64,000 bases of DNA from Candidatus Latescibacterota bacterium (GTDB taxonomy: Bacteria > Latescibacterota > UBA2968 > GCA-2709665): contig CBDCOX010000002.1 of assembly GCA_965219995.1 (NCBI GenBank), positions 1,152,001-1,216,000 on the forward strand, in the 5' to 3' direction. Below are positions 1 to 64,000 of the stretch, one piece after another. The first letter of the stretch is position 1, and each line of letters begins with the position of its first letter. The notes beneath the pieces were generated by a model that worked only from the letters and a program-made list of their open reading frames with translations, was not told where the DNA came from and did not search any database. Both the position numbers and the translations under genes were made by a program.

Positions 1-1
1 G

Positions 2-115
2 CCAGGCGCCCATATCTACCTTCAGCCCGCCGCTTCCCGCCTTCGCGAAGGCGACGCCCGCCCACGAGGTGAGCGCGCAGCAGGCAAACCAAAGGATCCG
101 CCGGTGGCGTACCAT
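2..115 (-). CDS. 5' end of a probable secreted protein running off the left edge (partial)
   Basis: The minus frame reads MVRHRRILWFACCALTSWAGVAFAKAGSGG, a signal-peptide-like N-terminus. GAGG lies 6 nt upstream, and the gene follows the GT4 gene in the same direction. Alternative start at 127. Confidence 0.5.
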   Translation of the reverse strand, partial: MVRHRRILWFACCALTSWAGVAFAKAGSGGLKVDMGAW

Positions 116-139
116 GCCGAACCTCATCCATCCCTTGAA

Positions 140-1255
140 TTATTGCGACAGGATTTCCTCATAGACCCCAAGGGTCTTCCGCGCGCAACCCCGCCACGTG
201 TATCTGGCAGCCTGGCGCCGCCCACTGACCACGAGGCGCTCCCGCAGTGCTTCATCTCGAATCAAACGCGTCATTCCGGTGGCGATAGACCCGACGTCCG
301 TGGGATTGACGAGGACAGCCGCATCGCCGGCGATTTCAGCAAGTGACGATGTATCCGACGTCAGCACCGGACATCCGCTGGCCATCGCCTCGATCACGGG
401 CAGCCCGAAACCCTCCGTTATCGATGGAAACACAAAGAACGCCGCTTCCTCAAAGCACGCGCGTACCTGGCCATCGCTCAGTTGCCCGGTAAATATGACG
501 TCTTGAGCAATCCCAAGGTTCCGCGTGAGTTCGGAAAGGTTGGCGTATCCGTCCCCTCGTCCGCTGATCAGGAGGGAAAGCCCGGGACATTGCCTGGCGA
601 CCAGGCCGAAGGCCTCGATCAGACGTCGGATGTTCTTGTACGGCTTTGTGTTGCCCAGTGAAAAAATGAACCGCCGGCCCCGGCAGACATCCGGCAGCCC
701 GTCGGTTTGGTCGTCTCCCGTGGAAGAGCCGTCGCTTCCATGATGGATCATCGTGAATTTCGCAGGGGAATCGGGATATCTCGCAAGCGCGTCCTGCCGG
801 GTGGTTTCCGATACCGCAATCACGTGATGGGCCCGGTTAACGGACATCCCGATCCATGGACCCGCGAAACGGCGGGCCATCCATCCGCGCCATCGCGCTT
901 CGTACGCAATTTCCGGTGAATTGATCCAGATCAGATCGTGCAGAGTGAGAACAATCCGCCTGGCGCGGACGCCGAGGGGAAGAAGGTGAAAGAGACAGTG
1001 ATATATGTCGGCCCGGAGCGGGTTCACGATCCTCGCGCCCCCCAGGAGGTTCCGGCCCGTTGAAATCCCGTACGGGACCGCTATATCCGTGAAATTCGGC
1101 TGGTTCACGAGCGGACGCGGGTAGGCGGCCCGTCTCAGCAGCAGGTATTCGTTTTCCCGGTCCAGGCCGGCGAGCGCACGGACCAGGCTGAACGCATACC
1201 GGCCGACGCCGGTCTCGACGTTCCGGACCTCACGCGCGTCGATACAGATTCTCAC
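140..1255 (-). CDS. glycosyltransferase family 4 (GT-B)
   Basis: N-terminal MRICIDAR...TGVGRY, KNIRRLIEAF, and EGFGLPVIEAMASGCPV (EX7E motif). Confidence 0.93.
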   Translation of the reverse strand: MRICIDAREVRNVETGVGRYAFSLVRALAGLDRENEYLLLRRAAYPRPLVNQPNFTDIAVPYGISTGRNLLGGARIVNPLRADIYHCLFHLLPLGVRARRIVLTLHDLIWINSPEIAYEARWRGWMARRFAGPWIGMSVNRAHHVIAVSETTRQDALARYPDSPAKFTMIHHGSDGSSTGDDQTDGLPDVCRGRRFIFSLGNTKPYKNIRRLIEAFGLVARQCPGLSLLISGRGDGYANLSELTRNLGIAQDVIFTGQLSDGQVRACFEEAAFFVFPSITEGFGLPVIEAMASGCPVLTSDTSSLAEIAGDAAVLVNPTDVGSIATGMTRLIRDEALRERLVVSGRRQAARYTWRGCARKTLGVYEEILSQ

Positions 1256-1268
1256 CGTCCCTCCTCTA

Positions 1269-2789
1269 TCACGCCAGGATACGCCTGATCCGGCGATAGA
1301 CCCGCAGTCCGAACTGTCTTTCCTCGTCCTCTACGCCAAGCAGAAAGAGGAACCCCCCGAAACACGGAAATACCAGCGCGGCCCTCCCCAGGACATCCCA
1401 AAGGGGCGCCGCGGGAGCGGCTGGTCCCGACACCCACATCAGACCGGCCGTCGCGCAGCCGGCGATCAGCGGCTTGCAGAGCTTCATCGAAAACGCGTGC
1501 ACCTTCAGTTGTCGAAATACCTGCCAGGACGAGAGTCCCTGCGCCAGAATCGCCGTGGAAGCTGCGCCGATTGCGGCCCCCGTCGGGCCAAACCGGCGAA
1601 CCAGAACAAACGTACCGATCCCGCCGATCACGAGCGTGATACTTCTGATACCGAGGAGCGCGTCGGGATGCCCCGTCATCACCAGCACGTACCCGGACAA
1701 TCCCAATACAGCCGTTGCGGCGGCGCCGAGCAGCAGAATCAGCAGCCAGGAATACCCCGCCGAAAATTCCGATCCCACGAATGCTGCGATCTGGCTCCCG
1801 TAGAAGGCGAATACGAGGATGACGGGAATCGTTCCCAGCACAACCCAGCGGGTCACGAGCTTGAAGATTTCGCCCAGTCGCGCAATCTCTCCACGGGCAT
1901 GATATTCGGCAAAAAAGGGATTCGCGATTGGATCGAAGGCGCCGGGCACGGCACGCACGATCCCGGCCAGCTGAATCATCACGCCATATACCGCGATGGT
2001 TTCGGGCTGGATAAACGACCCGACAATTACAACGTCCAACCGACCGTTGAGTTCCGCGATCAGGTCGATGAGGAACATCGAAATTGATAAACGAAAGAGC
2101 TTTCGCTCAACGCCGGCCGCCCCTTCGGACCATGTACGCCGGGGATAGAACCGGAAGACCGGCTGGATGGAACAACAGAACACGATACCCGTGGCTGCCA
2201 GATAGGCCGCGGCTATGCCCGTCAGATCCATCTGCAGGAAGTAGAACAGAATCGCGAAACCGATCAATAGCGCGGGCTCGGCGAGTCCTTTGAGGTACAG
2301 CTGGTATTCCATCACCTTGTGGGCGATCGGAACCTGCAGCAGCAACCCGCCCGCCGTCTGAAAGAAGACGACGAATGCCATCCACCGCAGTGCGGCTTCC
2401 ACACCGTCGCGACCGATTAAGCCGCCCAGCGCGTCGGAAAAGAGAACACAGACCAGGCTGACCGCGAGGCTCAGGATTCCACCGGCGAAAAAAGCTGTCT
2501 TGACACCGCCGAGAGCCCGATGTGTCTCGCCCCGTGAGTGATGGTGGGCGACGTGCCGGAGCAATGCCTTGTCGAGACCGAAAAACGCAAACCGTGAAAA
2601 CAGATTCACCCAGGTCCAGGCGAGGAAAAAGAGGCCGTAAGAGGCCGTGGAATAAAGGCGCGCGGCGAGAAGATAGAATACCGGCCGGCCCAGCCGGGAG
2701 AAGAGAGTCAGAAGATTGACGCCGACACCGCGGGACAGCGTTGCCAGGTCCAACTCGCGACGCGTCTCTTCCTTGACGTCATCCGCCAT
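1269..2789 (-). CDS. Wzx/MOP-family oligosaccharide flippase
   Basis: 506 aa with about 14 hydrophobic segments; lies between glycosyltransferases; start overlaps the GT2 stop. Confidence 0.85.
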   Translation of the reverse strand: MADDVKEETRRELDLATLSRGVGVNLLTLFSRLGRPVFYLLAARLYSTASYGLFFLAWTWVNLFSRFAFFGLDKALLRHVAHHHSRGETHRALGGVKTAFFAGGILSLAVSLVCVLFSDALGGLIGRDGVEAALRWMAFVVFFQTAGGLLLQVPIAHKVMEYQLYLKGLAEPALLIGFAILFYFLQMDLTGIAAAYLAATGIVFCCSIQPVFRFYPRRTWSEGAAGVERKLFRLSISMFLIDLIAELNGRLDVVIVGSFIQPETIAVYGVMIQLAGIVRAVPGAFDPIANPFFAEYHARGEIARLGEIFKLVTRWVVLGTIPVILVFAFYGSQIAAFVGSEFSAGYSWLLILLLGAAATAVLGLSGYVLVMTGHPDALLGIRSITLVIGGIGTFVLVRRFGPTGAAIGAASTAILAQGLSSWQVFRQLKVHAFSMKLCKPLIAGCATAGLMWVSGPAAPAAPLWDVLGRAALVFPCFGGFLFLLGVEDEERQFGLRVYRRIRRILA

Positions 2790-3699
2790 GCCGCCTCACC
2801 GTTCCGGTTCTCCCGCGGCTGTTCCGATACAGACCGATACCCAACCGGATACCCCGCGCCAGCGCCTGCAGTTTCCGTGGAATCGTCCACCAGAAATCGA
2901 ATGCGCCGAATCGGCCGCGAAGGATGAAGAATCGAACGAACATATTCAGGACAAAGTACGGCGAAAACCGCACGTCGCAGTGTTTCAGCCAGAAGTAAAG
3001 CTCGTTGGCGTACGTCAGCGGATCGGCCGCCTGATCCGAAACGCGGCAGCCTCCGGAGGGCGCCGCATGGTGGAAGACCACGGCTTCCGGTTCGAATACC
3101 ATCCGGCCGCCCCCTGACTTGAGATAGCGGAGACAAAAATCCGTCTCCTCCCGAAGCTGGCTTCCGGCGAACTGCTCGTCGAAGCCCCCGCAGCGAAGCG
3201 CCTGTTTCCGGAGAAAGGAGAGATTGCCGCCGCCGCCGTGCGAAACGCTTCGGCGACGGGTCGCGTGGAAATTCGAAATCACGTGACCATACCATGTCAC
3301 CACGCCGCAGCGCCTCGGCTCCCGGCGGCCCCGGCTTCGCGAACTGATGATTCGGCCGGCCACCGCGCTGACGCATTCAGCGTCGTAATTGCGCATATGA
3401 TTTGAGATAAAGTCGCCTCGCAGGTCGACGTCGTCGTCAAGACACAGAACCACCTCTCCGCGGGCGATGTTCATTCCCAGGTTCTTCGCCCGGGTCCCGC
3501 TCGCCGTCTCCGTTTGAACGTAACGGATGCGCGCGCGGATGGACGCCAGGAATTCCGCTATCTCCGGCGGGTGTACGTCCGTCTGGTCGACGACGATGAC
3601 TTCGAACGAGGGGTAGGACTGGCGCAATACCTGCTCCAGCGTCCTCTTCAGAAACACCGAACGGTTGTAGGTCGGGATGATGACCGAAACGTGTTTCAT
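2779..3699 (-). CDS. glycosyltransferase family 2
   Basis: VSVIIPTYNR, EVIVVD, CLDDD (DxD), GGFDEQF..EETDFC. Start taken at MKHV. Confidence 0.93.
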   Translation of the reverse strand: MKHVSVIIPTYNRSVFLKRTLEQVLRQSYPSFEVIVVDQTDVHPPEIAEFLASIRARIRYVQTETASGTRAKNLGMNIARGEVVLCLDDDVDLRGDFISNHMRNYDAECVSAVAGRIISSRSRGRREPRRCGVVTWYGHVISNFHATRRRSVSHGGGGNLSFLRKQALRCGGFDEQFAGSQLREETDFCLRYLKSGGGRMVFEPEAVVFHHAAPSGGCRVSDQAADPLTYANELYFWLKHCDVRFSPYFVLNMFVRFFILRGRFGAFDFWWTIPRKLQALARGIRLGIGLYRNSRGRTGTVRRHGG

Positions 3700-3761
3700 T
3701 CCCGCAGGCAATCCGAATGGAGTATGGGAACTGAGAGGGTACCGTGTGACGTGACCGCGTT

Positions 3762-4817
3762 CTAGCGGTCCAGTACCGGAAGTTCCGCGGACGGCTCGTC
3801 AGACGCGCAGAACGAGACGACGCGGTCGTGCAGTGACGGGCCGTTCAACTCTCTATAGTAGATAAACAGGTACTCGTTTGCATAACCGGCGTACCTCCCG
3901 CCGCGCGCCTCGGCCCACTCGCAGACCTTCCTGTCCGACCCCGCTACATTGTACCACTCCCGGGCCAGTTTGAGCACCCACGTGTCCACGGGCACGGCAT
4001 TCAGCCGTTCGAGCGCGAACAGGTCTATACACTTGCCGACCTTCAGGCCGACGCCCGTACCGGCCCGCGCTTTCAACGCGTCCACGATTTCACGCCAGTC
4101 GTCCAGTGACAATTTCCCCGGATCGCCGCCCGTGCGCTCTGAAACGAACCGGGCCGTTGCGGCCACCCGCTCCGACCGCCACCCGAATCGGTTGGACCTG
4201 AAATACGGACCATTCAGCCGGGCCAATACATCCGGTTCGGGAAACGTACAGTATCTCCTTCCCATAAACTCGAATTCGCGGCCCCACGACTCAGCCAGGA
4301 AATTGACCCGCCGTTTGGTGAGGTCCATATGGGCCTGCACCGACAGGATATACGAAATCACGCACTCGAAGGGCGTCTGGCGTACGAACCTGAATCCCTT
4401 CAACAGATCCCGCGCCCGGCGCAGGTGTCCGTCTCCCCGGGGGACGCGAACGCGAGGTCTTTCATTCAGTCTCAGGTACCATTCGAGAAACCCGGCCGCG
4501 GACATCTCGCCAAGATACGTGGCGACGCCTGACGCCCCCGCGCGAAACTGGAGCGTATCGCCTTCCTGACGCAGATGGAACACGGTGTCGTAGGCAACGC
4601 CCTTCCACCATCCGTCCACGTCGCGGCCCCACCGGAATACCTGGCCTCCAGCCAGCGTATACCCCAGGTTGAAATCCCGGGCTTCGATCCGGCCGGTTAC
4701 CGGATGCCCGGAGGACACACGGTTCCCCGTCCGGGCACGGATGTCCCGCGCTCGGTGACGGGCCGGCAGGACCGGCCTCGGAGACTTTGAGGACAGTTCC
4801 GCCATATCGCTATCCAT
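3762..4817 (-). CDS. 8-oxoguanine DNA glycosylase, OGG1-type (OGG_N + HhH-GPD)
   Basis: FNLGYTLAGGQVFRW (OGG_N), RQTPFECVISYILS, and HhH GVGLKV...AVPVDTWV with catalytic Lys and Asp. Start uncertain (4805, 4817 or 4979). Confidence 0.82.
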   Translation of the reverse strand: MDSDMAELSSKSPRPVLPARHRARDIRARTGNRVSSGHPVTGRIEARDFNLGYTLAGGQVFRWGRDVDGWWKGVAYDTVFHLRQEGDTLQFRAGASGVATYLGEMSAAGFLEWYLRLNERPRVRVPRGDGHLRRARDLLKGFRFVRQTPFECVISYILSVQAHMDLTKRRVNFLAESWGREFEFMGRRYCTFPEPDVLARLNGPYFRSNRFGWRSERVAATARFVSERTGGDPGKLSLDDWREIVDALKARAGTGVGLKVGKCIDLFALERLNAVPVDTWVLKLAREWYNVAGSDRKVCEWAEARGGRYAGYANEYLFIYYRELNGPSLHDRVVSFCASDEPSAELPVLDR

Positions 4818-5063
4818 TATAGGAATTTTGACGGCATGCGGCAAGTCCCCGGTCTTCCCCGCACTTTCCGGCCGGTTGCCCCGCCATTGCGCCGTGGATT
4901 CGGAGTCCCGGAGACAGTGTACGCCAGGGCAGACGGAAGAGATCCGAGTCTTGAGTCTTGGGCTTGACTCCAATATCATGCATGTTTATTTTTATATTGG
5001 CATCTGCTTTCATGTCCGTTTCGCCCAATACTCACCTTTTGTCTGGCACGGACAGGATATCAC

Positions 5064-7427
5064 GTGGCGACCTCACCGTCTCCGGCATCCGGCGCGCTCA
5101 TCCGCGACGAACTTCCGGAAGCCGTTTACTCTCATCTGAACAATCTACTCGATCCGAGAGAGGAACTCCTGCTCTCCGCCACGACGGATCTGAGGTTCGA
5201 CGGTTCCTACGGACCCGCATGGCTGGTGGCGACCGGTCGACGTCTGATCGGTATCAGCCCCACCGAAGACGGGCGCTACGAGACCCTCAGCATTCCCCTC
5301 TCCGAGGTTACCCGCGTGGAAGTCAGGGAGCTGTTCGGCAGCGGGGTGCTCAAGATACGGACGGCGGAAAACAGCGCCTCCCTGGCCTTCTTCACCAAGA
5401 CCCTGCTTTCCAGGTTTTCGCCTGTTCCCGCGCAGATCGAACGTCTTGTCCGGCAAGCCAGACCCGTTCCCGAAGACGCGCAGATTTCCGACTCGAGCGT
5501 GGACGGATTTGCCGGCCGCAAGAAGCGGTGTGAACGTTGCCAGCAGGTGATCCCGCACTGGATGGGTGTCTGTCCGATGTGCCTGGATTCCCGCAGGCTG
5601 CTCTTCCGGCTGCTGGGTTACGCGAAGCCCTATTGGCAGATGGGGATCGGCAGTCTTCTCCTTCTCCTTACGGCAACGTTTATCGGTCTGACACCGCCGC
5701 TGCTGATGCGCACCCTCATCGATGACGTCCTGGTATCCGACACGGGCGGCTCGAACCCGGCAGCGTCCCTGATCCCCGCCGAACCGCGGTCTTCCGTTCC
5801 CAGAAGCCAGGCGCCGGCGCCGCCTTCGGGGATGGACAAGCCCGCCATGCTCGCCGTTCTGGTGCTGCTCCTTCTGCTGGTCAACGTATCCCGAAACGGG
5901 CTCAGCGCCGTACGAACCTACCTGCTGGCAAAGCTCGGCCAGCGTATCACTTTCGATCTTCGCAAAGAGGTCTATCGACATCTCCACTATCTCTCGCTCA
6001 GTTTCTATAACGAGCGGGAGACAGGGCGCATCATGTCGAACATCACCCAGGACGTCAGCCGACTTCAGGACTTCATCTCCGACGGCCTCCAGGAGATCAT
6101 CCGGGACATCGCCACGATTGTCATCATCTGCATCATCCTCTTCTCGCTCAACCCCGCTCTCGCGGCCTTCGTCCTGATGCCCACTCCCCTGCTGATCGTG
6201 TTTACGCGTTACTTCGGAAGAAGGCTGCATGACCTCTATCATGGGCTATGGCGACGCTGGGCCGATATCCACGCTCTGCTGGCGGATACAATCCCCGGGG
6301 TGCGCGTGGTCAAGGCCTTCGCCCAGGAAAAGCGAGAGGTGAGCAAGTTCGAGAACAGGAGCTGGGGCCTGCTCGCGGGTGAAGTCCGCGTGGCGAGAGT
6401 TCGCAGCACGTTTACGCCCATCATGACGTTTCTCACCTCTCTGGGCACCCTCATCATCTGGTGGATGGGCGGCAACAAAGTCCTTGGCGGTACCCTGTCG
6501 CTCGGCGAATTCGTCGCATTCACGGGGTACATGTGGCAATTCTACGGGCCGGTGGAAAGCCTGTGCCGTCTCAATCACCGATTCCAGCGCGCGGCCACGT
6601 CGGCCGAGCGCATTTTCGAGGTCCTCGATACACAGTCCGACGTCGCGGAACGGCCGGGTGCCAACGCCATGCCGCGCATCTCGGGTTCCGTGGAGTTCTC
6701 CGGGGTCACGTTCTCGTACGAGCCGGGCAAACCGATCCTCAGGGATTTGAATTTCAGGGTGGAGCCGGGGGAAATGATCGGACTCGCCGGTCACAGCGGC
6801 GCGGGAAAGAGCACCCTCATCAACCTGATCTGCCGGTTTTACGATATCCAGGAAGGCGATATCCTGGTCGACGACCGGGACATCCGGGACGTCTCACTGA
6901 AGTCCCTGAGGGCGCAGATCGGCGTGGTTCTGCAGGATCCGTTTCTGTTCAACGGATCCGTCGCGGAAAACATCGCCTATGGCAAACCCGGCGCAACGCT
7001 GGACGAGATCGTCGCGGCCGCAAAGGCGGCAAACGCGCACGATTTCATATTGGACTTTCCCGAAGGATACGACACGCCCGTGGGCGAACGTGGCCTGCGC
7101 GTCTCGGGCGGCGAACGCCAGCGACTTTCCATTGCCCGCGCGATCCTGCGGAATCCCCGTATTCTGATCCTCGACGAAGCAACCGCCAGCGTGGACACGG
7201 AAACCGAGGCTCAGATCCAGGACGCCATTGCGCGTCTGATCGAGGGTCGGACCACCTTTGCAATCGCCCACCGCCTGTCGACGCTCAAGAATGCCAACCG
7301 CCTGCTGATCCTCGACAAGGGCGAACTGGCTGAGATCGGCACGCACGACGAACTCATTCAACGGGACGGTATCTACGCCCGGCTGTGCCGCATGCAGACC
7401 GAAATGTCCAAATTACGCGCCTGGTAA
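5064..7427 (+). CDS. ABC exporter (fused TMD+NBD) with N-terminal PH-like domain and CxxC-CxxC zinc ribbon
   Basis: Walker A GHSGAGKST, signature VSGGERQR, Walker B ILILDEATA, H-loop IAHRLST; CERC...CPMC precedes the TMD. Confidence 0.92.
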   Translation: MATSPSPASGALIRDELPEAVYSHLNNLLDPREELLLSATTDLRFDGSYGPAWLVATGRRLIGISPTEDGRYETLSIPLSEVTRVEVRELFGSGVLKIRTAENSASLAFFTKTLLSRFSPVPAQIERLVRQARPVPEDAQISDSSVDGFAGRKKRCERCQQVIPHWMGVCPMCLDSRRLLFRLLGYAKPYWQMGIGSLLLLLTATFIGLTPPLLMRTLIDDVLVSDTGGSNPAASLIPAEPRSSVPRSQAPAPPSGMDKPAMLAVLVLLLLLVNVSRNGLSAVRTYLLAKLGQRITFDLRKEVYRHLHYLSLSFYNERETGRIMSNITQDVSRLQDFISDGLQEIIRDIATIVIICIILFSLNPALAAFVLMPTPLLIVFTRYFGRRLHDLYHGLWRRWADIHALLADTIPGVRVVKAFAQEKREVSKFENRSWGLLAGEVRVARVRSTFTPIMTFLTSLGTLIIWWMGGNKVLGGTLSLGEFVAFTGYMWQFYGPVESLCRLNHRFQRAATSAERIFEVLDTQSDVAERPGANAMPRISGSVEFSGVTFSYEPGKPILRDLNFRVEPGEMIGLAGHSGAGKSTLINLICRFYDIQEGDILVDDRDIRDVSLKSLRAQIGVVLQDPFLFNGSVAENIAYGKPGATLDEIVAAAKAANAHDFILDFPEGYDTPVGERGLRVSGGERQRLSIARAILRNPRILILDEATASVDTETEAQIQDAIARLIEGRTTFAIAHRLSTLKNANRLLILDKGELAEIGTHDELIQRDGIYARLCRMQTEMSKLRAW

Positions 7428-7468
7428 CCGCACGACGGCCGGACGCTTCAGGGAATCCTGATTCCGTT

Positions 7469-7975
7469 ATGCAGCAAGCGTATCATCTCGAGCAGGAACT
7501 GACGCTGTTGGACCCTGGCCGGATACGCCTGTGTCGGGACGAATTCACGGATCTGATCCTGGAATACCGCGGGGAGCGGCAGCCGGTTACGGCGCATCGC
7601 GCCTTTCCGCTCACGGCGACCGGTCAGTTCATCATCCTCAAGAACGGCGACGGCGCGGAGATCGGTGCGATCCGGGACATTGCCACTCTGGATGAAGAAA
7701 GCCGCGACATCCTGGAGACCGACCTGGAACGCACCTATTTCGCACCGGTCATTCTTCAGGTGAACAAACTCGAGGAAAACTTCCACATCCCGAAATGGGA
7801 CGTGGAAACCGACAGGGGTCACCGCGTGTTCGAGGTCCGCAGCCGCAGACGCGATATTCGCGTCCTGTCGGAAGGCCGCATTCTGCTGAAAGACGCCGAC
7901 GGCAATCGATACGAGATTCCGGATTACAGAAAACTGGATCCGGTCAGCCGTGCGTTTGTGGAATCGTTGATCTGA
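7469..7975 (+). CDS. DUF1854-like protein
   Basis: RAFPLT...YFAPVIL...WDVETDRG...DADGNRYEIPD...LD pattern; directly downstream of this ABC exporter type. Confidence 0.8.
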   Translation: MQQAYHLEQELTLLDPGRIRLCRDEFTDLILEYRGERQPVTAHRAFPLTATGQFIILKNGDGAEIGAIRDIATLDEESRDILETDLERTYFAPVILQVNKLEENFHIPKWDVETDRGHRVFEVRSRRRDIRVLSEGRILLKDADGNRYEIPDYRKLDPVSRAFVESLI

Positions 7976-8196
7976 TCTCACCGCGGCACACCCGCGTGCC
8001 GGAAACCGGTGCGACGGGACCGGTCCTGTGATTGAGCCGGCAAGCGACAGACGCGCGGTTCCTGCGCGGCCGGCCCGGTCGGGTCATTCGCCGAGGTCAA
8101 CGGGAACGGCTGTTGCAGGTTGTCAGCCACGGCCTGCCGTCTTATATTGTGTACACCCGCCCCCAATCGCCATGCCGAACCACAGGAGACGTCCCC

Positions 8197-10047
8197 ATGA
8201 ACACCACCGCACACACCGCAGCGCCAGCCTCCCTCGACGGCGAAATGATCCCTCAGCCTCCCGGCGAGGATATCGACTTCGGCAGCCTCGTCTACCACCG
8301 GCTCTGCCGGGCGGATGAATTCAGCGAAGGCGAAGGCAAACCGTTTACCGTCAGCGGGTCCCACATTGCCGTCTTCCTGTACAACGGCGAGTTCCAGGCC
8401 GTGGATAACCGCTGCCCGCACATGGGCTATCCCATGTCGAAGGGGAGCGTCAGGGACGGGGTGCTGATCTGCCACTGGCATCACTGGGAGTTCGACCTGA
8501 AAACAGGCGGTTGTTTCGAGACATCGGGCTCCGGAAACGACCTGAAGAGTTTTCCTGTGGAGGTTAGAGATGACGGTCATCTCTATATCGGTATGGCCGC
8601 GGACGAACGGCAGGCGGCACGAAGGCGAATGATCGACCGGGGGCGGTATATCCTGGAGCAGGGTCTTAAAGACAGAAGTTCGCTCATCATCGCCAAGGGG
8701 GTGACCGCCCTGCGCCACGCCGGCGCGTCGCCTCAGGAAATCATCCAGCAGGGCCTGTTTTACGGATCCTACAAGACCACCGACGGTTTCTCCTCGGGCC
8801 TGGCCATCCTCACACTCTGCGCCAACCTCTGGGACGACATCGCGGAGGGCGACCACAACCTGTTCCTCGTCCACGGCCTCGTGCAGATCTCCCGGCGGAC
8901 GACCGGCGGCTCCCGAAGACAGGGCTTTCCGTTTCCGAAGGCGACAGACGAGCCCGACCTGGCAACCCACAAACGCTGGTTCCGGCGCCTGGTGGAACAG
9001 CGCAACAACAACGCGGCCCAGCGGATTCTGATCACACTGAACGACCGCGGTTTTCCAAAGTCGGCCATCGCCGACACGGTCTTCACGGCCGCGACCGACT
9101 ACTATTTCACGGGTGACGGGCATGCGCTGGACTTCGCCAACAAACTGTTCGAAGCTCTGGACTACGTCGACTGGGAGGGCGCCGGCGAAATCCTGCGCCC
9201 CATTGTCGTCGACCTCATCACCCGCACGCGCCACGAGGAAACGGCCCGGTGGCAGGACAGCGTGCCGATCCTCGAGGATGTCTTCAGCCGTCTGGACGAC
9301 ATCTGGAATGAAAACCAGCAGAACGAAGCTCCGCTGGACACGTCTGCCTTCGCCCGGGTGCTTCTGGGTGAAGAGGTCGCGCCGATCGTATCGGAAATCG
9401 AATCCCTCCTTCGGCGGGGCGTCGATCCCAGGGAAATCTGCCGATCCATGGTCTACGCCAGCGCCATCCGAACCGCGCGCTTCCATCTGAAGAACGAAGG
9501 CGACTGGCACGACGTGGCCAACATCTACTCCTATGCCCACGCGCTCTATCAGGCATTCCAGCGCGCGCCGTCCGGCAACCTTCTGCGCGGCATTTTCCAC
9601 GGCGCCGTATTCCTGACCTATCTGCGCTGGCTCAATATGCCGGCGGCGCGGGTGCCGAAACGAGGCCAGCGTCTGAACGGCACATTCGAGTCCGAAGCCC
9701 AGATGCTTGCGCGCCTGCAGGAATTCGCGGACTTCCAGAAGGTCTACGAAGCGGAAATACTCGTGAACCAGTACTTCGAGGAAGAGCGTGACATCGCCAT
9801 GCTCAAGCACGCCCTCGCCCACATTATGTTACGGGAAGACGCCGAACTGCATATGTTCCAGGTTCTGGAAGTGGCCTTCCGTCATTTCGACATCACCGAC
9901 GACCCCGAAGAAAAACGAATGCATCTGCTCGCGGCCACACGGTACATTACCGCACAGAAAGTGATGAAAGCCATCCTCTGGTCGACCGAAAACGCAGAAC
10001 GGCTGCAGCGCGGGGAACTGCTGAGCGAGCGGGAAGACGACAATTAG
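8197..10047 (+). CDS. Rieske [2Fe-2S] domain protein with long helical C-terminal region
   Basis: CPHMGYP...CHWHHWEF Rieske ligands; AGGAG RBS at 8184-8188. Confidence 0.85.
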   Translation: MNTTAHTAAPASLDGEMIPQPPGEDIDFGSLVYHRLCRADEFSEGEGKPFTVSGSHIAVFLYNGEFQAVDNRCPHMGYPMSKGSVRDGVLICHWHHWEFDLKTGGCFETSGSGNDLKSFPVEVRDDGHLYIGMAADERQAARRRMIDRGRYILEQGLKDRSSLIIAKGVTALRHAGASPQEIIQQGLFYGSYKTTDGFSSGLAILTLCANLWDDIAEGDHNLFLVHGLVQISRRTTGGSRRQGFPFPKATDEPDLATHKRWFRRLVEQRNNNAAQRILITLNDRGFPKSAIADTVFTAATDYYFTGDGHALDFANKLFEALDYVDWEGAGEILRPIVVDLITRTRHEETARWQDSVPILEDVFSRLDDIWNENQQNEAPLDTSAFARVLLGEEVAPIVSEIESLLRRGVDPREICRSMVYASAIRTARFHLKNEGDWHDVANIYSYAHALYQAFQRAPSGNLLRGIFHGAVFLTYLRWLNMPAARVPKRGQRLNGTFESEAQMLARLQEFADFQKVYEAEILVNQYFEEERDIAMLKHALAHIMLREDAELHMFQVLEVAFRHFDITDDPEEKRMHLLAATRYITAQKVMKAILWSTENAERLQRGELLSEREDDN

Positions 10048-10185
10048 ACGGGCGATGCCTCTCATCCACGTGAGGTGATGTCGCGTATGGGTATGTTTGC
10101 AGAATGACCGGGCGCCCGATTTCGGCTTCGCTCCGTTTGCGTACGTCCATCAAAGCATCATTACATTAAAGGGATCCTCAGACCG

Positions 10186-13100
10186 GTGAAAATTTCGGAA
10201 GTTGCCATACACAAGCCCATCACCACGGTGATGGTGGCCATCAGCGTCGTGGTACTCGGGTTCATCTCTCTCTTCCGTCTGCCCCTCGAGTACCTGCCGG
10301 ACATCACGTTCCCCGTGATGTACGTCAACGTCGACTACCCTTCTTCTTCTCCCGAAGAAATCGAGACGGAAATTGTCCGGCCGCTGGAAGAAGTGATGGG
10401 GACCCTCTCCCATGTAAAGACCCTGAGTTCGCGGTCTTACGCCAATCGGGGTTACGTGCGTCTGGAATTCGATCTCAATACCGACATGGACCTTATGGCG
10501 GTCCACGTAAGGGATCGTCTCGATCAGGTACGAAACGACCTTCCCGGCGACGTCGAGCGCATCACGATACGGCGGTGGAACACGGAAGACTTCCCGGTGC
10601 TGACCTATGCTCTGAGTTGGCAGGGACAGGATGCATCGGAACTGGCCAGCGTCTACGAATACACCATTCTTCCACGTTTGCAGCGCCTGGAAGGGGTTGG
10701 CAGCGTTGAGGTTCGGGGCTTGCGAGAGAAAGACCTGCTCATCGAGGTCGATCAGAACCTGTTGCACACGCATCGTCTGGACATTCGCGCGCTCAACAGA
10801 GCGATCAGCGCCAACAATGTCAATATTTCCGCGGGTTACGTCAACGAAGCCGAAAAACGCCTGACCACGCGCACGATCGGTGAGTTCGAGAACGTCGACC
10901 AGATCCGCCGCCTCCCCCTCCGCGCCGGTGTTGAAGTTGGCGACGTTGCGGACGTCACGTACGACTTTCCGGAAGAAAAGGACTTCGAACGCCTCGACGG
11001 GAGGGACGCGGTGACGGTTGACATCCGCAAGGCCTCCTCGGCCAACCTGGTGGCGACCGCGGACCGCGTAAAGGCGGAATTCGAGCGAATCCGGCAGGAG
11101 ATCGGCGGTGACAAGCTCCGCATGCAGGCCATACGGGACCGTTCGCTGGACGTAACCACCGGGATCAGGAGCCTCACGCAGTCCGCCATCATGGGGGGTC
11201 TGCTGGCCATCTGCGTCATCTTCGTCTTTCTGCGAAATTTCCGCAGCACCCTCATCATCGGTTCCGCCATCCCGATCTCGGCCGTCACCGTATTTGTCGT
11301 CATGTACATGAGCCGCCAGGTCTTCGGCTCCAACATCACCCTCAATCTGATGTCGATGATGGGCCTCATGGTCGCGATCGGAATGCTCGTGGACCCCGCC
11401 GTGGTCGCACTGGAGAACATCTTCAGAAAGCGTTACGACGAGGGCCAGGGGTCCCGCACCGCTGCTCTCGACGGCAGCCGCGAAATCGGGATTCCCGTGC
11501 TTGCCGCTTCGCTGACGACCATATGCGTCTTCGTGCCCATCATTTTTGTGACCGACTCACGCAGCGCGCTCTTTATGCGTGATTTCGCACTCACGGTGTG
11601 CATTTCGGTTGGCGCGTCCTTCTGCGTGGCGCTTTCCCTGATCCCCCTCGCGGCATCCCGGGCTTTCAACGACAACCGGTCCCGTTTGGACCGCTGGCTG
11701 AAGATCGCCCTTATTCTGCTGGCGGCGAGCTTTGCCGCCTATAAGGTCTACGGCGAGGGCCCAACGGCCATCGCCGAGTGGTTGTGGGATGGCGCAAGCG
11801 GCCTGGTCGCCGGTCTCGCCGGCATACCGGCCGTGGCGTGGCTGTTGCTCGCACTCGTGGCCGCGGGCGTCGCGGGCCTGATTCATACGGCCCGTGCCGC
11901 CGGTGGAATCAAGAGCCTCTACTCCAGCCTCGTCGTCACCACGCTGCGTTACAGATGGAGCACCGTTGTCACCGCCTGCGCGTTGTTGGGCGCGGGCGTC
12001 TATTTCTATACGCTGATCGAGAAGCAGCCCTATCGCTGGCAACCCACGCGAAGGGTTGACGTTTCGGTCGAATTGCCGCGAAGCTTCGACATTCAGGACG
12101 CGCTGGCTCTCTTCGAACGCATCGAGGGTCTCCTGCTGCCGATGAAGGAAGAACTGGACATCGCGGCCATGAGCAGCCGCTACAGCGACCGGAGGAGCAA
12201 TCGCATTACCCTCTACCTGGTTCCGGCGGACGAGGGACGTCTCTCCACCGACGAAGTCACGCGCAAAGTCAAAGCCATGCTGCCAAAAGACATCCCCGGC
12301 GTGCGTTTCAAGTCCGGCAGGACCTGGGGAAGCAGTTCCACGGGGGCCGGCGTGGAAATCAAGGGCCGGAACCCGGATGTACTCGCCATGCTGGCAGAGG
12401 ATGTCCGACTCAGGCTGCAGGACATCCGCGGGGTTCACGAAGTCGAAACCAGCCTGGAATCCGGAAACGAGGAAATCCAGGTCTCCGTCAACCGGCGACG
12501 CGCCAGACGATACGGACTCACGCCCTGGCAGGTTGCCACCACGGTTGCCAGCGCGCTGGGAACCAGGGGAAACAGCAAGTTCAAGACAGAGAACGGGGAA
12601 ATCGACATCGCCGTTCAACTGAAAGAAGAGGACCGGGCCACCCTCGAGCAACTCAGGAACACGTACTTCGAGAGCGACACGGGAAACATGGTCTCGTTCG
12701 CCAGCCTGGCGGATTTCCGCGTCACGAAGGGTCCTCAAGCGCTCGAACGCGAGAACCGGATGTCCACGCTGACCGTATTCGCCAATACGGAACAGCGGGC
12801 CGTCTACTCCGTTGGCAGGGAAATGATGAGGCGGATGCGGATGACTCCGTTGCCGGCCGGGTACTCGTGGCAGATGGACCGCCGATTCCGCTGGATGAAC
12901 CAGGAACAGGGTGAAACCAACTTTACCATGATCTTCGCAGCGCTTCTCGTCTACATGATCATGGCCGCCCTGTTCGAGTCCTACGCGCACCCGTTTACCA
13001 TCATGTTTTCCATCTGCTTCGCCTTCATCGGGGTCTCGTTCGGGCTGTACGCCTTCAACATCCCTATGGACAGCAACGCCACCTACGGTCTGCTCATCCT

Positions 13101-13452
13101 GTTCGGCATCGTTGTAAACAACGGCATTGTCCTGGTCGACCATATCAACCGCTATCGAAAACAGGGCCTCTACCGTCGCGACGCCATTATCCGGGGCGGG
13201 CAGGACCGACTGCGTCCCATTCTGATGACCGCCACGACCACGATCCTGGGCCTCACTCCCCTGGTCCTTCCGATGATCTACGGTACCGCTGAAGGGACCG
13301 CCCGCCGCTGGGGCCCGATCGGCTTCGTGGTGATCTCGGGCCTGATGGTGTCGACCATCCTGACGCTGGTCCTCCTGCCAACCGTGTACTCGCTCGTCGA
13401 CGACCTTGCGGTTTACGTGAAGCGGACGGCCGCAACCGTGAGACGCGCGTGA
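10186..13452 (+). CDS. RND efflux transporter permease (AcrB/AcrD/AcrF family)
   Basis: 1088 aa; SPEEIETEIVRPLEE, MLVDPAVVALENI, IVVNNGIVLVD, RLRPILMT. Confidence 0.93.
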   Translation: MKISEVAIHKPITTVMVAISVVVLGFISLFRLPLEYLPDITFPVMYVNVDYPSSSPEEIETEIVRPLEEVMGTLSHVKTLSSRSYANRGYVRLEFDLNTDMDLMAVHVRDRLDQVRNDLPGDVERITIRRWNTEDFPVLTYALSWQGQDASELASVYEYTILPRLQRLEGVGSVEVRGLREKDLLIEVDQNLLHTHRLDIRALNRAISANNVNISAGYVNEAEKRLTTRTIGEFENVDQIRRLPLRAGVEVGDVADVTYDFPEEKDFERLDGRDAVTVDIRKASSANLVATADRVKAEFERIRQEIGGDKLRMQAIRDRSLDVTTGIRSLTQSAIMGGLLAICVIFVFLRNFRSTLIIGSAIPISAVTVFVVMYMSRQVFGSNITLNLMSMMGLMVAIGMLVDPAVVALENIFRKRYDEGQGSRTAALDGSREIGIPVLAASLTTICVFVPIIFVTDSRSALFMRDFALTVCISVGASFCVALSLIPLAASRAFNDNRSRLDRWLKIALILLAASFAAYKVYGEGPTAIAEWLWDGASGLVAGLAGIPAVAWLLLALVAAGVAGLIHTARAAGGIKSLYSSLVVTTLRYRWSTVVTACALLGAGVYFYTLIEKQPYRWQPTRRVDVSVELPRSFDIQDALALFERIEGLLLPMKEELDIAAMSSRYSDRRSNRITLYLVPADEGRLSTDEVTRKVKAMLPKDIPGVRFKSGRTWGSSSTGAGVEIKGRNPDVLAMLAEDVRLRLQDIRGVHEVETSLESGNEEIQVSVNRRRARRYGLTPWQVATTVASALGTRGNSKFKTENGEIDIAVQLKEEDRATLEQLRNTYFESDTGNMVSFASLADFRVTKGPQALERENRMSTLTVFANTEQRAVYSVGREMMRRMRMTPLPAGYSWQMDRRFRWMNQEQGETNFTMIFAALLVYMIMAALFESYAHPFTIMFSICFAFIGVSFGLYAFNIPMDSNATYGLLILFGIVVNNGIVLVDHINRYRKQGLYRRDAIIRGGQDRLRPILMTATTTILGLTPLVLPMIYGTAEGTARRWGPIGFVVISGLMVSTILTLVLLPTVYSLVDDLAVYVKRTAATVRRA

Positions 13453-14123
13453 ACCGTCTTGCCGTTGTCCTGCTCAGCGGCGGGCTAGACAGCTGTGTTA
13501 CCGCCGCTGTCGCCCGTCAGAACGACGATCTTGCCCTGCTCTACCTTGACTACGGCCAACGCACAAACGCCCGTGAACACCGCGCGTTCCTGGAAATCGC
13601 CGACCATTACGAAGTACCCGAGAGCCGCCGCCTGACCGTACGGACCGACGCGTTCCGGCAGATCGGCGGTTCCGCGCTGACGGATCCAAGGGTCCCCGTT
13701 CCCGACGCCGACGTCGACCGGAACGGCGTCCCCGTCACGTACGTGCCGTTCCGGAATGCCCTTCTCCTCTGCATGGGCGTATCCTGGGCCGAGTCCGTTG
13801 GCGCCGCCAGTGTCTATCTGGGCGCTGTCGAAGAAGACGGTTCCGGGTATCCCGACTGCACGCAGGCGTTTTGCAACGCGTTCGCTCTGGCGGCGGATGC
13901 CGGTACCCGACCGGAGTCGCGCATCAGAATCCTCGCCCCCGTTATCCACCTCAATAAGCGCCAGATCATCCGGCTGGGCATGGAGTTGGGCGCCCCGCTC
14001 CATCTCACCTGGTCGTGCTACAGAAACAGCGACCGCGCCTGCGGTCGCTGCGATAGTTGCATCCTCCGTCTGAGGGCTTTCAAGGCGGCCGGTATCCCCG
14101 ACCCCATCCTCGCAGAATCCTGA
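13449..14123 (+). CDS. queC: 7-cyano-7-deazaguanine synthase
   Basis: SGGLDS PP-loop, YVPFRN, YPDC, TWSCY...CGRCDSC zinc ligands. Confidence 0.96.
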   Translation: MNRLAVVLLSGGLDSCVTAAVARQNDDLALLYLDYGQRTNAREHRAFLEIADHYEVPESRRLTVRTDAFRQIGGSALTDPRVPVPDADVDRNGVPVTYVPFRNALLLCMGVSWAESVGAASVYLGAVEEDGSGYPDCTQAFCNAFALAADAGTRPESRIRILAPVIHLNKRQIIRLGMELGAPLHLTWSCYRNSDRACGRCDSCILRLRAFKAAGIPDPILAES

Positions 14124-14171
14124 CAACGTCCGGCGCAGGCCCCGGTTCATTGGATCACCGGCCCGTTCTTG

Positions 14172-14339
14172 CTAGTGTTCTGTCCCGGAAATAAGTTGCC
14201 TGAATTCGGCCGTCGAGTCGCCCGGCTCGCAAGACGCCAGAGCGCAGGCGACCTGGCCAGGTCGGCGAGCGATGGCAACGCTGCGAGACGGGATGAATCG
14301 GCGGAAGAATGGTGAGGTATTTTTGGGACAGGACACTAG
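14172..14339. mobile_element. 168-bp miniature inverted-repeat element (ERIC-like MITE), copy 1
   Basis: CTAG-bounded, with 22-bp imperfect terminal inverted repeats CTAGTGTTCTGTCCCGGAAATA / TATTTTTGGGACAGGACACTAG; 162/168 identical to the copy at 61638-61805 by manual alignment. Confidence 0.85.
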
Positions 14340-14415
14340 AGCGACGAATCGCCCGGCATCCGACGCCCCTTCTCATTCGCCGCCGACGGCAAACATTCGA
14401 CGTAACCAGGAAGGG

Positions 14416-15810
14416 TCAGGCGTGCGCCTGAACGTGACCGTGTCCGGCGCGAACCGCCCCGGCGAGCGCTTCGTCCATCATCGACCGCCTCTCACCCGGA
14501 ATCGTCCAGCGCCGCCGGATATCGGGCGACAGACAGTCGATGGGATCGAAATAGAAGAAGTGCTTTCCGGGTCGCACCGCGGGGCTTGCAAACACCGCGA
14601 CGCCCGTTTCTTCGTTGTAGTATTCGAAGGAATGACCGTCTCGTTTTCCGCCGCCGCCGAGTGTGTCCACGATGAAGGTAGGCGTGTTGAATCCGGCCGT
14701 GGCGCCGCGCAGGCTCTTTTCGAGTTCGAGACCGGCGCGCAGCGTGGTCCTGAGATCCTCAACCCCCTGCACCAGATCGTGAAAGAACACATAGTAGGGC
14801 TGGACGTTGAGAAAGCTCAATTGCTTCACCAGATGCTTCATCGTTTGCGCGCTGTCGTTCACGCCCCGTTGAAGCACGGCCTGATTACGCACCTTGACAC
14901 CTCGTTCCGTCAGCAGGTTCATTGCATCCTGCGTGATTCCGGTGATTTCGTTGGGATGGTTGAAGTGGGTATGCAATACCACTTCCTTGTGCAAGTTGCG
15001 GCCCCGGTCGACCACCGCAACCAGCGCGTCCGCCCAGTCGACGTCGCTCAGGATCTTCCCCGGCATGACCGCAGGCCCCTTGGTCGCAAAACGAAACCGC
15101 CGAATATGCGGGATGTCCAGCAGGGAGTCGCCCACCTCCCTGATCTGGGCCGCCCTGAGGTTGTAGACGTCGCCGCCGCTCACCACCACGTCTTCAACTT
15201 CGGGGCGCGATCTCAAATAATCGAACACCTGGGTCCAGCGTCTCCTGTTTGCGCTCAGGTTCACTTTTTCCACGCCATCCGTATCGAGCCCCACGGCGTA
15301 ACTGCGCGTACAGAAGCGGCAGTAGACCGGGCAGGTATCCAGCGTGAGAAAAAGCGCCCTGTCCGGATACCGGTGTGTCAGTCCGGGAACCGGAGAATCG
15401 CCCTGCTCGTTCAGTGAATCCAGGTGAAGTTCCGGGTGGTCCGGCAGCTGTTGGGAGGCCAACGGCAGGAACTGGGTCCGCAGCGGATCTCCGTACGGAT
15501 CGTCCCAGTTGATCAGACTCAGGATATACGGTGAGATCCGTATGCTCATCGGGGCCCGGCGCAACCCTTCCCGCAGATCGTCGTAGAAGCCCGGTCCGGC
15601 GAGTCCGCCCACGATTTCCTGCAGATTCTCCACACTCGTCGGGGAATTGCGGGCCTGGAATACGTGGGAGTGGAAGGTTTCCGCGTTCACGTTCTCGAAC
15701 GCCGGAATCGTCTTCCAGAATGCATCCCGACGGAACCTGCGATGCGAATGTGCCTCCTCGCGTTCGGCTGCGACAGTGCCGTCGATGACATCGACGCCAG
15801 CGGATTTCAT
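14416..15810 (-). CDS. KamA-family radical SAM/PLP aminomutase (lysine 2,3-aminomutase-like)
   Basis: GLTHRYPDR, CPVYCRFCTR (CxxxCxxC), SGGD, HFNHPNEI, GGGGK PLP lysine. Confidence 0.9.
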   Translation of the reverse strand: MKSAGVDVIDGTVAAEREEAHSHRRFRRDAFWKTIPAFENVNAETFHSHVFQARNSPTSVENLQEIVGGLAGPGFYDDLREGLRRAPMSIRISPYILSLINWDDPYGDPLRTQFLPLASQQLPDHPELHLDSLNEQGDSPVPGLTHRYPDRALFLTLDTCPVYCRFCTRSYAVGLDTDGVEKVNLSANRRRWTQVFDYLRSRPEVEDVVVSGGDVYNLRAAQIREVGDSLLDIPHIRRFRFATKGPAVMPGKILSDVDWADALVAVVDRGRNLHKEVVLHTHFNHPNEITGITQDAMNLLTERGVKVRNQAVLQRGVNDSAQTMKHLVKQLSFLNVQPYYVFFHDLVQGVEDLRTTLRAGLELEKSLRGATAGFNTPTFIVDTLGGGGKRDGHSFEYYNEETGVAVFASPAVRPGKHFFYFDPIDCLSPDIRRRWTIPGERRSMMDEALAGAVRAGHGHVQAHA

Positions 15811-16140
15811 GTCTTCTCTACCCCACCCGGTGTGATGATTCATCATCCAAACCGGACCTGCGGTTTATTCTTCGGCGACGTCGCGTTGCGATGCAGGCGA
15901 CAATCATCGCCCGATAGCCCTCTCAGCGATTCTGAACCGTGGATGTCATTCCGCGAGGGACGCGACGCGCATCGCGAGCCATTCGAAGCATCATATGATA
16001 TCATGCTCGCGAAAATTGTCAAGGCTTTTCCGGCATCGGCCCCGTTTTCCGGGAGAATCCGCTTGTTCGGATTTTATATCTTGCTTATATTTCGCAAGTT
16101 AGAGAAAGTCTCCACCTGAACGAAGACACAACCCGAAACC

Positions 16141-18903
16141 ATGTCAAAACGCGCGCTCAAGTTTGTTTTACCGGTGGTCGGACTGCTTCTGGGATACACG
16201 GGCCTTCGGCTGATCGTCTTCTTTTACACCGACTGGCTCTGGTTTCAAAATCTCGGATACGGATCCGTCCTCGTCACCACGGCCCTCGCCCGCCTGCTTG
16301 CCTTCTTCGCCTTCGCCGCCGCCTTCACTGCGATCGCGGGCGTCAATGTCTTGATCGCGCACAAGATTGGCCGGCACACCCGGGAAATGCCGCTGGAAGT
16401 CATCGTGGCCGACGCCGAACCCGTGCTTCCCGAACGACGCAAGCGCCAGTTCCTCCTCTGGTCCGGCGCCATCGCGCTGCTGGCCTGCGCGACCGGCCTG
16501 ATCGGCGCCTCGGCCTGGGTGCCGCTGCTGCGTTTCTTTCATCCCACCCCGTTCGGACGCACCGACCCAGTCTTCGACAACGATCTCAGCTTTTATTTCT
16601 TCAGCCTTCCCGCTTACAACTTTGTGCAGGGGTGGCTGGTATTCGCCGTCATCCTCACCGTCATTCTCGTCGGTTTCTCCTATCACCGGGACCGTGCCCT
16701 GCGCAGAGAGAATCGAGGCTGGTCATCCACTCCCCATGTCCGCGCCCATCTCTCCGTACTTGCGGCGGTTCTCTCCTTGATCGGCGCCTGGTGGTACTGG
16801 CTCAAGGAATACGAAATCCTCTATTCCTTCCGTAAGGACGCCTTTTTCGGCGCCGGATATACCGACGTCCACGTTCAGGTATACGCCTACCGGCTCATGT
16901 TGGTCCTCTCCATCCTTCTCGGCGCTTTGCTGGTACACAACGTCCGCGCCCGGAAGTGGTGGCCGATCGCCTGGGGCGGTGGCGCCTATTTCTCGGCAAT
17001 TCTGCTGCTCAGCTGGATTTTTCCGATTCTATTCGATCAGTTCGTGGTCAAGCCCGATGAATTACGGCTTGAAGAACCCTACATTCGAAGGACCATCGAA
17101 CACACACAGCGGGCGTACGGACTGGACCGAATTGAGGAAGTCCCCTTTCCCGCGGAGTCCGATCTGGATGTCGAGGATATCCGCAACAATCTGCCCACCA
17201 TCAGAAACATTCCGCTCTGGGACCGCCGACCCCTGATCGCAACCTACAGCCAACTGCAGGAAATCCGGTCTTATTACCGATTCGGCAGCATCGACGTGGA
17301 CCGGTATTCGATCAACGGCGATTACAAGCAGGTAATGGTGGCCGCCCGCGAATTCTCGCGGGAACAGTTGGCGATACAGGGGGAGACCTGGGTCAACCGT
17401 CACCTGGTCTACACCCACGGGTACGGCTTGTGCATGAGCCCGGCCAGCGAAGTCGGCAAGGAGGGTCTGCCGGAATTCTACGTCAAAGACATTCCGCCCA
17501 GCGCGTCGGTGGACATCCGCGTGGATCGCCCGGAGATCTATTATGGCGAAGCCATGCAGGACTACGTGATTGTCAACACCAGAACGGAGGAATTCGACTA
17601 CCCCCGAGGCGACGAAAACGCCTACACCACCTACCGCGGTGCAGGCGGGGTACCGGTCAATTCGTTCTGGCGGCGGCTTCTGTTCGCCCTGCGATTCGGT
17701 GATCCGTACCTGCTGGTCACGCAGAACCTGAAACCCGAAAGCCGAATACAGTTCGACCGGCACATCGGTCGTCGTTTTCGGGACGAGGGCCCCAGGCGGT
17801 TCCAGAAACTCGCGCCATATCTCCGCTTCGACAAAGACCCATACCTGGTCACGGTGAACGGAAGGCTCGTGTGGATACACGACGCCTATACTGAAAGCAA
17901 CATGTATCCCTACGCCGAACCTTACGGCAGGCCCTACGTACGCGAAGCCAACTACATCCGCAACGCCGTGAAGGCCACGCTCGATGCCTACGACGGGTCG
18001 GTCACGTTCTACGTGTGGGATCCGGACGACCCGCTTATTCGATCCTACATGGAAATCTTCCCGGATCTCTTTCGGCCGAAGGAAGACATGCCCGAGGCAC
18101 TGCGCGCCCACGTCCGTTACCCGGCAGACCTCTTTGAAATCCAGGCGTCGCTCTACAACACGTACCACATGGCATCGCCCCAGGTCTTTTACAACCGCGA
18201 GGATGTCTGGGAACCTGCCATGGAAATCTACGGGGTTTCGGAACGCCCGCGGGTAATGGCGCCGTATTACATCATCGTTAAACTGCCGGACGCCGAACGG
18301 GAGGAGTTCGTCCTGATGCTTCCGGCCACACCGGCCGGAAAGGCAAACATGATCGCCTGGCTTCTCGCCCGATGCGACGGTCCGAACTACGGCCGGCTGA
18401 TGGTCTACAAGCTGCCAAAGAAAAAACTCATCTACGGTCCGATGTTGATCGAACGCCGAATCGATCAGGATACGGATGTGTCGCGGGAAATCACACTCTG
18501 GAGCCAGAGGGGTTCCGACGTGCTCCGCGGCAATCTGCTCGTTGTTCCCATCGAAAACGGCTTCATCTACGTTGAACCGCTCTATTTGAGGGCCACTCAG
18601 AGCGGAATGCCCGAGCTGAAGCGGGTTCTCGTTGCGCACGGCGACAGGCTCGCGATGGCCGAAGACCTCGAACAGGCATTGGATCGGGCCTTCGAAACGC
18701 GGGGATCCGGTCCGGTATTCCAACACCCGCCCGCGAAGGAATCAACGGGATTTCGTATCCTGACTCAAGCCGCCCTGACGCAGTTCGACACGGCGCAATC
18801 CCGCCTGCGGACGGGTGATTTCGCGGGGTACGGCGAAGCCGTACAAGATCTGAGAAAGACACTTCAGCAGTTGCGTGACGAGGCGGGCGCCGAGGAAGAA
18901 TGA
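16141..18903 (+). CDS. UPF0182 family membrane protein
   Basis: YTDWLWF, DPVF..D.SFYFF.LP, HLVYTHGYG, RPEIYYGE, NYIRNAVKA, YVEPLYL. Confidence 0.92.
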   Translation: MSKRALKFVLPVVGLLLGYTGLRLIVFFYTDWLWFQNLGYGSVLVTTALARLLAFFAFAAAFTAIAGVNVLIAHKIGRHTREMPLEVIVADAEPVLPERRKRQFLLWSGAIALLACATGLIGASAWVPLLRFFHPTPFGRTDPVFDNDLSFYFFSLPAYNFVQGWLVFAVILTVILVGFSYHRDRALRRENRGWSSTPHVRAHLSVLAAVLSLIGAWWYWLKEYEILYSFRKDAFFGAGYTDVHVQVYAYRLMLVLSILLGALLVHNVRARKWWPIAWGGGAYFSAILLLSWIFPILFDQFVVKPDELRLEEPYIRRTIEHTQRAYGLDRIEEVPFPAESDLDVEDIRNNLPTIRNIPLWDRRPLIATYSQLQEIRSYYRFGSIDVDRYSINGDYKQVMVAAREFSREQLAIQGETWVNRHLVYTHGYGLCMSPASEVGKEGLPEFYVKDIPPSASVDIRVDRPEIYYGEAMQDYVIVNTRTEEFDYPRGDENAYTTYRGAGGVPVNSFWRRLLFALRFGDPYLLVTQNLKPESRIQFDRHIGRRFRDEGPRRFQKLAPYLRFDKDPYLVTVNGRLVWIHDAYTESNMYPYAEPYGRPYVREANYIRNAVKATLDAYDGSVTFYVWDPDDPLIRSYMEIFPDLFRPKEDMPEALRAHVRYPADLFEIQASLYNTYHMASPQVFYNREDVWEPAMEIYGVSERPRVMAPYYIIVKLPDAEREEFVLMLPATPAGKANMIAWLLARCDGPNYGRLMVYKLPKKKLIYGPMLIERRIDQDTDVSREITLWSQRGSDVLRGNLLVVPIENGFIYVEPLYLRATQSGMPELKRVLVAHGDRLAMAEDLEQALDRAFETRGSGPVFQHPPAKESTGFRILTQAALTQFDTAQSRLRTGDFAGYGEAVQDLRKTLQQLRDEAGAEEE

Positions 18904-18907
18904 CCGG

Positions 18908-19822
18908 ATGGCGGATGTGAACACATCAAAATGGGCGTCGCTGTCAACAGAACAGCGGAATCCCGCCAGCGCGCACGTCGACGAGGCATCAACGCTCCGG
19001 ATTCTCGAGCTTCTCAACCAGGAAGACCGCAAGGTCCCGGAGGCCGTGAATGCCGTTCTGCCGCAGGTCGCGGAGGCCGTCGACCTCGTGTCGGGCGCAT
19101 TGAGGAGCGGCGGCCGGCTGTTCTACGCGGGCGCAGGGACGAGCGGGCGGCTGGGTGTCATGGACGCCGCGGAGTGCCCGCCCACGTTCGGGACCGCGCC
19201 CGAATCGGTGCAGGGCATCATCGCGGGGGGCGAACGCGCGCTGCTGTGCGCGGCCGAACGCGCCGAGGACCGTCCGGAAGACGGCGCGGCAGAGCTTCGG
19301 CGCCGGCGCCTGTCGGCGCGGGACATCGTGATGGGTATCGCTGCCAGCGGTGTGACGCCGTTCGTCCTGGGAGCCCTTGCTTACGCCCGACGTACGGGCG
19401 CAGCCACCGTCTTTTTCACGTGCAACCGGGAAGCGGCGGAGCGGGTCGACGCGGACGTCAGGATCGTGCCCGGCGTGGGCCCGGAAGTCATCACAGGTTC
19501 CACGCGCCTGAAGGCCGGCACCGCGACCAAGCTCGTACTGAACATGATCACGACGGCGGCCATGGTCAGACTGGGCAAGGTGTACGGCAATCTGATGGTG
19601 GACCTGACACCCACATGCGAAAAACTCAACGACCGCGCCCGGCGGATCCTGATGGAAACGACAGGGCAGTCCCGCGACAACTGCGGCCGGACGCTCGCCG
19701 AGGCCGGCGATCTCAAGACGGCCATCGTGATGTCAAAACGGGCCGTCTCGAAGGAGACGGCCCGTCAATTGCTCATGAAAAACGATGGCATCGTCAGGCT
19801 GGCGCTGGAAGACAGACTCTGA
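18908..19822 (+). CDS. murQ: N-acetylmuramic acid 6-phosphate etherase
   Basis: TEQRNP, GAGTSGRLGVMDAAECPPTFG, GPEVITGSTRLKAGTATK, GKVYGNLMVDL. Confidence 0.96.
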   Translation: MADVNTSKWASLSTEQRNPASAHVDEASTLRILELLNQEDRKVPEAVNAVLPQVAEAVDLVSGALRSGGRLFYAGAGTSGRLGVMDAAECPPTFGTAPESVQGIIAGGERALLCAAERAEDRPEDGAAELRRRRLSARDIVMGIAASGVTPFVLGALAYARRTGAATVFFTCNREAAERVDADVRIVPGVGPEVITGSTRLKAGTATKLVLNMITTAAMVRLGKVYGNLMVDLTPTCEKLNDRARRILMETTGQSRDNCGRTLAEAGDLKTAIVMSKRAVSKETARQLLMKNDGIVRLALEDRL

Positions 19823-19826
19823 TCAA

Positions 19827-21374
19827 CTATTGCGCGCGTGCTGATTTTTCTCCGATGGTGCCGTAGAAGGCTTTGACCATACGGTCCAGATGTACTTTCG
19901 CATTTTCCGCCGCGTCTCTATCAATCGTGTACTCGGACTTGCCCACCAGCTTCAGACCGTGACCGTAGTCGTCGAACAGTGACTGGCAGAGCGCCTCAAC
20001 CGACACGCCGTCGCGCACGGCGGTCCTGGTCAGGGCGGACTTCGCAGCATCCGAAAACGTCAGTAAAATTCCGTACGCATTCAGAAAATGCGCCGTGTAG
20101 GACGAGATATCCCGGTTCACCAGCAACTTTTGCAGTTCAAGTGACGGATTCTTCACAACGTCGGCAGTAACGGAAAAGGAACGGATATCGGTTGAAGGAA
20201 GCGCTTTTTCGAATTTCAGCAGCGCCCGTTCGCAAACACTCACCAACGCTCTGGCCCCGGTCTGTTCGGTGGACGCCTGTTCCGCAAGTCGGCGCAGGGC
20301 CGCGTCATCGAAGCTCAATTCAATATCGTAGGCCAGGAAGTCCCGCTTCTTTCCAAGAATGACCGAACTGGTCGGACTCTTCAGAATCTGATACAAATCA
20401 TCGACGGAAAGCGGTTCCAGCACGGCCACCACCGGCAGACGTCCCACGAATTCGGACTCGAAGCCGAACGCGATGAGGTCTTCGGTGATCGCCTGCTTCA
20501 GATAGGACACGCGGTCCGCTTCATGGTTTTGCGATCGTTCCGTTTCGGCCTTGAATCCGAGGCTGTTTCGATTGAGACGGCTCTTGATCAGATCCTCGAA
20601 TCCGTTGAACGCGCCGCTGACGATGAAGAGGATGTTTCGCGTGTTGATTTTCTTTCTCTCCATCTTGCCGCTTTGCTGATATTGCATCATGGCTTCCATC
20701 TGTGAAGCCAGGTCGTGAGGCGCCTTGAGGTCCACCTCGGTCTCTTCCATCAGCTTGAGCAGGTTGCGCTGGACGCCGCTCCGGGAAACGTCCGGACCCA
20801 CCAGATTGGGGGTCGAAGCGATCTTGTCGATCTCATCCACGTAGATGATGCCGTACTGGGCCTTCTCGATGCTGCCGCCGGCCTCCCGAACCAGTTCGCG
20901 CACCAGGTCTTCGACGTCGCCGCCGACATATCCGGTTTCACTGAACTTGGTTGCGTCGCCCTTCACAAAAGGAACGCCGATCCGATGGGCGATCAATTTG
21001 ATGAGATAGGTTTTGCCCACGCCTGTCGGGCCGATCAACAGGATGTTGTTTTTGATGTTTCCGACGGAACGGTGTTCGAATTCGGGATCTTCGCGATCCA
21101 GCTTCATCCGGTTGAAGTGGGTGCAGATCTTGGTGGCGAGCACTTCCTTCGCCTCGTCCTGTTTGATCACGTACTCGTCCAGAAAGGCCTCGAGTTCCTC
21201 CGGCTTCAGGTCGAAGTCTATCGACTCGTCCTCCGGTTCCTCCACGCGCGGACCTTCGCTGCTCCCCTCGGCCTCCGCCTGTGGAAACACAACCTGGGCG
21301 CCGTACTTCTGCTCGATAAGCTCCTTAAGGTCCTTCTGCAGTTCCTTGGGATCCACGGGTCGTTGTTCCGGCAT
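19827..21374 (-). CDS. ClpX-like AAA+ unfoldase lacking the N-terminal zinc-binding domain
   Basis: NILLIGPTGVGKT, DATKFSETGYVGGDVE, IIYVDEIDKI, EFVGRLP, GARAL; LGF loop present; no CSFC motif. Confidence 0.85.
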   Translation of the reverse strand: MPEQRPVDPKELQKDLKELIEQKYGAQVVFPQAEAEGSSEGPRVEEPEDESIDFDLKPEELEAFLDEYVIKQDEAKEVLATKICTHFNRMKLDREDPEFEHRSVGNIKNNILLIGPTGVGKTYLIKLIAHRIGVPFVKGDATKFSETGYVGGDVEDLVRELVREAGGSIEKAQYGIIYVDEIDKIASTPNLVGPDVSRSGVQRNLLKLMEETEVDLKAPHDLASQMEAMMQYQQSGKMERKKINTRNILFIVSGAFNGFEDLIKSRLNRNSLGFKAETERSQNHEADRVSYLKQAITEDLIAFGFESEFVGRLPVVAVLEPLSVDDLYQILKSPTSSVILGKKRDFLAYDIELSFDDAALRRLAEQASTEQTGARALVSVCERALLKFEKALPSTDIRSFSVTADVVKNPSLELQKLLVNRDISSYTAHFLNAYGILLTFSDAAKSALTRTAVRDGVSVEALCQSLFDDYGHGLKLVGKSEYTIDRDAAENAKVHLDRMVKAFYGTIGEKSARAQ

Positions 21375-21607
21375 CGTTGTGTATCTCCACAATCGGTACG
21401 CTCGAGTCGGCGACATACTTACGGTCACGGCCGTCTAAGAATACCAGGACCGGTCAGAATTGTCAAGAGTTTCAACCCTTTTCGATCCCTCCCCCGTTCC
21501 CGAGTCCGGGCCTGTGTTCCGGTTCCCGGGCCGGCGGGGTTCCCGGTCCGGCCTTCAGGTAAAGGCCGCAAGCGCACATTACCGACCTCGAATCCGGATG
21601 TTCGGAT

Positions 21608-23335
21608 ATGAACCTCAGCTACTTCACGCTCCGGTGCCTGCGTCACGAACTGAACGAGATCCTGCAGGGGAAACGCGTCAGGCGCGCCATCCTATCCGGC
21701 ACGCACGAGCTCGTTGTCGAAACCGATCACGAAATACACCTGCTGCTTTCCGCCTCGCCCACGACCGGCCGCCTCCAGCGGGTGAACCGCCTTCCGGAGG
21801 CCGCGCACCCCACGCCGCCATGGGTCGAACACCACCTATGCAACAGTGAGATCCAACAGATCGCGCAGCTTCCTCTGGAGCGCATCCTTTCATTCGATCT
21901 GCGGAAGCGCGACCGCATTGGCGGGGAACGCAGATATCGCCTTTACGTGGAACTGATCCACCGGTACAACAACGTCATTCTGACTTCCGAGCCGGACGCG
22001 CGAATATTGGGGGCGCTGCGCCGTGTCGGCGGGAAGAGGGACCGCCAGCGGCGTATTCTGCCGGGCGAACCCTATCGGCCTCCGCCCTCTCAGGATCGGC
22101 TCTCACCTCAGGAACTCACGCCGGCCGATCTCGACGGCGCAATCCGGACGCGTGTGGATCAGCCTGCCCTGGCCCTGGCATCTGTCGTCGCCGGACTGGA
22201 TGTCCCCACCGCGGAGTCGCTGGTCACGGAAGCGGGCGTTGAACCGAACGTGGAAATCGCGCCCCAAACCGTCGAACGACTCCTCGGCCGGCTACGCGCC
22301 CTGTTCGACCGGCCGCCCTTTCTGGATCGACCACAGATACTGAGCGCAAAGGGTCGCCCGGCAACCATCCAGACGCTGCGTCTGCCCCACCTGGCGGGCG
22401 AGGTGGAAACCGTTTGCGACTCCGTCAGCGAAGCGATCGAACGGCTCGCCAGGATGGAGGAAAACCGGCAGCACCACGACGCAGACCGGCACGAGGCGGT
22501 CGCGGCGCTGAAACGGCGCCGCGCATCGCTCGAGAGAAAGGTTGCGCGCATCCGGGCCGATCTGGACGACGCCGGCAAAGCCGAACTTTACAGAAAGTTC
22601 GGGCATATCCTTATGGCCGGGCTGCACAGGGTCCGCCCCGGGGACGCATCCGTTACCCTGCCCGACGTGTTCGATCCGTCCGGGCCTCCCGCGACCATCC
22701 CCCTCAATGCCAACAAGCTGCCCCACGAGAATGCCGCCGCGTACCTGATACGGAGCCGCAAGGCGGAGAAAGCCCGCCCTATCCTGGCGCGTCGTCTTGA
22801 GTCCGCACAGGAGGAACTTGCAGGCGTGGATGGCTTCCTGCAGCGGCTGAGACGAGCCGGCGATCGGGATGAGGTGATGACGATTCGAAACGAACTGGCG
22901 GCGTCCGGGTGGTTCAAGTGGCGCAGGCAGAAACCGTCGGCGGGCAGGAACGCGCCTGTGGATGCGCATCCCAGAAGGTACCTGACTTCGGACGGCTGGA
23001 CGATTCTGGTGGGGCGGAACAACGCCGAGAACGATCGGCTCACGAATGGATCTGCAAGAGACGACCTTTTTTTTCATGCCCAGGGATGCCCGGGTTCCCA
23101 CGTTATCCTCAAGCGTGAAGGAAGGCGACAGAAACCCTCTGAAGCTGCATTGAAGGAAGCCGCGAGCCTGGCGGCGTACTGGAGCAAAGCCAGGCATTCG
23201 CGGACGGTGCCTGTGAATTGCACCGAGGTCCGGTACGTGCGAAAACCCCGGGGCGGCGCCCCGGGGCTCGTCACGATCCAAAACGAAGTTACGCTGTTTG
23301 TCGCCCCCCGTCAGCTCAAGCGTACCGAATCGTAG
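21608..23335 (+). CDS. rqcH: NFACT/Rqc2-family ribosome quality-control protein (RqcH/FbpA-like)
   Basis: LERILSFDL, YVELIHRYNNVIL, coiled coil, C-terminal ILVGRNNAENDRL...FFHAQGCPGSHV...AAYWSK. Confidence 0.88.
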   Translation: MNLSYFTLRCLRHELNEILQGKRVRRAILSGTHELVVETDHEIHLLLSASPTTGRLQRVNRLPEAAHPTPPWVEHHLCNSEIQQIAQLPLERILSFDLRKRDRIGGERRYRLYVELIHRYNNVILTSEPDARILGALRRVGGKRDRQRRILPGEPYRPPPSQDRLSPQELTPADLDGAIRTRVDQPALALASVVAGLDVPTAESLVTEAGVEPNVEIAPQTVERLLGRLRALFDRPPFLDRPQILSAKGRPATIQTLRLPHLAGEVETVCDSVSEAIERLARMEENRQHHDADRHEAVAALKRRRASLERKVARIRADLDDAGKAELYRKFGHILMAGLHRVRPGDASVTLPDVFDPSGPPATIPLNANKLPHENAAAYLIRSRKAEKARPILARRLESAQEELAGVDGFLQRLRRAGDRDEVMTIRNELAASGWFKWRRQKPSAGRNAPVDAHPRRYLTSDGWTILVGRNNAENDRLTNGSARDDLFFHAQGCPGSHVILKREGRRQKPSEAALKEAASLAAYWSKARHSRTVPVNCTEVRYVRKPRGGAPGLVTIQNEVTLFVAPRQLKRTES

Positions 23336-23353
23336 TGCCGCCCGCGAGGACTC

Positions 23354-24118
23354 CTACCAGACTTTCGTGTAGTATACCAGCCGGATCTGGCGATCGATGC
23401 TTTCGGACCGCTTGCCGTCTCGAAACAGGTTCTTGACGTCCACTTCGAGATTCAGCCGTTCCGAGGGCATCCACCGCCCTCCCACGTTCAATCTCCCTCT
23501 GCCCGAACCCAGCGAGTTGTCTTCGTTGTCATTGATCGCAAAGTCGTATTCCATCAGCAGCGCAAAAACCCGTTTCAGTTCGACGTCGGCGCCCACAAAC
23601 CCCGATAGATCCCCATCTCCGTCTCCATCTTCGAGGCTTCGATTCAATCCCACGTGCAGTCCCATATCTCCAAGAGGAAATCCGTAGTTCTTGCTCGCCA
23701 CCGCATAGATGCCCTTGGACTTGACCTCGTACCGTTTCAGTTTTTCTTCGTACTCCCCGTATCCCTGGGAGTGATACCCTACGGCAACAGCGGGAACCCT
23801 CATTTCCTCCTCGATCACCCGGACGCGACCGGCCACCTCCACGCGGGGATTCCAGGAAGCCTCACGGCTGCCCACAAGATGCTGTCCCCCGAACGATACA
23901 CCGACGCTGACCCGGTTGTGTACGCCGATTTCGATTTGCGAGAGAATTCCGCTGTCGCCATACAATCGAAGATCCGCTGAAAGGCGGCCAGCGGGCAACA
24001 TGCCGGCAGTCGGCCCGTCCACCAGCCACCGGGGTACGTTGCCCTGGGCAAGCGCAGGACCGGAATACCCACCACAGACGGCAATCAATAGCATCAACCA
24101 CCTCGCGTGCCGTCTCAT
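23354..24118 (-). CDS. secreted/outer-membrane beta-barrel-like protein (YjbH-like)
   Basis: Signal peptide, LVDGPTAGML motif, alternating beta-strand pattern, C-terminal aromatic residue. Confidence 0.55.
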   Translation of the reverse strand: MRRHARWLMLLIAVCGGYSGPALAQGNVPRWLVDGPTAGMLPAGRLSADLRLYGDSGILSQIEIGVHNRVSVGVSFGGQHLVGSREASWNPRVEVAGRVRVIEEEMRVPAVAVGYHSQGYGEYEEKLKRYEVKSKGIYAVASKNYGFPLGDMGLHVGLNRSLEDGDGDGDLSGFVGADVELKRVFALLMEYDFAINDNEDNSLGSGRGRLNVGGRWMPSERLNLEVDVKNLFRDGKRSESIDRQIRLVYYTKVW

Positions 24119-24573
24119 GGATCTTCTCCGTGGTCAAGGTTGAATCTGCGTAAACCGGAATCCGGTACGTCAATCCGGATGCGCAAGGCCCGCGCAGGCA
24201 GCAGGGATCCGGCGCGCTCCGCCCATTCGATCAGGCAGATGCCGCTACCTGCCAGATAGTCGTCCCACCCCAGGTCGATGAGCGACTCGACGTCCGGCAA
24301 CCTGTACAGATCGAAGTGGTAGACCGATATCGGACGCGACGCGGCGTCGCGGCCTCGGTACTCATTCACCAGAATGAACGTGGGACTGGTCACCCGGTCC
24401 GCCACGTTCAATCCCTCACAGATGCCCTGCGCAAGGCAGGTCTTGCCGCTGCCCAGGTCTCCGATCAGTCCGACACAGTCACCCGGCCGCAAACGGGCGG
24501 ACAACTCCCTTCCGAACGCTCGCGTCCGGTCCGGCGACGTGGATTCGAATACTTCGCTGGTGTCCCGTCCCAA
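24115..24573 (-). CDS. tsaE: tRNA threonylcarbamoyladenosine biosynthesis ATPase
   Basis: GDLGSGKT, VTSPTF, HFDLYRL, IEWAER. Confidence 0.95.
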   Translation of the reverse strand: MGRDTSEVFESTSPDRTRAFGRELSARLRPGDCVGLIGDLGSGKTCLAQGICEGLNVADRVTSPTFILVNEYRGRDAASRPISVYHFDLYRLPDVESLIDLGWDDYLAGSGICLIEWAERAGSLLPARALRIRIDVPDSGLRRFNLDHGEDP

Positions 24574-24685
24574 AAATCCCTCACCACTCTTCCGCCGATT
24601 CAGGCAACTTGCTTTCTGGACAGAACACTCGAGTTCTGCATCCGGGTTTTCTCAAAGGCCCGGGGTTCCCCCCAGTCGCCTTTGG

Positions 24686-26251
24686 CTATTTGCCTCTCAG
24701 AACCGCAACCGGCAGGACCATCTCCTCGAGCGATATGCCGCCGTGCTGGAAACTGTTCGCATAATACCGCTGGTATTCGTTGAATTTCGTGGGATATACG
24801 AAATAGTAGTCCTCCCGCGAAATGATATACGTGGTACCCATCCCAAGATCGGGCAGGCGATAGACGTTCGGGTCCGCGACGTAGACCGCGTGCCGGTTGT
24901 CGCATCGAAGGTGTTTGCCATATTTGTATCGGAGATTGGTGGACGTATCGCGGTTTCCGTGCGCCACGGTCGCCCGGGTACTCATAACGCAGCCGTGGTC
25001 GGTAGTCAATACCACGGTGGTATCCGTATCGGCCAGCTTTCGCAACATTTCAAACAACGATGAATGAGAAAACCAGGACCGGCTGAGCGAACGATAGGCC
25101 GACTCGTTTGGCGCCATTTCTTTCAGAATATCCGATTCCGACCTTCCATGCGCCAGAATATCCAGGAAATTGAACACCACCGACATCAGGGGAAAAGACC
25201 GGTACGAATGCACCTTTTTGACGAGATGGTTGCCCTCGGCGATGTCCAGCACCTTCACGTACCGGGTGTCCAGCTTCAGCGTGGGATCGAGTTCCTGAAT
25301 CTGGTTGTCGAGGAGCTGATGCTCGTGCCGGTTTCGGCTGTTGTCGTCGTCCCAGCCCGAACGCCATTCCTGCGGATACAACCTGGCGACGTCACTTGGG
25401 AAAAGACCGCTGAATATGGCGTTTCTCGAATAGGGCGTGGCCGTAGGGAGAACGGAATAGTGGTAATGCTGCTCAATATTGAAGAGTTCGGACAGGAGCG
25501 GTGCGATTGCCAGCCAGTGATCCAGTCGCATACAGTCCACAACCACGAAGAATACCTGCTGACCCTCCTGAAGCGCGGGCAACACGAACTCGCTCACCAC
25601 GTCGACGGATAACACGGGGGAATCCATATCGTCCTGGAGCCAGTGGGGATAATTGGCTTCCACGAAGCGTCCGAACGCCCGGTTGCACGCCCGCCGCAAA
25701 TCCTCGTGCATCTTTCTCAGTCCGGCGTCGTAAAACCTGTCCAGTTCCAGGTCCCACTCGGAAAGCTTCACGTGGATATCGATCCAATCCTGCCAGGTCG
25801 CTTCGCCTGCCATCAAGGCACGGATTCGATTCGACACGGCGGCGTAATCCAACCCCATTCGCCCCGTCACGATCTGCCGTGCATCGAGCAGCTTTTTGCA
25901 AGCCGAAAGAATCTGGCTGGGGTTTACCGGTTTGGTCAGATAATCGTCGATCCGATGGCCCAGCGCTTCCTCCATCAAACGTTCCTCTTCGTTCTTCGTG
26001 ATCATGATGACAGGGATGTCGGGGTTGATTTCCTTGATCATTGCAAGCGTGGAAAGCCCGCCTCGACCCGCCATCATTTCATCCAGAAGGACGATGTCGA
26101 ACCCCCGCTGCTTCACCATCGCGATGGCGTCGTCCCCGTTCGTCACGGGCGTGACTTTATAGCCGCGGGAACCGAGAAACATCGTATGCGACCTCAAGAG
26201 GTCAATTTCGTCGTCTGCCCACAGGACCTGCTTTTCTTTCATGGCGTTCAT
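24686..26251 (-). CDS. porX: PorX-type response regulator (REC + PglZ/alkaline-phosphatase domain)
   Basis: LWADDEIDLL, LLDEMM, VVDCMRLDHW, LPTATPYSRNAIFSG, TTDHG, FQHGGISLEEM. Confidence 0.88.
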   Translation of the reverse strand: MNAMKEKQVLWADDEIDLLRSHTMFLGSRGYKVTPVTNGDDAIAMVKQRGFDIVLLDEMMAGRGGLSTLAMIKEINPDIPVIMITKNEEERLMEEALGHRIDDYLTKPVNPSQILSACKKLLDARQIVTGRMGLDYAAVSNRIRALMAGEATWQDWIDIHVKLSEWDLELDRFYDAGLRKMHEDLRRACNRAFGRFVEANYPHWLQDDMDSPVLSVDVVSEFVLPALQEGQQVFFVVVDCMRLDHWLAIAPLLSELFNIEQHYHYSVLPTATPYSRNAIFSGLFPSDVARLYPQEWRSGWDDDNSRNRHEHQLLDNQIQELDPTLKLDTRYVKVLDIAEGNHLVKKVHSYRSFPLMSVVFNFLDILAHGRSESDILKEMAPNESAYRSLSRSWFSHSSLFEMLRKLADTDTTVVLTTDHGCVMSTRATVAHGNRDTSTNLRYKYGKHLRCDNRHAVYVADPNVYRLPDLGMGTTYIISREDYYFVYPTKFNEYQRYYANSFQHGGISLEEMVLPVAVLRGK

Positions 26252-27558
26252 GCTCCAGGCCGTTGAGACGCCTTCCGGTCATCCACCGGCCTCAGGGGTA
26301 GTGAAATGAGGAACGTCGTTCCCATTCCCGGCAGACTTTCCTGAACGGAAATCCTGCCGCGATGATAGTCTTCGACAATCCGCTTGACGAAGGCCAGCCC
26401 CAGCCCCCAACCCCGGTCCTTCGTACTGTAGCCGGGAAGAAAGACCTGCTTGATCAGGTGGGGTTGAATTCCTTTGCCATTGTCCCGAACACGGACGTCC
26501 ACCCACTCGCCCTCCGACCGGACATCCGCCGAGATTTCGATCTTGCCGCCCTTTCCCTCCATGGCGTCCGCGGCGTTCTTGAACAGGTTTTCGAATGCCC
26601 AGCCCAACAACTGGCGATTCAACGGAACCGGTGGAACGTCGTAGTCGCGCTGTACGATCCGGACCTCCCGCGAGAGCCGGCCGCGCAGATAGGATGCCGT
26701 CTCCTCGACCACGCGGCGGAGGTTTTCGAGTCGAAGCTCGGGCGTGGATCCGATGAGGCTGAAACGGGAGACGATCTTGTTCAGCCGGCTGGTATCCTCC
26801 TCCATCGCGACCACGATCTGATCGAACCGCCTGCGTGTGTCTTCATCCACCGGACCCGGCGAATGCTCGAGTTCCGATCTCATCAACTCGATCCAGCCGT
26901 AGAGCGAGGAGAGCGGTGTGCCGAGCTGGTGGGCGGTCTCGCGGGCCATCCCGATCCAGATCGACCGCTGCTCGCTGTTTTTCAGATTGCGAAAGCCGAG
27001 ATAGCCCACGCCGACAAAGAGCGCCGTTACGCAAAGCGCGACCCACGGAAGCCAAGCCAGCCGCCGTACCAGGGGTGAATCGCCATAGTGCAGCACGCGC
27101 GGGCCGATCTGCGGGATTTCAAACGAGTACGGCGGATTCTCGTTATCCAGGCGCCGAACGATCCGTTCCATCTGTTTTCGGTCGTCCGGGCTGAGGTCGC
27201 CCGGATTGCCCTGGGGTATCTCAATGGCCTTCCACATATGGGGTTCGCCGTTCTCACCGGTAATGACCACCGGAAAGTTGGCATTCTTTATGGTCTGAAA
27301 GATAGAATTGACGTCAAGGTCTCTGACAACCACGGTATCCTGGGTGGCCATCCCGTAGAAGAACGCCAGCCGCTTGATGATGTCGCGCGAATCCCGACGC
27401 ATCGGGTCCACAACGAAGATCTGCATGTAAACCAGAAACGCCAGGATAATGACCGTTGCGGCCAGAAACAGATAGGCTCCCAGGCTGTACGAACTCTTAA
27501 GACCGACGCTCAGCCGGCCCTTTCGTACCACCGGCGCACCCATGGGTCCCAGGGTCAT
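26248..27558 (-). CDS. membrane-bound sensor histidine kinase
   Basis: Two TM segments, H-box ETAHQLGTPLS, N-box ENLFKNA, DNGKG, GWGLGL; ATGA overlap with porX. Confidence 0.92.
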   Translation of the reverse strand: MTLGPMGAPVVRKGRLSVGLKSSYSLGAYLFLAATVIILAFLVYMQIFVVDPMRRDSRDIIKRLAFFYGMATQDTVVVRDLDVNSIFQTIKNANFPVVITGENGEPHMWKAIEIPQGNPGDLSPDDRKQMERIVRRLDNENPPYSFEIPQIGPRVLHYGDSPLVRRLAWLPWVALCVTALFVGVGYLGFRNLKNSEQRSIWIGMARETAHQLGTPLSSLYGWIELMRSELEHSPGPVDEDTRRRFDQIVVAMEEDTSRLNKIVSRFSLIGSTPELRLENLRRVVEETASYLRGRLSREVRIVQRDYDVPPVPLNRQLLGWAFENLFKNAADAMEGKGGKIEISADVRSEGEWVDVRVRDNGKGIQPHLIKQVFLPGYSTKDRGWGLGLAFVKRIVEDYHRGRISVQESLPGMGTTFLISLPLRPVDDRKASQRPGA

Positions 27559-27764
27559 TGGCCCGCCTGTGCGACCTGTCAGATCTTTTGTTCCCGCGCC
27601 CATCGCCGGGGCTCCCTTCTCCTACCTCAACGTCCCGGGTTTCGGTAAGTTCCGTGCCATTCCGGGGACGTCAGCATTCCGGTGTCGAGCGGTACGGAAC
27701 GGCACACGGACGCACAGAAAGTATACGTATTTTGCAAGCATCCAGTCAACCAAAGAAAAAGCGT

Positions 27765-27793
27765 TTGCATTATCTCTTTCGTATATATATATT
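27765..27793 (+). promoter_or_regulatory. sigma70-type promoter for rpsU
   Basis: TTGCAT-17 bp-TATATT in an AT-rich patch. Confidence 0.6.
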
Positions 27794-27920
27794 TGGAGTC
27801 ACTAATTTCCTGGAGGACGCGGCATGTGCGCGGGAAGCCGGACCGACGTTCGGTCGTCGGATCCTTCGGCGCCATGTCGTGCCGGTTCATACAGGAAACG
27901 GAAAGGAGGGAGTCCAGCTT

Positions 27921-28118
27921 ATGGCCAGGGTTGTGGTGAGAGATGACGAGCCCTTTGAAAAAGCGCTGAAGAGGTTCAAGAAAACCTGCGAAAAAGCAGG
28001 AATAATGACTGAGATGAAAAAGCATCAGCATTTCGAGAAGCCCAGCGAGCGCCGGAAGCGAAAGATCGCGGCGGCAAAGCGGAAGCGCATGAAATTCGAA
28101 ACGCGATTCAACCAATAG
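27921..28118 (+). CDS. rpsU: 30S ribosomal protein S21
   Basis: MARVVVRDDEPFEKALKRFKK...FEKPSERRKRK; AGGAGG RBS. Confidence 0.97.
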   Translation: MARVVVRDDEPFEKALKRFKKTCEKAGIMTEMKKHQHFEKPSERRKRKIAAAKRKRMKFETRFNQ

Positions 28119-28319
28119 AACGAACCTGGCAGCACGGCAACGACAACCGCACCGATTCGCCTTCGGATGCGGTTGTATTTTTTGCGCCTTGTTGTCGAGG
28201 TCGGCCTTTCCGGCCAATGTCGCCGCGGTGCCCCACCCCCGGTGTTTCCATCCGGCGTAGCGTTCCGGAGACAGATCGCCGAAGTCCCGGACTGCACACC
28301 CCGTCAGACGGAGGACCGA

Positions 28320-28991
28320 ATGAACATCGTCGATCTGATCTTGCTGATCGGGCTCGGCTGGATGGTTTTCAGAGGGTGCCGCATCGGATTGGTACGGGGC
28401 CTCGTAGGCCTGGTCAGTTTCGTTCTGGCCTACGGACTGGGCCTGGCGTACGGCGGTGCGGTCTCGGAGTGGATTTCGGGCGAAAATGCAGGCCATGGTC
28501 CGGCCCTGCTGGGCTTTTTCTGCGTTTTCCTCGCGACGTTGATCGCGTGCTACGTTCTGGGACGGATGCTTCAGGCCATGCTCAAGGCCACCCCCCTGGG
28601 CGCCGTGGACACATTGGGGGGCGGCGCCTTCGGCCTCGTGCAGGGGGTGCTCCTGCTGGGGTTGCTGATCCTGCTGCTGAGGGCATACCCCCCTCATCCC
28701 AGGGTGAAGGCTTACATTGACGACGCGCGGCTGTCGCGCCACGTACAGCAGGCCTGCCTTGTCCTGATGGATGCTGTCAGGTCCGCCGTTCCACGCGCGT
28801 CGGAATTCTACAAATATCTGGTACCCGACCAACTGCAAGAGTCGTCGATTCAACCCTTTGTGGACAGTGTGACCAGGGAGACCGGAAAAGCAGGCGCCCG
28901 TCTGAAGGGTCTTCTGGACGAGTCCGGAACGACAGCAAAGGAGACGTCGGGGGATCCTCCACCGAGCCCACCGGGCGGCGAACGCAAATAG
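28320..28991 (+). CDS. CvpA (colicin V production) family membrane protein
   Basis: MNIVDLILL...GCRIGLVR...DTLGGGAFGLVQG; usual position before mutS2. Confidence 0.85.
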   Translation: MNIVDLILLIGLGWMVFRGCRIGLVRGLVGLVSFVLAYGLGLAYGGAVSEWISGENAGHGPALLGFFCVFLATLIACYVLGRMLQAMLKATPLGAVDTLGGGAFGLVQGVLLLGLLILLLRAYPPHPRVKAYIDDARLSRHVQQACLVLMDAVRSAVPRASEFYKYLVPDQLQESSIQPFVDSVTRETGKAGARLKGLLDESGTTAKETSGDPPPSPPGGERK

Positions 28992-29064
28992 CGGACGCGG
29001 CTGCCGTCGCACGGTATCATTGCACCGCGAACATCCACGGTCTTCCCGATCGGTCCATGACGTT

Positions 29065-31437
29065 ATGACCCTGCCCCCCAAAACCCTCCAGACCCTCGAA
29101 TTCGATAAAGTCCTCGATCTGATTGCGAAACGCACCGTTTCCGCTCCCGGGCAAACCGAAGTCGAAAGCCTGGCGCCGACAGACGATCCCGAGTGCGTCG
29201 AGGCCCGGCTCCGTCCGGTTCTCGAAGCCATGGACCTGATCGGGTATGACGACCCCGTACCAATCGGGCGCATGCCCGACATTCGCGCCGCGGCGAATAA
29301 CGCCGCTGTACCCGGTACGACGCTCGCGATTGCCGACCTGATCCAGATCGATGAAATCGCGCGCATGTCCCGCCGCCTTCTCGGATATTTTCTCAAACGG
29401 AACGCGAAATGTCCGCGGCTCCACGCTCTCGCGTCAGGGTTGTCGACCCACTCCGACCTTGAAGCCCGCATTCACCGCGCCATCGACCCCGCAACGGAAA
29501 CCGTCAAGGATTCCGCAAGTGCGGAATTGAGGCGGCTCCGGCGCAGCCTGGAGACAACCCGGTCGGGCATCCGCAGTTCCATTGAAGGCATCCTGAACCG
29601 GCTTCCCGACGACGTGTTGCAGGAACGACTGATTACCATCAGGAACGGCCGCTTCGTCATCCCGGTTCGGGAAAATCAGAAACACCGGCTGGAAGGCCTC
29701 GTACATGATCAGTCGGCCAGCGGCGCGACGCTCTTCGTCGAACCCATGGCCACCCTGGCGCTCAACAACCGGCTGCGGCAACTCGAGCTGGCCGAACAAC
29801 AGGAGGTGAAACGCGTCCTTCAGGAGCTTACCCGCGGCGTGGGCGAGGTCAGCGGGAGCCTGTTGGAAAACCTGCGTATTCTGGGAAGATTCGACGCCAT
29901 ATTCGCAAAGGCCGGCTTCTCACACGAGCTGAAATGCAGTGAGCCCGTATTCAACCGGGAAGGACGCCTCGAACTCCGCGAGGCACGGCATCCCCTTCTG
30001 GTCGACCGCCTGCGCGATGAGAACCGGTCCGATTCGATCGTCCCGCTCGGTTTGGCAATGGACAACGGCGGCATCCGCACGCTTGTGCTGACCGGGCCCA
30101 ACGCGGGCGGCAAGACCGTGGCACTGAAAACCGTCGGCCTGCTTGCGCTGATGGCGCAGGCGGGCCTGCCCGTGCCGGCGGCGGAAAATTCACAGTTTCC
30201 GATCTTCAGCGGTGTCTTTGCGGACATCGGCGATGCCCAGTCCATCGAGAACGACCTCAGCACGTTTTCGTCTCACGTGTCGAATCTGGTTGAGGTTACG
30301 ACTCGCGCCGAAGCCCGGTCGCTCGTCCTTCTCGACGAAGTCGGCGCCAGCACCGATCCCGACCAGGGCGCCGCCCTGGCGATGGCCCTATTGAGTACGC
30401 TCACCCGGCGGGGCTGCCTTACGGTAGCGACGACCCATCACGGCGCCCTCAAAGCCTTTGCACACCGCACGGACGGGATGGCCAACGGCTCGATGGCGTT
30501 CGACGCGGCCACCCTGACGCCCACCTTCCAGCTTCGGCTGAATATGCCCGGAAGCAGTTACGCCTTTGAAATCGCCCGCCGGCTTCAGATGCCATCCGAC
30601 ATCGTCGACGAAGCCCGGCGCATCGCGGGAAGCGATATCGGCCGTCTGGAAGCCCTCATTGCGGATCTCGACGACACGTACCGGCATTACAACGAAGAAC
30701 TGGAACGAGCGCAGTCCATCCGGGGTGAGATGGAACGCCTGAAAGCGGAATACGACAGCCGCCTCGAGGAAGTGGACCGGCGTGAACGCGCGCTCAAACG
30801 CGGCGCGGAAGAGGAAGCCAGGTTGATTCTGGACGGCGCCAACGCCCTGATCGAACGCACCGTTTCCGAACTCAGGCGGCGAAACGCAGACACGGACTCG
30901 ATCAAGAAAGCCCGGGCGGAAGTGGCGCAGGCCAGACGCGACCTGACCGATCCGGTCGAGGCGCCGGCAGTGCCTCTGCCGGCGCTCGAACCCGGAGGCC
31001 GGGTGCGGGTGCGCAGTCTCGGAAAAGAAGGTACCGTGGCGGCCGGGCGGAATGAGGGGTCCCGGGTAACGGTCGAAGTCGGCAACGTGCGTCTGCAGGT
31101 GCAGCGGGCGGACCTCGAACCCGTGGAAACCGCCGGCGAGCCGCCTTCCGCGGCCGCCCGCTACGGACTCGCCGCGCCCGATAGCGTTTCCGCCGAAGTG
31201 GACCTGAGAGGCATGACCGTGGAAGAGGCCGTGGAAGCCGTCGACAAGTACGTCGACGAACTCTACCTGGCCGGAATGGAACACGCTGCGGTGATTCACG
31301 GGAAGGGCACGGGCGCCCTGCGCAGGGCGATCGGCATCCACCTCGGGAGCCACGAATTCGTCAAGTCACAGCGCCTCGGACTGAACAACGAGGGCGGCGC
31401 CGGCGTCACGGTTATCACGCTCGACCTGGATACCTGA
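29065..31437 (+). CDS. mutS2: MutS2 endonuclease/ribosome-splitting ATPase
   Basis: HDQSASGATLFVEP, TGPNAGGKT, DIGDAQSI..LSTFSSH, C-terminal Smr domain DLRG...IHGKGTGAL. Confidence 0.96.
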   Translation: MTLPPKTLQTLEFDKVLDLIAKRTVSAPGQTEVESLAPTDDPECVEARLRPVLEAMDLIGYDDPVPIGRMPDIRAAANNAAVPGTTLAIADLIQIDEIARMSRRLLGYFLKRNAKCPRLHALASGLSTHSDLEARIHRAIDPATETVKDSASAELRRLRRSLETTRSGIRSSIEGILNRLPDDVLQERLITIRNGRFVIPVRENQKHRLEGLVHDQSASGATLFVEPMATLALNNRLRQLELAEQQEVKRVLQELTRGVGEVSGSLLENLRILGRFDAIFAKAGFSHELKCSEPVFNREGRLELREARHPLLVDRLRDENRSDSIVPLGLAMDNGGIRTLVLTGPNAGGKTVALKTVGLLALMAQAGLPVPAAENSQFPIFSGVFADIGDAQSIENDLSTFSSHVSNLVEVTTRAEARSLVLLDEVGASTDPDQGAALAMALLSTLTRRGCLTVATTHHGALKAFAHRTDGMANGSMAFDAATLTPTFQLRLNMPGSSYAFEIARRLQMPSDIVDEARRIAGSDIGRLEALIADLDDTYRHYNEELERAQSIRGEMERLKAEYDSRLEEVDRRERALKRGAEEEARLILDGANALIERTVSELRRRNADTDSIKKARAEVAQARRDLTDPVEAPAVPLPALEPGGRVRVRSLGKEGTVAAGRNEGSRVTVEVGNVRLQVQRADLEPVETAGEPPSAAARYGLAAPDSVSAEVDLRGMTVEEAVEAVDKYVDELYLAGMEHAAVIHGKGTGALRRAIGIHLGSHEFVKSQRLGLNNEGGAGVTVITLDLDT

Positions 31438-31488
31438 AGGCGAACGAGGACTTCATGTGCCAGTACGGGGCAACCGCGTCCGAGCCGT

Positions 31489-31517
31489 TTGACACCTCAC
31501 CAGGATTCGTCTATATT
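31489..31517 (+). promoter_or_regulatory. sigma70-type promoter for ispG-dnaG
   Basis: TTGACA-17 bp-TATATT. Confidence 0.7.
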
Positions 31518-31574
31518 AATACCGGGCTCGATAGAAGTTCCTTTCCTTTTCCTCCTTTCGCCTGAATCCGTCCC

Positions 31575-33515
<1,941 letters not shown>

Positions 33516-33627
33516 ACGCCTGACGAGCCCGCGCTGACGATCCATTTCCACCAACCACCGTTCGCCCGTCATGCATCGCGTTTCGTATCCGTCACCTCCT
33601 TTTTTCATGCCGAACGGGAAACAGGCC

Positions 33628-35436
33628 ATGGCCCGAATCCCTGAAGATACCGTCGAACAGATCCGCGACTCGGTGGATATCGTCGACGTCATTTCCGAAT
33701 ACGTCGCGCTTACCAGGCGCGGCAAGAGCTATCTGGGCCTGTGCCCGTTTCACGACGACCGGACGCCGTCCCTGAATGTCTCCCAGGAGAAGCAGATCTA
33801 CAAGTGTTTCTCCTGCGGCGCGGGCGGAAACGCGTTCAGGTTCCTGATGGACCTCGAACGCATCAGTTTCGTCGAATCCGTGCGCAAACTCGCCGACCAG
33901 ACCGGCATCGTACTGCCGGAATTCGAGTCCCGGAGTCCGGCGGAAAAGGACCAGAACGACGAACTCTACCGGACGGTCGAATTCGCGAAGAAATACTTCC
34001 GCCATATGCTGATGCGCCATGCGTCCGGCGAAGGCGCGCGCGATTACCTCGTCGGCCGGGGGATTTCCGAATCGATGATGGACGCCTTCGCGCTGGGCTA
34101 TGCCACGAAAGCCTGGGACGGTCTGCTCCGCGTGGCCGGCAGACGTGGATTCAGCGCGCAGACGCTCGAACGGGCGGGCCTGGTTGTGCCCCGCGAGAAC
34201 GGCGGTCATTACGACCGCTTTCGCGACCGGATCATCTTTCCCATCGAGTCGCACACGGGCCGGACCGTGGCTTTCGGCGCCCGCGCCCTCGATCCGGAAC
34301 AACAGCCCAAATACCTGAACTCTCCCGAGACCGCCGTCTACAACAAGAGCGCCACGCTCTACGGCCTCTGGAAGAACCGAGAACCCATCCGTTCAACCCG
34401 GTCGGCGGTAATCGTCGAAGGGTATATGGACCTCGTTGCCCTGGCGCAATTCGATTTCCACAACGCCGTCGCCTCTTCAGGGACCGCGCTTACTCCTGAA
34501 CATGCCCGCATGCTCAAACGGTACGCCGACGTGGCCGTGCTTGTCTTCGATGGCGATGCCGCGGGCACCGCCGCCACCGTGCGCGGCATCGGCGCGATGA
34601 TGGCGTCCGAACTGGAAATCCGCGTGGTCACGCTGGACGGCGGCCACGATCCGGACAGCCTCGTCCGGCAGCGGGGCTCGGACGGCTTTCGCGAACTGAT
34701 CGAGAACGCCGCACCGGTTATGGAATTTCTATTCAGCTGGGTACGGTCACTGGAAGACCTGTCCACGTCGGACGGCAAGACCCGCGCCGTCAAAACCATA
34801 TCGGAAATCGTCTCGCACGCGAAGGACAGCGCACGCAGGCGTTTTCTCACGCAGGAAACCGCCCAGAAGCTGGGCATTGACGAGACCATCGTGATCGAAA
34901 CGGTGCAACGGGCCGCGCGATACCGGCGGAGCGGACGGACGGAGACCGGCGCGGAGTCAGGTGCGGCATCGTTCGAGCCGGGCCCGCGCATGGAACGGGA
35001 ACTGATCACGATGATGATGGCGGACGACAACACGGCCGATACTGTGTTGAAGCAAGTCGACGCCGGTCACTTTACAAACAGTGTATACCGGCGGATCTCG
35101 GGCATGATCGCTGCGGCGCGCAAGGAGGGCCGGACCGCGGCGGCGGCATCGCTGTTGAATCGTTGCGAGGATGCCGGACTGGCCGGTGCCGTAACCGCGC
35201 TGTCCATGGAGACCGGCATCCTCAACCCCGAGGCAAGGGTACCGCTGCAGGACTATCTCAGCAGAATGCAGCTCAATGCGCTGGACGCCCGAATCGATGC
35301 CCTCGAGGCCAAACTTCGCACGGACGGCGGAGGAACCGACCCGATGACGCTGATGGCGGAACACAAAGACCTGACCCGGAAGCGCAAAGCGCTGTTCGCC
35401 GGCCGGCACGGTCCGCCCGAAACGGCGACGCCTTGA
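33628..35436 (+). CDS. dnaG: DNA primase
   Basis: CPFHDDRTPS...CFSC zinc finger, KYLNSPET, VEGYMD, FDGDAAG, DPD TOPRIM motifs. Confidence 0.97.
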   Translation: MARIPEDTVEQIRDSVDIVDVISEYVALTRRGKSYLGLCPFHDDRTPSLNVSQEKQIYKCFSCGAGGNAFRFLMDLERISFVESVRKLADQTGIVLPEFESRSPAEKDQNDELYRTVEFAKKYFRHMLMRHASGEGARDYLVGRGISESMMDAFALGYATKAWDGLLRVAGRRGFSAQTLERAGLVVPRENGGHYDRFRDRIIFPIESHTGRTVAFGARALDPEQQPKYLNSPETAVYNKSATLYGLWKNREPIRSTRSAVIVEGYMDLVALAQFDFHNAVASSGTALTPEHARMLKRYADVAVLVFDGDAAGTAATVRGIGAMMASELEIRVVTLDGGHDPDSLVRQRGSDGFRELIENAAPVMEFLFSWVRSLEDLSTSDGKTRAVKTISEIVSHAKDSARRRFLTQETAQKLGIDETIVIETVQRAARYRRSGRTETGAESGAASFEPGPRMERELITMMMADDNTADTVLKQVDAGHFTNSVYRRISGMIAAARKEGRTAAAASLLNRCEDAGLAGAVTALSMETGILNPEARVPLQDYLSRMQLNALDARIDALEAKLRTDGGGTDPMTLMAEHKDLTRKRKALFAGRHGPPETATP

Positions 35437-35741
35437 TCACAAAAAGCTTGTCCTTCCCGCCATTACGAGTAGATTTAACCTTGATTCGTCATTTTTCGAG
35501 GACGTTAATTCGAATAATCGCAAGTTGATAAAGGCGATTAAACATCTGATTACCAGGAACCTTCAGGTCACTGGACGTGAACGGAAAAAATGTGATTGCG
35601 GACGACCTTTTCGGCTCGGTGAGGAAATAACTGCAGGGTCACCGCGTTACCACACACGGCGCTTTGCACGGATTTTTTTGTGTCTTTTGTGCTTTTTGTG
35701 GCCAATTTTTCGGTTTTTTTTAAATTGAGGCTAACCACTGC

Positions 35742-35818
35742 GGGCCCTTAGCTCAGCTGGTTAGAGCGGCGGACTCATAATCCGTTGGTCGCAGGTTCGA
35801 GTCCTGCAGGGCCCACCA
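35742..35818 (+). tRNA. tRNA with CAT anticodon, most likely tRNA-Ile2 (lysidine)
   Basis: GGGCCCT acceptor stem, TAGCTCAG/GGTTAGAGC D-arm, GCGGA-CTCATAA-TCCGT anticodon arm, GGTTCGAGTCC, encoded ACCA end; resembles ileX-type tRNAs. Confidence 0.93.
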
Positions 35819-35828
35819 GAACACAAAA

Positions 35829-35859
35829 CAGGGAGCCGGTACCTATGTCGGCTCCCTGA
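35829..35859. terminator. stem-loop terminator between the tRNA and the convergent nuclease gene
   Basis: CAGGGAGCCGG...TCGGCTCCCTG inverted repeat. Confidence 0.6.
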
Positions 35860-35905
35860 TTCACTTTTGGCTCGAAATTTCCTGACTCGACGGCGTTTTC
35901 CACGG

Positions 35906-36562
35906 TCAAAAATCATCCACTGCAGCAGCCGATGCGTCTTTGTCCACGCGATCGGGGCATTCACTTACCGGGATTTTGCAGAACCGACATTCCCCGTAAC
36001 TTGGAACTCTTCTGGACGGTTCATTCGATGCCAGTCTGCGTATCAGCCCAGCAAATCGCTCGACGAATTTGCCATCAACAGCCGATGACGGGACCGGGAC
36101 CTCCCGCTCTCCGTAAACAACCCGACCTTCGAAGACAACATCCTTGTATTTCTCGGGAAAGGCTCTGGGAACGGCATACATGTAAAGCATGACCTGCACG
36201 TGATCCGATGACCTCGGTTGACCCGTCTTTATATCGACGATGATGCCGCGATTATGCTTCCTTGCGATTAAGTCGGGCTTTCCTCCGACCGTTGCCGTCC
36301 TTCCCTTGAGGTGGAAGAAATTTTGAGTCTCGGTCGACACCTCGAAGCCTCTATCTTCCAGGTTTTCCTGATATTTATTTCTCGCTGCCGTATGTTCGAT
36401 CTGCCACGCGGTCGAATCGAAATCACCTGGCAAAGCGGTCCAGCTCTTCCCGTCGTGTTGGGCCTGAAACCAGCCGGCCCACTCACATGACGCTTCGCCG
36501 GTCAGCAACTTCGTCAACCACGTCACCCAGATATACGGTAGACCAGGTCTTTTCTCTGCCAT
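35906..36562 (-). CDS. PD-(D/E)XK nuclease, Cas4/AddB-like with probable 4Fe-4S staple
   Basis: GKPDL...IVDIKTG...QVMLY motifs; N-terminal Cys (ASCEW) plus C-terminal CRFC-x5-C. Confidence 0.8.
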   Translation of the reverse strand: MAEKRPGLPYIWVTWLTKLLTGEASCEWAGWFQAQHDGKSWTALPGDFDSTAWQIEHTAARNKYQENLEDRGFEVSTETQNFFHLKGRTATVGGKPDLIARKHNRGIIVDIKTGQPRSSDHVQVMLYMYAVPRAFPEKYKDVVFEGRVVYGEREVPVPSSAVDGKFVERFAGLIRRLASNEPSRRVPSYGECRFCKIPVSECPDRVDKDASAAAVDDF

Positions 36563-36641
36563 CTTCCTCTCACTTTCGAGGCCGGCAATCGAACTGCACA
36601 TTGCGTTCGGCTAATTCAGCGGATTTCCTTTCCGTCCGTGC

Positions 36642-36950
36642 CTACACACCGAGGTCATCCATGAACTCCGAACCCGGCCGGACGCCACTGACCATCAGAA
36701 AGTCTCTGGCCCGGGTACAGGCGACATACAGCAGGTGTCTCTCCGTGTCATATACCTCTTCAAGGTCCGATTCGTCCGCGGCAGTTTCAATTCGTTCCTG
36801 CCGTGGTATGACCTCGTCATCGCACGCCATCACGGCAACGGCACGAAACTCCAGCCCTTTGGCCAGATGCATCGTGGCTATCGACAACCGACCCTCGGCC
36901 TGCTCTCCTCCTTCATCCAGTACCCTGAGATGGGATGCCTTCCAGTAGTC
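36642..36950 (-). pseudogene. 3' remnant of a UvrD/SF1 helicase
   Basis: VLDE...SIATMHLAKGLEF (motif V) and ERHLLYVACTRARD (motif VI). The frame is closed by a stop near 36951 and no N-terminal motifs are present. Confidence 0.82.
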
Positions 36951-37620
36951 TTAGCCAGTGTTGAAAATGCGGGCAAGCGGAACAGATCGTGTTGATGCCG
37001 ATTTCACTCGCCGCGAACGTACCCATCAATGGCTTCTGATACCCAGGTACGAGCGCTTCGATACGCTTGGAAGGTGCTGTGTCTGGCGAGTCGTCGATCT
37101 CTTCCGGACTCGCGAATTGGTGTCTGATTTCCTCAAATGCCACTGCGAGTTCAGGGAACCCTATTCCACGAGCGAATGTGTCACAATCACTGAAAAGCAT
37201 TGATTCGAACTCGTGCATTGCAACGTAGGGGACGAAACGCCTCCGATCGAAATTCGGTCCCATTGCGATGGCGATGTCATCCAATAGAGCATCCTCTACT
37301 ATCATTGCTTTTTCCGACGAAGATCCCCTACCTGTAGCTCGCAGGCGACCCGGCCACGCTTTGGAACCAGTCTTGGGCATTGCGTAGTAGTCCACCATTG
37401 TAGTCGCATAGCTTCCCGGATCTTCTCTCAAGTGCCTTGCAATGTCTCTACGAACGCTGTTCCACGGCCTGATTCCACCACGCCGGTGCCGTTGGCGGGC
37501 GTTTCCAACCAAGCGTGCGCTGATACCGGTAAACCCGAAATCGTACAAATAGGGTGCCAACAGTTCGTTGACGAATTGCTCTTCTGACTGGCCCTCAACA
37601 TGGACAAGCAACCGTTTCAT
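36913..37620 (-). CDS. DUF4276 / RloB-like TOPRIM-fold protein
   Basis: VHVEGQSEE, TMVDYY, HEFESML, PEEIDD...PSKRI, CPHFQHW; ATGA-coupled to the upstream ATPase. Confidence 0.85.
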   Translation of the reverse strand: MKRLLVHVEGQSEEQFVNELLAPYLYDFGFTGISARLVGNARQRHRRGGIRPWNSVRRDIARHLREDPGSYATTMVDYYAMPKTGSKAWPGRLRATGRGSSSEKAMIVEDALLDDIAIAMGPNFDRRRFVPYVAMHEFESMLFSDCDTFARGIGFPELAVAFEEIRHQFASPEEIDDSPDTAPSKRIEALVPGYQKPLMGTFAASEIGINTICSACPHFQHWLRLLEGIPSQGTG

Positions 37621-38714
37621 GAAGGCGATCCGCGACCTGTGTCCTCGGTTGCAGGACGACCGCCGATTTCGTTCTTTTCCCATAGCTGCCCGAGGCTGTA
37701 TTCTTCCAGCCATGCCGCAAGGTTCTTGTTATCCAATCTTTGGAACGTTGTCGCACAGTTTACGCGATCCGCGACGATTACGTCCATTGGATCGAAATGA
37801 TCCAACAGTACCGGCGACTGTGTTGCAACGATGATTTGGGATTCCACGGATGCCTGCTTCAGCATGGAAGCGAGAAGTGTAATGGCGTAAGGATGGAGTC
37901 CAAGCTCCGGTTCATCCAGAAGAACCACGGGCGGGCGCAGCGAGGTCGGCTGAAGAAGAAGCGTGGCTAGGGCCATAAACCGCAGTGTTCCGTCGGACAG
38001 TGAGGACGCGTCGAAGTACGCGTCCGATCCCACGTGGCGCCACTCAAGACGAATCTTGCCTTTGTTCAATGCCATTGGTTCGAGTGCGAAGTCTTCGAAA
38101 AATGGCGCCGCCAGCTGTATGGCACGTTGAATCTGAGTGTATGAATCGTCGTGTTTGTTCTTAAGTAAGAACAGAAACGCCGAGAGGTTCGACCCGTCCG
38201 TTCGAAGACTGCGATTGTCGTTGACATCGGAGGTCGTCTTCAATGGCGACGTTGAGCCTGCATCGTGAAAATGGTAGGTTTGCCAACTCTCAATTTGCCG
38301 GCCAACGTGGTGCGGAAAGGGAAAGTTCGGTGAGTTAGCCCAATTCACATCCTCCGAATTGCCTCTGACTGGGTCTGACGGATGGAACATCAGGTTATTT
38401 ATGTAGAGTCCATCAGAATCGTCACTTCTCAATTCCATTGCAAATCCGGATCGGTCTCGGTCGAAAGAGACTTGCACATCGAGTGTTGGGGTGACTTTTG
38501 CGCCGAAATGCAGAATCCGGTTTGCTCCGCCCGCCTTTCTGACATAGCGCTCCAACCGTCCTTGGATGCAGGCGCGCAGAAACGAGAATACTTCAATAAG
38601 GTTTGACTTTCCTGATCCGTTGGCCCCAATCAACACATTTAGAGGACGCAACTGAAGCATGGCATCGGCAATACTCTTGAAACCTATAACGAAGATTCCG
38701 TCAAGTTTGGTCAT
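37617..38714 (-). CDS. ABC/SMC-like AAA_21 ATPase
   Basis: GFKSI, Walker A GANGSGKSN, signature LSDGT, LLDEPELGLHP, ATQSP. Confidence 0.9.
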   Translation of the reverse strand: MTKLDGIFVIGFKSIADAMLQLRPLNVLIGANGSGKSNLIEVFSFLRACIQGRLERYVRKAGGANRILHFGAKVTPTLDVQVSFDRDRSGFAMELRSDDSDGLYINNLMFHPSDPVRGNSEDVNWANSPNFPFPHHVGRQIESWQTYHFHDAGSTSPLKTTSDVNDNRSLRTDGSNLSAFLFLLKNKHDDSYTQIQRAIQLAAPFFEDFALEPMALNKGKIRLEWRHVGSDAYFDASSLSDGTLRFMALATLLLQPTSLRPPVVLLDEPELGLHPYAITLLASMLKQASVESQIIVATQSPVLLDHFDPMDVIVADRVNCATTFQRLDNKNLAAWLEEYSLGQLWEKNEIGGRPATEDTGRGSPS

Positions 38715-38722
38715 GGCTCGCC

Positions 38723-39075
38723 TTACTCCCGAAACACCTTCATCACCTCGTCCCCGAGGTGGTTGATTACCTTTACCGCAATCCTGCCGGATCTTGGTTT
38801 GGCGAATGGCCGGGATGTGTCGCTATGTAGTGTTTCCCAGGCTTCCTGGTAGATTTCGGCTCTACGGGTAGTTTTAAGCGGTTGATAAGGGTCGTTTGAG
38901 TTTGCGCCGAGGAAGTGACTTTGTGAACGGAGACGCTCACCTCGATGTCATCTGAATCTGCAAACCAACAGCCGATACCATCATCGCTGCCGCTTGTGAT
39001 TTCAGTGGTGGAGTACATCCACACGACTGACTTTGTTCTCGATTTCACAGTCTTTCGTGCTGAGTATGTCCAAGT
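38723..39075 (-). pseudogene. frameshifted 3' remnant of a type III-like Mod adenine DNA methyltransferase
   Basis: Three successive frames read LDILSTKDCEIENKVSRVDVLH / STTEITSGSDDGIGCWFADSD / FLGANSNDPYQPLKTTRRAEIYQEAWETLHSDTSRPFAKPRSGRIAVKVINHLGDEVMKVFRE*, matching the recalled C-terminus of this MTase family. Confidence 0.78.
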
Positions 39076-39395
39076 GCTGCTTCCGCTTGGCAAGCCTTTT
39101 ATATGTTCCGAACAAATCTCGCCCCGAAAGTAGAAATGACAATATAAACCCCGCCTCGTGTCAAGGCAAACCTGCATCTTCTTCAGGTTTTTCGCAGCCA
39201 CAGACGACACGCTAAGCAAACCTGTTTCTACGTCTCCTTGCACGCCTGCCAGTTGCTTACAGGCAACTCCCCGCCTCATCAGGCGTCTTAAGCACAGGCG
39301 AGACGATTGCATTTGGAAACGGAAAACGTCTCGCAAATATAGGCACAAACGGATGAGCCGTGTGCATCTTTCCGTACAACGACGCCGGGGTTTCC

Positions 39396-40754
39396 ATGGA
39401 TCGGATATGCAGAAGGTCGCGTCAAGAACGGTTCCGCTTCCCGCCCGGACGGTGGGTTCTCTTCGCCGTAGCCGCATTCTTTATCGCGGCACATTCGGGG
39501 TGCGGGGCGAAATCGCCGGTGGACGAAGCGCCGGAAGAGAGGGAGGAGGTTCAGACCGAAGAGGTGCGGTCCGAAAAGGCGCGAAAGACCTCACTGTCCG
39601 CATCGGACGTGAAGCTGGACGACCTGGTGCGGGGAAACAGCAGGTTCGCGTTCGACCTTTACGCCGCGTTGCGGGAGGAGGACGGAAACCTGTTCTATTC
39701 GCCGCACAGCATCTCCGTGGCGCTGGCGATGATATACGCGGGCGCCAATGAACGGACGGCGCGGCAGATGGAGGAGGTCCTGCGTTTTCAGCTTGCTCCG
39801 GACCAGCTGCACGCGGCATTCAACGTCCTTGACCTGGAGCTCTCATCTCGCGGCGAAGGAAGCAGCGGTCAGGATGGTGACGGATTCCAGTTGAACATCG
39901 CGAATGCCATCTGGGGACAGAAGGAGTACACGTTCCTGCCGCGCTTCCTCGACACCCTGGCCGAGAACTACGGCGCCGGCATGCGCGTTGTTGATTTCAT
40001 CGGCGAACCGGAATCGTCGCGGGAATCAATCAATGACTGGGTCGCCGAACGTACCGGAGACAGGATCCGCGACCTGATTCCGGAGGGTCTGATCGATCCT
40101 CTGACGCGGCTGGTCCTGGCAAACGCCATCTATTTCAATGCAGCCTGGCACCTTCCGTTCGACGAAAACCGGACCTCCATGGCGCCATTCCACCTGTTGA
40201 GCGGCAATCGCATCGACGTACCGATGATGCGCCAGACGGAGGCCTTCAACTACGCGCGCCACGAGAAATCCCAGGCCCAGGCCGTGGAGTTGCAGTACTC
40301 CGGTGAAGAGACGTCGATGTTGATCTTCTTGCCCGCGGCTGGAAAATACGATCAATTCGAAAGCTCGTTAAGCTCGGATATCATCAGCGAGATCTCGAAG
40401 CAACTGAGCCCCGTCCGCATCAGACTTTCCATTCCGTCCTTCGAGATCGAGTCTGAATTCAGGTTGGCCGACACCCTGGCGGGCCTGGGAATGTCCGACG
40501 CATTCGACCCGCAATCAGCGGACTTTTCAGGTATGAACGGCACGAAAGACCTCTATCTTTCCGCAGTCGTTCACAAGGCTTTTGTCAAGGTCGATGAGAA
40601 AGGCACAGAGGCCGGCGCGGCCACGGGAGGGACGATCGGCGTCACCTCGTTGCCGCCCGCGTTCACGGCCGATCGGCCGTTCATTTTTCTGATACGGGAC
40701 CGTGCCACGGATGCCATCCTGTTTGTCGGGCGAATCCTGGACCCGACGAATTGA
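39396..40754 (+). CDS. serpin (serine protease inhibitor), probable lipoprotein
   Basis: NLFYSPHSI, LANAIYFNAAW, HKAFVKVDEKGTEAGAAT hinge, FTADRPFIFLI; lipobox-like AHSGC. Confidence 0.93.
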   Translation: MDRICRRSRQERFRFPPGRWVLFAVAAFFIAAHSGCGAKSPVDEAPEEREEVQTEEVRSEKARKTSLSASDVKLDDLVRGNSRFAFDLYAALREEDGNLFYSPHSISVALAMIYAGANERTARQMEEVLRFQLAPDQLHAAFNVLDLELSSRGEGSSGQDGDGFQLNIANAIWGQKEYTFLPRFLDTLAENYGAGMRVVDFIGEPESSRESINDWVAERTGDRIRDLIPEGLIDPLTRLVLANAIYFNAAWHLPFDENRTSMAPFHLLSGNRIDVPMMRQTEAFNYARHEKSQAQAVELQYSGEETSMLIFLPAAGKYDQFESSLSSDIISEISKQLSPVRIRLSIPSFEIESEFRLADTLAGLGMSDAFDPQSADFSGMNGTKDLYLSAVVHKAFVKVDEKGTEAGAATGGTIGVTSLPPAFTADRPFIFLIRDRATDAILFVGRILDPTN

Positions 40755-40795
40755 TCCCGGCGACATCCCCCGCTCCCAAACCGCCACACGAAGCG

Positions 40796-40830
40796 CAAGA
40801 CCCGTACGTCAGAAGGCGTGCGGGTCTTGT
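40796..40830. terminator. bidirectional stem-loop between convergent genes
   Basis: CAAGACCCGTACG...CGTGCGGGTCTTG inverted repeat. Confidence 0.6.
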
Positions 40831-40866
40831 TTCATGCGGAAAGCTGAGGATATTCCAACGGTAATC

Positions 40867-41244
40867 TCAGGCGGGATCCGATTCGCGTTGAAACAGCTGG
40901 AGGAGGACGTCGTTCGGACCGTTGAAGAAGCTGAGCCGGATATCGGTTCCCTCCGCGTCGAACGGCTCCACGGCAATGTCCACGCCGGCAGCCTCGAGAT
41001 CCCCGGCGCAGGCGTCCACGTTGCCAACCTTGAACGAGATATGATGAAAGCCTACGTCCTCCTGCATGGTCTTTTGGGGCATCAGCTCCAGGATGATGTT
41101 CCCTGCCTTCAGAAAGACGAAGTCCTCATCGTCCTCATTCGGGAAACGCTCGAGTTCGGTCAGGCCTAACGTCTCTGTATAGAAGCGTACGGCTCCTTCG
41201 ATATCGTCGCTCACGACGGCGATTTTGTGAATATTGCCGATCAT
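40867..41244 (-). CDS. VOC/glyoxalase family protein
   Basis: IHKIAVVSDDIEGAVRFYTETLGL...HHISFKV...FFNGPND. Confidence 0.85.
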   Translation of the reverse strand: MIGNIHKIAVVSDDIEGAVRFYTETLGLTELERFPNEDDEDFVFLKAGNIILELMPQKTMQEDVGFHHISFKVGNVDACAGDLEAAGVDIAVEPFDAEGTDIRLSFFNGPNDVLLQLFQRESDPA

Positions 41245-41322
41245 TTCGTTCTCCCGTGGTTACGAGGATCAGGCCCCGCTCGCATTGCGATTTCAGAATG
41301 CGCATTCGGCGTGCGGCCAGAC

Positions 41323-42444
41323 TCAATACAACAGCTCGCGCAGCCGCGGGGGAAGCGATCCCCGCTGTGCAGAATGCCGGTGCGTCAGATCGAGAAGGTC
41401 GACGCCGTAGAACCCATGAAATGCTGAATGGATCTCTTTTTCGTGGTCGGTCATCGCCGGCAGAGGCAGGTCCAACCAGATCCCGTCCTTGCCGGCCGAT
41501 TCGCGGACGCCCATCAGGACCTCGATATCTTTTCGCGCGTTGGGCGCGCCATATTCCAGGGCCTTGCCGTGCACCGCGGCATCGTACAGACTGCACCAGG
41601 CCTCGGCGATGGCAATGCCGTCTTCGCCGGGCAGATTGTAGGCCTTGAGGGGTCGCTCCCATTCGACCTTGGGCGGAGAACCCGTGGCGGATCGACGAAT
41701 CGCTCCCTTCAGCGCGGCGCCCTTTTCCCCCGTGACGATTTCCAGTTTCCTGTCGTCGTCGTAGAGCTGCAATTCCATTCCCCGTAAGGCCCCTTCCGTC
41801 CCAAGAATCTCCCAGTAACTCTTCCTCTGCAGATTGTGTTCGTACGTCCCGCGGATTGCGTCAGACCAACGTATGAAACCCCGTTCTCTCACATCCTGCG
41901 AGGCCGGGCGGGCGCCCGAAACGGCTTGTGGTTCGGTTCCGAGAATCGACCGGACTGCGCTGATTCCGTGATAGGAGCCCGAGGTGTAGGAGAGGTAGAA
42001 TTCCTTGACCTCGCCGATAAGCCCCTGCTTTACAATCTTCTGCTTTATCCGTTCGCGAGGCCATCTTCGGGCGTTCTCGGAGACTTCCAGAAAAACGCCG
42101 TTATCCTCCGCGGCCCGGATCATCATGTCGGCGCAGGGCAGCGTGTGGGCGATCGGCGTCTCGGTGAGGATATGGACCTTGCGTTCAGCCAGCACGCGGG
42201 CAATCGGGTGATGAATCTCCGGCTGGACCGCGATCAGCGCGGCATCCAGCGTCTCGGATTCCAGCATCTCATCCAGGTCCGTGTACGCGTTCGCACCCAG
42301 CTTGCCGGCCACAGATCGAGCCTTCTCCGCGTCGACATCGCACACGCCGACCAACCTGTACCTGTCGGACAGGATCGGCAGGACGGCCAGATGCGCGCTT
42401 GATCGCCCGCCGAGACCAATAACTCCAGCATTCAAGATTGACAT
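41323..42444 (-). CDS. Gfo/Idh/MocA family oxidoreductase
   Basis: GVIGLGGR Rossmann motif, HILTETPIA (EKP variant). Confidence 0.85.
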   Translation of the reverse strand: MSILNAGVIGLGGRSSAHLAVLPILSDRYRLVGVCDVDAEKARSVAGKLGANAYTDLDEMLESETLDAALIAVQPEIHHPIARVLAERKVHILTETPIAHTLPCADMMIRAAEDNGVFLEVSENARRWPRERIKQKIVKQGLIGEVKEFYLSYTSGSYHGISAVRSILGTEPQAVSGARPASQDVRERGFIRWSDAIRGTYEHNLQRKSYWEILGTEGALRGMELQLYDDDRKLEIVTGEKGAALKGAIRRSATGSPPKVEWERPLKAYNLPGEDGIAIAEAWCSLYDAAVHGKALEYGAPNARKDIEVLMGVRESAGKDGIWLDLPLPAMTDHEKEIHSAFHGFYGVDLLDLTHRHSAQRGSLPPRLRELLY

Positions 42445-42631
42445 GCAACCGGATCCTCCCGTTACCTGAGCGCGAAATTGTCGACCCGGTCACCCACCAC
42501 GGCGGAACCGTTCGGCAACCGGCACAGTCGTTCAGACGGGTCCTGACTGACCATGTCAGGAGGCTTCGGATTTCGCAACCCGCGCGACATCGGGCACTCC
42601 CGGACCCGCCCGGAATCCGTCCGCCAAAGAG

Positions 42632-42655
42632 AAAAAGGCACTCGAAGAGCGCCTC
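42632..42655 (-). terminator. rho-independent terminator after the ankyrin gene
   Basis: Minus strand reads GAGGCGCTC-TTC-GAGTGCCT-TTTT. Confidence 0.6.
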
Positions 42656-42688
42656 GCGTCGTGTCGCCGTATCCGACCTGCATGCGGG

Positions 42689-43336
42689 TTACCGGTCCTT
42701 TGCGGACGCCTCCTTCAGAATCTCGACAACCTCGGGCTTGTCGCGATATTCCGCCAGCCAGAGGGCCGTCTTCCCGTTTCGGGTGACGGCATCGGCGTCG
42801 GCGCCCTCATCCAGCAGGCGGCCCACCACGTCCTTGTGTCCCCCGTAGGCTGCGTAGATCAGCGGCGTCCAGCCGGACCGCGCGGTGGCATTCACGTCGG
42901 CCCCTGCGGTCAGCAGGACGTGGACCACGCCCGTCAACCCTGCGTCGGCGGCGAACATCAGAGGCGTCCGAAGGTTCAGGTCTCTGGCATCCACGACAGC
43001 GCCCGCATCCAGCAGGATCTCGGTGATCGTGGAATCCTTCTTGATCGCCGCCTCCATCAGCGCTGTCCGGCTGTAGAGATCGTCATTGACATCGGCGCCT
43101 GCGTCGAGCAGGAGCTGGACCACCTCGGGGACGCCTTTCTTTGCGGCTTCGATCAATGGGGTCGTCCCCCCCTTGCCATCTTCGTTCGCATCGGCGCCTT
43201 CGTCCAGGAGTTCCTTTACACCCTCTTCATCTCCTTTTTTGACCATGGCGATCAGATCCGTGTCTTCGGCGGATTTGCATGCCGAAAACAAAAGAAGCGG
43301 GACCAGGACCACAAGATTCAACGTACGACGCGCCAT
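42689..43336 (-). CDS. ankyrin-repeat lipoprotein
   Basis: Lipobox FSAC; about 5 repeats of G.TPL..AA..G....V..LL.AGADVN. Confidence 0.9.
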   Translation of the reverse strand: MARRTLNLVVLVPLLLFSACKSAEDTDLIAMVKKGDEEGVKELLDEGADANEDGKGGTTPLIEAAKKGVPEVVQLLLDAGADVNDDLYSRTALMEAAIKKDSTITEILLDAGAVVDARDLNLRTPLMFAADAGLTGVVHVLLTAGADVNATARSGWTPLIYAAYGGHKDVVGRLLDEGADADAVTRNGKTALWLAEYRDKPEVVEILKEASAKDR

Positions 43337-43560
43337 ACGAACACCGGTTTTCCAGCCACGCACTGTCCTAAGAATCCGCTTTGCAGAAAACGACCGAAAC
43401 GACACGATCATCGCCGAACCGCTCCTCAAATGCGATTGTCACTGTACCTCCGGCATCGGGGCATCTACAGAGTCACGAACACGCTGACCGCCACTTCGTC
43501 CGGAACGACCGTTGGGCCTTCTTGTCGGATCCCCGGGCTGACCCGGAATCGGTTTGGCGC

Positions 43561-43983
43561 TTATTCGCCGGATTTGGAGAAAACCAGCGTTAACGTCCTG
43601 GCCTGTCCGGCCACCTGCGCGGAAATCAATATGGTTATCGTATTTCCCCCATCCGATACCTGGCCGGATTGGGTGCCGCCGCCGTCGGGAGTGAGCGTCA
43701 GGTTCGAACCCGATGCGACGTACCCTCCCGTCTGTGCGACCCGTACCACGTCGTCTGAACCCGCAGTAACGAACGATGCCACAACCGAATACCGGTTTTC
43801 GGTCAAGGTCATGATGCCGGAAGCGTTTGGAGGAGATATCGCGGAGCCCCCGGAGGGCGTCAACCTCAATAGATCGTAGGACCCGGCCAGCGTCTCGGAA
43901 GCCACGGGGTTATCGTCGTTGTCGTCTCCCCCGCACGCGGCACAGACACAAATCGCCAGCAGACCCATCAGGATGGGCTTCAT
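43561..43983 (-). CDS. small lipoprotein, possibly a lipocalin-like beta barrel
   Basis: Lipobox CAAC, acidic linker, LAGSYDL motif; AGAGGAG RBS. Confidence 0.7.
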   Translation of the reverse strand: MKPILMGLLAICVCAACGGDDNDDNPVASETLAGSYDLLRLTPSGGSAISPPNASGIMTLTENRYSVVASFVTAGSDDVVRVAQTGGYVASGSNLTLTPDGGGTQSGQVSDGGNTITILISAQVAGQARTLTLVFSKSGE

Positions 43984-44195
43984 AAATGCGTTCTCCTCTT
44001 GGATTTCCGACGCGATACCCCCACGCGGAGGGACGAAACACGCCCGGTCAGCGTTCGATTTCAATATAAATTGCGTACGAATCTCCGGCAAGCGTTCTTT
44101 TGGGAGGCTGGACGTTTCGCACCTCCTCACCGCCCCCCGCAGAGCGGATGCGCAGACGGATGAATTCTCATTTTAAAATTATGTTTTTTTTGGTG

Positions 44196-44224
44196 TTGAC
44201 ATTGGAAAAAATCTGAGTTATCGT
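44196..44224 (+). promoter_or_regulatory. sigma70-type promoter for the HU/IHF gene
   Basis: TTGACA-17 bp-TATCGT with an AT-rich UP-like region. Confidence 0.65.
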
Positions 44225-44269
44225 TGACCCTTCCATAGCTGTCGGAATCGGTTTTATCGGGGGAAACGT

Positions 44270-44581
44270 ATGGCAACAATCACGAAGGCTTCCCTGGCGC
44301 GTTACCTTTCGGACAATATCGGCCATCCCAAAACCAAAGCCTTGGAAGCCGTCGACGTTCTGTTCGAAGCCATGACGTCCTCCATCTGCAACGGCAAGCG
44401 AATTGAGATCCGTGGTTTTGGCTCGTGGGAAGTCAAGGAAACAAAGGAAAAGACCCAGGCGCGCAATCCCAGCACCGGGGAAACGGTTTACGTTCCCGCG
44501 CGTCGCAAAGTCATGTTCAAACCCGGTAAGATTCTGAAAAAGGTGCTGTCGCAGTCCCTGGAATCCGGAGCATCGAAGTAG
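44270..44581 (+). CDS. HU/IHF family DNA-binding protein
   Basis: ITKASL, RIEIRGFGSW, ARNPSTGE, VMFKPGK. Confidence 0.93.
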   Translation: MATITKASLARYLSDNIGHPKTKALEAVDVLFEAMTSSICNGKRIEIRGFGSWEVKETKEKTQARNPSTGETVYVPARRKVMFKPGKILKKVLSQSLESGASK

Positions 44582-44610
44582 ACCTGCGTCCCGAAACGCC
44601 GAAACAGCGC

Positions 44611-45417
44611 ATGCAATGGCATGAAAAGCTGAAGCAGTTTCAGACCGACGGTCCGAACAGGCTCCTGGTGGTCAGCGACTGGGACAGAACGCTGACGCGG
44701 GCCACGGCGGAGGACGGCAGAGACCAGTCAACGTGTTCGGTCATTGCGAACAGCGGGCATCTCGGACCGGCCTTCGGACGTCGTTACCGGGAGTTGTTTG
44801 ACCGCTATCGCGAAATCGAACGCGCGTCGGAACTACCACGGCACGAGAAGCTGCCCCACCTGCGTCGGTGGTGGACCCGCCAGTTCGATCTGCTGCTCGA
44901 ATACAAACTCAACATTCGAATCATTCATCGGATTGTCAGCGAGAAACGGCCGCGCCTCCGTGAAGGTGCGCGCCGTTTTTTTTGTCACCTCCACGATTGC
45001 GGCATACCCCTGGTCATTCTGTCCGCGGGCATCAGGCAGATTATCGAAGCCCGGCTCGCCGCTATTGGCGTACTCACCGCAAATGTCGTCATCATCGCCA
45101 ACGTTATCGACTTTGACACGAAAGGCGATGCGGTGGCGTACAATACTCCGCTCATCCACAGCCTGAACAAGACCGGGGCCGGCGCCGAAACGTCCCCCGG
45201 ACGGCGGAACCTGCTTCTCCTGGGCGACACGCTTGAAGATATCAACATGGCTTCGGGCATCAGCCACGAAAGCCTGCTCAGCTTCGCCTTCCCCGTCGAC
45301 TGCGACTACACTGAAGACTTTCGTTCCCTGTACGACGTCGTACTCGCTCCGGAAGCCTCACTGGAGCCGGTGAATGCAGTCTTGAACGAGCTGTGCGCGC
45401 CGTCTCGCCGGCATTAA
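44611..45417 (+). CDS. HAD hydrolase resembling pyrimidine 5'-nucleotidase (UMPH-1/cN-III)
   Basis: LLVVSDWDRTLT (DxDxT), KLPHLRRWW, ILSAG, LIHSLNK, LLLGDTLED. Confidence 0.75.
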   Translation: MQWHEKLKQFQTDGPNRLLVVSDWDRTLTRATAEDGRDQSTCSVIANSGHLGPAFGRRYRELFDRYREIERASELPRHEKLPHLRRWWTRQFDLLLEYKLNIRIIHRIVSEKRPRLREGARRFFCHLHDCGIPLVILSAGIRQIIEARLAAIGVLTANVVIIANVIDFDTKGDAVAYNTPLIHSLNKTGAGAETSPGRRNLLLLGDTLEDINMASGISHESLLSFAFPVDCDYTEDFRSLYDVVLAPEASLEPVNAVLNELCAPSRRH

Positions 45418-45659
45418 CCGGGCGCCACAGGAATCACGATCGCCGTCCGGTCCCCCGGACAGGACGGATGTGCGTGCATCCGCCCGCGTGTAGATATGCG
45501 GACCGTTCAATGCGCTTCCTGTTGATGCGTCAACGGAACCCGGACGGGCCATGGCGCGTGGCCAGTCCCGTGAAGGAAAGGAGGCGAATCATGAAGGAGA
45601 TGAACACGCGGAGGGTGGCCGGCCGATAAGGACGGCCGACATTCCTTCAGAAAGTCGAA

Positions 45660-45692
45660 CCGGGCGCCCCCGAAAAGGGGCGCCCGGCTTTT
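45660..45692 (+). terminator. strong stem-loop terminator
   Basis: CCGGGCGCCCC-CGAAAA-GGGGCGCCCGG-CTTTT. Confidence 0.75.
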
Positions 45693-45718
45693 GCTAAATG
45701 AGCTTGTCCTGTCTTCGG

Positions 45719-47086
45719 CTATTCCATTCTCATCGGCATCAGAATCGCCTTCCGGTCGGGATGGTCCGATGATACGAACAGGAGCGCGTTCTGCGGATCG
45801 GAGAAATAGACGTCCACAGTCCCCTCTGCTTCGACCCCCGATATCACGTCGCCAAGAAAGTCGTGATTTACGCTGACCCTGAAGGGTTCCGGACTGTGTT
45901 CCAGGTTGACCTGTCCATCCAGTGAAGTCATGAACCGCCAGTACGGGACATCAGCCCATGGGGCATCGTCGTTTGACACCGGCGAGTCAGCTTTTTCCTT
46001 GGCCACACCATAGCCCATGTCTCTCGACGTGATCAGCGAGAGCGTCTGATCGGCCCCGGATATCTGGATCTCTACCTTGGGCGCATAGGTCCATACATCG
46101 GAAACCGGATGGCGAGGTTCCAGATGCTCTTTGATCAAGTCAATTGCTCGCAGCAATTCGCCTGCGGCCAGCCTGGCGGTCATTCCCGCCGCGTCGGGAA
46201 TGACCGCTTCATAGTTCACGTAGGAATCGTCGATAATCGGAATCTTGCGTTTCTTCTCGCCCTCGACACGAAGGACCGCCGCCTTCTCTTGGATGGAAAT
46301 CGTGGCGCGTTTCGTGCCTCGATCCTCCAACTCGAAACCCGGCCCGAGGAGTACCTGCCTGTCCAGGTCCTCAGTCCCCTGCAGCGTGCGCAGCAGCAAC
46401 CTTGCGCCGTCCGCTGCGATCACACGTCCCCCCGTATCCAGGCAGACCCCGCAGAGTATAAGGCGGGACTCGTCGCTGCTCACGAACCGGGTCGCCCAAT
46501 GGAGGGCTCGAAGGTCCTGCGCCGTAAGATCATATGTCTGTCCAACGTTTTTCATTTCGTTCATCTCCTTTCGGATCCGCTGCCTCGCCTTCTGCAGGCG
46601 GCTGCGGACCGTGTTGACTTGCAGTCCCAGCTGATATGCGGTTTCCGCGTAGGAACGCCCCTCGAAATAGTGCTTTTCGATCACGTCACGATGCGCTTCT
46701 GACAGCCTGCGAATCGCCTGCCTGATCATCATCCGTGCTTCCCGCTCCGCCCCCGAATCGTCAAATGCAAGTTCCCGCCATTCCTCGGTCAACAGACGCT
46801 CGAAACGAACCTGAACCATTCGCCGGCGGCACCACTTAACGGCCGCATTATCCGCGATTTTCAAAAGCCAATGTGAAAACCGGCTTCCATCCCGCAGTTG
46901 ACCCAGACGCCGAAACGCCTGCAGGAATACCTCCTGCGCCAGGTCTTCGGCATCGTCCGGTTGCCTGACGATACGGCGGATTCTCGCGAAAACCAGCCCG
47001 CCATGGCGCTCCACGAGGCGGCCGAACGCCCATGTTTCTCCCGATACCGCCAGCCGGACCAGGTCCCGGTCCTCGAGTGGTTCCAA
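45719..47086 (-). CDS. ECF sigma-70 factor fused to a DNA polymerase III beta-clamp-like C-terminal module
   Basis: aa 1-175 carry DAEDLAQEVF, FSHWLLKIA and SYAETA...NTVRSRL (sigma2/sigma4). The C-terminal half carries FVSSDESRLILCGV, AADGARL, YVNYEAVIP, VNHDFLGDV and ILMPMRME. TTG start with GGAGG RBS. Confidence 0.85.
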   Translation of the reverse strand: MEPLEDRDLVRLAVSGETWAFGRLVERHGGLVFARIRRIVRQPDDAEDLAQEVFLQAFRRLGQLRDGSRFSHWLLKIADNAAVKWCRRRMVQVRFERLLTEEWRELAFDDSGAEREARMMIRQAIRRLSEAHRDVIEKHYFEGRSYAETAYQLGLQVNTVRSRLQKARQRIRKEMNEMKNVGQTYDLTAQDLRALHWATRFVSSDESRLILCGVCLDTGGRVIAADGARLLLRTLQGTEDLDRQVLLGPGFELEDRGTKRATISIQEKAAVLRVEGEKKRKIPIIDDSYVNYEAVIPDAAGMTARLAAGELLRAIDLIKEHLEPRHPVSDVWTYAPKVEIQISGADQTLSLITSRDMGYGVAKEKADSPVSNDDAPWADVPYWRFMTSLDGQVNLEHSPEPFRVSVNHDFLGDVISGVEAEGTVDVYFSDPQNALLFVSSDHPDRKAILMPMRME

Positions 47087-47131
47087 ATGACGCCTCCCGG
47101 AGGGGGCGGAACATCACGCACGCGACATGAA

Positions 47132-47161
47132 TACAGATACCCGGCGCGACGGAAAGTATCC
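47132..47161 (-). promoter_or_regulatory. candidate ECF-type promoter upstream of the sigma-clamp gene
   Basis: GGATACTT-16 bp-TCTGTA resembles the sigmaE-type GGAACTT-N16-TCnnA consensus. Confidence 0.35.
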
Positions 47162-47209
47162 TGCGGACGATAAAAAATCCCGGCGCCACGCCTGCTCGCG
47201 GTCCTCAAA

Positions 47210-47241
47210 CAAAAAAGCCACCCGATACGGGCGGCGGCTTG
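47210..47241 (-). terminator. rho-independent terminator after the transglutaminase-like gene
   Basis: Minus strand reads GCCGCCCG-TAT-CGGGTGGC-TTTTTTGTTT. Confidence 0.7.
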
Positions 47242-47273
47242 CCAGGTGTATAATGAAAACGCTGCGGCGTCCG

Positions 47274-49352
47274 TTATAATGAGACCGCGAGACTACTGAC
47301 GGGACCCTTTACGCCGGCGCTGTTGACGGATCGCACCCGCAGGGTGTTCAGCCCAATGTGCAGACGCCAGTCGAAGGCCTCCAAGCACGGTTTCCATTCA
47401 TCCCGGTCCACGCTGGACAGAAAACCCGAGAAACAGGGTGTCTGCGTCTCCAGGCTGACCCTCAGCAAGGCCGCGTTCCGCGTCGTCTCCACCGTGTACC
47501 GGGTCTGGTTCATCGACGGATAGAAGTCCGATCGCCGGTTCGTGTGACGCGAGAAGTGCGGCAGCGGCGGCACGATGTCATCTGCCCAGTTGAGATATCC
47601 GTCCCACGCCCAGACCTCCGTGCCCTGACTCACCGGAAGCGGCCGCGGCTGACTGAACACGTTGCTGCGCGGGATCATCCGGAAGTGGCAGAAGGACCGG
47701 AACAGAAAGTGCGCTCCTTCGGTTGTGGAAAACTCGTGGCGGCCTTCCCGTATCCCGATCGGCAGGTCACGGACGAGTGAATCCAGGTCCTGCCGGAACA
47801 GATACGGACAATCCCAGCGTTCGACGTCCTCGAGCCGGTCCACGAGGACCCGGTGCACCTCGAGCGTATCCAGCGGCACACGCGTTTCCGGATCGTACCA
47901 GTAGAAATCCCGAGTGGCGTCCAGATGGACCCACTTGCCATAATCGTTCGACCAGACCTCCGCAATCTCGTGCCCGGTCATGCCTTCGCTGTGAAAGTTC
48001 ACGTGACGCGCGGGAAAGCCGAAGCTCAGGCACGCGGCCACGAGCGCCACGTTCGGATACAGACACATCTTGTCGCGCCGGCGTTCCCTGTATCGATTCA
48101 TTGAAATCGCGCCCGATTCGTCCCGCTCGAGCACCAGCCAATCCAACACGTTCCAGGGAAAGTGCCGGCACGCGCCCAGCGGAACGGCATACGCCCACGC
48201 CATCAGGCGCTCGATGGCTTCGAATTCAGTCTGCGCCCCGGAGACAACGGCGTCCAGTTCAAACCGTTCTCGCAGTTGCCGCAACGTGTCGTGCCCGTAG
48301 TCTTCATCCGCGCGCCAGAACGAAGACCGTCTGATGACCGGGTTCTCCGCATTGACGATTCGCGGACGCGGCGCACCGTCAGGGCGCACCTCCGCCTGAA
48401 CCCGAATCGTTCTCAGAACAGGAGTGCGCGCCGGATCCGACGTCTGAAGCCGCATGCGCCATTGGAGGTAACGTCCCTGCAGGCGCGTTACCGGCGACCC
48501 GCGTTTACATGATTGCCATTCGCTCCAGCCCTCCCCGTTCACAACCGGGCCGGCCCCCGTGCGCACCTCACAGCCGACAGCAGTTCCACCCGGGACGTCC
48601 GCGTCCCAGTCCAAATGCAATTCACGAATGGATTGGCGCCGCTTCACGCCGTCGCGTTCGCCCGCGGCATCGATGACCGGCGACACGACAACCCCTTCCT
48701 CGCGATAACCGTCCACGATCAGCCGGATCACGTATTCGCCGCGTTCTGGCTCCCAATCGCCGTTTCGACGCACAAAACTCGACGCGGGCAAAACGACCGG
48801 GTCCGCCATTCCCTTTTCGAAGTCCCGGTAATCCGCCACCGTCAGGCTCCATCCCACCCTCCCGCCCGCCACGTCGACAGCCAGATGGTTTTCACCCTGC
48901 CGCAGACATCCCGGCGGAAGTTCCACGTAATACCAGCGGCTCCAGCTCCACGCGCCTTCATCGGACGCCAACTCCCAGTACTGCCGGGCGTCGGGGGTCG
49001 CCAGCGGGGACGGCGGCCGCAGCACCTCCCGTCCGTTGACGTTGAATCGCAATGTGGCCGAATGGCCCCGCCTCTCCCTTGCGATAAAGGCGACCTGTGC
49101 CTTCCCGGGAGGACGCTGCGCCAACGTCAGTGTCTTCTTCAGCGCCGCGCGGCCCGATAATGCCAGGAACGGGTCCTCGTCCCGGTCGTCCGACCTTCCG
49201 GCGCCGGGGCTGTCGTTCTCCGCCACCGAACCTCTGAAGAGGCGGATCCCGTCTTCTTCTTCCCCCATCCAGAGATCCGTAACGTCCGAGCCACTGTAGA
49301 TCTCTCGCGCGGGAAAGCGGGTCTCGATCCGCCTGTATCCCTCTTCAGCCAT
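47274..49352 (-). CDS. transglutaminase-like domain protein with N-terminal beta-sandwich domains
   Basis: Cys-His-Asp triad pattern MCLYPN...GFPARHV...GHEIAEVWSNDYGKWVHLDAT. Confidence 0.8.
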   Translation of the reverse strand: MAEEGYRRIETRFPAREIYSGSDVTDLWMGEEEDGIRLFRGSVAENDSPGAGRSDDRDEDPFLALSGRAALKKTLTLAQRPPGKAQVAFIARERRGHSATLRFNVNGREVLRPPSPLATPDARQYWELASDEGAWSWSRWYYVELPPGCLRQGENHLAVDVAGGRVGWSLTVADYRDFEKGMADPVVLPASSFVRRNGDWEPERGEYVIRLIVDGYREEGVVVSPVIDAAGERDGVKRRQSIRELHLDWDADVPGGTAVGCEVRTGAGPVVNGEGWSEWQSCKRGSPVTRLQGRYLQWRMRLQTSDPARTPVLRTIRVQAEVRPDGAPRPRIVNAENPVIRRSSFWRADEDYGHDTLRQLRERFELDAVVSGAQTEFEAIERLMAWAYAVPLGACRHFPWNVLDWLVLERDESGAISMNRYRERRRDKMCLYPNVALVAACLSFGFPARHVNFHSEGMTGHEIAEVWSNDYGKWVHLDATRDFYWYDPETRVPLDTLEVHRVLVDRLEDVERWDCPYLFRQDLDSLVRDLPIGIREGRHEFSTTEGAHFLFRSFCHFRMIPRSNVFSQPRPLPVSQGTEVWAWDGYLNWADDIVPPLPHFSRHTNRRSDFYPSMNQTRYTVETTRNAALLRVSLETQTPCFSGFLSSVDRDEWKPCLEAFDWRLHIGLNTLRVRSVNSAGVKGPVSSLAVSL

Positions 49353-49422
49353 CTTCGGACCTCTGCCGATTCGCAGGTTCGCTGCGGGCGGCGTACCGTA
49401 TGCGGGGTGGACAAAACCCCGT

Positions 49423-50661
49423 CTACTTCAGGTAGGCGGCTTCCACTTTCTCCAGAGCGGCCACAATGTCGGACACTTCCCGTTCCCCGTAGTTCTCGTG
49501 GACGGGCATCGTAAAGTGGCTTTCCGCGGCCTTAACCGCGTTGGGGCACGGGAAGGTGGCATTGCGGTCGCCCTTGTAGTCCGGGAGCCCCCAGGGATAG
49601 TCGGTGTTTCCGAAAACCCTGCGTTCCCTGAACCATGTCGCCTCGGACGGGATATGCCTGTAGGACACCGACCCGGGAGTGCCTTCAGCGGCCAGCGCCC
49701 GGACGAAACCCGCCTTGTCCACGTTCAGCTTCGCCGTATCCAGGTGGAACCGGAGAAACCAGTACACACATTCCGTGCCCTGTACCTGCCTGCCCATGGA
49801 GACGGCCTTCAGATGTTCGATACCGTCGCGTATCGCATCTCCCACCTTTCGCCGGTTGTCCGCAATCTCCCCCAGGCGTCGCAACTGGACACGGCCGATG
49901 GCCGCCGCCAGATCGCTCCCGTTCATATTCAGGCTCGCCCTCACGTTGGAAAGCCCGCTGCCCTCCAGATTATACGGTTTGCCCCGATCCGAGAAGCGCT
50001 TCACCCGCCAATAGAGATCGTGGTCCCTGGCGAAGATGACTCCGCCCTGGGAACCGGTGGCGTGATGCTTTCCGCTCATCGTCGAAAACGTCCCCATCGT
50101 CCCCATGCTGCCTACGAGTCTTCCCCTGTATCTGGCGCCGTGGGCCTGCGCGCAGTCTTCGATCACGGGCAGCCCGCGCGAATCGGCCAGCTCCAGAATC
50201 GGGTCCATGTCGGCCGGTTCGCCGGCGATATGCGCCACGATGATCGCTCGCGAATGCTCCGTCAGCACGGCTTCGATCTGTGCCGCCCCGGCGTTGAACG
50301 TTCCCGGGGCGGCATCCGCCACCACCGGAACCAGGTTCAGCAGCGCCACGGGCATCACGCCGCCGGGATCCGTGATCGGAGGCACCACGACCTCCCCCGG
50401 GACCTCCGGTTCGAGGCCCCCGAGCGCCGCGTAGAGAGAGGTGGTGCCCGAGTTCACGAGATCGGCGTATCCACCGCCCATGAAATCCGCGAAGTCGCGT
50501 TCATACGCCCTCTCCTCCGGGCCGTCGTACCCGAACGCGTTGCCCGACCGGATACTCTCGTCGAAGAGCGCCATCACGGCCTGCTTCTCTTCCTCACCGA
50601 AAAGGCGCCGCGCGGGCATCGGCGCATTACGGACCTTCTCACCGCCATCGATCGCCAGCAT
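49423..50661 (-). CDS. DegT/DnrJ/EryC1/StrS family PLP aminotransferase
   Basis: LAIDGG, NSGTTSL, IEDCAQAHGA, FSTMSGKHH (PLP lysine). Confidence 0.9.
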   Translation of the reverse strand: MLAIDGGEKVRNAPMPARRLFGEEEKQAVMALFDESIRSGNAFGYDGPEERAYERDFADFMGGGYADLVNSGTTSLYAALGGLEPEVPGEVVVPPITDPGGVMPVALLNLVPVVADAAPGTFNAGAAQIEAVLTEHSRAIIVAHIAGEPADMDPILELADSRGLPVIEDCAQAHGARYRGRLVGSMGTMGTFSTMSGKHHATGSQGGVIFARDHDLYWRVKRFSDRGKPYNLEGSGLSNVRASLNMNGSDLAAAIGRVQLRRLGEIADNRRKVGDAIRDGIEHLKAVSMGRQVQGTECVYWFLRFHLDTAKLNVDKAGFVRALAAEGTPGSVSYRHIPSEATWFRERRVFGNTDYPWGLPDYKGDRNATFPCPNAVKAAESHFTMPVHENYGEREVSDIVAALEKVEAAYLK

Positions 50662-50683
50662 ACCAGTTGCCTCCTGAAGGTTG

Positions 50684-51583
50684 TTATGATACAGCTCCGG
50701 CAAAGGCGCGCCACAATGCATCGATGCCCTTGCCCATTGTCCGCTCATCCGGAAAACAGCGATAGACCAATCGTGTGTGCGCCACCATCTCGACGCCGGC
50801 CGCGAGATCGCGGCCGTAACACCAGTCGTGTGCGGTATCCCATCCGTGGTACTGTCCCGTCAGATAGGTCGTGTGGACGGGGTCGCACAGGAAGACCAGC
50901 GTGAACCCGTTGGAAGAGTTCCGCGCGGCAAGTACGGGCTGGCTGAAGTCCCTGTCTTCCAGGTCCCGATGCATTCCCCTGGCCGGGTCACCGTACCGTC
51001 CGTCCCGAAGCATTTCACGGGATCGGCCGTCTCTGACGATGCCGAACGTCCGGTTGATTTCCGCGCGGTTGGCGAGCCTTGTCCAGTTTCGAGTCCCGTC
51101 GGCATTGTCCAAAGACACCCAGGTCTCATCAAAATCTTCGACAATGTAAGAAGCGAAGAAAACCTCGAAGCGCCGAATATCCACCGACGGCCGGATGATC
51201 ATCTTCAGGTCCACCCCGTCGCCGTGCGGCAGGTAGACGAGATCCATCGCCAACCGGAAATCCGGCTCCACCGGGAAATGGATGGCCACCCCGTCTTCTG
51301 TCAATTCGTGCGCCACCTGCCTCGCCAGAGAGATCCGCCTGGGGTACATGACCATGCCCCAACCGGGCTTCAGATAATATTCCGCATTCAGGAATGCCTT
51401 ATTGTGCCGGACCACCCCGACCCTGTAGTCCCGGTGCATCAAACCGCAGACGCCGTGGTAATTCATGAACGGCTGAATACCGCCCATAATCTCGCCGGTA
51501 TCGAACTCGTAGCACTGAGACAGGGTGCTCCAGGCAATCTGCACAACCGTCCTCCGGGAAAACCGCGTTTCGTCCCGGTACAC
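50684..51583 (-). CDS. hypothetical protein, beta-rich (possibly mutarotase-like supersandwich)
   Basis: 299-aa ORF with protein-like composition, 22 bp upstream of the DegT gene; no motif recognised. Confidence 0.6.
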   Translation of the reverse strand: MYRDETRFSRRTVVQIAWSTLSQCYEFDTGEIMGGIQPFMNYHGVCGLMHRDYRVGVVRHNKAFLNAEYYLKPGWGMVMYPRRISLARQVAHELTEDGVAIHFPVEPDFRLAMDLVYLPHGDGVDLKMIIRPSVDIRRFEVFFASYIVEDFDETWVSLDNADGTRNWTRLANRAEINRTFGIVRDGRSREMLRDGRYGDPARGMHRDLEDRDFSQPVLAARNSSNGFTLVFLCDPVHTTYLTGQYHGWDTAHDWCYGRDLAAGVEMVAHTRLVYRCFPDERTMGKGIDALWRAFAGAVS

Positions 51584-51762
51584 GCGGAAAAACCGGCGTC
51601 CGCAATCGGGTCCCGTCCCCGGGCGCCGTTCGACCGCAAGATAATACTCTGGGGGGTCAACGCAACCGGATTCTGGACGCGAAAAAAGCGCGAGAATGGG
51701 ATTCCCGCGCCAGTTCGAGGTTGAAATTCACCGATGGCGTCACAGGCCGTCTGTCTGCAAAC

Positions 51763-52467
51763 TCAGTTTCCGCCGGCTTCCTCTTTCGTTTTCGCCGTAT
51801 CCGCCGCAACGTCCATATCCAGCATGAGCGGACCCGACGTATCCCGCTTCGCATCGATCAGCAGCGGAGAAGCCGGTGGCGCTGCGACGGGATGGGCAGC
51901 CGCGCCCACGTCGATATCCGGACCCGTCGTGTCCGCCCCTGCCGGCTCAGGCTTCCGGCCCCAGAAGTCGGGCGTCGCATTCAGATAATAGGTGATATTG
52001 TTATCGGTCAGATAGACCGCTTTTCCGGACCCCTGACGAACATAATTCTTGCTCCAGTCTCTCTTCGACTGGCCGAACACGAATGCGGCCAGTTCCGTGC
52101 CCCCGGCGTCCCTGACGGACAGCCGGATGCCGGCTGAGTCGTCCACGGAATACACGGTCCACCGTTCCGGGCTCCGGGTCATCAGGGTCGTGCGCTCGAC
52201 GTTCAACACCCTGTCGAACAGGTTGTCAATCGGCGCTTCGCGCACCTCCAGGGAATCGTGACCAACGAGACGCCAGACGTCGCCGTCCAGGCGCAACTCG
52301 ACACGCTCGCCGCCGCGTTCGATCACGACCTGCTGAACGCTGTCACGGCTTCCCTCAAAGATCGGAATTCCCGAAGCCGTATGTCCGGTCTTGGAAAACT
52401 GGACGTAGGCGACACCCGCGGCCAGCGCCAGAATCACAATCAGCCATACCCTCGCCCGCTTAGCCAT
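51763..52467 (-). CDS. DUF4340-like protein
   Basis: N-terminal TM anchor, NYVR...VYL motif; last gene of a GldA/F/G operon. Confidence 0.72.
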   Translation of the reverse strand: MAKRARVWLIVILALAAGVAYVQFSKTGHTASGIPIFEGSRDSVQQVVIERGGERVELRLDGDVWRLVGHDSLEVREAPIDNLFDRVLNVERTTLMTRSPERWTVYSVDDSAGIRLSVRDAGGTELAAFVFGQSKRDWSKNYVRQGSGKAVYLTDNNITYYLNATPDFWGRKPEPAGADTTGPDIDVGAAAHPVAAPPASPLLIDAKRDTSGPLMLDMDVAADTAKTKEEAGGN

Positions 52468-53962
52468 ATTGCTCCTCCAACATTCTTGCGCGCCCGGCCT
52501 CCCGACGCCACCGCAGCAGACCGTACGCAACGATCAGAACCGGCGGCAGCAATACATTCAGCCACTTCCAGCGCGCCTTTTCGGCGTCGTCGAGTTCCGC
52601 CAGAGGACGGGTCGTTATCTCCCGGGAGCGGAGCGCCACCAGATCGCTGTCGCCCATCAGAAAGTCGACGACATTGGCAATAAAGATGAAATTCTCCTGA
52701 AAAGTGCCGCCCGATTCGTCTTCGAACAGACCGGAATCGCCCACCACAACCACCTGGCTCATTCCCTGCGGACCTTCCTGTCGTGCCAGCGCGCCCACCA
52801 CTTTGCCCGGCTGATTGAGCGTGTTGAAGAACGGGTTTTCCATAGGCCGCAGATTGAAGAATCCTGTCATCACGCCGGACCGGTCGGACGTGTACATCAA
52901 CGGCATGGTCTGCGCGGCGCCGGCAGCCGAATCCGCCAGCGCGATCTCGCTGCTGAACAGCAGGCGCACCTGTTCGAGTCCATCCACCGTCAGGTGCTCG
53001 CCGAAGCGGTGTACCACCGGGAAAAACGGGTACTGTATCTGCGAACTCATCTGCAGGAATCCGTGGCGCTGACTGATCGTGATCGCGCTGCATCGCTGGT
53101 CCAGCACCAGGTTTTCCTTCACCTGCAGGCCCAGTGATTCCAGAAAACCGAACAGATTCGACTGTACAGGCGTGCCGCGCTGCCCGTTCAGGTCGCCCGT
53201 GACCCGACCCTGACCGATAAACAGATTGCCGCCCCTGTGCGTGAATGCCTCGAGGTTCTCGAGCTCGGCCTCGCTCAACGAGTCCGTCACCCCGCTGATC
53301 ATCAGCAGGCCGATGTCGTCAGGCACCGGCGAGGCCAGTCTGATGGTCCGGACGAGGTACGACTGCTGGAGCACGGCGGAAATATTCCGCACCGCCGGCG
53401 GCTGGTCGCCGATGATCGCGAATGCGACTGCCTGTTTTTCCGTATCGATGAGCTTTTTGATCTGCGTGGTGATTTCGTACTCCAGACCGGTCGTGCTCTC
53501 GATCACCGGGATCACCTCGCGTCCGTCTCCATAGAGGAAGACCATCCCCATGTAGACCCGCTTGACCTCCAGCTTGTCGTTTTCAACCACCTGCAGCTGC
53601 ACGGGCTGGATCCCGTATTTCCGCGCTTCCTCCGCGAGCGTCTGGTCGTCTTCGGGCCGGAAAAACTCGAACCTCACGCGGCCGCCGCCGAACGCTTCGT
53701 ACTCTTCGAGGATATCCTGCAGGTAGCGCCGGTTGTTTCCGTACTGGCCGGGAAGATTGTCCGTAAAGTAGACTTTCATCGTCAGCAGATCTTCCACCTG
53801 GTCCACCACCCGCTTGCTGGAATCGGAAAGCGAATAGATCCCGTTCGCGGTCAGATCCAGCCGAAAGAACAGGTCTCTCGACACGAAGTTCAATGCCGCG
53901 ACGATGACGACCGCCAGGAGCAGATAGATGGTGAACGAACGTCTATTGTGAACCGCAAACAT
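52460..53962 (-). CDS. GldG-family ABC auxiliary protein
   Basis: RLDLTANGIYSLS, LEYEIT, FIANVVDFL; two TM anchors. Confidence 0.85.
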   Translation of the reverse strand: MFAVHNRRSFTIYLLLAVVIVAALNFVSRDLFFRLDLTANGIYSLSDSSKRVVDQVEDLLTMKVYFTDNLPGQYGNNRRYLQDILEEYEAFGGGRVRFEFFRPEDDQTLAEEARKYGIQPVQLQVVENDKLEVKRVYMGMVFLYGDGREVIPVIESTTGLEYEITTQIKKLIDTEKQAVAFAIIGDQPPAVRNISAVLQQSYLVRTIRLASPVPDDIGLLMISGVTDSLSEAELENLEAFTHRGGNLFIGQGRVTGDLNGQRGTPVQSNLFGFLESLGLQVKENLVLDQRCSAITISQRHGFLQMSSQIQYPFFPVVHRFGEHLTVDGLEQVRLLFSSEIALADSAAGAAQTMPLMYTSDRSGVMTGFFNLRPMENPFFNTLNQPGKVVGALARQEGPQGMSQVVVVGDSGLFEDESGGTFQENFIFIANVVDFLMGDSDLVALRSREITTRPLAELDDAEKARWKWLNVLLPPVLIVAYGLLRWRREAGRARMLEEQYG

Positions 53963-53965
53963 CGA

Positions 53966-54679
53966 CTACCTCCACTTCCTCATCTCGAGAACCCGCAGGG
54001 TGAGCGCCAGAAACAACCAGATCATCCCCGCGAAATAGACAAGATTCCTCGAATCGATAACGCCGCGTGCAATGTTCGACAGGTGGAAGTCCACACTTAC
54101 GTATTGGGCAATCGTCGCCAGCCCGGCCGGTATGAAAAGCAGCAGCTTGTCGAGCAGGAAAAACACCATCACGATCGCGATCGCGATAATCAACGAAACC
54201 ACCTGGTTCTCCGTCAGGCTGCTTGCAAACGTGCCAACCGCCGCATAAAACGCGCCGACGAGGACGAGTCCGATATATCCGGTAATGACCGCGCCGACGT
54301 CGACGTGGGTCCCCACGGCAAGGAGCGTGAGAAAATGCACCAGCGTAAACAGCAGCCCCACCGCGATCAGGCTAACCGCCGCCAGGTATTTGCCCGTGAC
54401 GAATTCAACGTCCTGAATGGGCATGGTGGTCAGTACTTCCATGGTGCCCAGGTTCTTCTCCTTCGCGACCAGTCCCATCGAAATGGCCGGCACGAAGAAC
54501 AGGAAGACCAGCGGGACGATGTTGAAAAGGGCGCGCATATCTGACTGTCCGATAAGGAAGAACGTGCTCGTGAAGAAGTAACCGCTCAAAACCGCAAAGA
54601 TCACGAGAAATATATAGGCCATGGGGCTGTTGAAATAGGAACGGAGTTCCTTGAGATAGATCGCCTTCGTATTACGCAT
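53966..54679 (-). CDS. GldF-type ABC-2 permease
   Basis: KELRSYFNSPMAY, EKNLGTMEVL.T.P, TENQVVS, RGVIDSRNLVYF. Confidence 0.9.
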   Translation of the reverse strand: MRNTKAIYLKELRSYFNSPMAYIFLVIFAVLSGYFFTSTFFLIGQSDMRALFNIVPLVFLFFVPAISMGLVAKEKNLGTMEVLTTMPIQDVEFVTGKYLAAVSLIAVGLLFTLVHFLTLLAVGTHVDVGAVITGYIGLVLVGAFYAAVGTFASSLTENQVVSLIIAIAIVMVFFLLDKLLLFIPAGLATIAQYVSVDFHLSNIARGVIDSRNLVYFAGMIWLFLALTLRVLEMRKWR

Positions 54680-55616
54680 CGGACGCCCCCTCCGCGGTGA
54701 GATTTCTGAATACGTCCTCCAGTTGAACCCGGGCCTGGCTCATCTCCAGGATCACCCATCCATGATCTCTGGCATAGTGAAAAATGCGCTCCCTGGGATC
54801 CGTGTTGCGGTCGTATTCCAGAACGAGCGTTCGAGATCCGTTGTTTTCCGCCGCGCCGGAAAGCGCGACGCCCTCCAGTTGTTCGGGCAGCCGCTGCACG
54901 CTCTCGTCTTCCGCCTGTCTGACCTCCAGCGTCAACTGCGTCTGCCCCCTGAAGCTGGACATCAGCTCCTCCCGCAGTCCGTCCGCGACGATTTCACCAT
55001 TGTGAATGATGATGATGCGGTCCACCGTCGCTTCGATTTCCTGCAGGATGTGGCTGGACATGATCAGCGTCTTCTCGCGCCCGAGAGACCGGATCAGTTC
55101 CCGGATTTCCACAATCTGGTTGGGATCCAGCCCGGTAACGGGTTCGTCCAGAATCAGGATATCCGGATCATGCAGCATGGCCGTTGCCAGGCCGATCCGC
55201 TGTTTATACCCCTTGGAACACTCCTGCACCGCCCGGTGAACCACGCCGGCGAGACCGCACTGCTCGACAACGCGCTCCAATGCCTGCCGGAACGCCCGCC
55301 CCTCCATGCGTCGGATCGTCGCAATAAAGGAAAGCAGGTCGTAAACGATCATTTCGCCGTAGAGTGGATTCAGCTCCGGCAGGTACCCCACCCGCCTGCG
55401 GATCTCCAGGGAATCGTCCACGATGTTCATATCGTCCACGAATACGTCGCCGGCGGTTGCCGACAGGTAGCCGGTCATCACCTTCAGCGTGGTGGACTTG
55501 CCGGCCCCGTTCTCGCCCAGAAATCCCAGAATCTCTCCATCGTTAACCTGGAAGCTGATATCCCGAACGGCCCGGACATCACCGTAGTTCTTGACCAAGT
55601 TCTCCACCCGGATCAT
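54672..55616 (-). CDS. GldA-type ABC ATP-binding protein
   Basis: GENGAGKST, SKGYKQR, ILDEPVTGLDPNQ, SSHIL. Confidence 0.93.
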   Translation of the reverse strand: MIRVENLVKNYGDVRAVRDISFQVNDGEILGFLGENGAGKSTTLKVMTGYLSATAGDVFVDDMNIVDDSLEIRRRVGYLPELNPLYGEMIVYDLLSFIATIRRMEGRAFRQALERVVEQCGLAGVVHRAVQECSKGYKQRIGLATAMLHDPDILILDEPVTGLDPNQIVEIRELIRSLGREKTLIMSSHILQEIEATVDRIIIIHNGEIVADGLREELMSSFRGQTQLTLEVRQAEDESVQRLPEQLEGVALSGAAENNGSRTLVLEYDRNTDPRERIFHYARDHGWVILEMSQARVQLEDVFRNLTAEGASDA

Positions 55617-55884
55617 TCACGGTCCTCCATCAATCCATGGTGCTCGCGTAACTCCTGACGCATTCAAATTCGACCGGAAAATTAATAAAAAAAGCGGAAT
55701 CCTGTCAAGCCCCCGGCACAAAAAAGAGCACTTTCCCTCATCCACGGCCCGCAACGCCGGGATTCGGGGAGGGAGCGCAACGCCGGTTTTCGGTCACAAG
55801 GGCCGGACGCAGCCCGGATGGACTTTATCAACGGGCTGTCAGCCGAGAGCGCGGAAGCGGAATGGTGATAACGCCTGATTTTCC

Positions 55885-55913
55885 TTGACACGCTATTACA
55901 AATCCAGTATTTT
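55885..55913 (+). promoter_or_regulatory. sigma70-type promoter for the ilvN-leu operon
   Basis: TTGACA-17 bp-TATTTT. Confidence 0.65.
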
Positions 55914-55961
55914 TCGTGTTTTAAGATCAGGATGGATGGGTCCCTATCGGAGAGTGCGGCG

Positions 55962-56120
55962 ATGAATCCTCACCCTTTGCCCAGCGCACCGGCTGCCTGC
56001 GGCGCCTTCCCCTTACCGGTTCCGCGCCCTTCGCGCGCTGCTTTCGTCGCATGCACGGAAATCCTTATTCTCCCCGCGTCCTCCAGCCTCTTGTTGTCCG
56101 CCATCCTTCCGGACAATTGA
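55962..56120 (+). promoter_or_regulatory. candidate Ile/Leu-rich leader peptide (attenuator)
   Basis: 52-codon ORF ending EILILPASSSLLLSAILPDN*, GGAG upstream, located between the promoter and ilvN. Confidence 0.4.
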
Positions 56121-56247
56121 ACGAACACAAGAGGCTCTCTTCCACTTCGAATCACCTGAAAATTCAAAAAACGCCGATCCCGGAACGAGCCTCTCGGGCA
56201 ATCGCCAGGTCCTTGCCCTGTCATGACTTTGCCATGAGGAACGAACA

Positions 56248-56760
56248 ATGCCGATAAGACACACCATTTCCGCGCTGGTCGAAAACCACTTCGGCGTTCT
56301 GTGCCGCATTTCCGGCCTCTTTTCCAGCCGCGGTTTCAACATCGACAGCCTTTCGGTCGGAGAAACCGAAGATCCCACCATATCCCGCATGACCATTGTC
56401 GTGAGGGGCGACGACCGCGTGCTGGAGCAGGTGGTCAAACAGCTCAATCGGCTCGTAGACGTCATCCGGGTCATCGACATCACCCAGGGTGAATTCGTCG
56501 AGCGCGAACTGGCGCTCATTAACGTAAAGACCCGAATCGACACGCGATCCGAAATCATCCAGATCGCGGAAATCTTCAGGGCAGGCGTCGTGGATGTCAG
56601 CACCAACTCGATGACCATCGAAGTCACCGGGAAAGAGGACAAAATCGCGGCGATGATCAACATGCTGCGCGACTACGGGATCAATGAAATTGCCAGGACG
56701 GGCACGGTCGCACTGCTGCGGGACTCCCAGATGAAGGAAGACGCAGAAGTGGACAAGTAA
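56248..56760 (+). CDS. ilvN: acetolactate synthase small (regulatory) subunit
   Basis: [48 protein letters not shown]. Confidence 0.95.
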
Positions 56761-56934
56761 CAGTGCATACCGTGAAGCGGGCAGAACCCGACAGAGCAGA
56801 CGACGGACCGAATTCACCTCTCAACTCGATGCGGAAGCCTGCAGAACCTGCCCGCATTTTACGGCGGGCCCGCAGTCGGGCGGGTTTCTGTACCGCCGGT
56901 TGCCTGATCCGGTCGAAGGAGGCGAAAACTCCCC

Positions 56935-58479
56935 ATGGACAGTCGAGACCGTGTTGTCATCTTCGACACCACATTGCGCGACGCCGAACAGACGCCCGGT
57001 GCGAAACTCTCGGTACGGGAAAAGGTCGAAATCGCCCACCAGCTCGCCAAACTCAAGGTGGACGTCATCGAAGCCGGCTTTCCGATCTCGTCGGCCGAAG
57101 ACTTCGAAGCGGTACGGCGAATCGGACAGGAAGTCGAGGGTCCGGCCGTGTGCGGCCTCTCCAGGGCCGTCATCAAGGATATCGACCGCGCCGGCGAAGC
57201 ACTCAGAGGTGCGGCCAAACCCAGGATCCATACATTCATCGGCACCTCGCCGAACCATATCGCGATGGTCGGCAAATCCGCCGACGAGGTCCTCGGCATG
57301 GCCGTCGATGCCGTCAGGAGGGCGCGGGCGTACGTCGATGACGTCGAATTCTCGCCTATGGACGCGGCCCGTACAGAACCCGGGTACCTCTATGCGATCA
57401 TCGAGGCCACCATTGAAGCCGGCGCATCCACGGTGAACATTCCGGATACAGTGGGCTATGCCGTCCCCGAACAGTTCGGCGGCCTCATCCGGAACATACG
57501 CGAGAACGTTCCCAATATAGGCCGGGCCGTCATCAGCGTACACTGTCACGACGACCTCGGGATGGCGGTCATCAACAGTCTCACAGCCATCCTGAACGGC
57601 GCGCGGCAGGCGGAATGTACCGTCAACGGCCTGGGCGAGCGTGCGGGCAACGCCTCGCTCGAGGAAATCGTGATGGCAATACGTACACGGGAAGACTATT
57701 ATCGGCTATGTACGAATATAGACACAAAGGAGATCTGTCCGACAAGCCGGCTCGTGAGCCGGCTGATGGGCATACCCGTTGCGCCCAACAAGGCGATCGT
57801 GGGCGCCAACGCCTTCGCGCACAGTTCCGGTATACACCAGGACGGCGTCCTGAAAAACCGTACGAACTTTGAAATCATCGACCCGAAAGACGTAGGCCTC
57901 GAAGCCACGAGCATCGTCCTCACGGCAAGATCGGGGCGCCACGCCCTCCGGCACCGGCTGGAAGAACTGGGATACCACCTCCAACAGAACGACCTGAACA
58001 AGGCGTACGAGCGATTTCTTATCGTTGCCGACAAGAAAAAAGAAGTGTACGACGAAGACCTGATGGCCATTGTCGAGGACGAGATCCGGGATATCCCCGA
58101 AAAATACAAGCTTCTGTACATGCACACCACGAGCGGCACCGGCACCATCCCCTCCGCAACCGTGCGGATTTGCATTGAGGGCGAAAGAGAAATCCAGGAG
58201 TCCGCCTGGGGCGACGGACCGGTCGACGCCACCTACAAGGCCATCGCCAAAGCCACGTCGACGGACGTACAGGTCGACGAATGCCACATCCGTTCCGTCA
58301 CCCACGGCGCCGAAGCGATGGGTGAAGTGACCGTTAAAGTCAGCGGGCCGGAAGACGGCGCCACGGGAAGGGGCGCATCGACGGACATCATCCAGGCCAG
58401 CGCGAAGGCCTACATCGACGCCCTGAACCACCTGGCCTTGCGCTCCGGCGTAAGGCGGCACCGGACGGAAGCGGTATAG
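56935..58479 (+). CDS. leuA: 2-isopropylmalate synthase
   Basis: [33 protein letters not shown]-terminal regulatory domain. Confidence 0.95.
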
Positions 58480-58546
58480 GAGCGGCGGAACCGCCCGGCG
58501 CCAATTTTCGGCTTTCCAACTGTCAGATCCGGAGGTTGCACCATCC

Positions 58547-59950
58547 ATGGGCAAGAGTCTGTTTTACAAGGTGTGGGACGCCCACGCCGTACGTGAACTT
58601 CCATCGGGACAGACCCAGCTTTTCATCGGCCTGCACCTGATTCACGAAGTAACGAGCCCCCAGGCGTTTCAGATGATGCGCGAGCGCGACCTCAAAGTCG
58701 CGTACCCGGAGCGCACCTTTGCCACGGTGGACCATATTGTTCCCACCGATATCCGTACCCGCCCGCTGATGGATCCCATGGCGGAAGAGATGCTCGGCGC
58801 GATCGAGGAAAACTCGCGGGAATTCGACATTCCCCTCTTCAATCTCCACGACGACCGTCAGGGCATCGTCCATATCATCGGCCCCGAACTCGGGCTCACG
58901 CAACCGGGCATGACCATCGCCTGCGGCGACAGCCACACATCCACCCACGGGGCGTTCGGCGCAATCGCCTTCGGCATCGGGACCTCACAGGTGCGCGACG
59001 TCCTCGCCACGCAGTGCCTCGCCATGCACCCGCTCAGGGTCCGCCGCATCGAAGTGACCGGCAGCCTCCCGAAAGGCGTGTACGCGAAAGACGTTATCCT
59101 CAACATCATTCGCCGGCTCGGCGTCAACGGCGGCGTCGGTTACGCATATGAATACGCCGGACCTGTAATCGACGGGTTGAGCATGGAAGAACGCATGTCG
59201 ATCTGCAACATGTCCATCGAAGGCGGCGCCCGCGCGGGATACATCAATCCGGACCAGACCACGTTCGACTATCTCGCGGGCCGGGCTTACTCGCCGTCGA
59301 ACGGCGGGTTCGACAGGGCTGTGGACTGGTGGAAGACGATGGCCTCGGACGCCGATGCCCCGTACGACGATATCTTCGAACTGGACGGGGCGGCGCTCGA
59401 ACCCACCGTGACATGGGGCATCACTCCGGGCCAGGGCGTTTTTGTGACGGAAAAAGTCCCCGCCCTGCGGGATCTTCGTGACGATGAACGGGACGTCGCC
59501 GCCGAAGCCTACGAGTATATGGATTTCGACGCGGGTAGCCCCATCGCGGGCACGCCGATCGACGTCGCGTTCATCGGCTCCTGCACCAACGGCCGGATTT
59601 CCGATCTTCGAGAGGCCGCCAGCGTCGTGAAGGGGAACAGAGTGTCGGGCAACGTCAAGGCCCTAGTCGTGCCCGGCTCCGCGGCCGTGCGCAGGAACGC
59701 GGAATCGGAAGGCCTGCATGAGGTTTTCCGGGAGGCCGGGTTTGAGTGGAGAGAAGCAGGTTGTTCCATGTGTCTTGCCATGAACCCGGACAAGCTCCAG
59801 CACCGCCAGATCTGCGCTTCTTCGAGCAACCGGAATTTCAAGGGCCGCCAGGGCAGCCCCACGGGCCGCACCCTGCTGATGAGCCCGGCAATGGTCGCCG
59901 CCGCGGCCGTTTCCGGCGAAGTGACAGACGTACGTGCCATGCTCACGTGA
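58547..59950 (+). CDS. leuC: 3-isopropylmalate dehydratase large subunit
   Basis: [36 protein letters not shown]. Confidence 0.97.
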
Positions 59951-59962
59951 AAGGGCATCCTG

Positions 59963-60559
59963 ATGAACGGCGCAACCTCCTCAGTCACCCGCGCATGGGG
60001 TCGAGGCATCCCGTTGCGGGGCAACGACATCGATACCGACCGGATCATTCCCGCCAGGTACCTGCGCAAGATCACGTTCGAGGGCCTGGGGGAATTCGCC
60101 TTTGAAGACGACCGCAAGTCCACGGACCATCCTTTCGACGACGCCCGGTACCGGGGGGCGTCCATACTGGTGGTCAATGCCAACTTCGGATGCGGATCTT
60201 CCCGCGAACACGCGCCGCAGGCCATCATGCGCCGGGGTATCAGAGCCATCGTGGGCGAGTCGTTTGCGGAGATATTCCAGGGCAACTGCACTGCAATGGG
60301 TTTGCCCTGCGTCACGGCGTCCGCCGCGAGCATTCAGACCCTGATGGACGCCATCGAATCCGATCCGACACGGGAGATCACCGTCGACCTGGAGGCAATG
60401 ACCCTGGTTTGCGGCGATCTGGGCGTCGAGGTCCGGATTCCGGACGGAGACCGCATTCAGCTCCTGGAAGGGACGTGGGACGCCACGGGGATGCTTCTGG
60501 ACGGTCGCGAGGCCGTTCGCTCCGTCGCGCGGAATCTCCCGTATATCTCAGGTTTTTAA
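59963..60559 (+). CDS. leuD: 3-isopropylmalate dehydratase small subunit
   Basis: DIDTDRIIPARYL, NFGCGSSREHAP. Confidence 0.96.
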   Translation: MNGATSSVTRAWGRGIPLRGNDIDTDRIIPARYLRKITFEGLGEFAFEDDRKSTDHPFDDARYRGASILVVNANFGCGSSREHAPQAIMRRGIRAIVGESFAEIFQGNCTAMGLPCVTASAASIQTLMDAIESDPTREITVDLEAMTLVCGDLGVEVRIPDGDRIQLLEGTWDATGMLLDGREAVRSVARNLPYISGF

Positions 60560-60576
60560 TCCATCGGAGGAAACCA

Positions 60577-61641
60577 TTGTCTTATAAGATCGCAGTGGTC
60601 CCCGGCGACGGCACCGGGCCTGAAGTTGTCGAGGAAGGGCTGAAATGCGTCACCGCCACCGCGCGGAAATGCGGTTTCGACTTTGATACGGTCACCTTCG
60701 ATTTCGGCGGCGATCGGTACCTGAGAACCGGCGAGACCCTGCCGGACTCGGCACTCGAGGAACTCCGTGGATTCGACGCCATCTATCTGGGCGCGATCGG
60801 CCATCCGGACGTCCGCCCCGGGATCCTGGAGAAAGGCATTCTCCTGAGAACCCGTTTTGAACTCGACCAGTACATCAATCTGCGTCCGGTCAAGCTATAT
60901 CCCAGCGTGGACTGCCCTCTTAAGGACAAGGGCCCCGAGGACATCGATTTTGTCGTCGTGCGGGAAAATACCGAGGGCCTCTATTCCGGCGCTGGCGGAT
61001 TCCTGAAAAAGGGCACCCCGGACGAGGTCGCCGTCCAGGAATCCGTCAATACCCGAAAGGGTGTCGAGCGCTGCCTGAGGTATGCCTTCGAATACACGCG
61101 CAGACGCAAGCGGGAGAACACCCTTACCCTTTGCGGCAAGACCAACGTGCTGACCTTTGCCTTCGACCTCTGGGAGCGCGCGTTCAACGAAATCGGAGGC
61201 GCCGAGTACCCCGATGTCAAGCGCGACTATGCCCACGTTGACGCCATCACGATGTGGATGGTGAAAAACCCGGAGTGGTTCGACGTCATTGTCACCGACA
61301 ACATGTTCGGCGACATCATCACCGACCTGGGGGCGATGATCCAGGGCGGGATGGGCGTCGCGGCCGGCGGCAACATCAACCCTGAGGGCGTCTCCATGTT
61401 CGAGCCCATCGGCGGATCGGCGCCGAAATATACCGGCATGGGGGTCATCAATCCCGTGGCCGGCATCGCCGCCGCGCAGATGATGCTCGACGTTCTGGGC
61501 GAGACCGACGGCGCCTCCATTCTGGAAAGCGCCATCATCCACGTCGTTGGCACCAGACTCAAGGGTATGGGCGCCGGAGAGATGGGCTGCAGCACCTCCG
61601 AAGTCGGCGACCTCATCGCCGACGCAGTCGCACGCGCCTAG
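60577..61641 (+). CDS. leuB: 3-isopropylmalate dehydrogenase
   Basis: IAVVPGDGTGPEV, NLRPVK, VRENTEG, NMFGDIITD, FEPIGGSAP; TTG start with GGAGG RBS. Confidence 0.93.
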   Translation: MSYKIAVVPGDGTGPEVVEEGLKCVTATARKCGFDFDTVTFDFGGDRYLRTGETLPDSALEELRGFDAIYLGAIGHPDVRPGILEKGILLRTRFELDQYINLRPVKLYPSVDCPLKDKGPEDIDFVVVRENTEGLYSGAGGFLKKGTPDEVAVQESVNTRKGVERCLRYAFEYTRRRKRENTLTLCGKTNVLTFAFDLWERAFNEIGGAEYPDVKRDYAHVDAITMWMVKNPEWFDVIVTDNMFGDIITDLGAMIQGGMGVAAGGNINPEGVSMFEPIGGSAPKYTGMGVINPVAGIAAAQMMLDVLGETDGASILESAIIHVVGTRLKGMGAGEMGCSTSEVGDLIADAVARA

Positions 61642-61805
61642 TGTTCTGTCCCAGAAATAAGTTGCCTGAATTCGGCCGTCGAGTCGCCCGGCACGCAAGG
61701 CGCCAGAGCGCAGGCGACCTAGCCAGGTCGGCGAGCGAAGGCAACGCTGCGAGACGGGATGAATCGGCGGAAGAATGGTGAGGTATTTTTGGGACAGGAC
61801 ACGAG
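61638..61805. mobile_element. 168-bp ERIC-like MITE, copy 2
   Basis: 162/168 identical to 14172-14339; its left CTAG contains the leuB TAG stop. Confidence 0.85.
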
Positions 61806-61988
61806 CGCGGAGAACTGTCGATGACGCACGAGAATTCAGCGGAAAGGAAGTGGAATCAGCCGGGCGGCGGCCGCCGCCCGGACCGCATTGGATCGGCGGA
61901 CGATTGATTTCAAGGGCGCGACCCCGGCCGACCGGGCGCGCCTGTTCGAGTTCCGCCAATCTCCAATCCAATGCACAGGGAGCTATTC

Positions 61989-63596
61989 ATGTCAGACTTT
62001 GTACAGATATACGATTCCACCCTGAGAGACGGCGCACAGGCCGAAGGCATCGCATTTTCGCTGGATGACAAGCTGATGATCGCGCAGCGCCTCGACGAAC
62101 TCGGTGTTCAATACATCGAGGGCGGGTGGCCGAATCCCACCAATCCCAAAGACCTTGAATTCTTCAATCGCATCCGCGAACTCCCGCTCGAGAATGCGAA
62201 GGTTGCCGCCTTCGGCAGCACCCGCCGGGCGAACAATCATCCGGAGGATGACGGTATTCTCAACACCCTGCTCCAGGCGGACACGAACGTGGTCACCCTC
62301 TTCGGCAAGTCCTGGGAGCTGCACGTCACCCACGTCCTCCGCACCACTCGCGACGAAAACCTGAAACTCATCCAGGACTCCGTCGCGTTCATCGGATCGA
62401 ACGGGCGCGAGGTCGTCTACGACGCGGAGCACTTCTTCGACGGGTACAAGGCCGACCCGCACTACGCCGTCGCCACGCTGCTGGCGGCACAGGACGGCGG
62501 CGCCCGCATTCTCGTTCTTTGCGACACCAACGGCGGCACCCTGCCCTCGGAACTGCAGGAAATCATCGAAAACGTAAAGCAAAAGATCAGCCTGCCGTTT
62601 GGGATCCACACCCACAACGACGCTGGCGTGGGCGTCGCCAACACGCTTGTGGCCGTAGAAATGGGCGCGGCGCAGGTCCAGGGTACTTTCAATGGATACG
62701 GGGAGCGCTGCGGCAACGCCAATCTCTGTTCCATCATTCCGAGCCTCGAGCTGAAACTCGATAAAATCAGCATCGGCCCCGGAAAGCTGGCGAAATTGAT
62801 GGACTTTTCCCGTTTCCTGAGCGAAATCGCAAACGTCCATCACGACCACCGGCAGCCTTACGTGGGGGAGAGCGCGTTTGCGCACAAGGGCGGGGTTCAC
62901 ATCGACGCCATGGTCAAACAACCGGCCACGTACGAACACTGCGATCCGGAGGATGTGGGGAACGAGCGGCGTTTTCTGCTGTCCGAACAATCCGGGAGCG
63001 CCACCATCGCCGCCAAGTTGAATCACCTCATCCCCGGACTCGACAAAAAGCATCCCGCGCTTCAGCGCCTGCTTCGACAGATCAAGCAACTCGAAAACGA
63101 GGGCTACGTGTTCGAGGCGGCGGAGGCGTCCTTCGAAATCCTGGCGCGCAAGGCGCTCGGCGCCATTTCCGACCCGTTCCGGCTCATCGGATTCCGCACC
63201 ATCAACCGGAAATCCGCGGAAGGGACGGAAGTCGAAGCGATCGTCAAAGTCGAGGTGGAGGGTCGGACCTATCACACGGTGGCCGATGGAGACGGCCCGG
63301 TAAACGCGCTGGACGCGGCGCTGCGACAGGGGTTGGAACAGGAGTACCCCATCCTCAAGGACGTCCACCTCGAAGACTACAAGGTCCGCGTCCTGTCCGC
63401 CCACGACGGCACTGCCGCAAGGGTACGGGTACTCATCGAGTCCTCGGACAGCCGGAGGATCTGGAATACGATCGGCGTGTCCGAAAATATCATAGAAGCC
63501 AGCTGGATCGCTCTGGTGGACAGCCTCACGTACAAGCTGCTCCTGGAGGGCGTCCTTGCAAACACAGAACCGATCCTGCATGAAGCGCTGGCATGA
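61989..63596 (+). CDS. cimA: citramalate synthase
   Basis: YDSTLRDGAQ, IEGGWP, AAFGSTRR, YDAEHFFDGY, HKGGVH. Confidence 0.92.
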   Translation: MSDFVQIYDSTLRDGAQAEGIAFSLDDKLMIAQRLDELGVQYIEGGWPNPTNPKDLEFFNRIRELPLENAKVAAFGSTRRANNHPEDDGILNTLLQADTNVVTLFGKSWELHVTHVLRTTRDENLKLIQDSVAFIGSNGREVVYDAEHFFDGYKADPHYAVATLLAAQDGGARILVLCDTNGGTLPSELQEIIENVKQKISLPFGIHTHNDAGVGVANTLVAVEMGAAQVQGTFNGYGERCGNANLCSIIPSLELKLDKISIGPGKLAKLMDFSRFLSEIANVHHDHRQPYVGESAFAHKGGVHIDAMVKQPATYEHCDPEDVGNERRFLLSEQSGSATIAAKLNHLIPGLDKKHPALQRLLRQIKQLENEGYVFEAAEASFEILARKALGAISDPFRLIGFRTINRKSAEGTEVEAIVKVEVEGRTYHTVADGDGPVNALDAALRQGLEQEYPILKDVHLEDYKVRVLSAHDGTAARVRVLIESSDSRRIWNTIGVSENIIEASWIALVDSLTYKLLLEGVLANTEPILHEALA

Positions 63597-63648
63597 GTCC
63601 CGCGCCCGCCGGGCCTGACGGGTTCGGGTCTCCTTTCCGATTGAAAAA

Positions 63649-64000
63649 ATGAAAATCACCTCCCGCAGAATCGAACGCCTTCCGCCGTACGTATTTGCCG
63701 AGGTCAACGCGCACAAGATGCGCCTGCGCCGGCAGGGTCTGGATATCATCGACCTGGGGATGGGAAATCCGGACCAGCCCACTCCGGCGCACATTGTGGA
63801 CAAGCTCATCGAAGTCGCCGGTGATCCGAAAACCCACCGCTATGCCCCGTCGCAGGGGATCGCCGCGTTGCGCGCGGCAATCTGCCGGCATTACAGGCGG
63901 CGTTTCGGCGTCGACCTGGACCCCGACACGGAGGCCCTCGCCACCATCGGCTCCAAGGAGGGCCTCGCCCACATCTGCCTGGCGCTCCTGGATCCCGGAG
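63649..64000 (+). CDS. class I/II PLP aminotransferase (AlaC/DapL-like), 5' part, runs off the window
   Basis: [19 protein letters not shown]...[10 protein letters not shown]...HRY...[10 protein letters not shown]. Confidence 0.88.

Follow-up and report, generated by a model that had tools for sequence, protein, structure and literature searches.

The minus-strand open reading frame described here, which lies in a window of 64,000 nucleotides (the whole stretch of DNA that was analysed) from a Candidatus Latescibacterota bacterium, encodes an ECF sigma factor followed in the same frame by a 278-aa module related to the DNA sliding clamp, and the observation of this sigma-clamp fusion is confirmed. 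The module represents an ancient and diverged paralogue of domains II and III of DnaN. The frame of 455 aa had been proposed in an initial annotation made from the sequence alone; it was recovered as described, on the minus strand with a TTG start, and all the motifs quoted for it (9/9) were found in the translation. The features of the locus are collected in Table 1.

Table 1. Features of the sigma-clamp gene and its upstream region (positions in the window; residues of the 455-aa protein).
Feature	Position	Strand	Remarks
Intrinsic terminator behind the transglutaminase-like gene upstream	47207..47235	(-)	8-pair stem and T tract; conserved in genus alignment
Promoter-like element GGATACTTT-N16-TCTGTAT	47127..47161	(-)	Genus-conserved; 15 same-genus upstream regions aligned
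Shine-Dalgarno sequence GGAGG	47093..47097	(-)	6 nt before the TTG start
Whole sigma-clamp gene	45719..47086	(-)	455 codons and stop at 45719-45721; TTG start at 47086
Sigma region 2, residues 24-89	46820..47017	(-)	Pfam Sigma70_r2 (PF04542), E 7.3e-15, 55 bits, cut-off 24
Family-specific linker motif W-x-R-R-R-x-V-Q-x-x-[L/F/W], residues 85-95	46802..46834	(-)	Alignment A5
Sigma region 4, residues 119-171	46574..46732	(-)	Pfam Sigma70_r4_2 (PF08281), E 1.2e-13, 50.9 bits, cut-off 25.7
Domain boundary, AAGGAG (codons K173-E174) then ATG of Met178 9 nt later	46553..46570	(-)	Possible internal ribosome-binding site and start
Clamp domain-II-like half, residues 178-300	46187..46555	(-)	TIGR00663 positions 125-269; model residues 1-123 correspond to E. 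coli beta from residue 120 onwards; landmarks R208/L211, ADGARL (225-230), YVNYEAVIP (289-297)
Clamp domain-III-like half, residues 301-455	45722..46186	(-)	Alignment and fold match; landmarks N407, F410, C-terminal MPMR (450-453)
Two family-specific conserved inserts in the domain-III-like half			Residues ~323-333 (E-P-R-H-P...) and ~355-381 (D-M-G-Y...D-D-A-P-W...P-Y-W)

Homology and fold of the clamp module

The homology of the module to the clamp is far beyond chance. Pfam alone left it below threshold, DNA_pol3_beta_3 giving E = 0.009 and 16.2-17.7 bits against a cut-off of 27. The NCBIfam model TIGR00663 (dnaN) matched with E = 4.7e-8, module residues 6-140 lying on profile positions 125-269 of 367, at 32.4 bits, which is below the dnaN equivalog cut-off of 137.65. 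When a profile of six module sequences was compared with PDB sequences, beta clamps filled the top 49 of 60 rows (best 8xla_A, E = 1.8e-10), and the remaining 11 all had E > 0.5. A profile search of 1.84 billion representatives returned 4306 matches at E ≤ 1e-3, with canonical DnaN of ~365 aa appearing from about E 1e-15. Aligned by MAFFT to DnaN of E. coli K-12, every clamp motif falls opposite the segment that the initial annotation had named for it: FVSSDESRLILCGV with FSMAHQDVRYYLNGM, DDSYVNYEAVIP with DGRFPDYRRVLP, AADGARL with ATDGHRL, VNHDFLGDVI with FNVSYVLDVL, and ILMPMRM with VVMPMRL (module given first in each pair).

The AlphaFold2 model of the module, built on a 67-sequence alignment, has a pLDDT of 95.4 and a pTM of 0.91, and both inserts in the domain-III-like half lie at pLDDT 92-98 throughout. 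VIA-align superposed model residues 1..277 on residues 120..366 of E. coli beta (Z 25.1, rmsd 2.6 Å, 235 residues), with bacterial beta clamps making up 50/50 of the matches listed, so the module as modelled adopts the fold of clamp domains II+III. Foldseek returned 500 or more PDB matches at E ≤ 1e-3 (best E 7.7e-15), all of those listed being beta clamps. The best ESM Atlas match, annotated ‘putative DNA polymerase III subunit beta’, scored 0.87 and, being under 0.9, serves as a lead only. The architecture claimed from the motifs, an ECF sigma factor joined to beta-clamp domains II and III, is borne out by Pfam and NCBIfam, AlphaFold2 and VIA-align together. Domain I is absent as proposed, since the model aligns to E. 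coli residues 120-366 only and the sigma domain occupies its place. A separate full-length dnaN is present in the genome (239 bits, profile positions 1-366); this DnaN was left out of the residue counts given below and of a quick tree in which 63 two-domain modules split from 41 DnaN sequences on a branch with SH-aLRT 96.

The sigma half and the sigma2-sigma4 linker

Besides the two Pfam regions listed in Table 1, region 4 also matches PF04545 (40.3 bits, cut-off 24.1), and the sigma half matches TIGR02937, the NCBIfam model of the ECF superfamily, at 93.9 bits (cut-off 42.9). No match of the protein to Sigma70_r1 or Sigma70_r3 was obtained with Pfam at E ≤ 10, and none of the named ECF equivalog or subfamily models of NCBIfam reached its cut-off. 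These profile matches assign the protein to the group-IV (ECF) sigma factors, with the module as a covalent extension at its C-terminus.

Between the two sigma regions lies a linker motif in which R87, R88 and Q92 are each at least 90% conserved across the 51 fusions of alignment A5 (26-78% identity). The pattern W.RRR..Q occurs in one of the 13 ECF-like ORFs of the genome, namely the sigma-clamp ORF. In the full-length AlphaFold2 model the motif falls, at low confidence, within a long helix (H67-102). That model was obtained from a shallow alignment of 44 sequences and is too poor (pLDDT 67.5, pTM 0.45, residues 205-245 below 50) to inform on how the sigma half packs against the module. The complex predicted between residues 1-177 and 178-455, with a 51-row alignment for each, gave ipSAE values of 0.06 and 0.10 relative to a mark of 0.32, which speaks neither for nor against docking.

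Conservation and reality of the fusion

Among 168 genomes of the phylum, a match to the module turned up in 67, always a single one (67/67), and 62 of these matches span it end to end; the record titles are mostly Latescibacterota. The same architecture recurs in related genomes, the sigma and module parts sharing one frame at 29/29 loci from other genomes down to 34% identity. A sigma domain is carried by 46 of the 147 cluster representatives listed. Among the 67 diverse members of alignment A3, a Pfam scan detected sigma4 in 43 and the clamp part in just 12. Database names are ‘sigma-70 family RNA polymerase sigma factor’ and, for clusters of distant members, ‘ECF subfamily’. The architectures without a sigma domain that were encountered have a Zn-ribbon N-terminus or a C-terminal SEC-C motif. 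MerR-clamp fusions, which the initial annotation had mentioned, did not appear when alignment A3 (67 proteins) and 10 further proteins were scanned with Pfam, nor in the literature search. About a dozen database entries of ~270-290 aa have the boundary Met as their first residue and fall within sigma-fused clades of the quick tree; they may be truncated gene calls or real genes.

The probability that an adjacent sigma gene and clamp fragment were wrongly joined by assembly or annotation is practically negligible. The 278-aa database entries that begin at Met178, an in-frame TAG in one relative (L021) and truncated copies of the gene in two genomes would be in keeping with such an error. Against this, the junction is crossed by contigs of three other studies without indels in the ORF, and the ~455-aa frame is present at all 29 loci from other genomes, uninterrupted at 28 of them, many of these on single-contig chromosomes, so that the absence of a stop between the halves is upheld. 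The candidate explanation of two wrongly joined genes was rejected on the strength of these independent contigs and uninterrupted homologous loci.

Genomic neighbourhood, putative promoter and possible internal start

With the transglutaminase-like gene upstream closed by a terminator, the sigma-clamp gene forms a separate transcription unit, which together with the ECF-like promoter suggests that the gene may be autoregulated. The layout of the promoter-like element resembles that of RpoE-type ECF promoters. Searched with one mismatch per box, the composite promoter motif has five matches in the genome including the promoter of the gene itself. Relaxed RpoE-like patterns gave 9-48 matches versus 2-8 for scrambled controls, most of them inside coding sequence, and no coherent gene set emerged from them. 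The composite motif is essentially unique in the genome, so that no regulon was derived.

The neighbours of the gene encode the transglutaminase-like protein, a DegT aminotransferase, a UMPH-1 nucleotidase and HU. Synteny with the transglutaminase-like, UMPH-1 and HU genes is kept within the genus and is absent from 15 distant loci, across which no recurring neighbour was seen; no link to replication or repair genes was observed in the 30 loci examined. At the locus itself, none of the neighbours has an anti-sigma domain, and a novel anti-sigma factor may lie elsewhere in the genome. The lack of a conserved neighbour and of a visible anti-sigma gene fits the proposal, already made from the sequence, of a regulator that works as a single component with its extension built in.

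The AAGGAG at the domain boundary and the ATG of Met178 may possibly form an internal ribosome-binding site and start. Met occupies the boundary column in 45 of 51 family members, and AGGAG lies 9 nt upstream of the boundary ATG in 18/18 loci where the Met was located, the pattern being unmatched in the other 6 of 24. Database entries of 278 aa start at this residue. One metatranscriptome contig of 158 nt maps to 45891-46046; it was not counted as expression because DNA carry-over is possible.

Peptide groove, ring interface and charge

The family appears from residue comparisons to keep the peptide-binding groove of the clamp largely intact. The segments said in the initial annotation to form this groove, DGxRL, YxxV and MPMR, are indeed kept across the family. 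The 18 pocket residues (subsites I and II) were taken from the available text of PMC11139829 and compared between the family (n = 51) and DnaN (n = 59); the commonest residue is the same in both at 14 of 18 positions. Examples from the family, in E. coli numbering, are R152 (43/51), D173 (46/51), G174 (42/51), N320 (47/51), M362 (45/51) and P363 (50/51). The module of this genome shares 11 of the 18 residues with E. coli, and in this genus three E. coli pocket residues are exchanged for smaller or different ones (T172A, H175A, P242V). The groove motifs are structurally the most conserved parts of any clamp, so that they may have been kept in part for the stability of the fold and not for the binding of a ligand.

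The features of the ring and of DNA contact, by contrast, appear eroded in the same alignments. The MAFFT alignment behind all these charge and interface comparisons has an identity of 15-20%, and its columns beside the inserts may be misplaced. K+R is depleted in two of the four channel-lining helices, one of which is also shortened: helix alpha-II-2 measures 13.5 aa versus 17.6 aa in DnaN, with K+R of 1.27 versus 2.71, and helix alpha-III-1 has a net charge of -1.55 versus +0.81. The hydrophobic pair that closes the ring, Ile272/Leu273, is not kept, position 272 being P in 19, E in 10 and D in 7 of 51 members and position 273 H in 18, F in 12 and Y in 11 of 51; the pair is also without its domain I partner, and the alignment near the insert is uncertain. 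The module is acidic, with a family mean pI of 5.2 (5.16), a mean net charge of -12.8 and a pI of 4.89 for this protein. According to the portion of PMC11139829 consulted, a monomeric beta variant, I272A/L273A, binds delta tightly (KD ~7.5 nM) and more tightly than the dimer does, which indicates that a non-ring clamp can keep the function of the groove.

Comparison with known systems

The arrangement of a sigma2-sigma4 core followed by a fused domain of more than 50 aa is shared with ECF41 (SnoaL-like), ECF42 (TPR) and ECF238 (Cys-rich). These extended ECFs are without a cognate anti-sigma gene, and at the sigma-clamp locus none is seen nearby. In the text of PMC8999054 that was available, the C-terminal extension of ECF41 is described as acting by contacting a linker motif; ECF41 and the sigma-clamp protein thus have in common a conserved linker motif that co-occurs with the extension (PMC8999054 and PMC7826278, in the parts available). 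The two-domain beta-clamp fold of the 278-aa extension is unlike the named ECF extension types, and it is absent among those in the main text of PMC7826278, which are SnoaL, TPR, Cys-rich, DUF1835 and TM helices. The likely ligand would also differ, being a peptide motif rather than a small molecule or metal. Full-text literature searches and passages of ECF papers yielded no description of a sigma-clamp fusion.

With DnaN, the module shares the fold of domains II and III, homology detectable by profiles and most of the groove residues; it differs in having no domain I, no conserved I272/L273, less basic channel helices, two inserts and a fused sigma factor. The monomeric I272A/L273A beta is a non-ring clamp with a working groove, as is proposed for the module, but it is an engineered three-domain protein and the module a natural two-domain fusion. 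In T4 late transcription (gp55, which is sigma-like, gp33 and gp45) and in phage Mu (MuC and host beta), specificity or activator proteins are linked to a clamp through its hydrophobic pocket (PMC7892883 and PMC12867686, in the portions available). There, T4 gp45 tethers the gp55-RNAP to DNA (PMC7892883, same portion), and MuC requires the beta clamp for late transcription (PMC12867686, same portion). These phages use a whole clamp, a distinct protein that is loaded on DNA as a ring and is bound by way of C-terminal clamp-binding motifs, whereas the sigma-clamp protein has a partial clamp covalently fused to a cellular ECF sigma factor, and its formation of a ring is doubtful.

Possible modes of action

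The explanation preferred here, held with roughly even confidence, is that the half-clamp, without forming a ring, serves as a built-in regulatory extension that binds peptides, takes over the role of an anti-sigma factor and possibly acts on the family-specific linker motif. The half-clamp would not encircle DNA; it would act as a regulatory and protein-interaction domain, standing in for a separate anti-sigma factor in the manner of the SnoaL (ECF41) and TPR (ECF42) extensions. It would retain the hydrophobic groove by which real clamps bind short QLxLF-type motifs, and occupancy of this groove would set the activity of the sigma factor. One candidate ligand is the W-RRR-x-V-Q-x-x-[L/F/W] segment of the linker in cis, which could serve as an autoinhibitory element or conformational lock, as ECF41 extensions do on their linker. 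Others are a protein of the replisome or repair machinery with a clamp-binding motif, which would report replication status, and a natural product that targets the groove. The ligand classes of the initial annotation (clamp-binding peptides, toxins, replication stress) are likewise conjectural. Observations on the side of this reading are the pocket agreement (14/18), the eroded ring features, the lack of an anti-sigma gene nearby and the conserved linker motif. Observations on the other side are that the linker motif is modelled, at low confidence, in a helix, whereas known clamp-binding motifs bind as extended peptides, that the pocket is altered in the genus by T172A, H175A and P242V, and that family-specific changes sit exactly on both of the surfaces which would close a PCNA-like ring, the C-half of domain II and the N-half of domain III. 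These conserved changes could equally mean a new ring-closing interface.

Such an interface belongs to the proposal that the module closes on DNA as a trimer, loaded by the clamp loader through the groove, for one-dimensional promoter search or coupling to forks or nicks, which is judged improbable. Two-domain clamp protomers form trimers, as in PCNA and gp45, and by its model and VIA-align the module has two clamp domains per protomer, like PCNA and T4 gp45. The head-to-tail geometry is compatible with this rule, as judged from the fold, since the exposed domain-III N-half and domain-II C-half pair in clamp interfaces; the family-specific changes lie on both surfaces (an RHP insert, residues 323-333, and a remodelled segment at 248-260), and the groove used by clamp-loader delta is retained. 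Within this proposal, mixed rings could be completed or capped by a free module made from Met178, the conserved internal start. T4 gp45 with gp55-RNAP and Mu MuC with the beta clamp offer precedents (PMC7892883 and PMC12867686, in part). Nevertheless, positive charge is lost on the channel-lining helices, one of them shortened, the hydrophobic pair I272/L273 gives way to P/E/D and H/F/Y, the module has its mean net charge of -12.8, and one ring would have to accommodate three sigma domains. The suggestion of the initial annotation that the protein slides on DNA as a PCNA-like trimer is thus disfavoured by sequence evidence (shortened alpha-II-2, alpha-III-1 at -1.55 versus +0.81, replaced Ile272/Leu273, pI 5.2). 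A use of the groove outside any regulation in cis appears unlikely but somewhat more plausible: the module would dock the sigma factor on, or compete for, partners with clamp-binding motifs (Pol III alpha, delta, Hda, MutL and translesion polymerases), or co-assemble with DnaN, so that transcription is localised to sites of replication or repair or the partners are titrated. The retained groove, the canonical dnaN in the same genome, the single copy in 67/67 positive genomes and the tighter binding of delta by the monomeric beta variant (PMC11139829, in part) are consistent with it; however, the domain-III interface that co-assembly with DnaN would require does not keep its hydrophobic pair, none of the 30 loci shows the gene linked to genes of replication or repair, and the family-specific linker motif is left unexplained. 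A clamp fold that serves dimerisation or stability only, or that offers a non-ring DNA-binding surface upstream of -35, seems likewise improbable. In holoenzyme geometry, an extension C-terminal to sigma4 sits near the DNA upstream of -35, where this one would lie, and monomeric clamp-fold DNA binders exist; the monomeric processivity factor UL42 of herpesvirus works through such a non-ring surface. The module is nonetheless acidic (pI 4.89 here, family mean 5.16), and selection is concentrated on groove residues, not on basic surfaces.

Biological significance

In bacterial signalling, ECF sigma factors count as the third pillar; the groove of the sliding clamp is the replisome's hub and has been validated as a target for antibiotics. 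For ECF biology the half-clamp is a new type of extension, and for structural work a natural two-domain clamp without the ring-closing pair is useful; current annotation overlooks the clamp part of these proteins. Should the protein prove to slide on DNA, initiation would be physically coupled to forks or nicks, as a cellular, covalent counterpart of T4 late transcription. On the preferred reading of a groove-regulated sigma factor, the protein could become a portable one-protein sensor of groove ligands. The existence of a conserved, natural sigma-clamp fusion suggests that a signal carried by a clamp-binding motif can be read directly as transcription, and this signal may be the state of replication, a partner that binds the groove or a compound directed at it.

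Identity of the sigma and clamp halves

The minus-strand ORF 45719..47086 encodes 455 residues from a TTG start codon, and its translation contains all of the motifs quoted in the initial annotation. The N-terminal 177 residues constitute a standard ECF sigma factor. The TIGR02937 model gave 93.9 bits (cut-off 42.9), none of the named ECF subgroups among the TIGR/NCBIfam models reached its cut-off, and the Pfam scan returned no region 1 or region 3 match. The linker from sigma2 to sigma4 carries the motif W-x-RRR-x-V-Q-x-x-[L/F/W], in which R87, R88, and Q92 are each kept in at least 90% of 51 fusions. Among the 13 ECF-like ORFs identified by phmmer in this genome, the motif occurs in the query alone. 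Four of the other ORFs have long tails after sigma4 (207, 209, 430, and 586 aa).

The initial annotation had read residues 178-455 as clamp domains II and III without domain I, and this observation holds. The Pfam match to DNA_pol3_beta_3 was sub-threshold (E 0.009, 16.2 bits vs cut-off 27); the clamp module would be missed by Pfam alone. With the dnaN equivalog TIGR00663 (E 4.7e-8), module residues 6-140 aligned to profile positions 125-269. When a six-sequence module profile was compared with PDB sequences, the 49 top-ranked of 60 rows were beta clamps, led by 8xla_A at E 1.8e-10; the match is in register at domain II and the end of domain III, and the other 11 rows had E >0.5. Run against 1.84 billion representatives, this profile retrieved 4306 proteins with E<=1e-3, headed by the family, with ordinary DnaN of ~365 aa following from ~E 1e-15. 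The AlphaFold2 model of the module, obtained with a 67-row alignment (A3), reached pLDDT 95.4 and pTM 0.91. The Foldseek matches listed were all beta clamps (best E 7.7e-15), as were the 50 entries listed by VIA-align, bacterial clamps throughout. Since model residues 1..277 align onto E. coli beta 120..366 (Z 25.1, rmsd 2.6 Å, 235 residues) and the profiles match likewise, the module is assigned to domains II and III. Judged from the predicted fold, this C-terminal stretch of 278 residues is a clamp, with sigma in place of domain I.

Reality and distribution of the fusion

The junction between the halves, at ~nt 46555, is crossed by contigs of three other studies, and the stop that might have betrayed a broken junction appears in none of them; their indels lie only outside the ORF (45693-45701 and 47171). 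In all 29 loci fetched from other genomes, both halves align with the query, at identities down to 34%, so that the architecture sought in related genomes is kept. The fusion is real and old, and an artefact has a practically negligible probability.

Of 168 species genomes of the phylum, 67 yielded a module match, always a single one, which covers the module end to end in 62; four families contributed 17/21, 15/31, 2/3, and 32/76 genomes, and ten other families in the same search 0 of 36. Beyond the phylum, 46 of the 147 cluster representatives listed carry a sigma domain, and Sigma70_r4_2 matches 43 of the 67 A3 members. In a quick IQ-TREE analysis of 104 rows (63 two-domain modules and 41 of 59 DnaN rows as domain II+III segments), the modules split from DnaN at a branch with SH-aLRT 96. 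A separate full-length dnaN, which the initial annotation had sought, is present (239 bits, profile positions 1-366), its product only 22% identical to the module. In database records the fusions are named only as sigma-70/ECF factors.

Several side observations were made. In L021 (G059:C228), a 3.3-kb contig, an in-frame TAG at ~residue 358 may reflect a pseudogene, sequencing error, or read-through, and decayed copies occur in two complete genomes of related genera. The submitters' phylum labels for 26 related loci are mostly 'Candidatus Latescibacterota' and in a few cases 'Gemmatimonadota bacterium', and they clash among close relatives of one genus. Independent runs containing the sigma-clamp stretch come from metagenomes with the labels sponge, coral, and marine, and the sponge metagenomes X5 and X8 match at 95-100%. 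The module also occurs without sigma in metagenomic proteins P0082, P0156, and P0071. Two of these have a SEC-C zinc motif at the C-terminus (E 1.4e-9, 1.3e-9), and one starts with a TFIIB-like zinc ribbon whose E of 0.003 falls short of the cut-off. P0071 lies among sigma-fused modules, and the SEC-C pair forms its own branch inside the two-domain clade.

Features of the sigma-clamp locus and related sequences (window coordinates unless stated)
Feature	Position	Strand	Remark
Terminator of transglutaminase-like upstream gene	47235-47207	-	
Genus-conserved element GGATACTTT-N16-TCTGTAT	47161-47127	-	downstream of terminator
Upstream transglutaminase-like protein, 692 aa	47274-49352	-	core match marginal, E 8.2e-5, 23.3 bits vs cut-off 23
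Shine-Dalgarno-type GGAGG	6 nt 5' of TTG start	-	sequence read
Sigma70_r2	residues 24-89	-	Pfam E 7.3e-15
Sigma70_r4_2	residues 119-171	-	Pfam E 1.2e-13
Met at sigma4/module boundary	46553-46570	-	kept in 45/51 family members
Ankyrin-repeat ORF	42689-43429	-	Ank_2 E 2.3e-43
Junction-crossing contig, X5 record 10	45600-46617		
Junction-crossing contig, X4 record 6	46136-46603		
Junction-crossing contig, X8 record 21	46437-47063		
Decayed copy L060	G107:C1:5375400-5379600		intact sigma + ~60-70 module residues before frame ends
Decayed copy L061	G130:C1:2561700-2565900		intact sigma + ~60-70 module residues before frame ends

Genomic context

The sigma-clamp gene is a separate transcription unit. 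Its genus-conserved upstream element is promoter-like, with a layout reminiscent of RpoE-type ECF promoters. The neighbours (transglutaminase-like protein, DegT aminotransferase, UMPH-1 nucleotidase, and HU) are kept only within the genus; the transglutaminase-like gene is syntenic with the sigma-clamp gene at 14 of the 15 loci from this genus (L003-L017, counting that of the window) and at 0 of 15 distant loci. No neighbour recurs across the 15 distant loci, and no anti-sigma domain was seen among the neighbours. The ankyrin-repeat protein has, by eye, a hydrophobic leader look at its N-terminus.

AGGAG lies 9 nt 5' of the boundary ATG in all 18 loci where a pattern located this Met, the pattern being without a match in the other 6 of 24, and several 278-aa database proteins begin exactly there. 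The boundary Met may be an internal translation start yielding a free half-clamp, or reflect a mere Lys-Glu codon preference.

Conservation of the peptide groove

Pocket and interface residues listed in a review (PMC11139829) were compared in an alignment that combined 51 family modules with E. coli DnaN and 58 representatives of DnaN. The commonest residue is the same in family and DnaN at 14 of 18 pocket positions, with family counts of R152 43, L155 38, T172 36, G174 42, R176 39, L177 37, V247 37, N320 47, M362 45, P363 50, and R365 37. The query equals E. coli at 11 of 18, with changes T172A, H175A, P242V, R246A, and V344Q. This pattern of residues indicates that the groove of the half-clamp is under selection. 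Elsewhere, helix alpha-II-2 measures 13.5 aa vs 17.6 aa in DnaN (K+R 1.27 vs 2.71), the net charge of helix alpha-III-1 is -1.55 vs +0.81, ring-closing Ile272/Leu273 become P/E/D and H/F/Y, and the module is acidic (mean pI 5.16). Two conserved family-specific inserts are located at ~323-333 (with R-H-P) and ~355-381, beside which columns may be misplaced because family-DnaN identity is 15-20%.

Possible role of the half-clamp

The protein is an ECF sigma factor covalently joined to a diverged half-clamp. We give roughly an even chance to the half-clamp being a non-ring regulatory extension that would stand in for an anti-sigma factor, occupancy of its groove controlling sigma activity. Candidate occupants are the linker motif, acting in cis, a protein with a clamp-binding motif, and a groove-targeting compound. 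Support for this regulatory extension comes from the inhibition exerted by ECF41 extensions via contact with a linker motif (passages of PMC8999054) and the tight binding of the delta subunit by a monomeric beta variant (passages of PMC11139829). Counting against it, AlphaFold2 predicts the linker motif inside a low-confidence helix, and the two remodelled module surfaces are those that would close a PCNA-like ring. Moreover, the groove motifs may have been retained for reasons other than ligand binding, since they also matter for the structure.

A sliding trimeric ring, with precedents in T4 gp55/gp45 (abstract of PMC7892883) and Mu MuC/beta clamp (abstract of PMC12867686), appears quite improbable. 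It is rather unlikely that the half-clamp is a replisome tether or decoy, and highly doubtful that it is a passive scaffold or direct DNA binder.

Full-text searches of the literature returned no account of a sigma factor fused to a clamp. The main text of the ECF reclassification (PMC7826278) mentions neither clamp, DNA polymerase III, nor Gemmatimonad, and the extension types it names are others than a clamp. The same three terms are absent from the main text of PMC7671368, and clamp and DNA polymerase from that of PMC8999054. ECF sigma factors with a C-terminal extension are known; judged by these texts, the clamp would be a new type of such extension.
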